A DNA stretch of 64,000 nt from Eukaryota sp. TZLM1-RC (Eukaryota; Protista; Metamonada: BaSk clade). Positions 1-64,000 of the stretch are shown one piece after another; positions within the stretch are counted from its first letter, which is position 1, and every line of letters begins with the position of its first letter. A program made the position numbers and the translations under genes. The stretch is taken from positions 1,364,001-1,428,000 of the forward strand of contig JAUPSS010000004.1 of NCBI GenBank assembly GCA_040285825.1, given 5' to 3'. The notes beneath the pieces are model-generated. The model did not search any database. It was given only the letters and a program-made list of their open reading frames with translations, and was not told the DNA's origin.

Positions 1-299
1 TTGGTCTACTTATCATACTATGTGAGACACGTATGCTCACCAAGATTGGACTTCGTGCGGTTCTTGAAAACCTCAAGATACTTCAAAGTTCGCGAGGACG
101 TGCTTTGTTCTACATATTTGCTGGTACACTTGCCTTAGGTTTGCCCAATTCGGAATTATTTACTTTAGATGGAAAAGGTTTGGACTTGGTAGCTGGGATT
201 TGGATAATTGTTGCTGGTTTTTTGCGATTTTTTTCAAATGAAAAATTTGGTGATGATAAGGAGAGAGTAGTGACCATTGGAATTGAGCAACAGGTATAG
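1..299 (+). CDS. COPI-associated (Tvp15-like) Golgi membrane protein, C-terminal part; 5' end probably outside the window
   Basis: Hydrophobic ORF with 'RGRALFYIFAGTLAL', matching the GRxxFYxFxG motif of the COPI_assoc family; ends TAG at 299. Confidence 0.65.
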   Translation, partial: GLLIILCETRMLTKIGLRAVLENLKILQSSRGRALFYIFAGTLALGLPNSELFTLDGKGLDLVAGIWIIVAGFLRFFSNEKFGDDKERVVTIGIEQQV

Positions 300-892
300 T
301 TACCACGTCATTATGAGTCATTGCATTATTGGTGTGAAGAACTAAAAGGTTTAGTATTGTATATTATAATAACTTGTAGATTTACAATTGAAACGACCAT
401 GAATAGAGCTCAATGTGTTATACACCATTGAAGGAAGAGAGTTATTGTTGCAATCTCGCACAAAGCAGCTTTGCAACAATAAGCAGAGTATCTCAAACCT
501 AAAGCCAAAACCAAGTCAGAAAATCTTCATAGCTCAACCATATGGACACTTATTTCAGCAGTAGAATGTAGACAATTTGCTGATTATATCTGGTGAGTTC
601 AAGATGCGTAATTTGTCACAATTATTGACCTTGGTTGAAGATTACAATCAAACTGATGATTTCAATACAACATGACAAGACTCTGCATTAGGTGTTCTTC
701 ATTAATCATTATGGACTAATAACAGTGGTAATCATTTTATTGATATATTTTTTGAAAAATAATAATTAATTAATGTTGGCGAAGTTGAAGGGGTTGTAGA
801 ATTGACAAATAAACAGAGTCAAAGAAACGACCTAAAAAAGAGACTTTATAGCAATAAATTACGGATATTTACAAAAAAACTAAATAACCAAA

Positions 893-1651
893 CTATAAAC
901 AATTCTCGAAAGCTTCCCTGGTTAAATCAGGATACAAAACAAAAGGATTAATACTGTCTTGGACATACTGAATCCTTTCGTTACGGAGCTTTTCACCTCT
1001 AAGAGGAGGGAACTGATGATGCCAAGCTAACAAAAGTTTCACGTCGGCTACTTGCTCAATCTTGCATGCTTCAGGATACATTGTGAAAAAGTACAAGATG
1101 GATCTAGCAAGAGGTCCCTTATGTTGGTCACGAGGAGTAAATCCACCATTGGTACCTCTGGAGTATTCCTGGATATGGGACTGAGGAACTTGTTTAGTTA
1201 CCTCAGTATCGATCATCCACTTGTCTGTCTCAGCAATAGATAGGTTTTTGAATGGAAAGTTGGACCTAATGGAGTTGAACTGGGGGTATGATGGGAACAA
1301 GTGGTGAAGATCGCTTACATAAGGATTCTTCTTTTTGAAAAAGCTTTGAGGAACTTGGGTGAGAGAGAACTAATTCATACTGGTATGTTCACAGTTAATA
1401 TTCTTAATGTCAGTACCATTGGTGGGCTTGAAGGGAAAGACTCCTCCGCCATAAACACACTCGACAGTGTTGTCAAAGTTATCAATATAATTGTACATAT
1501 ATTGACGGGCAAGCTTATAACCAAGAGTCTTGTGCTTGCTGTGGTACTTGTCCTTCAATTGTCTACGAAAATCGGAGCATGAATCTGCGACAACTAACGA
1601 TAAACATAGTGCTAGTAATGCACATTGAAGAAAAGATCTACTTAACCGCAT
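893..1651 (-). CDS. Secreted endonuclease I (EndA-like DNase), 2 exons; intron 1354-1380 (27 nt)
   Basis: Signal peptide MRLSRSFLQCALLALCLSLVVA. Removing GTATGAATTAGTTCTCTCTCACCCAAG joins ORFs 1370-1705 and 893-1300 in frame, giving NCEHTIPQSFF..SDLHHLFP..NSIRSNFPF..KGPLARSILYF..W..FPP..E..RN..NPFV, the Endonuclease_1 motifs. Confidence 0.88.
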
Positions 1652-2439
1652 GATATGAAAGGGGTAAGTGATAAGAATCCATTTCAAACAAACTGGACCA
1701 TTCAAGAAGATTCTGCAAGAAATTCACGTCTTTTGACATTGATTTCTCATTTATACTTATATCAGATTTTCAATTCAGCAATGTGAGCTCAAATGTTGCT
1801 ATGAATTCGAAATTCTGGATTTAAAATATTTATGAAAATCACTGCAAAATTGTTGACATTATGGATTAAGTCTAACTTAAGGATGATTACCCCCTATAGG
1901 TTTAATGCATTTAATCTTGGTTCTTATAATTTCTGTCTATAGCCTTTGAGAACAGCCATTGTGTTCAAAATTGTTGTGCATAAGTAACCTTTCAGTCTTG
2001 ATGAAAGTAATTTTATTTAATGTTCACAAATCAGGTTTTCTTTTGGAAAATAGTTTTGTCCTTTTCCAAGAATTCAGTAAACAAATATACTCAACCAAAA
2101 ACAAAAGTCAACCACTGTTCAATTAATTGTGCTAAAAGACTTGTAGAGCCTGAGTTTCAACAATTTTGCAGTTAACAGTACAATTTTCATGCTTGAAACT
2201 GATAAAGAGAATTAAATTTAAGAAACTAAAAGGGCTGGACCAGAAAGAGACTTTTCACTTTACTCTTTGTAAGTCTCTGGTAGCTTCATGCTTAAGATAA
2301 GCTTGTTCAATGAAGATTTCAATAGCTGGTGAAATCATCATCAACAATCATTTGGGGGGTTATTGGGTCATCAAATCAATACTAATGGGAAATAAAGGTC
2401 TTGTATACATGAATCTGATCAAAAAATCTGTTACACTTA

Positions 2440-2810
2440 AGATCAATGGGTAAAAATCCAGTTGTTGCAAACTTTTTGATTGATCTCAAAGACAGTAGCT
2501 CAAGTTGGTTAATCTCCCAAGTTCCGGACATTTATGATCTTAAAATCAATAATCATCAATGGATTACTGCACTGAGAATGACATTTATTTATGGCCTTAA
2601 TCGTTACTGATTGATTTAATTTGTCGCTGTAAAAACGTGGTTGCGTCTTCCAATATTTTGGACTGTGAATATCTATAGTATAGTATTCAATGGTTCGTGA
2701 TCAATTAAATTCTAATTGTAAAATTTCCGTACTGAGTCCTATATTGAATCGTTTGTACGAAAGCTTTCTGCAGATCAGACTAACGACTCTTTTTGTAAAA
2801 GAGGCAAAAG
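2440..2810 (+). mobile_element. Highly decayed RLE non-LTR retrotransposon fragment
   Basis: Nucleotide similarity to the element at 62000-62340 (gcaaactttttgattgatctcaa..catcaatggattactgc..tgtcgctgt); many stops. Confidence 0.5.
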
Positions 2811-2912
2811 AAACCAATATGGTAAGCATGAAATTCTGCAAAAATCAGCGCTTTTCCGTTTTCTCTTGACCTAACCCACTTCTCTTTCAAGCTGTATCAT
2901 TTCCCACCTATA

Positions 2913-3061
2913 TTGAAACAATAAATCGATTTTATAACTTTATTACTATTAAAATGTATTTATTGGGTTTAAAACAATAATACTACTTGAAACAATAAAT
3001 CGATTTTGTAATTTTATTACCATTAAAATGTATTTATTGGGTTTAAAACATTAATTACTTG
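2913..3061. repeat. Tandem duplication, 2 x about 74 bp, AT-rich
   Basis: ttgaaacaataaatcgatttt..ttattgggtttaaaaca occurs at 2913 and 2987. Confidence 0.85.
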
Positions 3062-3119
3062 TGTATGCATCACCTAATTATTTGTTACATTTAAACTGAT
3101 TATAAATCTATAATTCCAT

Positions 3120-3345
3120 CTAGAATTCGATATCCTCCAAACAAGCATCACTATTACTAAACCTACTCGCGGCATTTCTTTCATGTTCTTCACCGGAAGC
3201 TAAAAGTGCCCTAGAAATCATTGTAGGAACAGACTTGAAAATGCAAAAAACAATTCTATTTAACCAGAAAGTGGAATTCATTTGTTTACGAGATCCTGAG
3301 TATGCTTCACCTATTGATTTTTGATATTGATTTAAAATCATTATA
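3120..3345 (-). mobile_element. 3' end fragment of a CRE-like RLE retrotransposon ('DACLEDIEF' family)
   Basis: FWLNRIVFCIFKSVP..DACLEDIEF is homologous to the C-terminus at 12525 (FWHNRIVF..DACIEDIEF). Confidence 0.75.
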
Positions 3346-3795
3346 AATCGACATCTCAATCAACCATCTCACCTTCAACAAAACGTTCAGATGCTACACT
3401 CTCATGGGTACAATTGAGAAAACACACTTCTTAATGAAAGAATAAACAAAAAAATAAAGATAAATAAATAAAAGAGAATAATTAAGATGGTATTAGCTTG
3501 ATTTCTGGAGTGCAAAACGCCGCTGTGAACAAAAAAAACCTTTTCTAGGTTGAGTGGAAAAAATTGAGTTATAAATGGAATCAAAAGATGAGTTATAACG
3601 AGATCACATATTGTATCATATTGTCTGTTTTTAAACCCAAATAGCAATAAATTTTTAAAATGTTATAAAGAGAATTTTATGATAGAAAATAATGAAAGAA
3701 AAAGAAAAATATTCAAAAATAGAAGCATAAAGAGCAAAAATATCAATATAAAGTTGAAAAACGAATTAATTAGTTATATTAAAAGGCACAAAAAA

Positions 3796-5473
3796 TCATG
3801 AATCGCCACCAAAAACAATTTTACAACAAAGCAACCTTACTTCATTTATAACTGCTCCCAATTGTGGGTCATAATCACTTGTATCAATGACGTCATCAAG
3901 GTCAGAATTCAATCCACAAGCACATTTCATAAAAATCGAGTAAAATGGTCTGAAAACAAGTCTATTTTCGGCAACCTGGAGTAACTGTATTATTATATTC
4001 ATTGCAATCCTAGTACTTTGAGGTACAATTGTGGGGGAATCTAAAACTTCAACCAAACATTGGACAACATTACCAGTGCAAACAGAAATTTTAGAAGAAA
4101 TTCCAAAAATAGAAAAGTAATAAATTATTGATAATAAAGATAAATGTAACCTTGTAAATAATGGAAAATTTGGTGGTATTGGCTTATTTAAATTAAAAAG
4201 AATAGAGTGACAATAAGTTAAGCATTTGGAGACTGCTGGTACTAATAATTTTGCTGATAAAAATAACTTATCTTCATTTAATGGGTTCAAAAATAGACCA
4301 AAAAGACACGTGGCACTTGCTAACGTGATCGTGACGTTGGATGACGTCAGCAGTTGGGTCAAGGGTTTCAAAAATGGGGTCAGATCAAGTTGACTTATTC
4401 CAGGTTGATCTTTTTCAAAATTTAAAGGGGTTATTGACAAATAGGGACACATTGCAGCAAAGAATTCTAGAGAAGTCAAGAATATGACGTGATCAATTTG
4501 ATCTGATGACGTGTGCATTTCTAGAATAGTGCAGCTCAATTCTGGAAATTCTGGCCTTTCAGCGAAATATTTAGCATTTTCCTCAGATTGTGCCAAATTT
4601 CGAAGGATTAACAAACATTTATAAGACAAATCAAAATCAAAATGATTGACTTTGATTGATTGCTTCCAGTTATTAACTGCCACTTTAGCAATCCTTAACA
4701 CTCTGCTCAAAATCATTGGAAATCTAGGTGGAAAAAAGGAGACTGCCGAATCAGATGTTAATCGTAAAAGGTTATTTACCCCCTTCCTAATCAAAACATC
4801 ATCATGACAGTCAAGCCAACAAATAATCTTGTACAAACTTGAGTCCTCATCTTCGTACATTTGAAGTTCAATGTCATCTACGGGAGTGTAATCATACCTG
4901 AACAACGGTCTGGAGGTAATCTCTTCTAATTGGAGATCAAAATGCACGGTGGGGAGGACTAACTCAGGTTGTGGCTGAACAGGGGGTGGAGCAGGAGTGA
5001 GAGGGGGTTCATGGGCAAATCCTTCCTCAAGAGAGCCACCCCAATAGTGTACTATTTCGTATGCGTAGAGGAAGTTTTCGTAATGCTGAAATTAGATCAA
5101 GAATGCTTCAATATACCTTTTTGAGTAGGTAACCAGAGTTTGTAGAGGTTTCTGGTATTCCAATGGATTCAGCTACCTGACGGAATGAGCGGGATTTAGC
5201 AACAGCTTCCATGCCACCACGGAATGTGACGTTGCGGTAAAGTTGGAAGAGATCAACTTCTACGTGTCCAAGAGAAGGAATGCGTATGGTTACGTCCCGC
5301 TGTTTGTTAAATGATATGATGTTTTCAAAGAAAGTTTCTCTCTCAGTTTCAAGGATTTGATGAGGTAAGACAGGGGCTACTTGAGGAGGAGGCCCCCTAG
5401 CAGCATACATTCCAGGGTATGTGGAATGAGGTATACATTTACAAGGACATCGTCCATTAGGATGTGCATACAT
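3796..5473 (-). CDS. ARID-domain protein with C-terminal ARM-like helical region (SWI/SNF ARID-subunit-like); intron 5086-5116 (31 nt); 548 aa
   Basis: ARID signature VDLFQLYRNVTFRGGMEAV..VAESIG..GYLLKK|HYENFLYAYE is restored by splicing GTATAT..CTAATTTCAG; exons of 357 and 1290 nt keep frame. Confidence 0.88.
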
Positions 5474-5499
5474 TTTTGATTTAAAAGTTTGGATTTGAT

Positions 5500-5940
5500 A
5501 ATCTATAAGACTTTCACACTTAACAAAATAGACTCATAACCATTGGAACGGAATTCATTGAACCAAGATTTCCTCTACAGCATCCTGATCTACTTGCTCT
5601 CTCGCTAAAGCTTCTCTAATACGTTTGAAAAACCAAGGTAATGAATTAATTATTTCGAATAGAATTTTTGCCTACAACAATGACACTATTTGTTTGATTT
5701 CAAACTGGCACACTTTAGGGTAAGTTTATTACAATAAGCGCTCAAGTATAAAAAACAATGAAAACATGTCGAAATTATGACAAAGATATTGAAGAAGTTA
5801 TAGCTGATAGAAATAGACCACTTGTATTCATTTGTTGTACATTTTCCATAAACGGAAGACCATCAGTAGAAGCAGGAAAATCTTTGAATGATTTTCAAAA
5901 ATTGGTTCAATAAAAATTAATGAAAATTTGAAACATTTTT
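5500..5940. mobile_element. Decayed RLE retrotransposon ('VEEILV' family) 3' end with an internally inverted 5' part
   Basis: About 5540-5676 resembles 29117-29240 in the same orientation; about 5677-5940 resembles the adjacent 29240-29490 in opposite orientation. Confidence 0.6.
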
Positions 5941-5949
5941 TTAATTATC

Positions 5950-6250
5950 AATTTTATTAAAAACCTATAAATCAACATCTAAACAATCAATCTCTCCCAA
6001 AACAAAAACAGTAGATGCAACTCTTTCATAGTGAGATCCAAGAGAGAGCAAAGCATCAGAAACCATCTTCAACATCCCCTTAAAAATAGAAAACACAATT
6101 CTACTTTGCCAAAAAAAATTGTTGAAGTTTCTGTTAGTTCTTCTCTTTACAATCATTTCAAAATCTGCCAAAAACGTATAGCCGTAAGAGCAATTGAACG
6201 AAATAGAGAAAATACAAATGGATACGAATTAAATTTTGCATACTGTTGAC
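5950..6250 (-). mobile_element. 3' end fragment, RLE family A ('DVDL')
   Basis: FWQSRIVFSIFKGMLKMVSDALLSLGSHYERVAS..DVDL is near-identical to the 31269-32120 C-terminus. Confidence 0.88.
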
Positions 6251-6309
6251 ATTTGATATTATTTATTATTTATTATTTATTTAATAAACTTCTTATTTAT
6301 TTTCTCCGA

Positions 6310-6800
6310 AGAATCAAATAAAAACAAAACAAACTAAAATACATAAGAAACTAAATTCTCCACGCCAACTCTTCATGAATCCTTATAAAGTTTGGACATC
6401 ATTAAACTCAAGTATTTGGGAACACTTCTGTACAAAGCGAAAATGATACGATTCTTCCATAAATTCTCTGCAAAATTCTTACAACTTGATCGACATAAAT
6501 TACCAAAATCATTGATGAAATTCAAGGCGGATTGTCCAATGTTGCCAAAAATCGAAAAGGCAAAAGGAACAAATGAAAACTTGGAGTAAAGATTCTTATT
6601 TAAATCATTTAATATCTCAGTATATTTATCCCTCTTACGATCTTCAGCCTTGTTTAAATGACCATTAGTACTAAGTAAATCATCGCGATAACCAAAAGCA
6701 AAGGGATCAACTGTAGTGAAATCAACAACAACTTGAGAGGAATCCACAAAAGGAGCAATTAAATCACCTCGACGTGAATTAAACAGATTGTCATCACAGA
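6310..6800 (-). mobile_element. 3' fragment, RLE family D
   Basis: RRGDLI..VVVDFTTVDP..AE..K..KY..FVPFAFSIFG..WKNRIIF restriction-like endonuclease motifs; paralogous to 57080-57550. Confidence 0.82.
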
Positions 6801-8001
6801 TTATTTATTATTTATTATTTATTATTTATTATTTATTTATTATTTATTTATGGCGGTTTTGAATTCAATTTGCTATAAGTAATAGATTACCTCGGTTTTG
6901 TCGTCCAAATCAGAGAAGTCAAGATAAGATGAGAAATCCAGTGTGTCAGGATTGTGTGGAGCAAACCTTGGTTCATTATTTAGTCCCATTAGTTTTGGTG
7001 TTTATTATTCAGTGTTGTAGTTCAATTAAACATTGGAAATGATTGGAGCACAAAATTGATAAAAATTCTCGTTTTACATAAACTACCTATCCACAATGTT
7101 ACAAAGAAGTTAGAACCAGAAATATTGAAGAGTAACTACAGTCTGGAACAAGACTAGATACTCAGCCCAGAAAATGAAAGTCAACAGCAAAATCAACCCC
7201 TCCTTCAAAAATTGAGACCAGAACCTGCTATTATTGACCAACAAACATCAAAGCGTCAGCGGAAAAAAACACTAAAAAGCACTGAACTGTGAAATCTGTA
7301 TTGAGAATTCAATGTTGAATATCGAGAACAGGAAGATTTTGACAAAAAAAATCTATTGAAACCCTGTATGGTCAAAAGAATTGAGCAAAAACGTAGTGGA
7401 TTCAAGCCTGATCCATTGATCAAGTTGAAACCAAAGACAGCAAATCAAAATCTTCCCACTGTTATGTGCTATGATCTTGAAACATATCAAGATGGTCAAC
7501 TTTACCAAAATCATGATGGTCAATTTCTCCTTCCTGATAAGATCATCAACAAAAGGAGAAATGAGGGTGCAAATCTTTTGAAAAAGAACACTGATAATTA
7601 AATGGATGAGTCGATTTCAGATCAAAAAGTATTTATGATTTCGATTGCTATTGTAGGATTGACCAACACAATTTCTTTTTAAAAAGCAAATATTCGGTAT
7701 TATTGAAGATGAGTTCCCAGATTTTATCTTTATCTGAAATTCCATTACTGTTGTTTTAATTCTGGAGATTTAATTACTCTGAAATTTAATACCCTTTGGC
7801 ATTAAATTTGATCAAATTTTGTGGGCAAAATAAATTCAACCACAAGAAAAAAGTCAGTATTCTTAAGTCTGTGAAGATGGATACTTTGAATCAACCTTTA
7901 AGTATTCATATTCCACCTCGCGGAAAAACAATAAACTTTTGCACTTACAAATTTATAATCTACTATACAAATAAATACAAAATCTAAATCTAAATCTAAA
8001 T

Positions 8002-10986
8002 CTAAAAAGGAACCAAGCGAAGAGACAATGGTGTCCTAGGAGAACTTGACTTTTTTGGACTTTTCTTCCTTTTTCCACTTCTTTTTGAGCTTCTGTCCTT
8101 TCCCCTGTCAGACATAACACCTGCATCCATGGCGTGTAAAGCGACCCTCATACGTGACAAAACAAGATCACGTTCATCAGCTGAGAAATTGGTAAAAATA
8201 ATTCTATTTTCTAATTGAGATTGGATGATTTCAAGCACAATTGTGGCTAAAATAACATTATTTGAATCAAAACAAGTGTAAAAGGCTTCTTCAGAAAAAC
8301 CAACATTGTACTTTCCTAAAATAGATATCAATTTGTGATCTCCTCTCGCCACAGCAAACTCTGACAAGTCAAAATTTTCAAATTTTGGAACTCCTTCTGC
8401 TAACAAAATTTCCAAAATTTCATAATCCTGATTGTACATGGCAATAATCTGTGGTGGACAAGGAAATTTTGAGATTGCCGGAATGATCAACCATGATCTC
8501 GACTTTGAAATACATGAGCTACAGTTGAAAATTTGGTCAAACAGTGGTGATTTGTGATACACTGCCAAAGAAAGAGCCTTTTCAATAGTATAAGGGGAAG
8601 TTTTTGGATGTTGCAAAACTTTTTCTAACAATTCCAAAACTTCTGCTGGTGGAAAATCACAATAACTCGAGGTAATTACCAACACGTCCAAAACGGAAAG
8701 CTGTTGATCAAGCTCAAAATAGGGAGGACTTTCATTGACTAGTGACGTGGCAGATTTGAAAACTTCAACATGAACCAAGTCAACAGAGTGACATGTGTCA
8801 TTAACACTGAAACCGTAATCAATCAGTAAAGCTGCAGTTGAAAACATTCCACGAGTTATGGCAAGAAACAGTAATGAAACCGGTGCCAAAATTTTGTGCA
8901 TATTTGGGGGCAAATCTCTAAATGACAGGTTTAAATTTTCAACAGTTTTCATGTCGTGATCTCTTCTTTCAACGTCAGTTTGAATGATTGGTGATAGCAA
9001 CATTGAATAGAAAATGTCAAATAGCCAGAAATATCCAGATTTCCACAAATTTTGAATGTAAATGTCATCTTTTTGAACTGATGAGGTGTCACCTTCCTGT
9101 GGTGACGAGAACAGATCAAGTTTAGCCCCATTGTCTAACAATAAATTCAACATTTCAAAAGATCGAACAAAAACAAAAAGAGGTACAAACAGCTCAATTT
9201 TAACATTTAAATTTGGCCAATTTGATTGAGAAACTGAATTATATTCATTGCAAAGGTCCTTAAATTCTCTTTTACCAACATTTATTTTTTGGTTTGGATT
9301 TGCACCATTTTGAACTAAGCACTTGACCGCAGTCAGATTGTCAGTGATGATCCCTACTAGTAAAGGTTGAGCTGAGAAGAGATCAGCCCCTGCTTGGATC
9401 AAAACTTCGACGGAATTGTTGAGTGATTCTGGATCAACATTTTGTGATACGAGATTGACAAGTGGAGAAGAGATCATATTTGATTGGTAATCCACAGGTG
9501 CTCCCTTATCAAGCAAATATTTGATAATGAGCTCACATTGTTCAGGAAAAACAGCAAATTTTGAGGTAACAGACAAGAGAAGATCACCCAAGTCACGTAT
9601 AGTTAAAGATTTTCTCGAATGGTCAAACAAAATTTTGAACACTTCAAAATTTGGGTTCTTTGTACATGATGCCAATAGTGGAAAAATATATTGAAATTGG
9701 TCTACATTATGAACTTTCAAAGCATCTCCACCCATATCGACCAAAATTTGAACAATTTTGACACTAGTTGAGTTACATACAGCATGTAATAGTGGAGTTG
9801 AGGAGTAACCAGGATAATCGAAGAAACAATCAATTATTGGCTCAAATTTGGAAGCAATAGTCAAGAAGAGATCAATATCAATATCTTCATCAATCATTTT
9901 ATGAAATATTGGCAACTCGTCAATGACACTAAACAAATAATGACACGTATCAACAGTTGTCTCCTGACAGGAAAAGCTCAAAGAAGAGCTCAGTATAGAT
10001 ACACAGGTCCATTTAGACTTATCTATGGCATAAGCCAGTGGTGAAATTTTGCTTCTTGATCTGCTTAAATGGTGGTTAAATGATGAAGAGAGATTTGTAT
10101 CAATCGTTGATTTGATTGGAGAGCTCTTCTTGTCAGATGACGTCACGCTGGCACTCCTACACGATTTAAACTTTGGACTTGGTTTCGTTGAAGATATACT
10201 ACTTCTCCTACTACTGGGACTCGAGTTAGGATTAGGATTAGGGTTAGGGTTAGGGTTTGATACCTCCAAACCTCCGTCCAATTCTAACAAACACGTAGCT
10301 ATAACAGGTTTATCCAAATCAATTGCCATTAACAAAGGAGCGGGAACCTGAACAGACCAGTGTAAATCAGCTCCATACTGGTATAACAAAGCCAGCAACG
10401 CACTAGTGGCTTGATCATCTTTGAAGTTCTGAATCAAGGTGTGGAGAGGTGTGAAACCATTATTATCAAGGACGTTGACAGAAGCTCTATTGGATAGGAG
10501 GTATCGTGCTAGGGTAAGGTTATCGTCAGGGTTAGGAAGAGGGTACATGGCGAGGTGAAGCGGGGTAAGGCCGTGATCTGAGGTGTAGACATCGGTGGAG
10601 ACGTTGTGGGAGAGGAGAAAGTTGGTGATGAAGGGATGGTTGTGTTGGACTGAGAGGTGGAGAGGGGTCAGGTTAGTGGGGGTGGGTGAAGAGAGGGAGG
10701 CACCATGGGAGTGAAGGAGTTGCAGTATAGAGAGATCGCCACGGATTGTAGCATAGTGAATGGGAAGGAGACCAGATTTGGTTGGGTAGTTTACGTTGCA
10801 ACCATTATTGATGAGGTAGGTGATAGTCTTCTGGGAAGCCTCTGAAACAGCACAGTGAAGCGGAGTGAGACCGTCAGAATCGAGGGGAAAGTCGGCATAA
10901 CCAAAGATATTAAGGCAGCGACTGACTTCTGCGAGATCATCATCCGCAAGAGCTATGAGAAACTCTTCGATAAGACTTGGTGTCAT
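8002..10986 (-). CDS. Large ankyrin-repeat protein (start assumed at ATG 10986; frame open to 11118)
   Basis: Repeated GLTPLH/TPLH ankyrin motifs; about 1000 codons uninterrupted; (NP)n/Ser-rich linker; basic C-terminal tail. Confidence 0.9.
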   Translation of the reverse strand: MTPSLIEEFLIALADDDLAEVSRCLNIFGYADFPLDSDGLTPLHCAVSEASQKTITYLINNGCNVNYPTKSGLLPIHYATIRGDLSILQLLHSHGASLSSPTPTNLTPLHLSVQHNHPFITNFLLSHNVSTDVYTSDHGLTPLHLAMYPLPNPDDNLTLARYLLSNRASVNVLDNNGFTPLHTLIQNFKDDQATSALLALLYQYGADLHWSVQVPAPLLMAIDLDKPVIATCLLELDGGLEVSNPNPNPNPNPNSSPSSRRSSISSTKPSPKFKSCRSASVTSSDKKSSPIKSTIDTNLSSSFNHHLSRSRSKISPLAYAIDKSKWTCVSILSSSLSFSCQETTVDTCHYLFSVIDELPIFHKMIDEDIDIDLFLTIASKFEPIIDCFFDYPGYSSTPLLHAVCNSTSVKIVQILVDMGGDALKVHNVDQFQYIFPLLASCTKNPNFEVFKILFDHSRKSLTIRDLGDLLLSVTSKFAVFPEQCELIIKYLLDKGAPVDYQSNMISSPLVNLVSQNVDPESLNNSVEVLIQAGADLFSAQPLLVGIITDNLTAVKCLVQNGANPNQKINVGKREFKDLCNEYNSVSQSNWPNLNVKIELFVPLFVFVRSFEMLNLLLDNGAKLDLFSSPQEGDTSSVQKDDIYIQNLWKSGYFWLFDIFYSMLLSPIIQTDVERRDHDMKTVENLNLSFRDLPPNMHKILAPVSLLFLAITRGMFSTAALLIDYGFSVNDTCHSVDLVHVEVFKSATSLVNESPPYFELDQQLSVLDVLVITSSYCDFPPAEVLELLEKVLQHPKTSPYTIEKALSLAVYHKSPLFDQIFNCSSCISKSRSWLIIPAISKFPCPPQIIAMYNQDYEILEILLAEGVPKFENFDLSEFAVARGDHKLISILGKYNVGFSEEAFYTCFDSNNVILATIVLEIIQSQLENRIIFTNFSADERDLVLSRMRVALHAMDAGVMSDRGKDRSSKRSGKRKKSPKKSSSPRTPLSLRLVPF

Positions 10987-11874
10987 GTGAAAGGGCAGAG
11001 TTGAAGTAACCTGAATTAGCAACTTTTCCAACGTGACATTTCCAGTTTTTAAACTGAAATTTACTGACTGGAATGTGATCTGATCAATAGACACCTCGAG
11101 AATTTGAGCCAAACACACACCGACAGTACTTTATGGAAGAACGTTTGCACGTGTTGCAATAATGAAGCAAGAACAGTTCCAGTAACAAAGATCATTGAAT
11201 CAATTTCAACTATCTCAACCTCTTCCTACAGTTTACATCTTGTATATTTTCGGTATACTTACGTCATCCATTTTATCGTCATCCACCTGATCATAAATAG
11301 TTGTATTATTTGAGTAGTTTGTTGGTCAATGGGGAATAAGATTATTCTAGAAATTTTTGCAAAACTTTTTCAAACAAAATATGGTTGATAATTGAGTTTG
11401 GAGACCGACTATATTTTTCCACTCTTTGTTGAGTATAATATATAGAAAATGAACATGGTCGAAGCCCTGTCAAATTAGAATTCTTTTTAACCTGTTGAAT
11501 TAAATTCTACTGCTCGGCAGTGGAACAGAAAAGGAGTCAGAAGAACTACAATTTCAATCCAATTTCCCACGCCATGGACTGCTACACTGTCAAAACAGTG
11601 AATGTGGCGTCTATTGATGTTAACATGTCCTGGTTTCTTTTTGTATAATATAATGAACATTTATATTGAATTGTTTATAGTGTGTTGTGGTCTTGGAACA
11701 TGAACATAGAAATTGGATTAATTTTATGAATGGGGGTGAAAGAAATCAAATAAAATACAAATAAGCTGAAACAAATTAAATAAATGATGATGAGAGACTG
11801 TCCTGTAGTGGGAGGTTACGTTCAGCTACGCATAACATATATTCATATCTATGTCTTATTTGATAAATATATTT

Positions 11875-11997
11875 TTTTACAAAATTTTAATTTTATTCAA
11901 AACCTATAAATCAACATCTAAAAAATCCATCTCTCCCAGAACAAAAACACTAGATGCAACTCTCTCATAGTGAGATCCAAGAGAAAGCAAAGCATCA
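11875..11997 (-). mobile_element. Short 3' end of RLE family A
   Basis: Reverse complement of about 32027-32140 (ctataaatcaacatctaaaaaatccatctctcccag..gcaaagcatca). Confidence 0.85.
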
Positions 11998-12479
11998 AAA
12001 TAAATGCAATATATATTATACTATTATATATAATATTCTATATATTTATTATATAGAATAAATATGTCATCATCATCATATACGTATCATTGCATAGTAT
12101 TTACTCATTTGTTCACATCAATGTATAATGGATAACGTTCAGCTACGGATAAATAATCATTTTATAATTAACATTCATATTGAATTGTTTTTAGTATGTA
12201 TTTGTGGAGACACCATCTTTTACCAAAGATAAGACACCGTTATTCATCAGTGAAATCAGAAAACGAAAACCCTTTTTCTTGCACAAAAGGTCCAGGGAAT
12301 TTTTCTTTTTATCCATTGAATCATTTGTTTTTGCTTCATTCTCCCCAGTTCCAAACTTTTCCTCTTTTTTCTTTTTCTTTTTTCATAGTTTTATGAAAAT
12401 AAAACCAATTATACAACCAATTGCTGAATATATGGAACATTTAAATAAGATGTTGGATGCTGTTGAAAAAAAAATTTTT

Positions 12480-13030
12480 TAGGATAAATTTATTTTCAAC
12501 GCTAACAAAACATTAAACAAAAAACTAGAACTCAATATCCTCAATACACGCATCAACATCATCAAATCTTTTAAGCGCGCGATTTTCATACTCTATTCCT
12601 AATTGTAACAGTGCTTTGGTCAACATTTCTGGAATTGCTTTAAGAATACTAAAAACAATTCTATTGTGCCAGAAATTGAAGTTCAATTCTTTTCCTGCTC
12701 TTTCTTTTATTAAACTTCTGAAACCTTCAAGAAATTTAATGCCAGATATTCCAATGTTACCAAAAAGAGAAACAGCAAATGGAACCAACTGATACTTAAC
12801 ATGCTCAACACGTCCTAGCTGAGATAAGGGTTCATTGTACTTTTTGATTTTGCTCTTTTCAGCAAAGCAAAGTGGAGTTTCATCTCTTTTAGCAAAGTCA
12901 ATTGCTGAGTCTTTACAAACATCAACAGTGACAACATCAACAACTTTAATAACACCATCAGACGCAGGGGTAATTAAATCAGCACGGCGTTTCCCAAAAG
13001 TATTTTCATTTTCATTTTCAGATGACAAAT
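12480..13030 (-). mobile_element. 5'-truncated RLE family C copy
   Basis: RRADLI..VDVVTVD..AEKSKIKKY..VPFAVSLFG; near-identical to 61470-62010. Confidence 0.88.
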
Positions 13031-13388
13031 GTTCAACCTTTTTTGGAAATAACAACAACAACAACAACAATGTTTCATCTCATTTTATTATATCTCATTT
13101 TATTATTTGTTGACCTTTTTTAGAAAAGTTATGAATCACCTTGACCATCAAATAGATCTAAAAAATGAAACAACACCAATATATAGAACCAAAATCAAAC
13201 TAAAATTTATACTATTAATATTATTTTATATAATAAATAGATATAGATATATATCTTAGTTAATAAATCAAACTTTGTTTTAAAGCAAACAGTTTTGTGG
13301 AATGACTGAAAATCTCATTTGGCAAGGTTTTCTTCTCTGGAATATACTTCCAAATGCCTCAACAAGGTTTCTGTTTGTCAGTACCCTC

Positions 13389-14173
13389 ATGAAGTTACAG
13401 TATGGTATCTCACATTCGTTCATTGTAGCTACCACAAACTACCCACTACGAGTGACGATGTATCATTTGGCCTGCAACAAGAGACGCATCTCTTGCGATT
13501 GGTTTACTTGCTGATCATCCTTGCCACGAGTGTGATTATACTACTTTTGGTGATCCTGCTCAAGCCAAATCCCCCTGAAAACCCAATTTGCCATCAGATA
13601 CTTGGTGTTATAGACAGTTTAAACACTATGGACATTGAAACTGATGATTCTATTCTCAGTTCGGTAGAAAGAGTTTCAACAGTTGAAAATAGAATCATCC
13701 AAGCTTTGCAAAACAGGTTGGTGCTAGTTAATCCTCAAGACTACTTCACCATTGGAGAGACCAACTATGATGAAGAACAAGTGGGAACATACAATGGGTG
13801 TGTCGAAGCACAAGATTGCAGAAGATGCTTCGAAGTCAACGCCATGTTCACTGATGTAGGAAGTCTTCTTGTAGAGTGTTTGAATCAGTACAATGAGTTC
13901 AATTGGGATACGTTTGATGCGTGCATCGATGTAGCCTTTGAGGGGACTGATATCAATGTAGGATACACTGTGTGCTCCGTGTATGTCAATGAACTAGGAC
14001 GGATTTGTGTCCCAATTTTGAAGTATCAGAGCAGACCGTTCATCTGGAACCAAGATCCGTTCTTTTTCTGTTTTAATCCTGAGTTTGATGCCACAGAATT
14101 AAAGAGGGTAACTGAATTCCGGAAGGAATATGTGGAAGAATGTGCAAAGAATGATGTAAAAGTTGACAGATAG
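13389..14173 (+). CDS. Novel type II single-pass membrane protein with Cys/acidic ectodomain; intron 13400-13428 (29 nt)
   Basis: ATG AAG TTA CA|GTATGG..TTCATTGTAG|C TAC gives MKLHYHKLP..; TM LVYLLIILATSVIILLLVILL; shares DYFTxGE, GTYxGC, CRRCF and PFxxCF with 18143-18967 and has the same intron position. Confidence 0.8.
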
Positions 14174-15153
14174 CGACCTTTATCGTATTGAAGATTAATC
14201 CATAAATGTGTAGTGTTGTGCTTTAAAAATGACAAATTGACATTAAACGAATATTAAAATTGTAGGCTGATATGATGCAATTTTCTGGAAATTTAGCATC
14301 AAATGTCAGTATTGTGCTAATTGATAATGGAGCAGACTAAATCATTTCAAACCTTTTTGCCGATATGGATAATTAACCTATCTCAAACGAGAAGTTTTTC
14401 CTTCAAAATTCGACAAAATTCGACAAAATTTGTGGTGAACGATGTGCTATTCACCATTCCAGCAAGTTGGAAAATCATATCAAAACTATAGAAGTATTTC
14501 ATGACAAGGAACATATGTCGTAACGTTTTCTTTTGAGCAAATCATTGCAGTAACTCAAAATTTAACCAGAATACAACTAAAACACAAAAAATTGCCATTT
14601 AATCTTTACTTGCCTTGTCGTTTTTCTATAAATAATAAATAAATGATAAAAAAATTTTGAATATGCAAATTGTGAATTTTTGGATTTTTTGAGAAAATTA
14701 TTTATGAAAATATGAATTCTTTTTCAAAAAACTGATTTTGGAAAAGAGTTACGGAATACTAATTTGTAATCATGGCATGCTGTGAGTTCTTTGAAGGAAA
14801 TACACGTGTAATGCTGCGCAAATTCTCGATTGAAGGGTGTCATTGTGAATGAGAAATCCTTCGAATTGTTTTTTGTAAAAACAGCTGATAGTTTTGAATC
14901 AAAGTTGAATCAGATTCCAATGGAGAAAAATTCAGCTAAAGAAGAAGTTTAGATGTTTGTGCAAATTCTTAATACAACCAATCAATCAATAGTTCGGTAA
15001 GACAAGCCCTCCGAAATTAGAAATCCAAAAACATGGTTTGTGAGAATAAAGAATCTTTCTGAAATGACAAATGCTAAAGACCACTAGAATATGACAGTCA
15101 TCATGCTATTCATAATCAATAATAATCAATTCTTAATATTTATGTGTGCATTA

Positions 15154-15560
15154 ATGTCAGGACTGTTAATCTTCCCTCAAAAAACCTACCCGTTAGGTTT
15201 TAGACACTCTCTGATGATCCCGACATTGAACATGCACTCTCGTCGATTCTGGCGGTGATAGCCATTGTGGCCGTTGTGTTTATCTATATTATTTCTCCAA
15301 ACACTCTTAAAGACAGAATTTGTGATCTGATCTGCGATGAAACTAGTTGAAAAATTATTGAAATTGACATTGACAAATTTCCCACTGAATCATACTAAAC
15401 AAAAATTCAATTGATTGGCCTCGAGTATGATGAATATTGTTTTGATTCTGATCCTGACAATCGTACCTCTCCTTGGCTTGAATCAACACTGGGCAGTGGT
15501 TTAAACTACGAATCTTTTTGCATAGCATATGATGGTGATAACGAAGAGAAGTTTTCTCCA
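15154..15560 (+). pseudogene. Pseudogene of the same type II membrane protein family
   Basis: ATGTCAGGACT|intron 15165-15196|G TTT TAG ACA CTC TCT GAT GAT CCC: an in-frame TAG where the paralogue has CAG; TM and ICDLI retained, then deleted or decayed. Confidence 0.7.
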
Positions 15561-15764
15561 ATACAAAACAAAATACAATGCACGTGTGGGCAGTGTTCTA
15601 AATTGTTGAGCTATAATTATGTAGTGATTCTATTGAACCCTCAATAATTCAAGTTTTATTGCCAAATTCAAGTTCTATTCATTTTTATAACTACTTTTAG
15701 AATGTTGATTATTTGAAAGCAGAATTCTAACAAAGTATGCCATTCTGTTTCATACAATTGATCG

Positions 15765-15939
15765 GATTCAATTTGCCATTATTAATAGATTACCGCGGTT
15801 TTTCAATCGAATTAGAGAAGCTTTAGCTAGACAGCAAGCAAATCAAGATTTTGTAGAGGAAATCTTGGTTTAATGATAGTCGTCCCATTAGTTATGATTT
15901 AATTTAATCAAGTGTGCAAATTCAATAAATTAATAATCT
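15765..15939 (+). mobile_element. 175-bp 5'-truncated RLE family B insertion with a 12-bp TSD
   Basis: Matches the 3' end of the 29055-30620 element; TACAATTGATCG at 15753-15764 and 15940-15951. Confidence 0.92.
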
Positions 15940-16610
15940 TACAATTGATCGCATTTTTGACATCTCTATTTTGGGCAAAAATTAAATGAGCTGAATCACC
16001 CATATTCGACAAAATTCTATTCAATCAAAATTAAAAACAAAATTTTTAAATAAAATGTTTTAATTCAAAAGATCATGGTTCAACTCTAGTCAAATATTGT
16101 GAATTGTAAATTATTTCATTTTGGGAGTATTGACAAAATGAAAAGCAATATTCTATTTTTAAAAAAACTGACTCAGCTTCTTACATACTAAATATTGATG
16201 AAGTATATTATCATAAACATATATTTACAGTTGTTGTTGTCGAAAAATCGTCATCTAAACATACAAAAATTCTATTGCTTCAATTGGTTTTACAAATATA
16301 GAAAGGAGATCCGACATCACTGTTGATAGAAAATCAAATATAACGAAGCTTCATGTTGATTATTCTACATTAAATTTTCGAAATCAATGAAGCATTTTGA
16401 TATGTTGTTCATATTGGTAAATGAATCAATTTCAGCATTGAGATGATTAATCCACTTCACAGAGCAACCCCGAGTAATCCCGTCATCAATTTTCAACAGA
16501 ACGAAACAAAAACAAACTTTGTTTGAATTCAATTGACTCGGTAAGACTTTATGAGACCATGTTTTCAAAGAATTCGCTGTAAACCCACCATTCTTAAATC
16601 TACTTTCCAT

Positions 16611-16820
16611 ATGCCGTGTGCCTGTAAAACTACTGGATCTGAGAAATGCGATTGTAAGACTCGCTGCCATTGTACTCGAGGATGTCTGTGTGAGGAGTGT
16701 GAAGGTGTGAGAGGTGGTTTGAATGCATGTGCTTGTAGAGAGGGTGGCAGGTGTAGTTGTACAGCTGAGACTTGTAGATGTGCAAAAGGATGTGTCTGCT
16801 GCCTCCAACATAGTCATTAA
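16611..16820 (+). CDS. Metallothionein-like small Cys-rich protein (69 aa, 18 Cys)
   Basis: MPCACK..CDC..CHC..CLC..CAC..CSC..CRC..CVCC: eight CxC motifs, no aromatic residues; AATAAA at the stop. Confidence 0.75.
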   Translation: MPCACKTTGSEKCDCKTRCHCTRGCLCEECEGVRGGLNACACREGGRCSCTAETCRCAKGCVCCLQHSH

Positions 16821-18057
16821 TAAATGTTGTTGAAACACAGGTTTCACTGCATGGAAACTGTAATCTAACAAATGGAATCAACCAGTGATTGAAGTAACAG
16901 AAACCTATTTAATCAAGAAGTTTTTATGGCGTTTACCAGGGTTCCTTCCAACAAAAACTTCAGGGGAGACGTTGATTGACATCCTAATATCAATTTCAAT
17001 GCTTCATTTATCGACTCACATTAAAGAGATTCAAGGACACATTTGAGTTATACGAATTTCCAGTTCCCAAAATACAACCGCATTCTCAACATTCTCTGGC
17101 AAGTTGTTCCTAAGATCCCAGTATTGGGGAATTCAATAAATTTGATTCTAAATTCCTTGTTCAATTCTTTATAAAATCACAGTGGTTTTTCATTTGCTGT
17201 TAGTTCTAAACAAATGTGGAATGAGCATTTTGCACTCCTTTAACAACCTTGCTGAAAATAACAATTCGTGTTCCCAGACACTCACCAACAAATCAACGGT
17301 AAGGCAATCAAAGGCAGTTTTGCTGACCATGATAAAATTATTGATTATTATTATTATTCCCAATAACTGATGCCATTGATTTTTACTACACTCCATTTAA
17401 AGAAATGTTCACTTTTTGCTCCAACAGTGACTTTGTGTACAATCAAAATGAAGCTTGGATTCATGGAAAGATTTTTTGGACCAGCTTTTGTTATATCACC
17501 CTGTAACTGCTATTTCAAAAAACTCATCTGCCTCGTGTAACTTTTTCAAGTTCTGCCATAAGTTCACTGAATAATTAATAAACCATCATGAGCTTTAGTT
17601 TAATTTACATGTTTTAAAGAACCAATTAAAAATATTGTTTTATTAGTCAATATGATGGCCATTATTATTTATTCAAAACATTCAAAATATTTCAAAAATA
17701 TTCATTAGAACAACAGTTTCAGAGGCCAAAATCAATCGTTAGAACAACAGTTTCAGAGGCCAACAGTACGATGGTTAAGTCGAGATGAATGTGATTTTAT
17801 TAGGTAATATCGATTAATCAAAGCATTCAGACAATACAAATAAAGGTAGCAGCCCGCCATGAACTGGGTCATATCATAAGGGTATTGCAGAGAAGTTTTC
17901 CTTACTGAACGTCACAGTGGTCATTCATAACCAGTAACCACAACACTTTCTCCTTGACTAATCGTAGCACTACCTACACCTGCATCACTCCTAGTAGCTC
18001 TTCATCTAGCAAACGCTACCTCATTCTACACCATATTTACCCTCTCTACGGTGATCT

Positions 18058-18086
18058 TTACAGTGAACTGTAATCTGTTCTACAGT
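18058..18086. promoter_or_regulatory. Cluster of three (T/C)TACAGT motifs upstream of the ATG at 18143
   Basis: TTACAGT 18058, ACTGTAA 18067, CTACAGT 18080; a similar triple cluster lies at 32406-32435. Confidence 0.4.
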
Positions 18087-18142
18087 GCCCTTTAAAAGCG
18101 AAAAGCTTCACCTACCATCCATAATCTTTGTTCTCATTGATC

Positions 18143-18967
18143 ATGACCTTGAAGTTTGTTTTCCTCTAAGTCTTAACCACTAGGTTCCAGAAACTCTCAG
18201 ACGATCCTGATGTTAAGCATGCTCTTTCAGTCATCCTTGTGGTGATTGCCATTGTAGTGATTGTCTTTTTCTTTTTCTTCATTGGACCCAAGCCTCCCAA
18301 GAAGACTATCTGTGATCTGATCTGGAAAACCATTGATGGATTAGACGATCCTTTTGTTGTTACAATTGACGACGACGTCTTTCCCACTACCTCAAACGAT
18401 AGAGTAGAAGCAGTGACTGAAGCACTCGCTGAGGAAATTTCAGACCTTATTCCTAATGGTGAAGACCCTACTGATTATTTTACCCTGGGTGAACAACAAT
18501 ATGATCAGGATTCTGGCCAAGGCACCTATGTTGGTTGCATTGAAAACAAAAAATGCAGAAGGTGCTTCACTATTAATGTACAAATTAATGATGCTGCTCA
18601 AAGACTTGCTCAGTGTGTTCGGGAGATTGACACCGATGATGTATCTCTACCAACCCAATCTGTTGTCACAAGAGATGATGATCCACTCAATCCTTTTTTC
18701 GAAGAGGTTCGAGACGAATGTGTTGATGATGATGAATTGTTGTTTGGAATTATTCAACGCCAAGATGATGACCGCATGTGTCTTGTCTTCAGTGCAGAGG
18801 ACCCTACGGATGACCCTGAACCCTTTATTTTGTGCTTCGATTATGACTTCAACAACGATGGTAAGAAGAAGGCCAAGAAACTCACCAAGAAACGTCTTCT
18901 CAAAACCAAGAGTAAGAAGGTTAAAAGAGTTAAAAAATCCCGCCTTTCAAAAAAGTTGAAGGTTTAG
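18143..18967 (+). CDS. Novel type II membrane protein with acidic Cys-containing ectodomain and Lys-rich tail; intron 18154-18183 (30 nt)
   Basis: ATG ACC TTG AA|GTTTGT..TTAACCACTAG|G TTC gives MTLKFQKLSDDPDVKHALSVILVVIAIVVIVFFFFFI, in frame with ORF 18239-18967. Confidence 0.82.
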
Positions 18968-20596
18968 GTAGTTTTTTGTGTTTTGTGAATAAAAACTGTT
19001 GAAATTGGATTGTATCATTTGTTAAAAAAACTTTTTCTTTGAAACGTTTGAAATAACTGCATCACCATTTTTGGAAAGGGAAGAGTATCAAAATTCAACT
19101 TTGTCCACAATATAGGGCAAACAAATATGGTGGAATAAGAAAGATTCTGTGTCCGGTCGCTTAACACAGCGTGTTTACTCACTATACTCAAGTCCTAAAA
19201 CTAATGTTCTTTATATCAACATTTTCACATACATGAGCTCAAGGGATTATGAAAAAAATTCAATAGAAATGTATTTGTACAGAGTGTACTGTTTGGTATT
19301 TTTTGTAGGGGCATTAATGTTCGATGCACTCGATTACTTAGGTATTAAACAATGAAATTTTTTCAACACTATTTAATTGAAACACCTGACCATCGTATTA
19401 ATCAATACAGGGATAAGTATAGTTTTTTCATTTTCAGAAGACAATTAAATTGTAAAATCAGGCTGAAGTGAATCATAAAAGTTCAAATCAGTACAAACTG
19501 AACAAGCAGTACATTTGTAAATTCGACAGCTCCACTCAAACACAAGGCATTGCTTGGAATTTCAGACAAAACTTTTGTGAAAATTTAAATTCCATTTCAA
19601 AATGTTGTTAAAGGGAATCACTTTGAACCTTTCCAATTCTACTTGTCAATTGTTTGAAAATAGCTATGAGTCTATGCAAATGCTTTGCCATCATATTTCG
19701 AACTGGTTCTGTCAATAATCCAATTTTGATTTTCATATCGAATTTTTTTGTTGATGAATAAAGGATGAACACCCAACCACCTTGGTTTTGCAATAAACAT
19801 GTATTTGTTTCACTACCCATTGAAAAAAAGTCTCTTTTAGCATCATCGTGTATCGAATCAATTTCAGGAATTGTGTATTGACAGAATGTTGTGGGGTTCG
19901 GATGCATCATTATCCTTGTATAAACGGTTAACAAACAGAAACGGGGGTTTATCACAAGGAAAGAGAATAATCAGAGACAAGAATTTCTCTCTGCAGATAA
20001 ACTAGTGATGACGTGTCATCACGTGATACTGTAAATAATAATAAACTATAACTACATTGGCTATGAGCCTACAATGTAAAGGTATCGTGAAGGATCGTTG
20101 ACAGTAACTGTTAATCAGTAATAATGAACCAATAATTGCACAGAATTTAATAAAAGTGTTTTCATCAAAGTCTTCAGTCAATCTTCATCACACAATTCAA
20201 ATTTTGAAATTTTTTGTTCTAATCTAAATGATTGATATGCAAACATTAATGCCCCTACAAAAAATACCAAACAGTACACTCTGTACAAATACATTTCTAT
20301 TGAATTTTTTTCATAATCCCTTGAGCTCATGTATGTGAAAATGTTGATATAAAGAACATTAGTTTTAGGACTTGAGTATAGTGAGTAAAGACGCTGTGTT
20401 AAGCGACCGGACACAGAATCTTTCTTATTCCACCATATTTGTTTGCCCTATATTGTGGACAAAGTTGAATTTTGATACTCTTCCCTTTCCAAAAATGGTG
20501 ATGCAGTTATTTCAAACGTTTCAAAGAAAAAGTTTTTTTTAACAAATGATTCAATCCAATTTCAACAGTTTTTATTCACAAAACACAAAAAACTAC

Positions 20597-21421
20597 CTAA
20601 ACCTTCAACTTTTTTGAAAGGCGGGATTTTTTAACTCTTTTCACCTTCTTACTCTTGGTTTTGAGAAGACGTTTCTTGGTCAGTTTCTTGGCCTTCTTCC
20701 TACCATCGTTGTTGAAGTCATAATCGAAGCACAAATTAAAAGGTTCAGGGTCATCCGTAGGGTCCTCTGCAGCGAAGACAAGACACATGCGGTCATCATC
20801 TTGGCGTTGAATAATTCCAAACAACAATTCATCATCATCAACACATTCGTCTCGAACCTCTTCGAAAAAAGGATTGAGTGGATCATCATCTCTTGTGACA
20901 ACAGATTGGGTTGGTAGAGATACATCATCGGTATCAATCTCCCGAACACACTGAGCAAGTCTTTGAGCAGCATCATTAATTTGTACATTAATAGTGAAGC
21001 ACCTTCTGCATTTTTTGTTTTCAATGCAACCAACATAGGTGCCTTGGCCAGAATCCTGATCATATTGTTGTTCACCCAGGGTAAAATAATCAGTAGGGTC
21101 TTCACCATTAGGAATAAGGTCCGAAATTTCCTCAGCGAGTGCTTCAGTCACTGCTTCTACTCTATCGTTTGAGACAGTGGGAAAGACGTCGTCGTCAATT
21201 GTAACAACAAAAGGATCGTCTAATCCATCAATGGTTTTCCAGATCAGATCACAGATAGTCTTCTTGGGAGGCTTGGGTCCAATGAAGAAAAAGAAAAAGA
21301 CAATCACTACAATGGCAATCACCACAAGGATGACTGAAAGAGCATGCTTAACATCAGGATCGTCTGAGAGTTTCTGGAACCTAGTGGTTAAGACTTAGAG
21401 GAAAACAAACTTCAAGGTCAT
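20597..21421 (-). CDS. Inverted duplicate of 18143-18967; intron 21381-21410
   Basis: Mirror copy in the right palindrome arm with four amino-acid differences in the translated ORF. Confidence 0.82.
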
Positions 21422-22751
21422 GATCAATGAGAACAAAGATTATGGATGGTAGGTGAAGCTTTTCGCTTTTAAAGGGCACTGTAGAACAGATTACAGTTCA
21501 CTGTAAAGATCACCGTAGAGAGGGTAAATATGGTGTAGAATGAGGTAGCGTTTGCTAGATGAAGAGCTACTAGGAGTGATGCAGGTGTAGGTAGTGCTAC
21601 GATTAGTCAAGGAGAAAGTGTTGTGGTTACTGGTTATGAATGACCACTGTGACGTTCAGTAAGGAAAACTTCTCTGCAATACCCTTATGATATGACCCAG
21701 TTCATGGCGGGCTGCTACCTTTATTTGTATTGTCTGAATGCTTTGATTAATCGATATTACCTAATAAAATCACATTCATCTCGACTTAACCATCGTACTG
21801 TTGGCCTCTGAAACTGTTGTTCTAACGATTGATTTTGGCCTCTGAAACTGTTGTTCTAATGAATATTTTTGAAATATTTTGAATGTTTTGAATAAATAAT
21901 AATGGCCATCATATTGATTAATAAAACAATATTTTTAATTGGTTCTTTAAAACAATTAAATTAAACTAAAGCTCATGATGGTTTATTAATTATTCAGTGA
22001 ACTTATGGCAGAACTTGAAAAAGTTACACGAGGCAGATGAGTTTTTTGAAATTGCAGTTACAGGGTGATATAACAAAAGCTGGTCCAAAAAATCTTTCCA
22101 TGAATCCAAGCTTCATTTTGATTGTACACAAAGTAACTGTTGGAGCAAAAAGTGAACATTTCTTTAAATGGAGTGTAGTAAAAATCAATGGCATCAGTTA
22201 TTGGGAATAATAATAATAATCAATAATTTTATCATGGTCAGCAAAACTGCCTTTGATTGCCTTACCGTTGATTTGTTCGTGAGTGTCTGGGAACACGAAT
22301 TGTTATTTTCAGCAAGGTTGTTAAAGCAGTGCAAAATGCTCATTCCACATTTGTTTAGAACTAACAGCAAATGAAAAACCACTGTGATTTTATAAAGAAT
22401 TGAACAAGGAATTTAGAATCAAATTTATTGAATTCCCCAATACTTGGATCTTAGGAACAACTTGCTAGAGAATGTTGAGAATGCTGTTGTATTTTGGGAA
22501 CTCATATGGGAAATTCGTATAACAACTCAAAAGTGTCCTTGAATCTCTTTAATGTGAGTCAATAAATGAAGCATTGAAATTGATATTGGAATGTCAATCA
22601 ACGTCTCCCTTGAAGTTTTTGTTGAAAGGACCCTGGTAAACGCCATAAACACTTCTTGATTAAATAGGTTTGTGTTACTTCAATCATTGGTTGATTCCAT
22701 TTGTTACATTAAAGTTTCCATGTAGTGAAACCTCTGTTTTAACAACATTTA

Positions 22752-22961
22752 TTAATGACCATGTTGGAGGCAGCAGACACATCCTTTTGCACATCTACAA
22801 GTCTCAGCTGTACAACTACACCTGCCACCCTCTCTACAAGCACATGCATTCAAACCACCTCTCACACCTTCACACTCCTCACACAGACATCCACGAGTAC
22901 AATGGCAGCGAGTCTTACAATCGCATTTCTCAGATCCAGTAGTTTTACAGGCACACGGCAT
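22752..22961 (-). CDS. Inverted duplicate of the metallothionein-like gene
   Basis: Identical protein except the penultimate residue (S to G). Confidence 0.75.
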   Translation of the reverse strand: MPCACKTTGSEKCDCKTRCHCTRGCLCEECEGVRGGLNACACREGGRCSCTAETCRCAKGCVCCLQHGH

Positions 22962-23481
22962 ATAGAAAGTAGATTTAAGAATGGTGGGTTTACAGCGAAT
23001 TCTTTGAAAACATGGTCTCATAAAGTCTTACTGAGTCAATTGAATTCAAACAAAGTTTGTTTTTGTTTCGTTCTGTTGAAAATTGATGACGGGATTACTC
23101 GGGGTTGCTCTGTGAAGTGGATTAATCATCTCAATGCTGAAATTGATTCATTTACCAATATGAACAACATATCAAAATGCTTCATTGATTTCTAAAATTT
23201 AATGTAGAATAATCAACATGAAGCTTCGTTATATTTGATTTTCTATCAACAGTGATGTCGGATCTCCTTTCTATATTTGTAAAACCAATTGAAGCAATAG
23301 AATTTTTGTATGTTTAGATGACGATTTTTCGACAACAACAACTGTAAATATATGTTTATGATAATATACTTCATCAATATTTAGTATGTAAGAAGCTGAG
23401 TCAGTTTTTTTAAAAATAGAATATTGCTTTTCATTTTGTCAATACTCCCAAAATGAAATAATTTACAATTCACAATATTTG

Positions 23482-23690
23482 TTATCTGTTTGGTGCTTAA
23501 GTTGATTTTCCTAAGAATAATAGAATTGATGTCATATTACCCGGATTAGATGGAACCTTCTTTTTAGTGGAAGTAATGTCTGTTGATCCTTGTAGTGTTT
23601 TTAAGTGAAATTCTTGCTTATTCTGAAATTAATAATCTTCTTTCAATTGATAAGTTTTCCAAAATCAAAAAATACATTAAATCTATATAA
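23482..23690 (+). mobile_element. Decayed RLE fragment abutting the palindrome end
   Basis: Translates to NNRIDVILPGLDGT..VMSVDPC, compared with NNRGDVILPGLDGS of family A. Confidence 0.7.
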
Positions 23691-26600
23691 TAAGAAGAAG
23701 GAACAGTTAGATTTCCACAGATTTGACACTCCATAATACCATAATGTCCCAAGAAAGGTAAAAGTAAGTTACTGCAAGGCTTAACGTGACTAATTAATAT
23801 TAACGTATCTCTTTAATTAACTAAACCTGTTCAATATAAAAACCTATTGGTACTATGTCTATTGTTCACTTTGGTTCCCAATACAATATGAATTGATAAC
23901 AATTTTTAATAAAATATACTGTTGACGAAAGTAATTTGTTTTGAAATTTTACCAACATTTTTTTGATCATTTTGATTGATGAAACTCATCAACCTCCACT
24001 GACTTACAAAAATTCAAAAATCAAATGAGTAATTAAGAGCAATAGCTTGGAAAAAAATATTCCTGAATCAGGTTGTCAAAATGTCTACGTGAATTATAAT
24101 TAATTAACACTTATATAATTTCAAATAAAACTTTAGTATTGAAATATTGTGCAAAAATCTACAACATTGAGTTCTCCAATTTGATTAAAAAGATGAATAA
24201 TAAAATTCGTTCCACGTCAGTAAAACAAATAAAACTATTTTTTTGCAATTTTTTATCCAATTTTGCAAATAGTTCTCCTTCCCATTTCTTTTCACACATT
24301 CTGAAAGTATATGGAATATTTTTATCTAATTAAGAACTCAGAACTTTAATGAGAATATGGTCTTGTATTTCTCAAACCACTATACCTCACGATGATTGAA
24401 AGTGTGGAATGAAGTTCACAAACTCATTTTTTTATTTAGTTCGCGTTTCCAATTTTTCCGCTTTTATCCTCATAAGGCTACCTGTGATCAGTTATATGCA
24501 GTATGTAGATGCTACAGTATTAAAGTTTATTTACAAGCGGTCATCAAAAACTTGAATGAACTGTAATATTACTGGGAAGAGTTTGGGAGACGAACATCAG
24601 ATGTTGGTCATTCTTGGTAAAGTAACCTGATTTCAATTAGTGGTCATGTTTCAGTTGATCCTGGTAACTGATCCAACCAAAAAAATGTATTGAACTATTC
24701 ACCTATTCATTTCAGAAATGCTGGAGCCAAAGATGAAAAAATATAAAACAATATGGCTCGTTTACAAGGTAATACTATTCGATACGCATTTTTTCATTGT
24801 TTGAAGACTCAATTACGGCACAATAAATGATGGCTGAATTTGTAAATGCTGTAACTAACAATAATTTGCAAATTTAAATTAAATTGCATTTTAAATGTTC
24901 TTTGGGAATGGGAATCTATTAGTTAATCAGAAAGTTATTCCTATTAGCTAAGATATAGTCTCTTATCGGTATCTCATAAGTTAAAGCCGAAATATATTGG
25001 ATCTGAGTATAAACTCAGTTGTTTGAGGTTATTATTTATTATTTTATTTTATTTATAATTTTGTTATTTACTTTGTGTGTATTTCCTCTCTATTGTTATT
25101 TTAAAAATCTGTTATTCTTTCCATAGCTGTATAACAAATATAATTTTGCAATGAGTTTTAATTAAAAAAATTGAAAAATCGATTAAACCATATGGCAATG
25201 AAAGATATTGATTTGAGTAATTAAAATCCAGTATCAATTGAGCTGAACCAGTTTTCTACGAAAAAAATTGTAATGTGAGCATTAAACTACTGTAAAGAGA
25301 AGCTATATAAGAAACATAACGATTTTGGTAACCAGAATACAAAAGTTAAAACAAGAAAAACAATTGTCTGAGCAATTAATTGAATTGTATATGGTAAATA
25401 AAATAAAATTAGAAAAAATAAATAAAATAAATAAAATCAATAAAATTAGTAGGAAAAATGCTACTATTAATGACTTGAATCTATCATTATCTTTTTGCTT
25501 TTTACATATTGAAAGGCAGTACACAAACACCCCAAACAACAACAACAACATTTCAATGTCTATCCTAAAGTCGATCAATTTACCATAAATACCAATAAAC
25601 AAGCAAAAGTGTCAGTAATGAGAGTCTTTAAATTGAAAGTTGTGTCCTAGAACTTTTCTACAAAAATAATGGTTAACCATAAAACAAAAAATCAATCAAT
25701 CAAATCAAAATCAATCACCAAATAATGATACACTTGAAAATGGTACCGTGATCATGAGAACATTACCAAAAACATTGACTAATGATTGAAGAACCATTGA
25801 GTTTAGTACTTTTGTTCAGTGGCTTACAATGACATTCGTTATTTAGGTTTATTCTAGTTGGATCACAGTCGTTTAAGGTAAACATAGCAAAAGTAAAAGT
25901 TGATTGGTGAAAGAACAGCATTTCAATTTCACCTAATGGTAAACCAGTTACTTCTAGTTCATTAAAACTTGACACATAGTGAGTAATCATTAAATCATGT
26001 GATAATTCAACTTCATATAAACTGAGTGATTGGGTATAATCGACCAATAAATCTTGAGTATTTAGTGTTAATTCAAGAGTAATAAGGACACAACTACTGT
26101 AAAACAAATTTAAACGATTACACCGATTCATTTTCAGAACAATCACCAATAATTCCTTTGAAAACTTTTGAAGAAGTGAAAAATTAAGCGTTGAATTTTT
26201 CCATTTACTGCACAAATTGTTGAACTTCAAATGAATAAAGTACAAATCCATAGTTCTAAACAGTCGTTCCCTAAACTAAACTTTAGGGAACTTGTTGATC
26301 AGTGTCATTTGGAAATCCATCAATTGACGTGTCAGTTGACGTGCTCAATCAATTTCATTAGGTTTTCTGCATGGAGGATCTGACCTATAGAATTGATGTG
26401 GAAAGAGAAGAAGTCGTTGAATGGTCTGAAAAGGCTCATAGGGAAGAAATGGAAGCTGTAGCTCACCATCAGTTGCTTGATCATGCGCTACACTCATTCG
26501 TTAATCCACTTCCTAATTCACTATCGAATCAGAATAGATTTCGATATAGTGCTCGTAATAACGTTCTAGAGTATGTAATCTCAGGTTTAAGTCGTGCTCT

Positions 26601-26797
26601 TCCCACCTGAAGAATTATGGAAAGTAAAGTAAGTTAAAATAACCACAATAAATAATAAATAAATAAAAATAAATTAAAATTAACTTTATAACTTGAATGT
26701 AATCTGATTGCCAGTTGCAATAAAAATGTACCTCAAAAGGGTGTTTGGCTGCGCTCTAACCTGAATCTCGAGCTGAATTCATCAAAATTAATTATCT

Positions 26798-27731
26798 TCA
26801 GAAGTTCATAATTAATTCATGCGAACCAATTAAGCGAGAAGTTTCTGTTCCGCTTCCTCCACCTTTACATTGAAAAGGATTAGGACAGGAGGAACGAACT
26901 GCAAACTGGGGTTCAAGCATGTCATCAGGGAAGTCGGGAAATTCTGGATCAAAGGGATCTTCTGGCACGATGGGAAACTCAACATCAGTTCTAGGTTCTA
27001 CTTCAGTGATGAATCTGTAAAATGCCCACAACTTGAGAAAGATCAATGGTAACAGAGACTTCTTCTTCTCAGGATCTTCATCATCTTTGGGACACTTGTA
27101 ATCAGGAGTAGAGCAAACATCATCGCAATGCTCAACAATGCACTTCTTGTATGCTTCTAAACGGTTGCTATAACACCTGTTAAACTTCTTGGTCATGTAC
27201 TTTTGTGCACAAATGTACATACAAGCAGGGCAGTCCTTTTGAAGGTCAGGTTTGGGACAAGGAGGAAGTTGGGTGGGTTTGGGATGGTCATAGCAGTGAC
27301 AGTCAACAAACCCACAAGAAACTTTATCCAAATAACCATGTTTAATTAAATCCTCGAACCAAGGTGAGCAATGCACCTTCTTCCCATCACTACAATGAAG
27401 ACGTAGCTTTTGGAGCTTCTGGTTCTTGGCCAAACTGTGGAGCATGTCAGAATACTTATCAGGCAAGGGAATCTTTGTGCAGTGAATTGCCACTTCCTCC
27501 AAGAGCTTCCATGTCTTGCACCACTGGAGAGAATCAAACATGTTGTTGTCCAGCAAGAGTTCTTTGAGGTTTGTAAGGCCGCAGAGATCAGGTACATGAG
27601 ATCTTAAATGGTTCCCTGATAATCTCAACTTGACCAAAGACTTTAGATGAGAAAATGATTCAGGTAAAGTACTTGTGAGATGGTTTTCCTCAAGAGAGAG
27701 CACCTTGAGATGACGAAGACAGCCAAGATAA
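26798..27731 (-). pseudogene. 5'-truncated copy of the LRR/Cys-rich gene at 32481 with a different C-terminus
   Basis: Near-identical to about 33078-33839 up to TDVEFPI, then diverges; lacks signal peptide and ATG. Confidence 0.85.
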
Positions 27732-29054
27732 ACAAAGAGACAATGTGGGTATATGAAGAGTTAAAGAAGTGAAAAGCACTTTGGGTGACATTGATTTGGA
27801 TGTGAATGAATCAAGACCCTGGTGTGGATTATGAGATAATCAACATTCCGCAGAGTCATTTGTAAGAAGGAGCAAGGAAACGCATGTTTAAAAGCCATTC
27901 ATTGTTTTTTAACAAAAGTCCATTGAGTTATTAGTCTGTTTGTTATTGAGACGTATCTTTGTCCAGAAAAAACCTAAATTGGGGAATGGACTCTCTGAAG
28001 TTGCTTGAAGAATATAGTATAACATTGAATTAAAGTAGTACTAGACGAATTATCTAATTTTGAAAGAAATTGATCAAAATATTAACTGGTTTCCCTCCCA
28101 AAAAGTTGAACATAAATGGGAATTATCCAAAAATTTATAAATGGAAACTCCTTTTGATCACCTTTGAAGAATGGTGCTTCACACAAAACAGATGTTTTTG
28201 AAAAATACATTCCACATAAATCAGCAATGCAAAACAATTCAGTTTAATTGATGAAATCATTGACTTCCAATAGAACAATTTTGAAATAATGAAGTAGTAA
28301 AGCAACATATTTTATTCAAATGTTGTTAAAAAAATCGACAAAATTAGGCTGTAACGAAAATGAATTTGCTTTCACAATGTCAGCAATTTTTCATGTATTT
28401 TAAATTTTCATAATCATCATCAGTTGACTTACATCTTTTTAGAACTGTCTCTTTTACTGTCTCGTTTGGAAGAACTTTCTGTTAAAATACCAATGGTCTA
28501 TTCTAATGAGCGAGACTTTGAATGGCGACTGTAGGATGATTTTCAAACAAAATAACATCTCAATGGATATGAGTCTGTTTAGAAATTCTGTGATCAATGT
28601 GGGCAAACAGTAATAGTACATTGCTTGAATTGACTTCCATAAGCAATGTATTTTCCAAAAATTCACTGGAAAATATTCTGTACATTGCTTGAATCCAGAC
28701 ATACTCGCAGCCAGTACTTGGTTCAATAACATTAACATTATTGATTCATAAGAGTTTTTCACTCTTTAGATGGAAATCAAAACTAGTTTCACTGATCAGG
28801 AAGGTCATCGAATTGGAAACTCTGCGGGTAAGCTAACTACTTTAAGAATGGATTAACAAAATAGAATTAGAATACTTTTGACAAAGACACCTTTAAAAAT
28901 TTTTACCTGAGCAGTGGTGAGTATCTCACATTCAGTTCTTTTTGCGTTGGTTATTGCCAAATAATTTCAGCGATGTGGTATTCATTCCAAATTGGTTGTT
29001 AAACCTGTTATTGATTTAATGTTAATTTAGTTATTTGTCTCTGAAATCACTATT

Positions 29055-30620
29055 TTTATATTTATTGAATTTGCACACTTGATTAAATTAAATCATAACT
29101 AATGGGACGACTATCATTAAACCAAGATTTCCTCTACAAAATCTTGATTTGCTTGCTGTCTAGCTAAAGCTTCTCTAATTCGATTGAAAAACCGCGGTAA
29201 TCTATTAATAATGGCAAATTGAATCCGTGAACGCCATACAAAAATATCAAATCTTTTCATTGTTTTTTCTTTCACCATTTTTTGGAAGTCATCCAAAAAA
29301 GTTTCTGCTTCAACTGATAATCTTCCATTTATCGAAAATGGGAAAGCGATAAAAACGAGCTGTGTATTTCTATTAACATTTGCCTCTTCAATGTCTTTAT
29401 CATATTTTCTATGTTTCTCTCTTGCTTTAAAATCCAGAGCAGCCACCGGATTAAGTTTTCTTCTGTGAACCAAAGTATCGTTTGCAACATTACATGAGAC
29501 AAAATCAACAATAGCTTCAGAATTATCAATCCAATCACAGTATACATCACCTCTATCATCAGAACCAAAATTATTCAGAGAAAGTGTTTCCTTCAGCAGG
29601 GGCTCTTTGATACACGATATCCTTGCAGTTTGTGCCATATTGAAAACAGTGTCTCTAACAGCATCATGTAATGAAGAACGATAAGTTATCAATTTAGAGC
29701 AATTTAGAGCATGGCGCAAAGTGAGTTGAGGTGAATTCGAACAAATACATTTTTCTTTTGATAATAATTGGTTAATGGGGATGTTCAAATACAATCTCAT
29801 TTTTGTTACAAATGCTTCATTAGTGGCACACAATCCAAATCTTCGTGGTACAATGGTTACAAAAAGTGAAGAATCTGACGCCTTGTTTTCACAAACACCC
29901 TTTTCCAATAACAAAGAGTGAAGATCTTGATTTACAACAGCCGAGCTGCAAATATTATTATAAAGATCTTTTTCATACATTCCAGTCAATCTTTTCTGTA
30001 ATGTTCGAAGAGTGTACTTCAAATTTAAAACATTTGTTTCTGGAATATTGCCATTGAATGATTGGGGAAAACATCGACCCCATTTTTCTACATCAATTCT
30101 TGAAATTTCTTCATTTAATGCAAAAACAGTGGAACTTTGCGTTGCCATCAATAAATCTTCCCAATCTGCAAATCTTTCGGAAAACTCAGAGATTGCGTTT
30201 CTGCATCCACCAACAAAAGCACACGAAGTAAGAACAGGAGCCTTCGTCCACCCTGAACCGCCATAATGTGGACTAAGGTAAGAATGGTCTGGAATTTGGA
30301 ACATTTTACATCCCAGCAATTGAAACAGAACTTTTGCACGTAATTCATCAATCTTCTGAGCCAAAATTCTAGTGACGAGAGGATTTGTAGATCGAAATAT
30401 ATGATTAAAATTGGAACTAAAACACAGTCTTATAATGGTAAATTTGATGTGTTTTTCTATATCTAAATTCATCATTCGGTCAATTTTGTCAGAAATTGAG
30501 TTCAACTTTTCAAACAATTTTTTGGTAATTTCATCATTATTTCCTAAAAACGAACCCAAATGACGAATAGCATCAATTGAATATAATTTGGCTTGAATTT
30601 CAATATCATCAATTGAAATC
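29055..30620 (-). mobile_element. 5'-truncated CRE-like non-LTR retrotransposon family B (RT thumb, zinc knuckle, RLE); ORF 29117-30622 uninterrupted
   Basis: HLGSFLG, GGSG, CIC..HALNC, RSSLHDAVRD, E..RGD..D, K..KY motifs; probable TSD AAATCACTATT at 29044-29054 and 30621-30631. Confidence 0.92.
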
Positions 30621-31265
30621 AAATCACTATTGAAATCACTTTTTTGACACTGAAGACCTCACTAGTGATGGTATTGCAATTAAGTATAACTCACAGTCAC
30701 TTTTATTAATTCATCGGATTTTTAAACATTTAAAATAGCATGCCTCATGAAAGTACAATTTTTGGTATTGATGTGTCGACTTCAAAATTGAGAAAATTGG
30801 AGTACAAATGTAATAATTCTATTGTCAGTTTGTGGGCAACAATTTTGAATTTGCAAACAAATGTTGCCTTTAGTCTTTTGTAATAAAGAAAAGTTACTAT
30901 TTTGGCTTATATATTGTCAACAAAATATTTCGATTGTCAAAAGAGAATATAAAATGCAAATGTATAAGATTTATTCCCCAAATGTCATTGATTAAAAATT
31001 GCCAAAAAAATACTGAAATCTTCTGTTTATTGTTCTTCTGTCATAAAATAAATTTTTGGGTCATTGAAAACAGCAACCATTTACAACAAAGAATCAACGG
31101 AAAATCCACCAACAGAAAAGTGTATTATGGAGCAAAAACATTGTATGAGCAACCTTGATCCATTTGTTCATTATAGCATTTTACCCAAATAGTGTTTGAA
31201 AAATTCCAATCATAATCATGGCTTGACAAAAATTTCTCAAAACTCAATGGCAAGACTTTAGAAAA

Positions 31266-32152
31266 CTTGTGAGACTTGGCTTGGCCAAGAAAAAGAATCC
31301 CGCTTTTGCAAATCTTTTACAAGATATGCGTGACAGTACTTCTTCTGCCTTAGTAACAACAATTCCACAAGTTTATGGTACTCTCTTAACCGATTCTGCT
31401 TGGACTCTAAATATGAGATTTCGTTCCTTTATCTGGCCTAATAATTTACCTCATAATTCAATTTGTAAATGTTCTCGAGAAATTACAACTACTCATTTGT
31501 TAAATTGTAAACATTTTATTACTTTTAGAAGCAAGGTTCATGCTGCTTCGAGAGACCAGTTATATTGTATGTGTAAGTCTCATAGAATTGATTCCTTTTT
31601 GGAACTTCTGTTGTCAAATGTGTTTGATGCTGAAGATGATTTTCATAAGAATAATAGAGGGGATGTAATATTACCTGGATTGAATGGAAGCTTTATTTTG
31701 TTGGATGTGATGCCTGTTAATCCTTGTAATGCCTCAAATGAAAGGCTTGTTAATTCTAAAATTCATAATCCTCTTTCAAATGCTGAAAATTTTAAATTCA
31801 AAAAATACAATGAACCTTTGTCCAAATTGGCCAGTCTACAGCAAGCAAAATACAATTTGTATCCATTTGTATTTTCCCTTTTTGGTTCACTTGCACCAAC
31901 GGCTTTACGTTTTTTGGCAGATTTTGAAATGATTATCAAGAGAAGAACTGGCAGGAATTTCAACAGATTGTTTTGGCAAAATAGAATTGTGTTTTCTATT
32001 TTTAAGGGGATGTTGAAGATGGTTTCTGATGCTTTGCTTTCTCTTGGATCTCACTATGAGAGAGTTGCATCTAGTGTTTTTGTGTTGGGAGAGATGAATT
32101 TTTTAGATGTTGATTTATAGGTTTTTAATAAAATTAAAATAAATTAAAAAAA
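31266..32152 (+). mobile_element. 5'-truncated RLE family A copy with A-rich tail and a 14-bp TSD
   Basis: CKC..HLLNC..RSKVH..RGD; AAGACTTTAGAAAA at 31252-31265 and 32153-32166. Confidence 0.93.
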
Positions 32153-32405
32153 AAGACTTTAGAAAAACAAAAATTGATTCATTCCACAATTCATTGTCAA
32201 CAACGACATGGATACAGAAATAAACAAATCAAAGAATACAATACTCAATACATCAAAAAAAATTATTGATCACATTTAATGATGTTGTCGTTATCAACCA
32301 CTTCGATGAATCCCATAGATATGTCAGTTTTTTTGTTTACATCAAAATCAATCAACAAATCAATCAAAAGAATAATGAACAATGTGGTGGAAACCGTTTA
32401 GAATT

Positions 32406-32435
32406 ACTGTAAACTTTTACAGTCGACATTACAGT
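32406..32435. promoter_or_regulatory. Cluster of three TTACAGT motifs upstream of the ATG at 32481
   Basis: ACTGTAA 32406, TTACAGT 32417, TTACAGT 32429. Confidence 0.4.
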
Positions 32436-32480
32436 GGTCAATAAATGCATCTTCCTCTGCCGACCATCACTTCACTGACC

Positions 32481-34695
32481 ATGCGAGCATACATAGTGCT
32501 ATGTATTTGGCTTGCTATTGCCTCAGCCCATCATTTCTCGGTAAAGGTTGCTCATGATGATGTAGTTGATGTTTACGATCCCTCAAAACCAATGACTGAT
32601 AAGCTTTTAATGCGAGTAGAAGGGTTTTCCATGGAATCACGTGCTCATTACCAGCTGATATTCACCCCTGACGTGCTAGTTTCATGCGAAAGCTGCGTAG
32701 TTACCAAAGGAAAAGATGGAACCACTCTGGTTGAAGCTACCATCAATCTTAAAGAAACATTTACCATCCACTATGGTTTAGTAAGTGACGTGCAAACTGA
32801 ACTTCTAGACTCACGTAGTAGAGTATGTTTAGGAAAAGATCAACTGAAATTGCCCCCAACTGCTATCAAGCCAAAGAAGTTTGATTGTTCCAAAGTCTCT
32901 TCGGAAAAGGCTCTCAAGGCGTTTTTCCTCACTTCCCGTGGTTCGTATTGGCACTCTGCAAATTACTGGGTGTCTTCCAATCCCATTTGTCAGTGGGAAG
33001 GTGTGTATTGTTGTAACGAAGGTAATGTTGTTGGAATAAACCTTCCAAGAAACAACATTCAAGGTCGTATTCATCCTTATCTTGGCTGTCTTCGTCATCT
33101 CAAGGTGCTCTCTCTTGAGGAGAACCATCTCACAAGTACTTTACCTGAATCATTCTCTCATCTCAAGTCTTTGGTCAAGTTGAGATTATCAAGGAACCAT
33201 TTAAGATCTCATGTACCTGATCTCTGCGGCCTTACAAACCTCAAAGAACTCTTGCTGGACAACAACATGTTTGATTCTCTCCAGTGGTGCAAGACATGGA
33301 AGCTCTTGGAGGAAGTGGCAATTCACTGCACAAAGATTCCCTCGCCTGATAAGTATTCTGACATGATCCACAGTTTGGCCAAGAACCAGAAGCTCCAAAA
33401 GCTACGTCTTCATTGTAGTGATGGGAAGAAGGTGCATTGCTCACCTTGGTTCAAGGATTTATTTAAACATGGTTATTTGGATAAAGTTTCTTGTGGGTTT
33501 GTTGACTGTCACTGCAATGACCATCCCAAACCCACCCCACTTCCTCCTTGTCCCAAGCCTGACCTTCAAAAGAACTGCCCTGCTTGTATGTACATTTGTG
33601 CACAAAAGTACATGACCAAGAAGTTTAACAGGTGTTATAGCAACCGTTTAGAAGCATACAAGAAGTGCATTGTTGAGCATTGCGATGATGTTTGCTCTAC
33701 TCCTGATTACAAGTGTCCCAAAGATGATGAAGATCCTGAGAAGAAGAAGTCTCTGTTACCATTGATCTTTCTCAAGTTGTGGGCATTTTACAGATTCATC
33801 AGTGAAATAGAACCTAGAACCGATGTTGAGTTTCCCATCATTGAGCCTACACCAACGAGTCCTATTGACGAACCTACAACCCCTATTGACGAACCTACAA
33901 CCCCTATTGACGAACCTACAACCCCTATTGACGAACCTACAACCCCTATTGAAGAGGAAGTCATTGGATTCTTTCACATCAAAGAAACTTCTTGTCCAAG
34001 GTCTACAAATTGCGAGGACAGATCTCCATCATACATTATGGGTGCTCCAGAGACCGACGACTTTCCTGGTATGTATTCGTACTTCGCTAATCTAAGGAAT
34101 TGATCTTAGTCAAGGAATTGAAGATATTGTAGTGGAAGCAGCTCACATGAATGAACAAACTGTCAGTGCACTTGCCAGCAATGACGTAACCACAATGGGT
34201 GACTGGTTCGACGCACCCCCAGGTGTTGCAGAGCCGACACTAGGATCTCTCGAACCTGGGGCACCGTTTGTGATCTGTAAGGTGTCGGACTTTCCAAACA
34301 AAGTTACAACAACAGAAACCACTAATACTCATCCTTACGTACATAGGGAAAACTTAGAAGAGCCACCATCCACGTTAGTGCATCGAACTGAATTACCTTA
34401 CTGTAACAGAGGACATTGTGATGGTTTTGAAAGTGCACCAAAATTTGAGAAGACAGATTCTGATTTCAACTGGGATGGGGTCGAAGATATTGTACTGATC
34501 CGAGACAAAAGCATCTTTTGTAAATGCGCCGATCTTGCATATGAAGCATTACATGGTGAAACTGGAAGACCCAATACAGCAGAACTCTACGTATTCAGAG
34601 TTAGTTTCAAAACAAAGGCAGATGGTCAAGAAGTGAAAGCCATTGATGTCCTTGCTGTCACTGGTGCTGGTTCTTGGCCAAACTATTGTGAATAG
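32481..34695 (+). CDS. Secreted LRR + Cys-rich protein with cyst-wall-protein-like LRR architecture; intron 34069-34096 (28 nt)
   Basis: Signal peptide MRAYIVLCIWLAIASA; LRR cap AL..G..W..W..C.WEGV.C..V..I.L..G..GCL; LRRs; Cys-rich region; PIDEPTT repeats. Splicing GTATGT..CTAATCTAAG joins ORF 34132-34695 in frame. Confidence 0.85.
33861..33953 (+). repeat. Coding minisatellite, 21-bp unit x about 4.4 (PIDEPTT)
   Basis: cctattgacgaacctacaacc repeated in tandem. Confidence 0.95.
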
Positions 34696-34959
34696 TACTT
34701 TTGACGCCTTGTTTGTGAATAAATGTGTTGGATACAGTACTTTCAGTATGAATAACAAATTGTTAAAATCATATGTGAAATTGTTTTTAAATGATGTAGT
34801 TGACTTACAAGATGTCGTTTTAAGAAATTTTCAGTGCCAAACGAAAATTTGCAAACACTGGTCATTGTAGATCTGAACGACAAAGTTATGAAGATGATAG
34901 ATTCTACTAGGTGCTATATGCACAAAGGAATTTCTGTTGGCTTTGAGACAATTTTTTGA

Positions 34960-35614
34960 CAAACCCTTTGAACCTCAATTTCCTAACCTCTCTGATGACA
35001 TGCATGAACACCAGTTTGCAGTCCGTTCTACTTGTCTTATTACTTTGAGTTGTGAAACGGGTCGTCAAACGGTCACTACTCGATTTGATTGACACAGCAG
35101 ATTGTTACCATGAAGAACATTTGAACAACATCAATGCTTGGTTGAAAGAAGTTTAATTTTTGGTCAAGGAAGTCACAAAGGCAGGAGATAAGCAGACTGA
35201 TGAAGAATGGCTTGATGACACCGAAATGATGGAATGTGATACGATTATCAATGGTGTCACTTACGATTTGGAGGTCAAATTAAACACAGATTTGCTAAAA
35301 GAAACCATTCCTGATGAACGATACACTCCAAATTGGCGGTATGGTGAAGCGCGTCATTGTTGAAATGTGATCCCAAATGTCCCTATTCTCCAGCTGAGCT
35401 TGTTATTCAATTCAAAGGTCAAAATCATTATTATTGTGATTGCCTATTAAAACATGTTCAAGAAACTGGCGACGGAAATGAAGAGTTTGGTGATTTGGAT
35501 GGAAGAGTGTTTGTAGTTCGTATAGAATTTCCCTATCCAGGAACAGGTGAGCCAATGTTCAGAGCTTTGAGTCCAATTAATATTTCTCCTGTGGGTCCTC
35601 CTTTTGAACCTTAA
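34960..35614 (+). pseudogene. Orphan, disrupted C-terminal module of the LRR gene family
   Basis: PFEPQFPNLSDDMHEHQFAVRSTC resembles PFDPEFPDFPDDMLEPQFAVRSSC of the 26798 copy; later CDC..VFVVRIEF resembles CKC..LYVFRVSF; contains stops and a frameshift. Confidence 0.65.
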
Positions 35615-35647
35615 TGTTACTCGAAACATAGTGTTTGAAAATCTTAG

Positions 35648-36378
35648 TTGTATAGATTCCTAGTCTTAATTGACGTTAAAATTCCACATTCTTGATTAGG
35701 TTTTATTTAAAATTGTTTATTAATTTAACAATTACATCATCAATCTTTTATATCTAGTTACATGACTACATATTATCAATTAATAATATTTATATTCTAA
35801 TCTCAGGTAATACAACAGTGATGTCAAAATCCATTGCAGACTTAATAGTGCATAAAGTGTTCAGATGACATTTACTTTAATTAATAAAAATTACAAAATT
35901 AAGTAATTAATTAATAAGTATTCCATTGTAATAATAATTGTCAACAATTGTTATATGACTGTGTGAGACTCGAATATAATTTTATTAACTATTCGTTTCA
36001 AACAATGTATTTGTATAGATTCCTAGTCTTAATTGACGTTAAAATTCCACATTCTTGATTAGGTTTTATTTAAAATTGTTTATTAATTTAACAATTACAT
36101 CATCAATCTTTTATATCTAGTTACATGACTACATATTATCAATTAATAATATTTATATTCTAATCTCAGGTAATACAACAGTGACGTCAAAATCCATTGC
36201 AGACTTAATAGTGCATAAAGTGTTCAGATGACATTTACTTTAATTAATAAAAATTACAAAATTAAGTAATTAATTAATAAGTATTCCATTGTAATAATAA
36301 TTGTCAACAATTGTTATATGACTGTGTGAGACTCGAATATAATTTTATTAACTATTCGTTTCAAACAATGTATTTGTA
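35648..36378. repeat. Near-perfect tandem duplication, 2 x 363 bp
   Basis: Units start ttgtatagattcc at 35648 and 36011; only one difference seen (gtgaTgtc vs gtgaCgtc). Confidence 0.95.
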
Positions 36379-38029
36379 AGTGAATCAGTTGCCAAAAAAT
36401 CAAGTACCGGTGTAATGTACTAATTGAAAACAAAAAAAAACACAATTAAAAGCATAACTACTGGAAAATTAATTTCTGTTATAAAATACATACATGACTT
36501 GGTTTATTGATGGAGGTTTCTAAACGATGAGTTGTTTACCTTTAATGTAAAAATGCGAATTATTGCTACTTAAATTGACAAATTGAAAAGTTCTGCTCAG
36601 ATCATAAAGTTGGGTAAATTCAAGAATTCAGATTGAACATCTTGCAAACAATCAATAGTGGGATGTATTGTGGATGTCAAATCATCAGCTAAAGCGAAAC
36701 CAAAACCACCAACTTTCCTTGTTTTAAACAGCAGTACTTTAAAAATACTATTTTATGAAAGTCAAAATTAAAAAATGCAAAGTATTTGCACTACGGTAAG
36801 TTCCACAACTAATGTTACAATTCTGGATTCAAAAACTTCATGAATTAATCATTGCAAGGAATTCTTCCTTTGTGGACTCAATAATGGCCCAGACCATAAT
36901 TTGGTTAATGTTTTGGAATCACTAAAAGGTTGATAACGCATCGACCAACATGGAAATGGGCGCAGTGTTGATTATACAATCAATTCACCTTGAGTTGGAG
37001 ACCATTTAGTCAAAAAATTATAGTTCATGCATTTGGTTTTGTTTCAAATATGAAAACACACCATCGGATTGTCTCAACATGATTTCTGATCTCAAAAAAC
37101 ATCCGCAATAGTCAAATTGTGTTATGTTTCAGCACACAAGAACCGTTTTTTTATAAAATCTGTGTATGAAGCAACTCTTATTTCAGTAATTAGTCAATTC
37201 TGTGAGACTTGAACAAGAAACTTGTTGCGTTTTTTTTTCAACCATTAGAATTCTACATCTTTGAGGTTTTGTGATAAAAATACGAGAAGCAAAACGAAGA
37301 TGTTGTCAATATACAACTAAACACTTTATTGATAATTTTTGCTGTAACATTGAGCAGGATATGCAATACTGTGGACATAACTCCACTAATAGAAAGCCAA
37401 CAAAAGAGTACAACAGGATGAACAACGTTGGTGAAGCTTGGATGAAATGGAAAAGCCCGAACGAAAAAGAATTGATAAATACTGATAAAAGCAGTAATGC
37501 AAGAAACATATGCCCAGATGATAGCAACCAATAGGCAGTGATTTATTGATTCGGACACTTCTTTCTTATACAAGAAGTGGTAGGTGCCGTAGATATTTAT
37601 TGATGTAGCAAATTGAAATGGAATTGTGTTGTGCAGCAGTGGATATTTATCAAGAACGGGGATAAGTTATGAAATAACCTTATTATGCTAAATCGTCTGC
37701 ATGCTTGTAGTGTGGCGCTGCTGTAGTTAAACCATCACATCGTTCTGTGAGGTACTGTTTTATGAATCGTCATAACGATTTTCATTTTTAGTGTTGCTTA
37801 AATTGTCTTTTCCTACTCACAACCACTTTTACCACGAGAAATCAAGCCGAAGAATCATGCTTCTCTGGACAACAAATTCTCAGAGAATTTGGTCTGAGAA
37901 TCAGGGTTGTTTTCCTTCTTTGAAAAAATATACATGAGAATGGCGCAGTTCTGTATATGCAAATAAGACTGCTTACACACAGAATATTACGCCAATTAAT
38001 ATTGCTTACCCAACACCGGAAGTTTATGG

Positions 38030-39336
38030 AGGTAATGGTGATTCACTTGCCTTGACACATGGTGGTAGGGTTGTTGCATTGGGATGTAATAAATCCTATC
38101 ATTTAATTCAAAAATTAATTAATGTCATTTGTTTTTCTGTGTGTGATGATCCTTTTGAAGCAGTTGATGGGAATGGTGATTTCTTCTTTAAAGGTACAAG
38201 GAAGGAAAGAAGCTATAGAATTAGGCACTATAACATCAAGATACCAGTAAGTAAATACATGGCCCCCAATGATTCACTTCAGTGTTGTTTTTCTTTGATT
38301 CGTAATCGTCTTTATGTTGTAGATATAACTGGTGATGTTTGGGAATTTGATAAGTATAATTGTGATGATCCCTTCAACAAAAAACCCACCAAAGTTCCAG
38401 GGTTAAGTAACATTGTTTTTATTAGTGGTTATAATGATATTTGTGCTGCCATTGAAAACAATTGTAAAGTTTTTGTCTGGGGTGATTTGAGTAGAATCAG
38501 TGATTTTTGTAAGAACACTACAGAACCCCTTACGATTGAAGCTTTCACCAATGTAGAAGGTATTTCAGTAGGTCGTAACTTCCTTTTCGCCTACAACAAA
38601 AACACTGTTTGGGCTTGGGGAAAGAACGATGAAGGTCAATTAGGTACAGGTGATTTGATTGATCGACCACAACCTGTCAAACTATTTGGGTCTGAAATAC
38701 TTGGCAGTTTCAATTCTCTAATACAACCTTTGGATAGAATGTTCATTGGTCTAAGCAAATTAATTTACTTTGAATATTTACAATATTTGAAACATTTGTT
38801 TGGTAACCATCCTTATACAAAAGCTAGATTCTAAACCAAATGTTCAATTATCAAGAAAATGGCTAAATTTGCTAAACAAGTGATTAATGGTTTAGAATTT
38901 TTAAAAGATCCTCAAGATTTAAATTTAAATGACAATATTTGTGATTTGCAACTCATTCTAACAAGTGATTATAATTGTCCGGAAGTAATTTATACTAGAA
39001 TTAAAAAACTTGATTTTTAGTATCATAATGTTGGTCATGATCCACAATTATTTTCATCTTTCCCAAATGTTGAGGTTGTTAAGCTTGATGCTTCGCGGAG
39101 ATCTGTTAGAAAGTTATACTTAAACATGGCACATTTATCAAATCTTAAATGCCTGGAACTTGAATGTGAAATCACTATAGAACAATTACCCCTTCACTAG
39201 TGAAGTTGGTGCTCAAATATCTTAACATTGAGGTCATTGATTTAAGCTATCTAACATCATTGAAAGAGCTGGTATTATTTGGTGATATTTCACAAAGTAT
39301 ATTAGAAGCACAAATTCCTTACCTGAATCCATTGTT
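38030..39336 (+). pseudogene. RCC1-repeat + LRR pseudogene, 5' part (interrupted by a retrotransposon)
   Basis: VFVWG, VWAWGKNDEGQLGTGDLIDRPQPV RCC1 repeats; premature TAA at 38832 where the paralogue has TAT; LRRs LSYLTSLKELVL. Confidence 0.85.
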
Positions 39337-42300
39337 TTTTAACAACTTCAAAGGATTTACCTATGGTAAAATCAGTGACTTGATAAATTTTTTTTTAAAT
39401 TTAATTTTATTCTAAACCTATAAATCAACATCTAAAAAATCCATCTCTCCCAAAACAAAAACACTAGATGCAACTCTCTCATAGTGAGATCCAAGAGAAA
39501 GCAAAGCATCAGAAACCATCTTCAACATCCCCTTAAAAATAGAAAACACAATTCTATTTTGCCAAAACAATCTGTTGAAATTTCTGCCAGTTCTTCTCTT
39601 TACAATCATTTCAAAATCATCCAAAAACGTAAAGCAGTTGGTGCAAGTGAACCAAAAAGGGAAAATACAAATGGATACAAATTGTATTTTTGCATGCTGT
39701 AGACTGGCCAATTTGGACAAAGGTTCATTGTATTTTTTTGAATTTAAAATTTTCAGCATTTGAAAGGGGATTATGAATTTCAGAATTAACAAGCCTTTCA
39801 TTTGAGGCATTACAAGGATCAACAGACATTACATCCAATAAAAATGAAGCTTCCATCTAATCCAGGTAATATGACATCACCTCTATTATTCTTATGAAAA
39901 TCATTTTCAGCATCAAACAGATTTGACAACAGAGGTTCCAAGAAGGATTCAATTCTATAAGATTTACACATACAATATAACTGGTCTCTTACAGCATCAT
40001 GAACCTTGCTTCTAAAAGTAATAAAATGTTTACAATTTAACAAATGAGTAGTTGTAATTTCTCGAGAACATTTACAAATTAAATTATGAGGTAAATTATC
40101 AGGCCAGATAAAGGAACGAAATCTCATATTCAGAGTCCAAGCAGAATCGGATAAGAGAGTACCATAAACTTGTGGAATTGTTGTTACTAAGGCAGAAGAA
40201 GTACTGTCACACATATCTTGTAAAAGATTTGCAAAAGCGGGATTCTTTTTCTTGGCCAAGCCAAGTCTAACATCAAAATCCAAGCTTTCAAAAATCTTTG
40301 ACAATTTTTGTTGAAGCTTTTTACAGCAAAACTGTAAATTAAATAGAGATCGGTTTGGAATTTCTTGAATTGATTGAGGAAAACATTTGGTCCAAATTTG
40401 TGGCGGTAATTTTTCAAGTTCACAAGATAACTCATACAAATAGGGACTACAATTGGGGACTAACAGATGAGAATCATCAGGAAATCTACGAGAAAATTCA
40501 TAAATAAAATTTTTGCCACCACCCAAGAATGCTGATTGACACAAAATTGAAGATTTAGTAAATCCAATACCCCCCAAATTTGCTGAAGAAAATAAGTGAC
40601 TTTTCAACATTCCTGGTTCAACATCCAATAAATCAGCAAAAAATTCTGTTCTCAATGAATTGAATGAACGACAAAAATCTAATGCTATGGAAGGAGCACA
40701 AGATCTCAAAATGTGGGTTATTCTCCCAGTGTAGCAAATTTTAAGCATGAAAAATTTAATATGCTTTTCTATATCTAAAGAAGAAATTGAATCAAGTTCA
40801 ATTTTCATTTTTTCCAAAATAACTTGCAATTCATTCTGAATTTGAGGCACATTTCCTAACCAACAACCAAGGAACTTAAAAGCATCACTACTATAATTAG
40901 TAAAAGGGACAATAGAATCGTTTATCACGAGGTCTTGAGCAGAAGAGCCAATCAGAAGGCATTTGCTGGCATTAAGATGAAGCCCAATATTTTCATATGA
41001 ATCGGCAATTTCTTGAGCAACCAATTCTAGTAAATCAAATGAACCAATCAAGGATATATCATCCATATAAGCAACTATTTTTATAGAAGGGTATTTTTGC
41101 TTAATGATATTTAAAGTTTTGTGAATAGCTAAACAAAACAATAATGGGCCTAAAGGATCTCCCTGCTTCACTCCAGAAGATGATTTAAGACCAAATGAAT
41201 TAAAAATTAAATCTGATTCTTTCCCATAAAAATGGTAGAAAAAAACTCGATAGCTCAGGAAAACCAGATTTAATAACTTCAAAAATTGCTTCTCGCTTTA
41301 CAGAATTAAAAGCATTTTTAAAGTCGAGATTAAAAATAAAATTATTTTCCTCTGCATTAAAAAAGGTATCAGAGGCAATAGCAGCAACAGAAGCACCATC
41401 AATTGTTTTGATTCCAAATTGATGAGGATTCAAAAATGTAGAAGCTTTGTCTTTGACACGATCGAAGACAATTGATGCTAGCAAACGAGAAAGAGATTCA
41501 CCAACAGCAATTGGGCGTATTCCATCAGGTTTGATTCCGTTTCCAGGCTTTACTAAAGCAATCAGACGTGCTGCGAGTAATTCAAATGGAGGATTAATTT
41601 TCAAAACAATTAATTGTTGAAAATAGTGGGCTAGATCATCAGCAATTTCGGGAGCACTGGAACACGCTATTTTTAACAGATCAAAAGAAATTCCAGATGG
41701 GCCTGCTGCTTTCCCCTTTGGCAATTTTTGAATAGCTTTAAGAACTTCAATTGCAGTAATAGGATTTTCAATCCAAAAAGGACACACTTCAGGCTTGCTG
41801 CACTTGAAATTTTCTTGAGGATGCAACTTTTGAAGTTTTTCAAGGGTATCAGAGTTTGCATCAGCCAAAGAATAGGAAAACAAAGACTGCTTTGCGGCAC
41901 CATAACGACCACGTAAGCACAATTTTCGGCAAATTTTTGATTTTACAAATTTTCTATTTCCAAACTTTTTCTTAAAACAAAATTTCTTTATTCTAGCAAA
42001 ATATTTCCAGAAGGATGAAATATTCCACTTATTATTTTTCAATTCAGAAGTAAAATTTCTCATTTCCATTGAGAAGGGGATTGTGCTGGCGAAAACTTAT
42101 TTCTACTGGGATCCGGATCGGGGGTCCTACGGTATCAACGGCTTTACAATTCGTACAAAACAGAAGTTTTCGACCATTTCGTGAATCTGCAACATCTTTT
42201 TTGCAAAATGGACAACAAAAGTTACTGTTTTCAGAAGGGGAAGAAGAGGGAACACTAGAAGCATTTAACTGTTGATCGTCAGAAACATTATTTTCAGCAC

Positions 42301-42626
42301 CTTTCACAACGGCAACAGCTGAAACAGAACATTCGAGAATTTGTTGAGCAGATTTTAATTCAAATTCTCTTTTTTGTTTTTCAGGGCACGTTCTCGAATT
42401 ATGACCACTGATACCACAAATCGAACATTTTTTAGAACCTTTTAATGGCAGTGGTTTCATTTTTTCAGTTCTTTCAATTTTGTCAATTTGTGAGTTAAAA
42501 GTAGAAATAGACTTTTGACTTTTTGCAGTTTCAGCTGGAGAAAACAAATTTCGAGAAACGGAGTTGTTAATAGAACGCGCAACAGAACGCAAGGAACGTA
42601 ATGGTGGTTTTTCTGTTTTTCTGGTA
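39337..42626 (-). mobile_element. Near-full-length CRE-clade-like non-LTR retrotransposon, family A (CCHC knuckle - RT - zinc knuckle - RLE), frameshifted; 8-bp TSD
   Basis: CSICGISGHNSRTC; GKAAGPSG, IRPIAVGE, LDFKNAFN, GVKQGDPLGPLLF, YMDD, KFLG; RLE motifs; CCATTGTT at 39329-39336 and 42627-42634. Confidence 0.95.
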
Positions 42627-43373
42627 CCATTGTTAGATTGGATATTTGGTTGGAAGAACCTGTTAATATTGATAATCAATTACCAAACATTAAGGAATTG
42701 ATAATTCATTAAATTCATTCAATTGATTAAACCTGATGAAGGTACATTGCTTCTTCCTTCACTATATCAACCAGAATTCCCTTGTCAAGGATTAATTGAA
42801 TCTGAAGACAACAAGAAATTTTTTTTTGAAGTTATATTGTTTCATTCTTCACTATCTCCAACAAAGTTCATTAATGAAGGATTAATCAATTCTGTTAAGC
42901 GATTTAGGAATAAATACTTGCTGAAATTGTCTTGTTTTCCATGGTGTATTCAATATCCTTATGATATTTATCCCCTGTTCACGGTCAAAAGATTTCCATT
43001 TTCTTTTTTTGAGGGTGTAGTTGTTCAACATGAAGGAATTATGTGTGTGATCAAATCAATTGATGGAGTTGAAAATACTTGTGTTTTGGTTCCTTTAATT
43101 AAATTTGCCGAATCTGCTGAAGTCATTTTGCTTAATGATCAAGATTACACAGCTTCTATTCATGAAATCAGAAAATTGTTACCCAAAAAAGGAGATGAAA
43201 TAATAATTGTTGAATTCAGAGAAGACCCAGAATTGATTGGTTCTATGGGAATTTTGAAAACTAAATATGGGGAAGATGCAGTTGTTATGCTAGGTGATCC
43301 ATCAGACCTGAAAATTGTCAATATTGGAGACATTGCAGGGATCTTGAAGCCTTTTGTTCAGTGTGGGCAATAA
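42627..43373 (+). pseudogene. 3' part of the RCC1-LRR pseudogene ending in a tandem KOW-like (Spt5 C-terminal-like) module
   Basis: Resumes IVRLDIWLEEPVNIDNQLPNIKEL, collinear with paralogue 53438-54064; ends PKKGDEIIIV..G.MG.L..GEDAVV..DLKIV. Confidence 0.7.
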
Positions 43374-44384
43374 ATTTTACATTTTTGTTTTGTTTTCCAT
43401 TCTTGGGTATTCATTTTGAATTACGAATTAATTACATTTAACTGTGATATAAGGTTTGCTCTTTTGCATCTGCAAACAAACATTTTGAATCATATTCATC
43501 AAAAGTAGTTTCTACCAATTGTCTTGGGTCAGACCATCTTTCAATCTTTCAAAATTCTTTACAATGTTCTCTTCTAAAACTTCATTGAAAGCATTCAGAA
43601 AATAAAGCTTTGGCTCCCTGGTTAGTAGAGTTGTGTTGGGGCAGATTTTCAACACAGGTGAACTACTAGTAGATGCTATTTTAGATGTCTCTGATGGTCA
43701 AGCCACATTCTATGGTCAGACGTATTTATCTTGCCAGAAAAATTCTTTTTTCTGATTATTTGTGATAAACCTCCTTGTTTCCTAATTTTCCGTTTATACA
43801 AGGATTTTTGATGCATGCTAATTCCACAGTTCTGTTGAAGGAGATCTTCATGACATTGTCTAAACCTCTTGTGACATATTGAGACAACGGTCACTAAGCT
43901 GAAATTCAGCTGACCAATGCTGTTCGGTTATGGAAGCAGAACCTGTTGCACTGGTCACTTTCTGGGCTACAATGGACAGATGAGGATACTTTTGCCCATG
44001 TGTTGCCCACCAATAATGAAGTGGTAATGGCTATGTATCTTCCTAATTATAAGAATCGAAACTGAAACAATTAAATTCTTGTCGGAATTATTTGTAAAAA
44101 TCCTTAAAATTCTTGAAGAACTTTGTAATTGACTTGGTTTTTTGTGGGTCATTGAAGATCACATTATTATAAAATCTCAGTAAACGATTAAGCATCCTAG
44201 CAATTATGAAAAATTCCTTAGATGTATATTCCATTCTTTTTAAAAATACAGCATCAATTATTGATATTCTTGAATTGTTTTTGTCAAGGTTGAGGTTTTA
44301 TTGTTCAGCTAGTCACAAAATTTTAGATTTAATTAGGCAAAAATAACCTTCTATAAAAATAGTTACTTATATTGATGCTATTCT

Positions 44385-44545
44385 TTATTGTTTTATTCGA
44401 TCTATTACAAATGGTTGCTCATGAAATTGCCGATTCATATTGGACTCTTCTTAATGCTGGCTATTGCCTTCGTATTGCTACTTTTCCTCAGGATCTTTTC
44501 ATAAACGATTCTCTTGTCCCCTTTACTAATTATAGTAGTGAGGCA
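44385..44545 (+). mobile_element. Internal RT fragment of RLE family A
   Basis: FDLLQMVAHEIADSY..QDLFINDSLVPFTNYSS matches ORF 39819-41282. Confidence 0.75.
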
Positions 44546-46709
44546 AAATTTCCTGTTTATGGAAATTTCGATTTATGTGTTGATGAATTGATAGAGTTTA
44601 TATGGAATTATTCATTATTGATTGGTGAATTATCTAGGAAGCAGTATGTGAGGTTAAAAATCAAAAATTAAACAGAAATTAAAAAAATTAAAATTAAATA
44701 TTATAATAATGCTCATCTTACAAAGTTAAAAATAACTGCCGATACATTTTGAACAAGAAATATTTATCAACATTGATTTGGTTAAAACGGTTTATAGGTT
44801 CTATTACATAAATGTGAATTTAATGTTCAAAAATTGTAATAATCTCATTAATTCTCAATCAGGGAACGTCTCTTGCTCATCAACAAAAGAAAAAATGTAA
44901 AGAAATCTAAAAATTCTACACAAAGGATATTGATTCACGTCTACTTTATATCTTATGTTTTGTACCTATATTTGTTAGAATTTCTGTCCTTTTTTGAACC
45001 GATGGGTAATTTGATGATTATACGAAAACGAAAATCAACAATTACTCTTTATGAAATGAAACTTTTCAATGCTGCTTCGTCACTCAAAGAACTCGTTTCT
45101 GATAAACCAGAAATCATGGTTAATCGTGATGTCACAGCAACCTTTTCAAAGGTTTTCAATTTGGACAATGTGTTACTAATTATTTTCAATAAAATTGATA
45201 AACAATCACTATTGTAGCTTATCGTGCAAAATTAAATGAAGAATTGTTTGAGTGATGCAAAATATATTTCCTGTTAAAATTGTTTCAAAACAATGAGAGT
45301 TGTATCTCGTATAAGAATTCGGTAATTAAAGATTTATTAGGAATTTCACCAATACTGAACCCATTAATTAATTTGTTAATCATAAACACAATAATTTATT
45401 TCTAAGAAATATTTGGGTATTAACTTTCAATAATTTTAATTGTTTATTTTCAACAATTTGAATATGCTGGAAATTCTCTACATTCAAATTTTTCAGCATG
45501 TCATCAAAAACATTTTCATCGTCATTATTAGATAAAATATATTAAACCAGTTGTAAATTAAATTCATGGTGTGATTGTTGAGTGATTATCAATGATTGTT
45601 ATAGAACATTCACCCTATCAAAACACATTTGTTGTTTGTTGTGAAATTCAACAACAATTTTATTTTTTTCTGATATTCCTTATACAATAACAATAATTAT
45701 CAACATTGAAACTCATTGTTATTTTTCGAATTAATGTTGCCTTCTACTGCACAAGCAATCAACACAAATGCACACCCATTTCTATCAGAACTGTCAGAAG
45801 GATTTAATTAATTAATTCGAGAATTTTATTGAGTAATTATTTAACACTGCATTTGTTTAAATTCTGGAGTAGACAATACCGTTAACACAAGCTTCCACAC
45901 CATCAAAGCCTACGGAATCATGTCAGGAATTGTTTTGATAATAGTTGAAAGGAAGGGAATTTAACCACATTTGATAACCAAAACCTTATTCATCCTTTTT
46001 CTCCAACCAAATTTTAGTGATGTTTTAATACATCACTAAAAAATGGCAATAGGAAAATTTGAATCAAGACACAATTTATAGTTTCGATGCAGTGAATGTT
46101 TTGAAGGCTTTCGGAACAAGGAAATCTAAATGATAATTCAAACAGAAAAATTTGTTTCATCACCAATTAATGCAGCTTTGGTCAAATACCTTGATGAATT
46201 GATACATCACCACCCAGTTGATAGACCATGATTGATCGCAATTTGTTAAGTCAACTGACCTCACAAAAGCCAAAAAAATCTGCATATTTTGTTACATTAT
46301 CACCAAATATGTTGGTGATGAGGGTAACTAACGAAGCATCTTAATGACTTCAAGCTCTTACTTGATGGATTTCAACAAGTTATTATGACTGTCAAGTGTC
46401 TTTTCGGCAGAACCTACGTAACAAACAAGAAAACAGGTACGAATTGAAATTGAATTATTGTGTTTCGAGTGCAATAACTTGGTCGCTTTGTGTTACATCA
46501 TCAATATTCGTAAATCGTCAGTTCTCTTCTACTATCTTTTTTGTTGATTTTTATTTTTTTTTGATTTTGCCACAGAAAAACAAACTCCAAATCACAACTG
46601 TCTTTTACACGCAATCCGTGAACAACTGAATCAGCAAATCAAATTTTATTAAAAACAATGGTGACTCTGTACAAATACAACAAAGTAAAAAATCCAAAAA
46701 ATCCAAAAA

Positions 46710-48797
46710 TTAGCTCAACCTACTTTGACTGTACAACTCACTGGTTAATTCATAACCTCTTCCCTCTTCATTAGGCAATTCGTCTCTTAAACCTTGAGGT
46801 AAATCATCCATCCATGAATGTGACGTGGCATGACGTGGTGAACGACATTCCTGATTAGGTGGCACTTCCAAAAGAGAAACATCAACAGGGGGAACATTCA
46901 CTGTATCAAACTCGATTAATTGGGGTAAAATCATATCCCTTGTGTTAGGGTTAGGGTTAGGGTCAGCATTAGGGTTGGGGTTAGGATTAGGGTTAGGATC
47001 AGACACTTCACTAGTGGGGGGTGCCTCCTTGTATACCTCAGCCATAATAGCAGATACCCTATTCAAAACAGAGCTGGTGGCTCTTCCGTTGGGACTAAAC
47101 AATGCATTATTCAAAAGGTAAAGAGAATCATCAGACATTAAAGTGTTTGAACCAAAAGCCAACGCCCAGTGCTGAATTAAAGTCGAAGTAACCACACAAG
47201 GGTTTGGGTATGACACACTTGATAAACACTTGTAAACACACTTTGCAGCAGTCACGATAACATTTGCAATAGAATTGCCTAATTCTTGACCAAATTCAAA
47301 ACTATCAAGTTCATCACTTCTCAAAAAGAGATCATTGAAATTTTGTGGATGTCTTGCCAAATTTTCGCCAATCCTGTAGAGCATTTCGTTCCGCAATTCA
47401 GGCTCAAACATCTCCATTCCGACTTGAATAATAGTCATGAATTCATTGAGCATTCTTGATTGCAAGTCCCTTTCAGTGAACAAAACGCCATTGTTGAAGG
47501 TAATAAGCTCATCTCTTGCAGCTTGCCATGTGGAAGATACATTGGTTATGGTATCAGTAGTTAAAAAGGCAAGAGCACGTTGATTGGCCTTCCTAATCAC
47601 TCTAGCAGTTTCCGAAGGGTCAAAGTAAAGAGTCAAAAGGTCATTAATTGTGACTGTGTCATAAACGGCCTTGAGGAAATAATCCAACAAGGGACTAAAG
47701 TAAGGGTTTGGTCTATCCACATAAACTCCAGCTTCTGTTAAGTCATTCTTAATTGCTTGCACCAAGTCTGTCAACTGCGAATCAATGAAGTTTGGTTGAG
47801 AAGCAATTCTCGCTACATTGTTAGGAACTGCACCACGGAGCCGAATGTATAATGAAAGAGAGGGGAAGAAATAACCAAGCCGGGGAAGATCAAATGGGGA
47901 TGAATTGCATTGTAATAGTTGATGCTTACGTGGCGCCACGTTTTGATGAGATCGTCGTTGTCTACATTCTTCTCTTCGTTGCAGCCGCTGCTCTCTCCTT
48001 TGGGTTGACACTGTTATAAGCTCAGCTGCATTAGTAAGTGAATTGGCCGCTTCCGTGAGTGCTCTCGCTGCATCTGAAAGAGGATGGTGATGCGAGGTAG
48101 TGGTGATGTCACCACTTGATTGACGATGAGGTTGACGGGTAGATTGACGGGTAGATTGGGGTTGTTGATTGCGGGATTGACGACGTTCTGGTGCGATTCG
48201 GGTGCGCTCGGGTGCGATTCGTAGATTAACTCTTCGAACAACACGAGGCTGATTTGGAGGTTGATCACCTGAATGTTGACGCGATGATGACGTGTCATGA
48301 CGTTCTGACGTGTCATCAGATTGCTCTGAAGGTGGAGCGGGGGGAAGGGAAAATGCTGATTGGAAAAAGGAACCAAATTGTCCCATTACTTGGCGGACCA
48401 TGTCGTTCATATCAGTAGGGGCTATAGAGCCGTCTTCACCCACAGGAATGGCAAATACTCCCATGGGAATTGATGATTGTGATGATGTACGTTGGGGCTG
48501 AGCCTGATGTTCGCTATAAGGAGAAGACTCGGGGGATGCTTGGGAAGAGGGTTGGGGTGAGGGTTGGGATTCAGGAAGAGGAAGCCGAGATACAACGTGG
48601 ATTGTACATCCATCGGTTATGTTGTAGTCTTGTAGGGTACCTTGTGAAACAATACGACCTTGAAAGATGATACGTTGTTGGGGTGGCGATATGGAAGAAA
48701 GCTCAGCAATGGTGTTTTGTAGGTCCTCTATGGTAGTTGTAGGTTCTACATCTATTTCATGAATATCTTGGTTGATGACTTTCACTGTGACTTTCAT
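46710..48797 (-). CDS. N-terminal ubiquitin-like domain protein (BAG6-like architecture)
   Basis: MKVTVK..QQRIIFQGR..TLQDYNITDGCTIHVV UBL domain, S/P/Q-rich linker, helical C-terminal region; 695 aa intact. Confidence 0.85.
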   Translation of the reverse strand: MKVTVKVINQDIHEIDVEPTTTIEDLQNTIAELSSISPPQQRIIFQGRIVSQGTLQDYNITDGCTIHVVSRLPLPESQPSPQPSSQASPESSPYSEHQAQPQRTSSQSSIPMGVFAIPVGEDGSIAPTDMNDMVRQVMGQFGSFFQSAFSLPPAPPSEQSDDTSERHDTSSSRQHSGDQPPNQPRVVRRVNLRIAPERTRIAPERRQSRNQQPQSTRQSTRQPHRQSSGDITTTSHHHPLSDAARALTEAANSLTNAAELITVSTQRREQRLQRREECRQRRSHQNVAPRKHQLLQCNSSPFDLPRLGYFFPSLSLYIRLRGAVPNNVARIASQPNFIDSQLTDLVQAIKNDLTEAGVYVDRPNPYFSPLLDYFLKAVYDTVTINDLLTLYFDPSETARVIRKANQRALAFLTTDTITNVSSTWQAARDELITFNNGVLFTERDLQSRMLNEFMTIIQVGMEMFEPELRNEMLYRIGENLARHPQNFNDLFLRSDELDSFEFGQELGNSIANVIVTAAKCVYKCLSSVSYPNPCVVTSTLIQHWALAFGSNTLMSDDSLYLLNNALFSPNGRATSSVLNRVSAIMAEVYKEAPPTSEVSDPNPNPNPNPNADPNPNPNTRDMILPQLIEFDTVNVPPVDVSLLEVPPNQECRSPRHATSHSWMDDLPQGLRDELPNEEGRGYELTSELYSQSRLS

Positions 48798-49176
48798 TTA
48801 ATAATACGGGCGTAAGTTGGGTAAGTTGATGTTTGCATTTGCAAATTGCAATTGAGAGAAATAGAATTTGTGTCGGCCGACATACTGGGATTGTATTGTT
48901 CAGTAATTATTGCATGACCTAGGAAGTCATTTAACAAAAAAATCACCATGATTTTGTTAAATGAAGTTCCATATCACACAGTTCATGAATATTCCTGTGA
49001 AAATTTAGTTAGCTTGAAGCATTGTGTTGTTTATGCCACTAAGTAGAAACACCAGAGAAGGAAAGAGTTAGAAAGAGCTTTCATAAGGTAGATATAGTGG
49101 AGGAAGACAATAGTAGATATAGGTGGTTGGAGACAATCATTTTTTCAAAACACTGTATTCTTAAAAACTACAGGAA

Positions 49177-49689
49177 ATGTCCAACCCCTCCTTCCTTACT
49201 GAAACATCACTTAAAACACCTCCAAACACATCTCCTACACTTACTTCCAATATCTCAAAAACTCCATCACGATCTCTTGTTCTTCCACGTTCATCTTCTT
49301 CCACACCACGTTCTACAACACTCCCTGAACAACTACGTAATCACAGGATACAATTCTTGAAAAAAGAAAAACAGCGCCAAATCAATCTCATCAGAGAAGA
49401 ACGAGAAAGAGAAAAGGAAACACTACGTCTTCAGAAAGCTCACGAATTGGATCAGCTCAGCTCCAAGCTCCACTCAATCCATACCAAACGACACCACGAT
49501 AGCAGGTTACATTCAATGCTGTATGAGGAAAAGATAAAAAGTAGAAATGCCACAGTCCAAGCCATCAAGTCGTTGAAACAAAGTAAGCACACAGTAGTGC
49601 CGGTGCTGCCAAACTTGGCTCAATTTGAATCACTTACACCAAGACCAACTCCAAGATCATGTGGTGGTTTTTATTTGAATAGAGGGTAA
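49177..49689 (+). CDS. Hypothetical protein (S/T/P-rich N-terminus, coiled coil)
   Basis: 170-aa ORF with coding-like composition, followed by TGTAAATAAA. Confidence 0.65.
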   Translation: MSNPSFLTETSLKTPPNTSPTLTSNISKTPSRSLVLPRSSSSTPRSTTLPEQLRNHRIQFLKKEKQRQINLIREEREREKETLRLQKAHELDQLSSKLHSIHTKRHHDSRLHSMLYEEKIKSRNATVQAIKSLKQSKHTVVPVLPNLAQFESLTPRPTPRSCGGFYLNRG

Positions 49690-50309
49690 GTGACACGTCA
49701 TGATGTGTGTACGTGATGTAAATAAATGTATTTTATTATTATTGTTTCCGTGATTATGTTTTTTTAGTTTGAACTATTATTTCACCGCGAATGTGGCAAA
49801 AATTTGCTGATTTTCTAGAAAATTTGTTGTTTAAAAACAATATTCTATGAATCTGCACCGTCTATTGAAAATAAATAACAACTGAGGGGACAAAACCAAG
49901 ATTTCGTCTGCAATATCCTAATCTGATTGTTTTCTTGCCATTGTTACTCTTATCGAGGTGAATATCCTGGTTTTTATTTCGATATATCTTTAAGTTGAAT
50001 CAACGAACAAGAACAGAAATGGTTATTGATAATCTAATTATTAGCCATTCAGCTGGTCGAATAGTAGATAATACTGTACGAAATGTATATCATAATAGTA
50101 AAAGTTTAAGCCGTGAGAATCACCTACTGCTCAACTTAATCCCAGTCAATATGCAGCTTGTATCACCCCAGAATGTCTGCCTGCTCTTGCAGCTCAAGTC
50201 TTCTCATAATGACTGTACTGTTTGCATTAATAAAATTAATTTAATAAATTAATGTTTGGTCATTGAATCATAAAAAATTAGAATAAGATTAAAAAAATTA
50301 AGAAATTAA

Positions 50310-51440
50310 GAATTTTATTACTTTCCGTTCAAAAGTTCATGATGCAGAAAGACATCAGCTCTATTGTATGTCAAAATCACATAAAACTCTTTCCTATTTA
50401 GAACCATTACTTTCCCGTTTGGTTGATGAAGATACTTTGAATTCGTTTGGTCGAAATAGAGGTGATTTAATGCTTGAAGGTCTTGAAGGTACTACCATTA
50501 TTACAGATGTGAGATCAACTGATGTATGTAATTATTCTTTTATTCCAATGGCTCAATCAAAACATAGGGACCCCTTAATTGTTTCCTAAAAAGCCAAAAT
50601 TGACAAATATAAAGCAAAATTGTTATCCTTGAATGCAAAATCGCATACTCGCTATGTCCTCTGCCCATTTGCAGTTTCCCTTTATGGAACGCTTGGACCT
50701 CTTGCTTTATCTTTTTTGGATGATTTTGTTTAATTGTGAAACAGCGTACTGGAAGAGTTTTTGACAAGAGTTTTTGGCAAAACAGAATTGTATTTTCAAT
50801 TTTCAAAGGTGTTGTTCCCTTATTATCTTCAGCTTTGTCACTCTTGGACGCGTTTACGAAAGAAAAACCTCCAGTCAATTCTTCTTGGCTGACTGGGGTT
50901 ATGAAGACATAAAATTTTAAGCTGGTCGTATAGTTTGTTTTTTATTGGAAGAAATAAACAAATAGTCAAAAAAAGAAATTTGTTTGGTGGCAGCTGTGGC
51001 GATGTGCTAGTTCCCGGACTTAATCGATCAATGATCGTTATTGATGTCAGATCTACTGATGTAATAAACACTTCAAATGAAAAACTGGCACCATCTCATA
51101 ATTGACCTATACGTAGTGCTGAAGAAGCGAAATTATCAAGTATACAGAAATAATCAATATTTTGAATTCTAACTCAACATACTCAACACCTTCTCTGTCA
51201 TATTGCTTTCTCTTTATTTGGAACCTTGGGTAAAATTGCATTATCTATTTTGAACAACTTTTCATCTAATTTCAAAAATGGAACTAGAAGATTATTAGAC
51301 CGAACCTTTTGGCAAAGCAGAATTGATGTTTTTATTTCTAATGGAATGTATAGATTTGTTTTTAGCTCCTTGTCATCACTAGGAAGATTTTCTAAAAACA
51401 GCTGAAGCCAAATTTTCAATAGTGGACGTGAAGTTTGAAT
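50310..51440 (+). mobile_element. Two consecutive decayed RLE 3' fragments from further families (about 50310-50900 and 50980-51440)
   Basis: RSKVHDA..LEPLLSRL..RGDLML..DVRSTDV..FWQNRIVF, then a second GDVLVPG..DVRSTDV..FWQSRI. Confidence 0.78.
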
Positions 51441-52735
51441 AAATATTTTTTTTAGTTTTAAGAAATTTTGCTTGAATAAAATACAATCTAGATCTGACAT
51501 AATTTTAAGCAGTCGAATATCACTAATGACAAATAAAACTAAACAGTAAATAATTAAATGATTACTCTTTTAAAGATTCAATAAATGGGATTATAATACT
51601 AAAGTCAGACGCAGGAAATGATATATCTAATGATTGTTTATTAAATTCAGAATTCGGAAGAAATAAATAAAATTTTATTTTATTTTTATTTATTTTTGGC
51701 ACAATTTTAGCTGTCAAAAACAGAAATTTCATTTTTTTCATCGTTTTAACATCACTTTTCGTCAGAAAATAGATGATCAAGATGCTTGTGTTTTCGATTA
51801 TTCTATTTTTGATCTTTAGCTTTTTAAATAACATAATATAAAGTATTGTTTCCTGAATGGATATCAAAATTAAATAAATTAAAACTTTATTTTTTTCTTC
51901 AGTGTTTGACATTTTGAAACCTAAAATATATATTCATTTATTTCCTTCTGATACCTGCTTAAATTCAAATAATTTCTCCAAATCATATCTATTATATGAG
52001 TGGTAAGTTAGATGTTTTTAATTGGTTAATTCAATAATTATCAATAACGATCCGGTAGTTGAATATCCACAATCAATAGTCAAGGAAGTCAGTGTTTTTT
52101 ATTTGGAAAAATATTTTAAATCTACATAAAAAAATTAATTGATTATATTTTCAAAATTGTTAAAATCTAAAACCGTTTAACGCTCTATGGTTTCAAAGCT
52201 TGAAGGTTTTTAAATACTTAAGTTAAATATTCAAATTTGATAAATTGAAAAGATAATTTGATTACTCCATCGTATATAAAATGACATAGTATGACATTTA
52301 GACAAGTATATTTCTTTTCATTTATATCTATCAATGGATGATGCAGGTGTACCACGATTAACCATAAAACAAGAAGTCAAACTCTTAAGCGATTTGAAAT
52401 CTAAATCATAATTAAGGTTATTAATATAAAAAGTATACTTATTGACTACCTTTGAAACATAATTTGATAGTTTGGAAGAATCAACATGTGTTCTTAGTTC
52501 AAATGAATCTTGGTTGGACCAAATAAAGATAAACTTCTTCTTAATAATTTGTTTAAAAAATTAAACTATTTTTCCCTAAATCAATTTCATAGATGGCAAT
52601 AACGCTGTTTATTTCCTCAATTTCTTTACGAAGAACAGTGTGATACAGGTTTTTAAATTAAATTAGAAAAATTAATAATTGTTATCTTCATAATGACAAA
52701 CGCAAAAGTGATCAAACAGTGTATCTGCCACTGTT

Positions 52736-53278
52736 TTACGTTGCATTGGTTGACCAATTTCTGTGAAAATCAAAATCTATTAATAGTTTCCTTAAGCATT
52801 GAAGAACGTCTCTATGTTTACGTTCTACAAGCCCATTACTTTTTGAATAGTGGGGAATTGAGTTACTCATCTCAATCGCTGATCTGTTACACACTATTTT
52901 GAAAGTCTCATTGGCGAACTCAGGTCCATTATCGCTATGAATTGACATAGGTATGCTAAAGAATGCGCAAACATTCCAAATTAAGGCATCTGCGGTTTCT
53001 AAGGCATGGAGTTCTTTTAAAGGGACTAAGATTGTATATCCAGTAAAAGAGTCTACAAATACTAATAGATATTTATTTCCTTCGATGTCAGAATTTAGGG
53101 GTCCAATTGTATCGACGTTTGATCTGGCAAAAGGACGATCTGCCCATAAAGATCCTGTGGAAGGTGTTTTTGATCTTTTAACTGGAGCCGTTGTTTGACA
53201 AGTTGGGCATCTTTTGACATGATTAATGAGGTCCTTTCTCATATTAGGCCAGTAGAAATTGAAAAAAATTGTGTCCAA
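52736..53278 (-). mobile_element. Ty3/Gypsy-type integrase fragment
   Basis: FYWPNM..CPTCQ zinc-binding segment; DTIGPL, HSDNGPEF and NGLVER supply the DDE triad; no LTRs or RT seen. Confidence 0.88.
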
Positions 53279-53437
53279 AACGAATTTTCAACTAAAAAAT
53301 AAAAACAATTACATCCAGATATCAATTGGTTTAGTTTTGAAGGAGATAATTATCAGGATGAAAAAAACTCTCTAATTGTAGTTCCGTTCGTTCCTGCACA
53401 CGGTAGTTTGGACAATATGGCTTTATGTCAATCCACT

Positions 53438-55665
53438 TCAATGGAAATTCAATGGATTAGTTCTGTTTTCGTCATTCTCAACAACAATTGCATATTGAAT
53501 AAACCATGGAAAACAAGATAATTCCAGTGAATACCCATTCTCAATTACCTCAACAGATTTAATTAAACCCTGAAGAATAAGATTTGTTGGAGATAGTGAA
53601 GACCAAAACAATTTATATTTATCAGGTTTAATCAATTGAATAAGCTTCAAAGAGGGAAAGTTTTGTTCAGTGATATTGGTAGGAATTGCTTTAAGAATAA
53701 TCAATTCCTTAATGTTTGGTGATTGAATTTCAATATTAACAGGGTCATTCAACCAAATACCCAATCTAACGATGGATTGAGGCAAATGAATTGGTGATTT
53801 TAATGAACTTTGTGAAATATCACCAAATAATACCAGCTCTTTTAATGATGTAAGATAGCTTAAATCAATAACCTCAATGTGACGATAATTGAGCACCAAC
53901 TTCACTAGTGAAGGGGGTAATTGTTCTATATTGAGTGAACAATTAAGCTCCAGAAACTTGAGATTGGATAAATGTATCAAGTTTAAGGATATCCTTCTAT
54001 TATGTCTTAACCCACTTTCTGCTCCACCAAGCTTAACAACCTCAAGATTTGGGAAAAATGACAATAATTGTTGATCATAATCAAGTTCATCACAGTAAAA
54101 ATCAAGTTTTTTAATTCAATTCTAGTATTAATTACTTTAGGACCATTATAATCAGTAGATATTCGCAATTGTGAATCACAAATATTTTCGTTTAATTTTA
54201 AATCTTCAGGATTTTTTAAAAATTCTAAACCATCAATTACTTGTTTAGCAAATTTAGCCACTTTCTTGCTAATTGAACATTTGATATAGAATCTGACTTT
54301 TGTATAAGGATGGTTACCAAACAAATTCTTCAAATATTGTAAATATTCAAAGTAAATTAATTTGATTAGACCACTAAACATGCTATCCAAAGGTTGTGTT
54401 GAATAATGAAAAGTACCAAGTATTTCTGAACCAAATACTTTGACAGGTTGCGGTCGACCAATCAAATCACCTGTACCTAATTGACCTGCATAGTTCCTTC
54501 CCCAAGCCCAAACAGTGTTTTTGTTGTAGGTGAAAATGAAGTCATCACCTACTGAAATACCTTCTACATTATCGAAAGCTTCAATCATTAGGGGTTCAGC
54601 AGTGTTCTTATACAAATCACTGATTCTACTCAAATCACCCCAAACAAAAACTTTACCATTGTTGTCAATGGCAGAAGAAACACCATTTTGACCATCAATA
54701 AAAACAAGATTACTTAACCCTTAAACCTTGGTGGGTTTGTTATTGAAAGTTATTAAAACACAAACCCTTATCAAACTCCCAAACATCACCATCAATGTCG
54801 ATAACGAATAGCCGATTAAGCAAAAATGACTCCTGAACACTCTCTGTGGGAGTTAAGTATTTGGTGATTGGTAATTTAAAGATTTTAATTTAAAGAAGAC
54901 GTGGAAGCTTTTCCACGACTTCTGTAATCCAGTAATAGAAATCGCCATTTTGTTCAAGTGCTACAAAAGCGTTATTACTGACAGAAATATAAACAATAAT
55001 GTTTAATTGTTCCCAATTCATCCTATCACTTTAGAAAAGTAATTGAAAGTGACTTCATATGTGATCTTCCGTCATTACAACCACAGCCATACAATTTGTC
55101 TTCAGAAGTTAGGGCATATGATTGAGAACTAAAAGCTGAAATGTTTACCACATTATTTAATGGTAATCTGATTGGTGATTTGATAGGATCAGGTTGATAA
55201 AACTTGACCACCTTGATCATTCCTACCACAGCCATAAACCTCACCAGAATGGGTGAGGAGAAGTGTGTGGACATCACCCACAGAAATGGACTCAACCCCA
55301 AACACTTTTTCCGATCGATCGGGAAAGTGTGCTAATTCTTGGTCAATTGGGGCAGGGTATTCTATTGTATGATCTGAGGAGGAAGGTTGTAAAAGATATC
55401 CATCATGCGCAATTGAATCTGGTTTTAGGTCGGCCTGTGGATCAGAAGGATGGGGAGGAGAAATAGATTGAGGAGAACTAGACGGCAAGTCGAACGGTGG
55501 ACAGTGATCAAATGCGCAATGAGAGGGAGAATGTAAATCTTCATCAACAGTGGAGGAGAGTTCCGTGGTGGTTACGAAGGAGTCCTGGGAGACATCGAAA
55601 ACGGGTTGTGGGGAGTAGTTAGCACACTTGATAATAAAAAAACTCTTATTGAAGAGTGACAACAT
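53438..55665 (-). pseudogene. RCC1-repeat + LRR family gene with frameshifts and stops
   Basis: SVGDVHTLLLTHSGEVYGCGRN, VWAWGRNYAGQLGTGD and LRRs split over 4 ORFs; paralogue of 38030-43373. Confidence 0.85.
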
Positions 55666-55831
55666 GTTGCTATGAGCCAGAACTTAAAATACGTTTATTA
55701 AAAAAAATAATTTACTTTATTAACAAATGGTAAAACTTCCGGTGAGTGAAAGTTTTATTGCTAACCATAAACTTTAAAAATGAATAATTGAAACAAACTA
55801 TGAACAATTTTGAGAAACATTTACAAAAAAA

Positions 55832-56547
55832 CTATAAAATAGAACATTGATACCATTTTTTGCTGCTACGTTGCTGCTGGTGTTCCAATGCAATTATTTG
55901 ATTAACCTTGGTCGCGTCATCAGTTTCCTTTGTGAAATCTTCGTAATCATCTTCCTCTTCACCATTCTCCTCAAGAAGAGCGTAGTAACGTAGGGCGAGA
56001 TACTCAAACACTAAAGTCAAACTAAAAGGTACATACCATCAGTAACATTGGCATTATCAAGCGCAGAGGTGCGGAACAGTGATACCCCTAGTTCCTCGGC
56101 CTTTTGCATTGCTTCTTCCTCAGTGACGACTGAGCTGTCAACCAGATCAATTTTGTTCTGCACCAGTGCTATCGGCAGGGATTCATCACAATGTGAGTGT
56201 ATTTTGCTGACCCAAGAGACTACATTGTCAAAACTAGCCCTGTTGTCAGTGGCAAAAACAACAAGAGCACCCTATGGTAAGGCGTTCTGAAGCTATCAAA
56301 CCTGGGCTCCACGGTAATACTGGGAGGTGAGACTATCGTATTCCTCTTGTCCTGCAGTATCGTATACACTGAAAACAATTTCTTTGTCAAGGGATTCTAC
56401 GTATTGTGTTTTTTCAATAAAGTCAACAGCAAGAGTTTTCTTGTAGTCAGCAGTGAAATGACCATTGCAGAAACGTTGAGCAAGAGAAGTTTTGCCAACA
56501 GTACCGTTACCGACTGCTATAATTTTAAGAGTATTGTCAAAGTCCAT
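55832..56547 (-). CDS. RAB23: Rab23 small GTPase, 3 exons; introns 56272-56301 (30 nt) and 56011-56036 (26 nt)
   Basis: GNGTVGKTS, RFC.G.FT.DYKKT..VDF.E, DTAGQEE, YYRGAQ, QNKID, RTSA, C-terminal CSIL; splicing keeps frame. Confidence 0.88.
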
Positions 56548-57079
56548 GAGGGGTTGTGGGATGTATAATATAGTTATAAAGAGGGGGGAACTAAGTAATG
56601 GGGAAAAAATTAATTCAAAATATTATCTCTTAAAGAATAATAAATGAATAGAATTAATTAAATCTTTATTTGTTGGTACTTAAATCTAATCAAAAACATT
56701 GTTATCAACAACAACATTAGATTATTATTTTGAAGTTGGCAAAAGATTTGACATAATTCATTCTAATATTATAAACAAGATCCAATGACGATTAAGGAAT
56801 TACTTCGTCGTCAATCAAACCAGTGACGTGTCATGTGCCGTCAAAATCTACAAGGAACTAGATGGTTCCACTATAGGCCAAACTGGTAATCGAATTGATC
56901 GTTAACACTTCGTCTATTTAAAGAAGAATAAAAATCTAATTTTTTATTTTGAAAAATTGGCCAACAATAATTACAATTAAAAATAACTAGATAAATTTTG
57001 CGAAAACTGAATTTAATAAAGATATGTGATTTTTCAATTCAAATTATCAATATTTATTTTCCACGTAATTACTGAACAC

Positions 57080-57550
57080 AACAAATCAAATTAAAATACA
57101 TAAGAAACAAAATTCTTTACCAAAACTTTGAATGAATTACTTATTCAGCTTGGACATCATTAAATTAGAAAATTTGGAAACACTTCCATACAAAGCAAAA
57201 TGATACGGTTTTACCATAAATACCCAGTAAAATTCTTACCACTTGAACGACAAGTATTAGCAAAATCTAATAAAAATTCAGAAAATTCAAACCAGACTGA
57301 CCAACGTTACCAAAAACCGAGAAGGCAAAAGGAACAAAAGAAAACATCGAGTAAAGGTTCTTATTAAATCATTCAATAACTCAGCATATTTGTCTCGTTT
57401 ACCAACCTCAGCCTTGTTCAAGTGGCCATTAGAACATCATCACGGTAAATTGAAGCAAATGGATCAACAGTAGTAAATTCAACAACAACTTGAGAGGAAT
57501 TTTACAAAAGGACCAATTAAATCACCATGACGAGAATTAAACAAATTGTT
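57080..57550 (-). mobile_element. Decayed RLE family D 3' fragment
   Basis: Collinear nucleotide similarity to 6330-6790. Confidence 0.8.
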
Positions 57551-58139
57551 GACGCTCTAATTTTCAATTCAAATGGATAATTCACACATTGCTTGTCTTT
57601 TCAGTCAATTAATAAATTCATGATGTTATTCACCAACAAAATACTTGTTGATACGTGAAAAACTATGCCCAAATAAATGGAAAGCTGTTACTCAAAAGCA
57701 AAAATTAGCATCACCTTGGCCTTTCTCAGATGTGATCCATGATCAATACTTTCTCGGATGAAGCGAAACATTACGGTACATTGTCCTTGAATTTTCACGT
57801 TAAAATGCACATTGTCTTTGAACAATGATAAAATATGCATTCATCCATTTGAATAAAAGTCACATATGGCATGTAGACGTGCTCTCGAATATTCCACTTC
57901 TTCATAAGCATTATTAGGGGAAATGTATTCAAATACAGGGTGTTTGCTACCAGGCCATGGTATTTGGAACAAAGAAAGGAGAAGGGAATAATGAAATGAA
58001 TTTGACTACCAAGAAAACCATTGTGGTGGTGTTTGATCACTGATTTGAATGCGTTTTAAATTATTCAATTATCCAGATGCCATTGCAATTTTAGTCCACT
58101 TTTACCCCAATTTTGTATTCAATATTCAGCAACACTTGA

Positions 58140-59351
58140 ATGCCAACCCTTAACAACCCAACTCTTAATATATCCTTGAGCAAGGTTCACTCTAATGCTA
58201 AGATAATCTTGAACATCTGCCGAAAACACAACATTGAGCCTTGTGCTGTCACTAAAGGTGTTTGTGCTGACATCAAGATCGCTGAAGCACTCGTGAATGC
58301 TGGTTTCAATATGTTGGCGGATAGTCGTATGGAAAATCTCTTGGACTTAAGGATGGCGTTTCCCTCAATCAAGCTCTTGAATTTGCGTATCCCAATGATA
58401 AGTGAGATGGATCGTCTCGTTGAGACGGTGGATTATAGTATAATTTCGGAATGGGAATCTCTTATTGCCATGAATTCATCGGCCAAGAAATTCAACAAGG
58501 TCATGAAGGTTATTCCAATAATGGAACTTGGAGATCTCCGTGAAGGTATGCATGAAGAGGAGTTACTTGCATTGCTCCCTCATTTCGCTAATTACCACCC
58601 CAAACTTCACCCTAACTCAACAACGGTGTCTTCAGAGCTTGATGCACCTCTCAAAGACATTCAATCCAATAGGTGTAACCCTATAATTAACTCCAGTTGT
58701 AAGCTAGACAACATTTATCTTGCCGGAATAGCAGCGAACCACAAGTGTTTATCAGGAGTATTGCCGGATCACACTAACCTCGGCAAATTTGCTGAAATTG
58801 CAGACAAGGTTTGTTTTCGCTAACCCTAACCCTAGGTCAATAACCATTTTGATTTGGAAATTGTTTCTGGTGGCAATTCATCCGCATTCTACATGATGGA
58901 TTCTGGAAGTCTTCCTTCCATCATTAATAACTTACGCTTAGGAGAATCAGTGTTACTTGGCCGAGAACGAGCTTTTTGGAAACCCATTAGTGGTTGTTGT
59001 TCTGATGCCTTCACTATACATGCTGAAATAGTTGAACTCAAAAGTAAACAAAGTTTGCCCATAGGAACTATTGGAATGAATGCATTTGGGGAGACTCCTC
59101 CTCCTCCAAAAGATAAAGGTGTCATTAAGAGAGCAATTTTAGCAATAGGTGAGCAGGATATTGAATTTGAAAATTTGACTCCATTAGAGAACGGGGTTGA
59201 AATTTTGGGCGCGAGTTCAGATCATTTGATAGTCGATGTCAGTGGTTATAGGAGTAATCTGCGTATTGGAGATTCGTTAAGATTTGGTGTCAATTATTCC
59301 ACCATGATGAAGGCTTTTACTAGCAAATATGTAAATAAAAAGTATATTTAA
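58140..59351 (+). CDS. Ornithine/alanine racemase-family PLP enzyme (Orr/YhfX-like); intron 58809-58835 (27 nt)
   Basis: AVTK (PLP lysine), LADSR, LRIP, ELGDLREG, SGGNSS, NNLRLGE, AEIVELK.K.S.P.G, RAILAIG.QD, GASSDH; the intron joins the two ORFs in frame. Confidence 0.9.
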
Positions 59352-60155
59352 ATTTTAAAACAAGGTTTGTTTTTGTTTTTGTTGAACTGCAACCCTTAAT
59401 TATATTAACTCAGACCAATGCAGCCCAATTCACTAAACCATGAATTCCTCTACAATATCCTGATCGACTTGCCGTCTCCCTAATGATTTTTCCAATTTTA
59501 TATATTGTAATTGTGTATTTTATGTTTTCATATTTCTTATGAAATGAATAAAATGGTTTGATCTAAAATTTATACAAAAAATCGATGTAATCCATTAGTT
59601 ATGGCATAATGACTTCGTGACCATTACAAGTAGTTATCAACTCTTTTTGATGGTTTATGCTCAGGGGTCTGAATAATTGAATTGGCAATTAATTGTCACA
59701 GCCAAATTGAAACCAATCAGTTATTGCAATTATGTATGTACCACAGTAAAACTCATCTTTATAATAAAAAAACGAAACTATAAAAAGGATGATGAACAGT
59801 GGATCATTTCAGTTTTCTAATCAAACAACTCATCTTCTTCATTCCATTGACGTGATCATACAGTACGAAATACTGTCAAATCCATTACACTTTGTTTCAT
59901 TATAGTCCACATTATTGTTTTGTTGTGGGATAGATGAATGAGTAGGATGTTGATTTTTCAGTTGTTTAATAATCAAATATTATTAGTTTTATTTATTAGA
60001 AAACATGTAAATCAACAACTAAATAGCCCACTCCTAAATAATAATTAGAATTATATTTCAATAAAAATACAGTAAATAAAAAAATCCTTAAATAAAAGAT
60101 TTTCATTAATTTCAACTCCATCATATCTCATATCACATTTTTGTACTGTTAGTAG

Positions 60156-60755
60156 ATGGCAGACACACAAAATGATAACACTCCGGTACTAGAAGACCTC
60201 AAACGAGAGGACGATGGGTACAAGGCCAAGGACATCTCTCTTGAAGAAGCTCTCCAAGCCGACGCTGAAGATGAATCTCTTCGCAAATGGAAGGAGAGTC
60301 TTCTCACAGAGGCTGGTCCAATTGGAGGTTCCAAGGAAGTCAACCTGACGTCCTTCTCCCTCGTCTTTGGGGACGGACAAGCCCCCATCTCTGTCCCACT
60401 CAACGACCCTGCTGCCTTGGAAGAGCTGTCAAAAAACCCCATCATTTTGAAGGAAGGTATTGCCTTTAGATACAAAGTCACCTTTACTGTATCTGGGGAT
60501 ATTCTTTCTGGTCTCACCTTTTTAGCGTCCATCTACCGTCTCAAGATCCGTGCAGCGAAGCAGGAATATGTTTTAGGTTCTTATGCGCCACGTCAGAATG
60601 AACATGAAGTTGTGTTCCCAAGTGGTTTTGATGAGTATCTGTACACTCCTTCTGGTATTACAGGTAGGGGGACCTATTTAACTAGATGTGTTTTCACTGA
60701 TGATGATGGAAAAAAATATTTTGATTTTAGTTTTCACTTTAAGGTGGTCAAATAA
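60156..60755 (+). CDS. Rho GDP-dissociation inhibitor
   Basis: DAEDESLRKWKESLL, LKEG, LSGL, LGSYAP, PSG..GRGTY, FTDDD motifs. Confidence 0.95.
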   Translation: MADTQNDNTPVLEDLKREDDGYKAKDISLEEALQADAEDESLRKWKESLLTEAGPIGGSKEVNLTSFSLVFGDGQAPISVPLNDPAALEELSKNPIILKEGIAFRYKVTFTVSGDILSGLTFLASIYRLKIRAAKQEYVLGSYAPRQNEHEVVFPSGFDEYLYTPSGITGRGTYLTRCVFTDDDGKKYFDFSFHFKVVK

Positions 60756-61439
60756 GTGTGTATAGAATTGTAAAAAAAATAAATTGTTTCTTAAAACGGT
60801 TTTTCGGCAATAATTCGGTATTAGTGGTGTAAGGGTTTTGTAGTGGAATCATCAATGTCTGTTTTTATTGAGTGCCCGGCATCAAATTCAAAGCAATTAA
60901 GAACTTTATATTTATTCGGTGCTCAGCAATTATGCACTTCTCATCAGCACCATGCACTAACATAATTGAGATACAGAGAAGCGATTCTGTTTTGTGGTTC
61001 ATTTTTTCCAATAAAATTGATAAATTTCTCCAAAAAACTAAAGAACAATGTTCAAATTCTAAATCTTCATAACCCAAATTAGCCAATAAGAATTTACTGG
61101 AAGTTTTTCCTTCTTGAAAGCTACCAAGAGATAATATAGCCGAAATAAAAAGTGGACAATACCTTTAAAATTTAAAAACACAAATCTACTCTGCTAAAAC
61201 GTTTTGTCGAAAATTCTCCCTGTACGTTGATTTAAAATTCCGAAAAATCATCCAAAAAAGATAATGCAAGTGGTCGAAAAATGTAAAGTTGCTAAATATG
61301 CGAAATTCATTTCCTCAGTTGATGAAAAATCTCATGCCCAATATAATTTATGTCCCTTTGTTTTTCTTTGCTTGGATCACTAGGTAATGCTTCTTTGGCT
61401 TTCCTTGACGTTTTTGTTGTAGTTGCAAATAAAAGAACA

Positions 61440-62575
61440 GGAAGAATTTTTTAAATAAATATTGTAAATCTATTTTCAACGCTAGCAAAACATTAAACAA
61501 AAAACTAGAAGTCAATATCCTCAAAACACGCATCAACATCATTAAATCTTTTAAGCGCGCGATTTTCATACTATATTCCTAATTGTAACAGTGCTGTGGT
61601 CAACATTTCTGGAATTGCTTTAAGATTACTAAAAACAATTCTTGTGCCAGAAATTGAAGTTCAATTCTTTTCCTGCTCTTTCGTTTATTAAACTTCTGAA
61701 ACCTTCAAGAAATTTAATGCCAGATATTGCAATGTTACCAAAAAGAGAAACAGCAAATGGAACCAACTGATAATTGACATGCTCAACACGTCCTAGCTGA
61801 GATAAGGGTTCACTGTACTTTTTGATTTTGCTCTTTTCAGCAAAGCAAAGTGGAGTTTCATCTCTTTTAGCAAAGTCAATTGCTGAGTCTTTACAAACAT
61901 CAACAGTGACAACATCAACAACTTTAATAACACCATCAGACCCAGGGGTAATTAAATCAGCACGGCGTTTCCCAAAAATATTTTCGTCTTCATTTTCCGA
62001 TGACAACCTTCGCACATGTGGTTCAACAAAAGCTTCAATGTGATGACTTTTGCACATAGCGTATAGGTGGTCTCTAACAGCATCGTGAACAACTGAGCGA
62101 TATGTAATTATAAATTTGCAATTAAATCAATGATTCAGATTAATGAGCTGACCACAACGACAAATCAAATCATTTGGCACACTACATAGTCACTGAAAAC
62201 ACCTCATCCTGAAGGCAGTTGTCCATTGATGATCATTTAATTATAGACCATATACATTTGGAATCTGGGAAATAAGACAACGTGAGCTACTATCCTTGAG
62301 GTCAATTAAAAAGTTTGCAAAAACGGGATTCTTTTCTTTAGCCAAGCTAAGACGAACAGTGAAATCCAAGTTTTCAAAAACTTTTAATATCTTTTTTTTG
62401 CAATTTAGTATATGCAAATTTCAAGGAAATCATACTCCTGGGTGGAATTTCTTGAATATCAGCAGGAAAGCATTTGGACCATATGTGAGGAGAGATGCAT
62501 TCAATTTCACTCTGCAAGGACACTAAATAGTCACTAACACAACATTCTATTAAATGCTGGTTTTCAAGAAGAATT
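61440..62575 (-). mobile_element. 5'-truncated, disrupted RLE family C copy
   Basis: IWSKCFP..CRC..RSVVHDAVRD..EP..RRADLI; 3' part near-identical to 12480-13030. Confidence 0.88.
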
Positions 62576-63661
62576 GTCAATCGTGTTTACTGGCAAAACA
62601 GTATTGTATTTTTTGTTTTTAAGAGAATGTTGAAATTAAATTCTGGTTCACTCTTTCCTTTTGGGAAGTTTTCTGAATCTTTGGCAATTAATCGTTCTGA
62701 TGCAGGGGAGGCTGGCTTTGAGGATGTGGACTTTTAGTATTTCATGTTTTCATATTCCTTATGAGATAAATAAAATAACTTTCAATATAGATACAAACGT
62801 AGGACTCCTAACACATCATTGCTTAATGAATTGCAGGTATCTCACTAGTGAGTCCCATAGTATATACAGAATAACATTAAATAAAATTATCTTTTTCTTA
62901 ACCCACCATACAACTACATATAGTCTTACATCAAGCTATCATAATGCCTAGCGACAACCCAATTTCATAAGCTGATCTCAAAGCAATTCAACCTCAACTC
63001 TGGACAACCAATTGGCAATTGCAAATTGCTTGGATACATGAGCATTTATTCTATAACATAGCGTGTACAAATCACAAACAATTTATATTCAATATTCAGA
63101 CCAAAGTAAATGGATTCATATTGTTTCTCACCTTTGATATTGAACAAAATTCTCCTTCAGTTTTTGAAAGTTCAAATCCTTGATTGAGTATTCAGTATTT
63201 AAAACATTATACTGTTGTTCTATAGGGTAAACACTCACTTTTTGAATAGTTACCAATAAATCTTTCACCTATTGTTAACAGGTAACCTCAATTCCAAGCC
63301 CCCTTGAAAAAATGATTGATCATCAATATATTGTAATATCATAATATAATTTTCAAGACATTTTACCATGTGGTGATCCTTGGCACTCGCAGAAAAAGAT
63401 TCAAATAGACGATAACAAAATGAAATCGACTTTTAAAAGGAACTTTCACTTGGTTGGATTTTTTTTCGTTGCTGTTTTTTGGATTGTGGGTAACTTCCAT
63501 ACAACAAACAAACACAGTTGGAACATATAAAAAAACAAATTACACTGGAAATTCAACATGAAAATAATTTTATTCTAAACAACCTTTATGAATTATCCAG
63601 AGAAACAGTATAATCAATGTTTACACTGATTACTAGGGTTAAAAATCTTGAAAGAAATAGA

Positions 63662-63718
63662 TCAGTTTCACAGTTTAAAATCTTGTAGATCATAAGACCG
63701 TCGTGAAAGATTCATCAC
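63662..63718 (-). ncRNA. Intronic box C/D snoRNA, snR73/SNORD35-like (copy 1), in intron 63633-63744
   Basis: Box C GUGAUGA, guide UCACGACGGUCU complementary to the conserved LSU rRNA AGACCGUCGUGA, D' AUGA, box D CUGA. Confidence 0.85.
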
Positions 63719-63828
63719 ACGGGACCGAGAGGAAGAAAACATACTTGTGACAAGTGCACTAGTCATGGTGGACTACAGAACTGCATCACCAACTGGGTAA
63801 CTAGGGTTAACATTGTCAAAAAAATAGT

Positions 63829-63885
63829 TCAGTTTCACAGTGTAAAATCTTGTAGATCATAAGACCGTCGTGAAAGATTCATCAC
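63829..63885 (-). ncRNA. Intronic box C/D snoRNA, snR73/SNORD35-like (copy 2), in intron 63801-63911
   Basis: Same boxes and guide; one nucleotide differs from copy 1 between box C and box D. Confidence 0.85.
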
Positions 63886-64000
63886 ATAAGATTGAGAGGA
63901 AGAAAACATACTTGGGACATGAGCAATAGTCAAGATTGAGTAGGGAACCGCATAACAGACTCCTCTACCACTAGGGTTAACATTCTTGAAAGAAGTGGTT

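Follow-up and report, generated by a model that had tools for sequence, protein, structure and literature searches.

A putative spliced snoRNA host gene, apparently not protein-coding, with the same minimal box C/D RNA in its last three introns in a skoliomonad metamonad

Introduction

What is encoded by a tandem array in which short and strongly diverged segments alternate with segments that carry one nearly identical box C/D RNA, in the genome of a protist with introns of some 30 nt? The array lies on the minus strand at the right end of a window of 64,000 nucleotides from Eukaryota sp. TZLM1-RC (assembly GCA_040285825.1, contig JAUPSS010000004.1). A first reading of the window, made from its letters alone (the sequence-only reading below), had proposed introns with snoRNAs in a non-coding host gene, in a mini-intron protist with intron-poor relatives. 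The latter description fits a skoliomonad metamonad.

Animals and fungi are well known to have non-coding host genes of the UHG type, in which each intron holds one snoRNA. In Giardia and Trichomonas, on the other hand, intronic snoRNAs have been judged highly unlikely, and Giardia expresses its non-coding RNAs from mono- or dicistronic genes that carry a 12-nt motif for 3′ processing. We argue below that the array is rather likely to be a spliced host gene for snoRNAs, apparently without a protein product, and that its last three introns would each contain the same minimal box C/D snoRNA.

Results

The repeat units and their surroundings

The final 370 bases of the window comprise two full units together with the end of a third, and the window edge (64000) coincides with the final base of box D in copy A. 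For the sequence past the edge we used the public contig (locus L001), in which the coordinate is the window coordinate minus 50155, checked base by base and anchored on the exact RhoGDI protein encoded at 60156–60752. Positions above 64000 are given below as window equivalents. In window and contig together, there are three tandem units of exon plus intron on the minus strand, the third being completed beyond the window edge. The extension to the right that had been proposed for counting the units thus yields one complete further copy, with an intron of 112 nt.

Read along the minus strand, the putative gene comprises a putative mini-intron I0 (64212–64174, 39 nt), host exon 1 (64173–64083, 91 nt), intron A (64082–63971, 112 nt, acceptor at 63971), host exon 2 (63970–63912, 59 nt), intron B (63911–63801, 111 nt), host exon 3 (63800–63745, 56 nt), and intron C, the last with a snoRNA (63744–63633, 112 nt), which starts with GTATGT and ends with the branch/3′ splice motif TTAACCCTAG. 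A putative terminal host exon follows from 63632, covered here down to 63433; there is an AATAAA-like string, and the nearest similarity to an LTR terminus begins at 62902. Intron A is cut by the window edge: the part with snoRNA copy A lies beyond it (L001 13846–13927, equivalent to 64001–64082), and the part inside the window (63971–64000) comprises the final base of box D and a 29-nt trailer, again ending with TTAACCCTAG. The sequence-only reading had placed introns at 63801–63911 and 63633–63744 and a third acceptor at 63971, in units of ~170 bp with exons of 56–59 nt. All these positions hold on the minus strand, the period being 167–170 nt and the exons 56 and 59 nt long. The divergence of the exons is too great for Tandem Repeats Finder, which left the array unreported.

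The host occupies part of a gap of ~2.2 kb between two LTR-related sequences. On the left is the terminus of a diverged solo LTR (71 bp, 62832–62902), and on the right is a full retroelement, of which the 5′ LTR begins at window-equivalent 65075 (L001 14920–14986 = 65075–65141). The 71-bp stretch common to the two is 83% identical. The public annotation, which was trained on RNA-seq, places no gene between L001 11902 and 15091. Directly upstream of I0, on the minus strand, there is a purine-rich stretch of ~300 nt (68–76% purine; window-equivalent 64213–64505, L001 14058–14350), which may be the first exon of the host or its promoter region. The RhoGDI protein of this locus is 70–71% identical to proteins in Eukaryota sp. 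TZLM3-RCL and GEM-RC1. No synteny with this locus is seen at the RhoGDI loci of Skoliomonas sp. RCL (L002) and GEMRC (L003), which contain no copy of the guide.

Splice signals of the long introns

The introns with a snoRNA are 111–112 nt long; they start with GTATGT and end with TTAACCCTAG. As a reference we used introns reconstructed from the public gene models nearby (from gene span and product length). The annotated neighbouring introns measure 26, 27, and 30 nt in this genome and 28–32 nt in two sister genomes. The introns of the array had been described as about four times longer than the others, which agrees with 111–112 nt against 26–30 nt. The reference introns start with GTWTGT (with one GTATTT) and end with A-Y-NN(T/A)AG; the spacing from the branch adenosine to the 3′ splice site is constant. 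The snoRNA introns carry exactly these mini-intron signals of the genome, with TTAAC-CCTAG at the 3′ end in all three.

The distribution of the 3′ motif points in the same direction. In the window plus 6.7 kb, searched on both strands (141 kb), AACCCTAG occurs five times, namely in the three snoRNA introns, in the intron of a racemase-like gene (58809–58835), and in I0 of the host. Each occurrence ends a GT...AG interval, and each has GTWTRT upstream at intron distance. The 18 nt at the 5′ end and the 10 nt at the 3′ end that are invariant in the snoRNA introns resemble, taken together, one 28-nt mini-intron (compare those at 18154 and 58809). The long introns look, from their sequence, like mini-introns of ~28 nt with a cassette of ~84 nt (an 8-nt linker, the 57-nt snoRNA, and a 19-nt trailer) between the 5′ half and the branch/3′ splice motif.

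Elsewhere in the window, a candidate mini-intron of 30 nt is present in two inverted copies, at 18154–18183 on the plus strand and at 21410–21381 on the minus strand, with GTTTGTTTTCCTCT at the start and TTAACCACTAG at the end. Both are preceded by an 11-nt first exon (ATG ACC TTG AA) and followed by an ORF of 260 codons, which suggests a duplicated gene pair with an intron close to the start codon.

A pattern scan for other C/D cassettes flanked by splice signals gave just two matches, at position 4838 of the window and at position 10870 of L003. Both are inside ORFs and are probably spurious. The one in the window (4838–4724, minus strand) is a GT...AG interval of 115 nt with C- and D-like boxes, within an ORF of 383 codons (3796–4947), and is probably due to chance.

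Boxes and folding of the small RNA

Each long intron contains one box C/D core, with 57 nt from C to D in the three copies. The order is GUGAUGA (box C), a spacer of 18 nt, AUGA (box D′), a hairpin of 5 bp, AGAUUU, a spacer of 12 nt, and CUGA (box D). In copy B the core spans 63885–63829, from the start of box C to the end of box D; in copy C it spans 63718–63662, with box C at 63718–63712, the D′ guide spacer at 63711–63694, the D′ AUGA at 63693–63690, and box D at 63665–63662, all on the minus strand. The C, D′, and D boxes and the 57-nt length had been read from the letters, and they are found as described (GTGATGA starting at 63718 and 63885, CTGA ending at 63662 and 63829). The elements of a box C/D RNA, that is, terminal C and D boxes with internal D′ and C′ boxes, are present in each of the three copies. 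Box C′ is degenerate, with AGAUUU here and UGAUUC in the metagenomic homologues described below. The single base that varies among the cores lies 10 nt ahead of box D and is C in copy B and A in the other two. The 12-nt core of the guide, UCACGACGGUCU, is confined within the window to the copies of the array, with 0.04 matches expected by chance.

Folding gave no significant secondary structure (z between −1.6 and +1.0). A terminal or external stem is absent from all three copies: the immediate flanks pair at +0.6 to +2.2 kcal/mol, and wider flanks do no better than shuffled sequences. The metagenomic homologues differ in this respect, with a terminal or external stem present. The terminal stem is often missing from intron-encoded snoRNAs and is not strictly required. 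Its absence here fits, without proving it, an assembly that relies on the intron context.

Mosaic conservation among the three units

Conservation is taken here from the alignment of the three paralogous units, to which gene conversion could contribute. Invariant columns number 30 of 59 in the exon, 18 of 18 in the 5′ splice site with its pyrimidine tract, 3 of 8 in the linker, 56 of 57 in the snoRNA from C to D, 10 of 19 in the trailer, and 10 of 10 in the branch/3′ splice motif. Invariant columns make up 84 of 85 in the constrained blocks; exons, linker, and trailer together have 43 of 86 (Fisher p = 5.5e-15). Within the introns, the splice signals reach 28/28, and linker and trailer together 13/27. 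Such invariant blocks around a hypervariable linker of 8 nt fit selection on both the snoRNA and the splice signals, as judged from the aligned units, and not a simple conversion tract.

That the exons are homologous to one another follows from the BLAST alignments, which pass through them; in pairwise comparisons, the exons are now 60–70% identical. Having drifted to that level, they indicate a duplication of the whole exon-plus-intron unit that is not recent. Two claims of the sequence-only reading are borne out here, the one that the exons are far more diverged than the snoRNA cores, which differ at one base, and the one that the array was amplified by duplication of exon–intron units, as the exons align over their drifted sequences.

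The same alignment bears on whether the array is silent. The units could be pseudogenised snoRNA copies decaying between retrotransposon insertions and kept uniform by recent gene conversion, in line with the LTR-related sequences on both sides and with a genome reported as 55% repetitive. However, conversion tracts cannot explain invariant blocks that are split by the hypervariable 8-nt linker in all three units. In addition, boxes and guide are intact in each copy, and the array unit has no copy elsewhere in the window or in the sister loci compared. We regard a decaying repeat as very improbable.

A second possibility is an array that is active without splicing, either tandem and polycistronic or with independent transcription of each unit. 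The snoRNAs would then be released by endo- and exonucleases, and the splice-like motifs would be leftovers of the duplicated unit. There are precedents in plants, trypanosomatids, Euglena, the snR72–78 cluster of yeast, and the dicistrons of Giardia; tandem snoRNA repeats are common in protists, and the metamonad snoRNAs known so far come from mono- or dicistronic genes, with processing at a 3′ motif. Against this stands the complete invariance of the 5′ splice site with the next 12 nt and of the 10-nt branch/3′ splice-site motif, next to a linker and a trailer that vary as given above. Moreover, the motifs are those of the mini-introns in coding genes, AACCCTAG being found otherwise only at intron ends, and the trailers, compared by eye with the consensus, have no strict match to the 12-nt processing motif of Giardia. 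Release from an unspliced array is, on this evidence, unlikely, and the preferred reading stays that of a spliced host.

Coding potential of the host

The spliced model was assessed exon by exon with tracking of the phase (exons of 56–91 nt). All three frames that enter exon 1 meet a stop within exon 1, and exons 2 and 3 have stops in all frames. In a codon-by-codon walk along the exon chain, the ATG ORFs that reach into the exons beside the snoRNA introns are 22 codons long at most. The statement of the sequence-only reading that all spliced frames stop before the last intron is thus on the safe side, a stop being present already in the first exon that flanks a snoRNA. The host proposed there, non-coding in the style of GAS5 or UHG, likewise finds support in the predicted structure, with one snoRNA in each splice-flanked intron and no ORF of more than 22 codons across the exons.

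Between the two LTR sequences, the longest ORF is one of 48 codons on the minus strand (~64741–64595, L001 14440–14586), which starts with ATG, ends in three cysteines, and precedes the modelled exons. The host could then be protein-coding, with the snoRNA introns in the UTR of a gene for a small protein such as this one or with exons that encode a micropeptide. The ORF precedes the putative first intron by ~385 nt, and many snoRNA hosts elsewhere are coding genes. It belongs, however, to no Pfam family, a search of 5.8 billion proteins, including the proteomes of sister species, gave no homologue, and no gene is annotated there. The exons between the snoRNAs, for their part, stop in all frames and diverge at a near-neutral rate. 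The 48-codon ORF is probably not a gene, and a coding host seems quite unlikely to us.

Family and predicted rRNA target

The sequence-only reading had named snR73 and SNORD35 as the Rfam families to be compared with the array. At the gathering thresholds, Rfam gives no match anywhere in the window, so that family membership in this sense does not hold. In E-value mode, matches with an identical guide are present below the thresholds: sn3071 of C. elegans (E = 0.016 and 0.031, the latter for copy C) and the plant family snoZ161_228 of clan CL00056 (E = 0.068 and 0.17, the latter for copy C). The scores of the array copies are ~23 bits where the gathering thresholds are 40–45; for snoZ161_228, where the threshold is 45 bits, the three copies score 23.3, 21.8, and 23.2, which is below the score of a family member. 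In the consensus of both sn3071 and snoZ161_228, the guide is the same and is placed 2 nt ahead of the D′ box. Other sub-threshold matches (TtnuCD21, mir-221, RybB, and similar ones) were set aside as similarities of boxes or of AT-richness only. We did not observe any further Rfam-like RNA in the host region.

Metagenome contigs were scanned with the pattern C box-N3-8-UUCACGACGGUCUU. The scan returned 26 loci, of which ~9 are clearly eukaryotic snoRNAs. The nine eukaryotic homologues share the layout of a C box, 3–8 nt, UUCACGACGGUCUU, and D′, and in seven of them D′ is AUGA as in the array. The two shortest (on contigs L022 and L028, 58–59 nt) have SNORD35 (RF00211, CL00056) as the best Rfam match, with 29 bits against a gathering threshold of 36. 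Several homologues lie within clusters of snoRNAs (U14, SNORD24, SNORD61, and others). Contig L028 carries U14-, SNORD61-, and U35-like RNAs; contig L016 carries SNORD24 (62.5 bits, above threshold) with SNORD70-like and U35-like RNAs; and contig L010 carries snoZ122 (above threshold) with snoR1-like and U35-like RNAs.

In E. coli 23S rRNA, positions 2587–2598 agree with the guide complement at 11 of 12 bases. The base opposite the fifth nucleotide upstream of D′ is 2590 of E. coli 23S, in domain V, between U2585 and A2602. We take the eukaryotic LSU target to read AGACCGUCGUGA, and the complementarity of the guide to it rests on the universal conservation of this segment. In yeast, snR73 guides Cm2959 of 25S rRNA. 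The homologue of snR73/U35 in Neurospora, CD31, is intronic and uses its D′ guide. As guide and register are identical to those of the SNORD35/snR73 families, the same target C is predicted. The D′ guide is thus supported as one that would select the LSU C equivalent to yeast Cm2959. The sequence-only reading had predicted that C by the D′+5 rule; the rule maps it to 2590 of E. coli, and the register is that of the family consensus. By its predicted target, the RNA would be an equivalent of SNORD35/snR73; by Rfam score, it is not a member of the family.

The spacer before box D

The 12-nt spacer before box D (63666–63677 in copy C, 63833–63844 in copy B) reads UAAACUGUGAAA; copy B has C as its third base. 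The string GUGAAA ahead of box D (by 0–1 nt) is common to the array RNA and to the homologues on L016, L022, and L028, with an offset of one nucleotide relative to box D. The GUGAAA spacer can pair with CUUUCAC in the D′ guide of the same RNA (7 bp, −5.9 kcal/mol). In E. coli 23S rRNA, no meaningful match to the complement of the spacer was seen. The spacer may serve as a second guide or as an element of structure, or it may be due to chance; its conservation could reflect a second guide or an autoinhibitory element. In the former case, the target may contain UUUCACAGU(U/G)UA by the +5 rule.

Discussion

A possible pathway

For a spliced host of this kind, the following pathway can be proposed. 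The gene would be transcribed by Pol II and the transcript spliced at GTATGT and TTAAC-CCTAG. The lariat would be debranched, and exonucleases would trim the intron to the core protected by the snoRNP, leaving an RNA of ~60–65 nt. The spliced exons would be a by-product, and the host RNA would decay. In the snoRNP, the 18-nt spacer between C and D′ would pair over 12–14 bp with LSU AGACCGUCGUGA(GA), and fibrillarin would thereby be placed on the first C of the target (2590 of E. coli 23S, Cm2959 of yeast) for 2′-O-methylation.

The resemblance of the long introns to extended mini-introns allows a more daring extension. The introns of 111–112 nt could be spliceable only as mini-introns in which the snoRNA cassette is compacted by co-transcriptional assembly of the snoRNP, so that splicing and snoRNP assembly would be interdependent, and the layout would be ancestral to metamonads and lost in Giardia and Trichomonas. 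Compaction of the cassette would explain the missing terminal stem, the fixed flanks of 26 nt and 28–29 nt, and the nearly equal lengths of the introns. We offer this extension as a speculation that is doubtful as a whole.

What the locus would mean

Should the preferred reading of a spliced, non-coding host be correct, a free-living, anaerobic sister lineage of Fornicata would possess intronic snoRNAs, which would change the picture of snoRNA genes in Metamonada, known mainly from Giardia and Trichomonas, where they are free-standing. The presence in Metamonada of a design with one snoRNA per intron and disposable exons would then support an early eukaryotic origin of that design, with loss in the parasites. 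The locus also offers a natural test of how a spliceosome of mini-introns handles introns of four times the usual length. In practical terms, candidate snoRNA genes and a putative spliced non-coding gene are missing from the public annotation of the genome. The literature search found no report of intronic snoRNAs in other metamonads; the layout of the gene is well known and, as far as the literature was searched, new for this branch of life.

Comparison with known systems

With the RNAs of the SNORD35 (U35)/snR73/Z161-Z228/sn3071 type, the array RNA has in common the core of the D′ guide, UCACGACGGUC, 2 nt before D′ and right after box C. It differs in its length (a core of 57 nt against models of 77–93 nt), in the lack of a terminal stem, and in AUGA as the D′ box; no sequence similarity is seen beyond guide and boxes.

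The snoRNAs of Giardia and Trichomonas are likewise those of Metamonada and are compact box C/D RNAs. The array snoRNAs differ from them in being flanked by splice signals, instead of being mono- or dicistronic with a 3′ motif. The introns of Giardia and Trichomonas have a fused motif for branch point and 3′ splice site, in which they may resemble the introns of the array.

The closest likeness in gene layout is to UHG and GAS5 of mammals and to the UHG-like clusters of Neurospora, where, as here, the exons are short and poorly conserved, the ORFs are tiny, and the snoRNAs are far better conserved. In contrast to these hosts, in which the introns carry different snoRNAs, the array consists of paralogous copies of one snoRNA. 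Its ground plan is that of mini-introns of 26–30 nt, and the host is a putative gene, read from its sequence.
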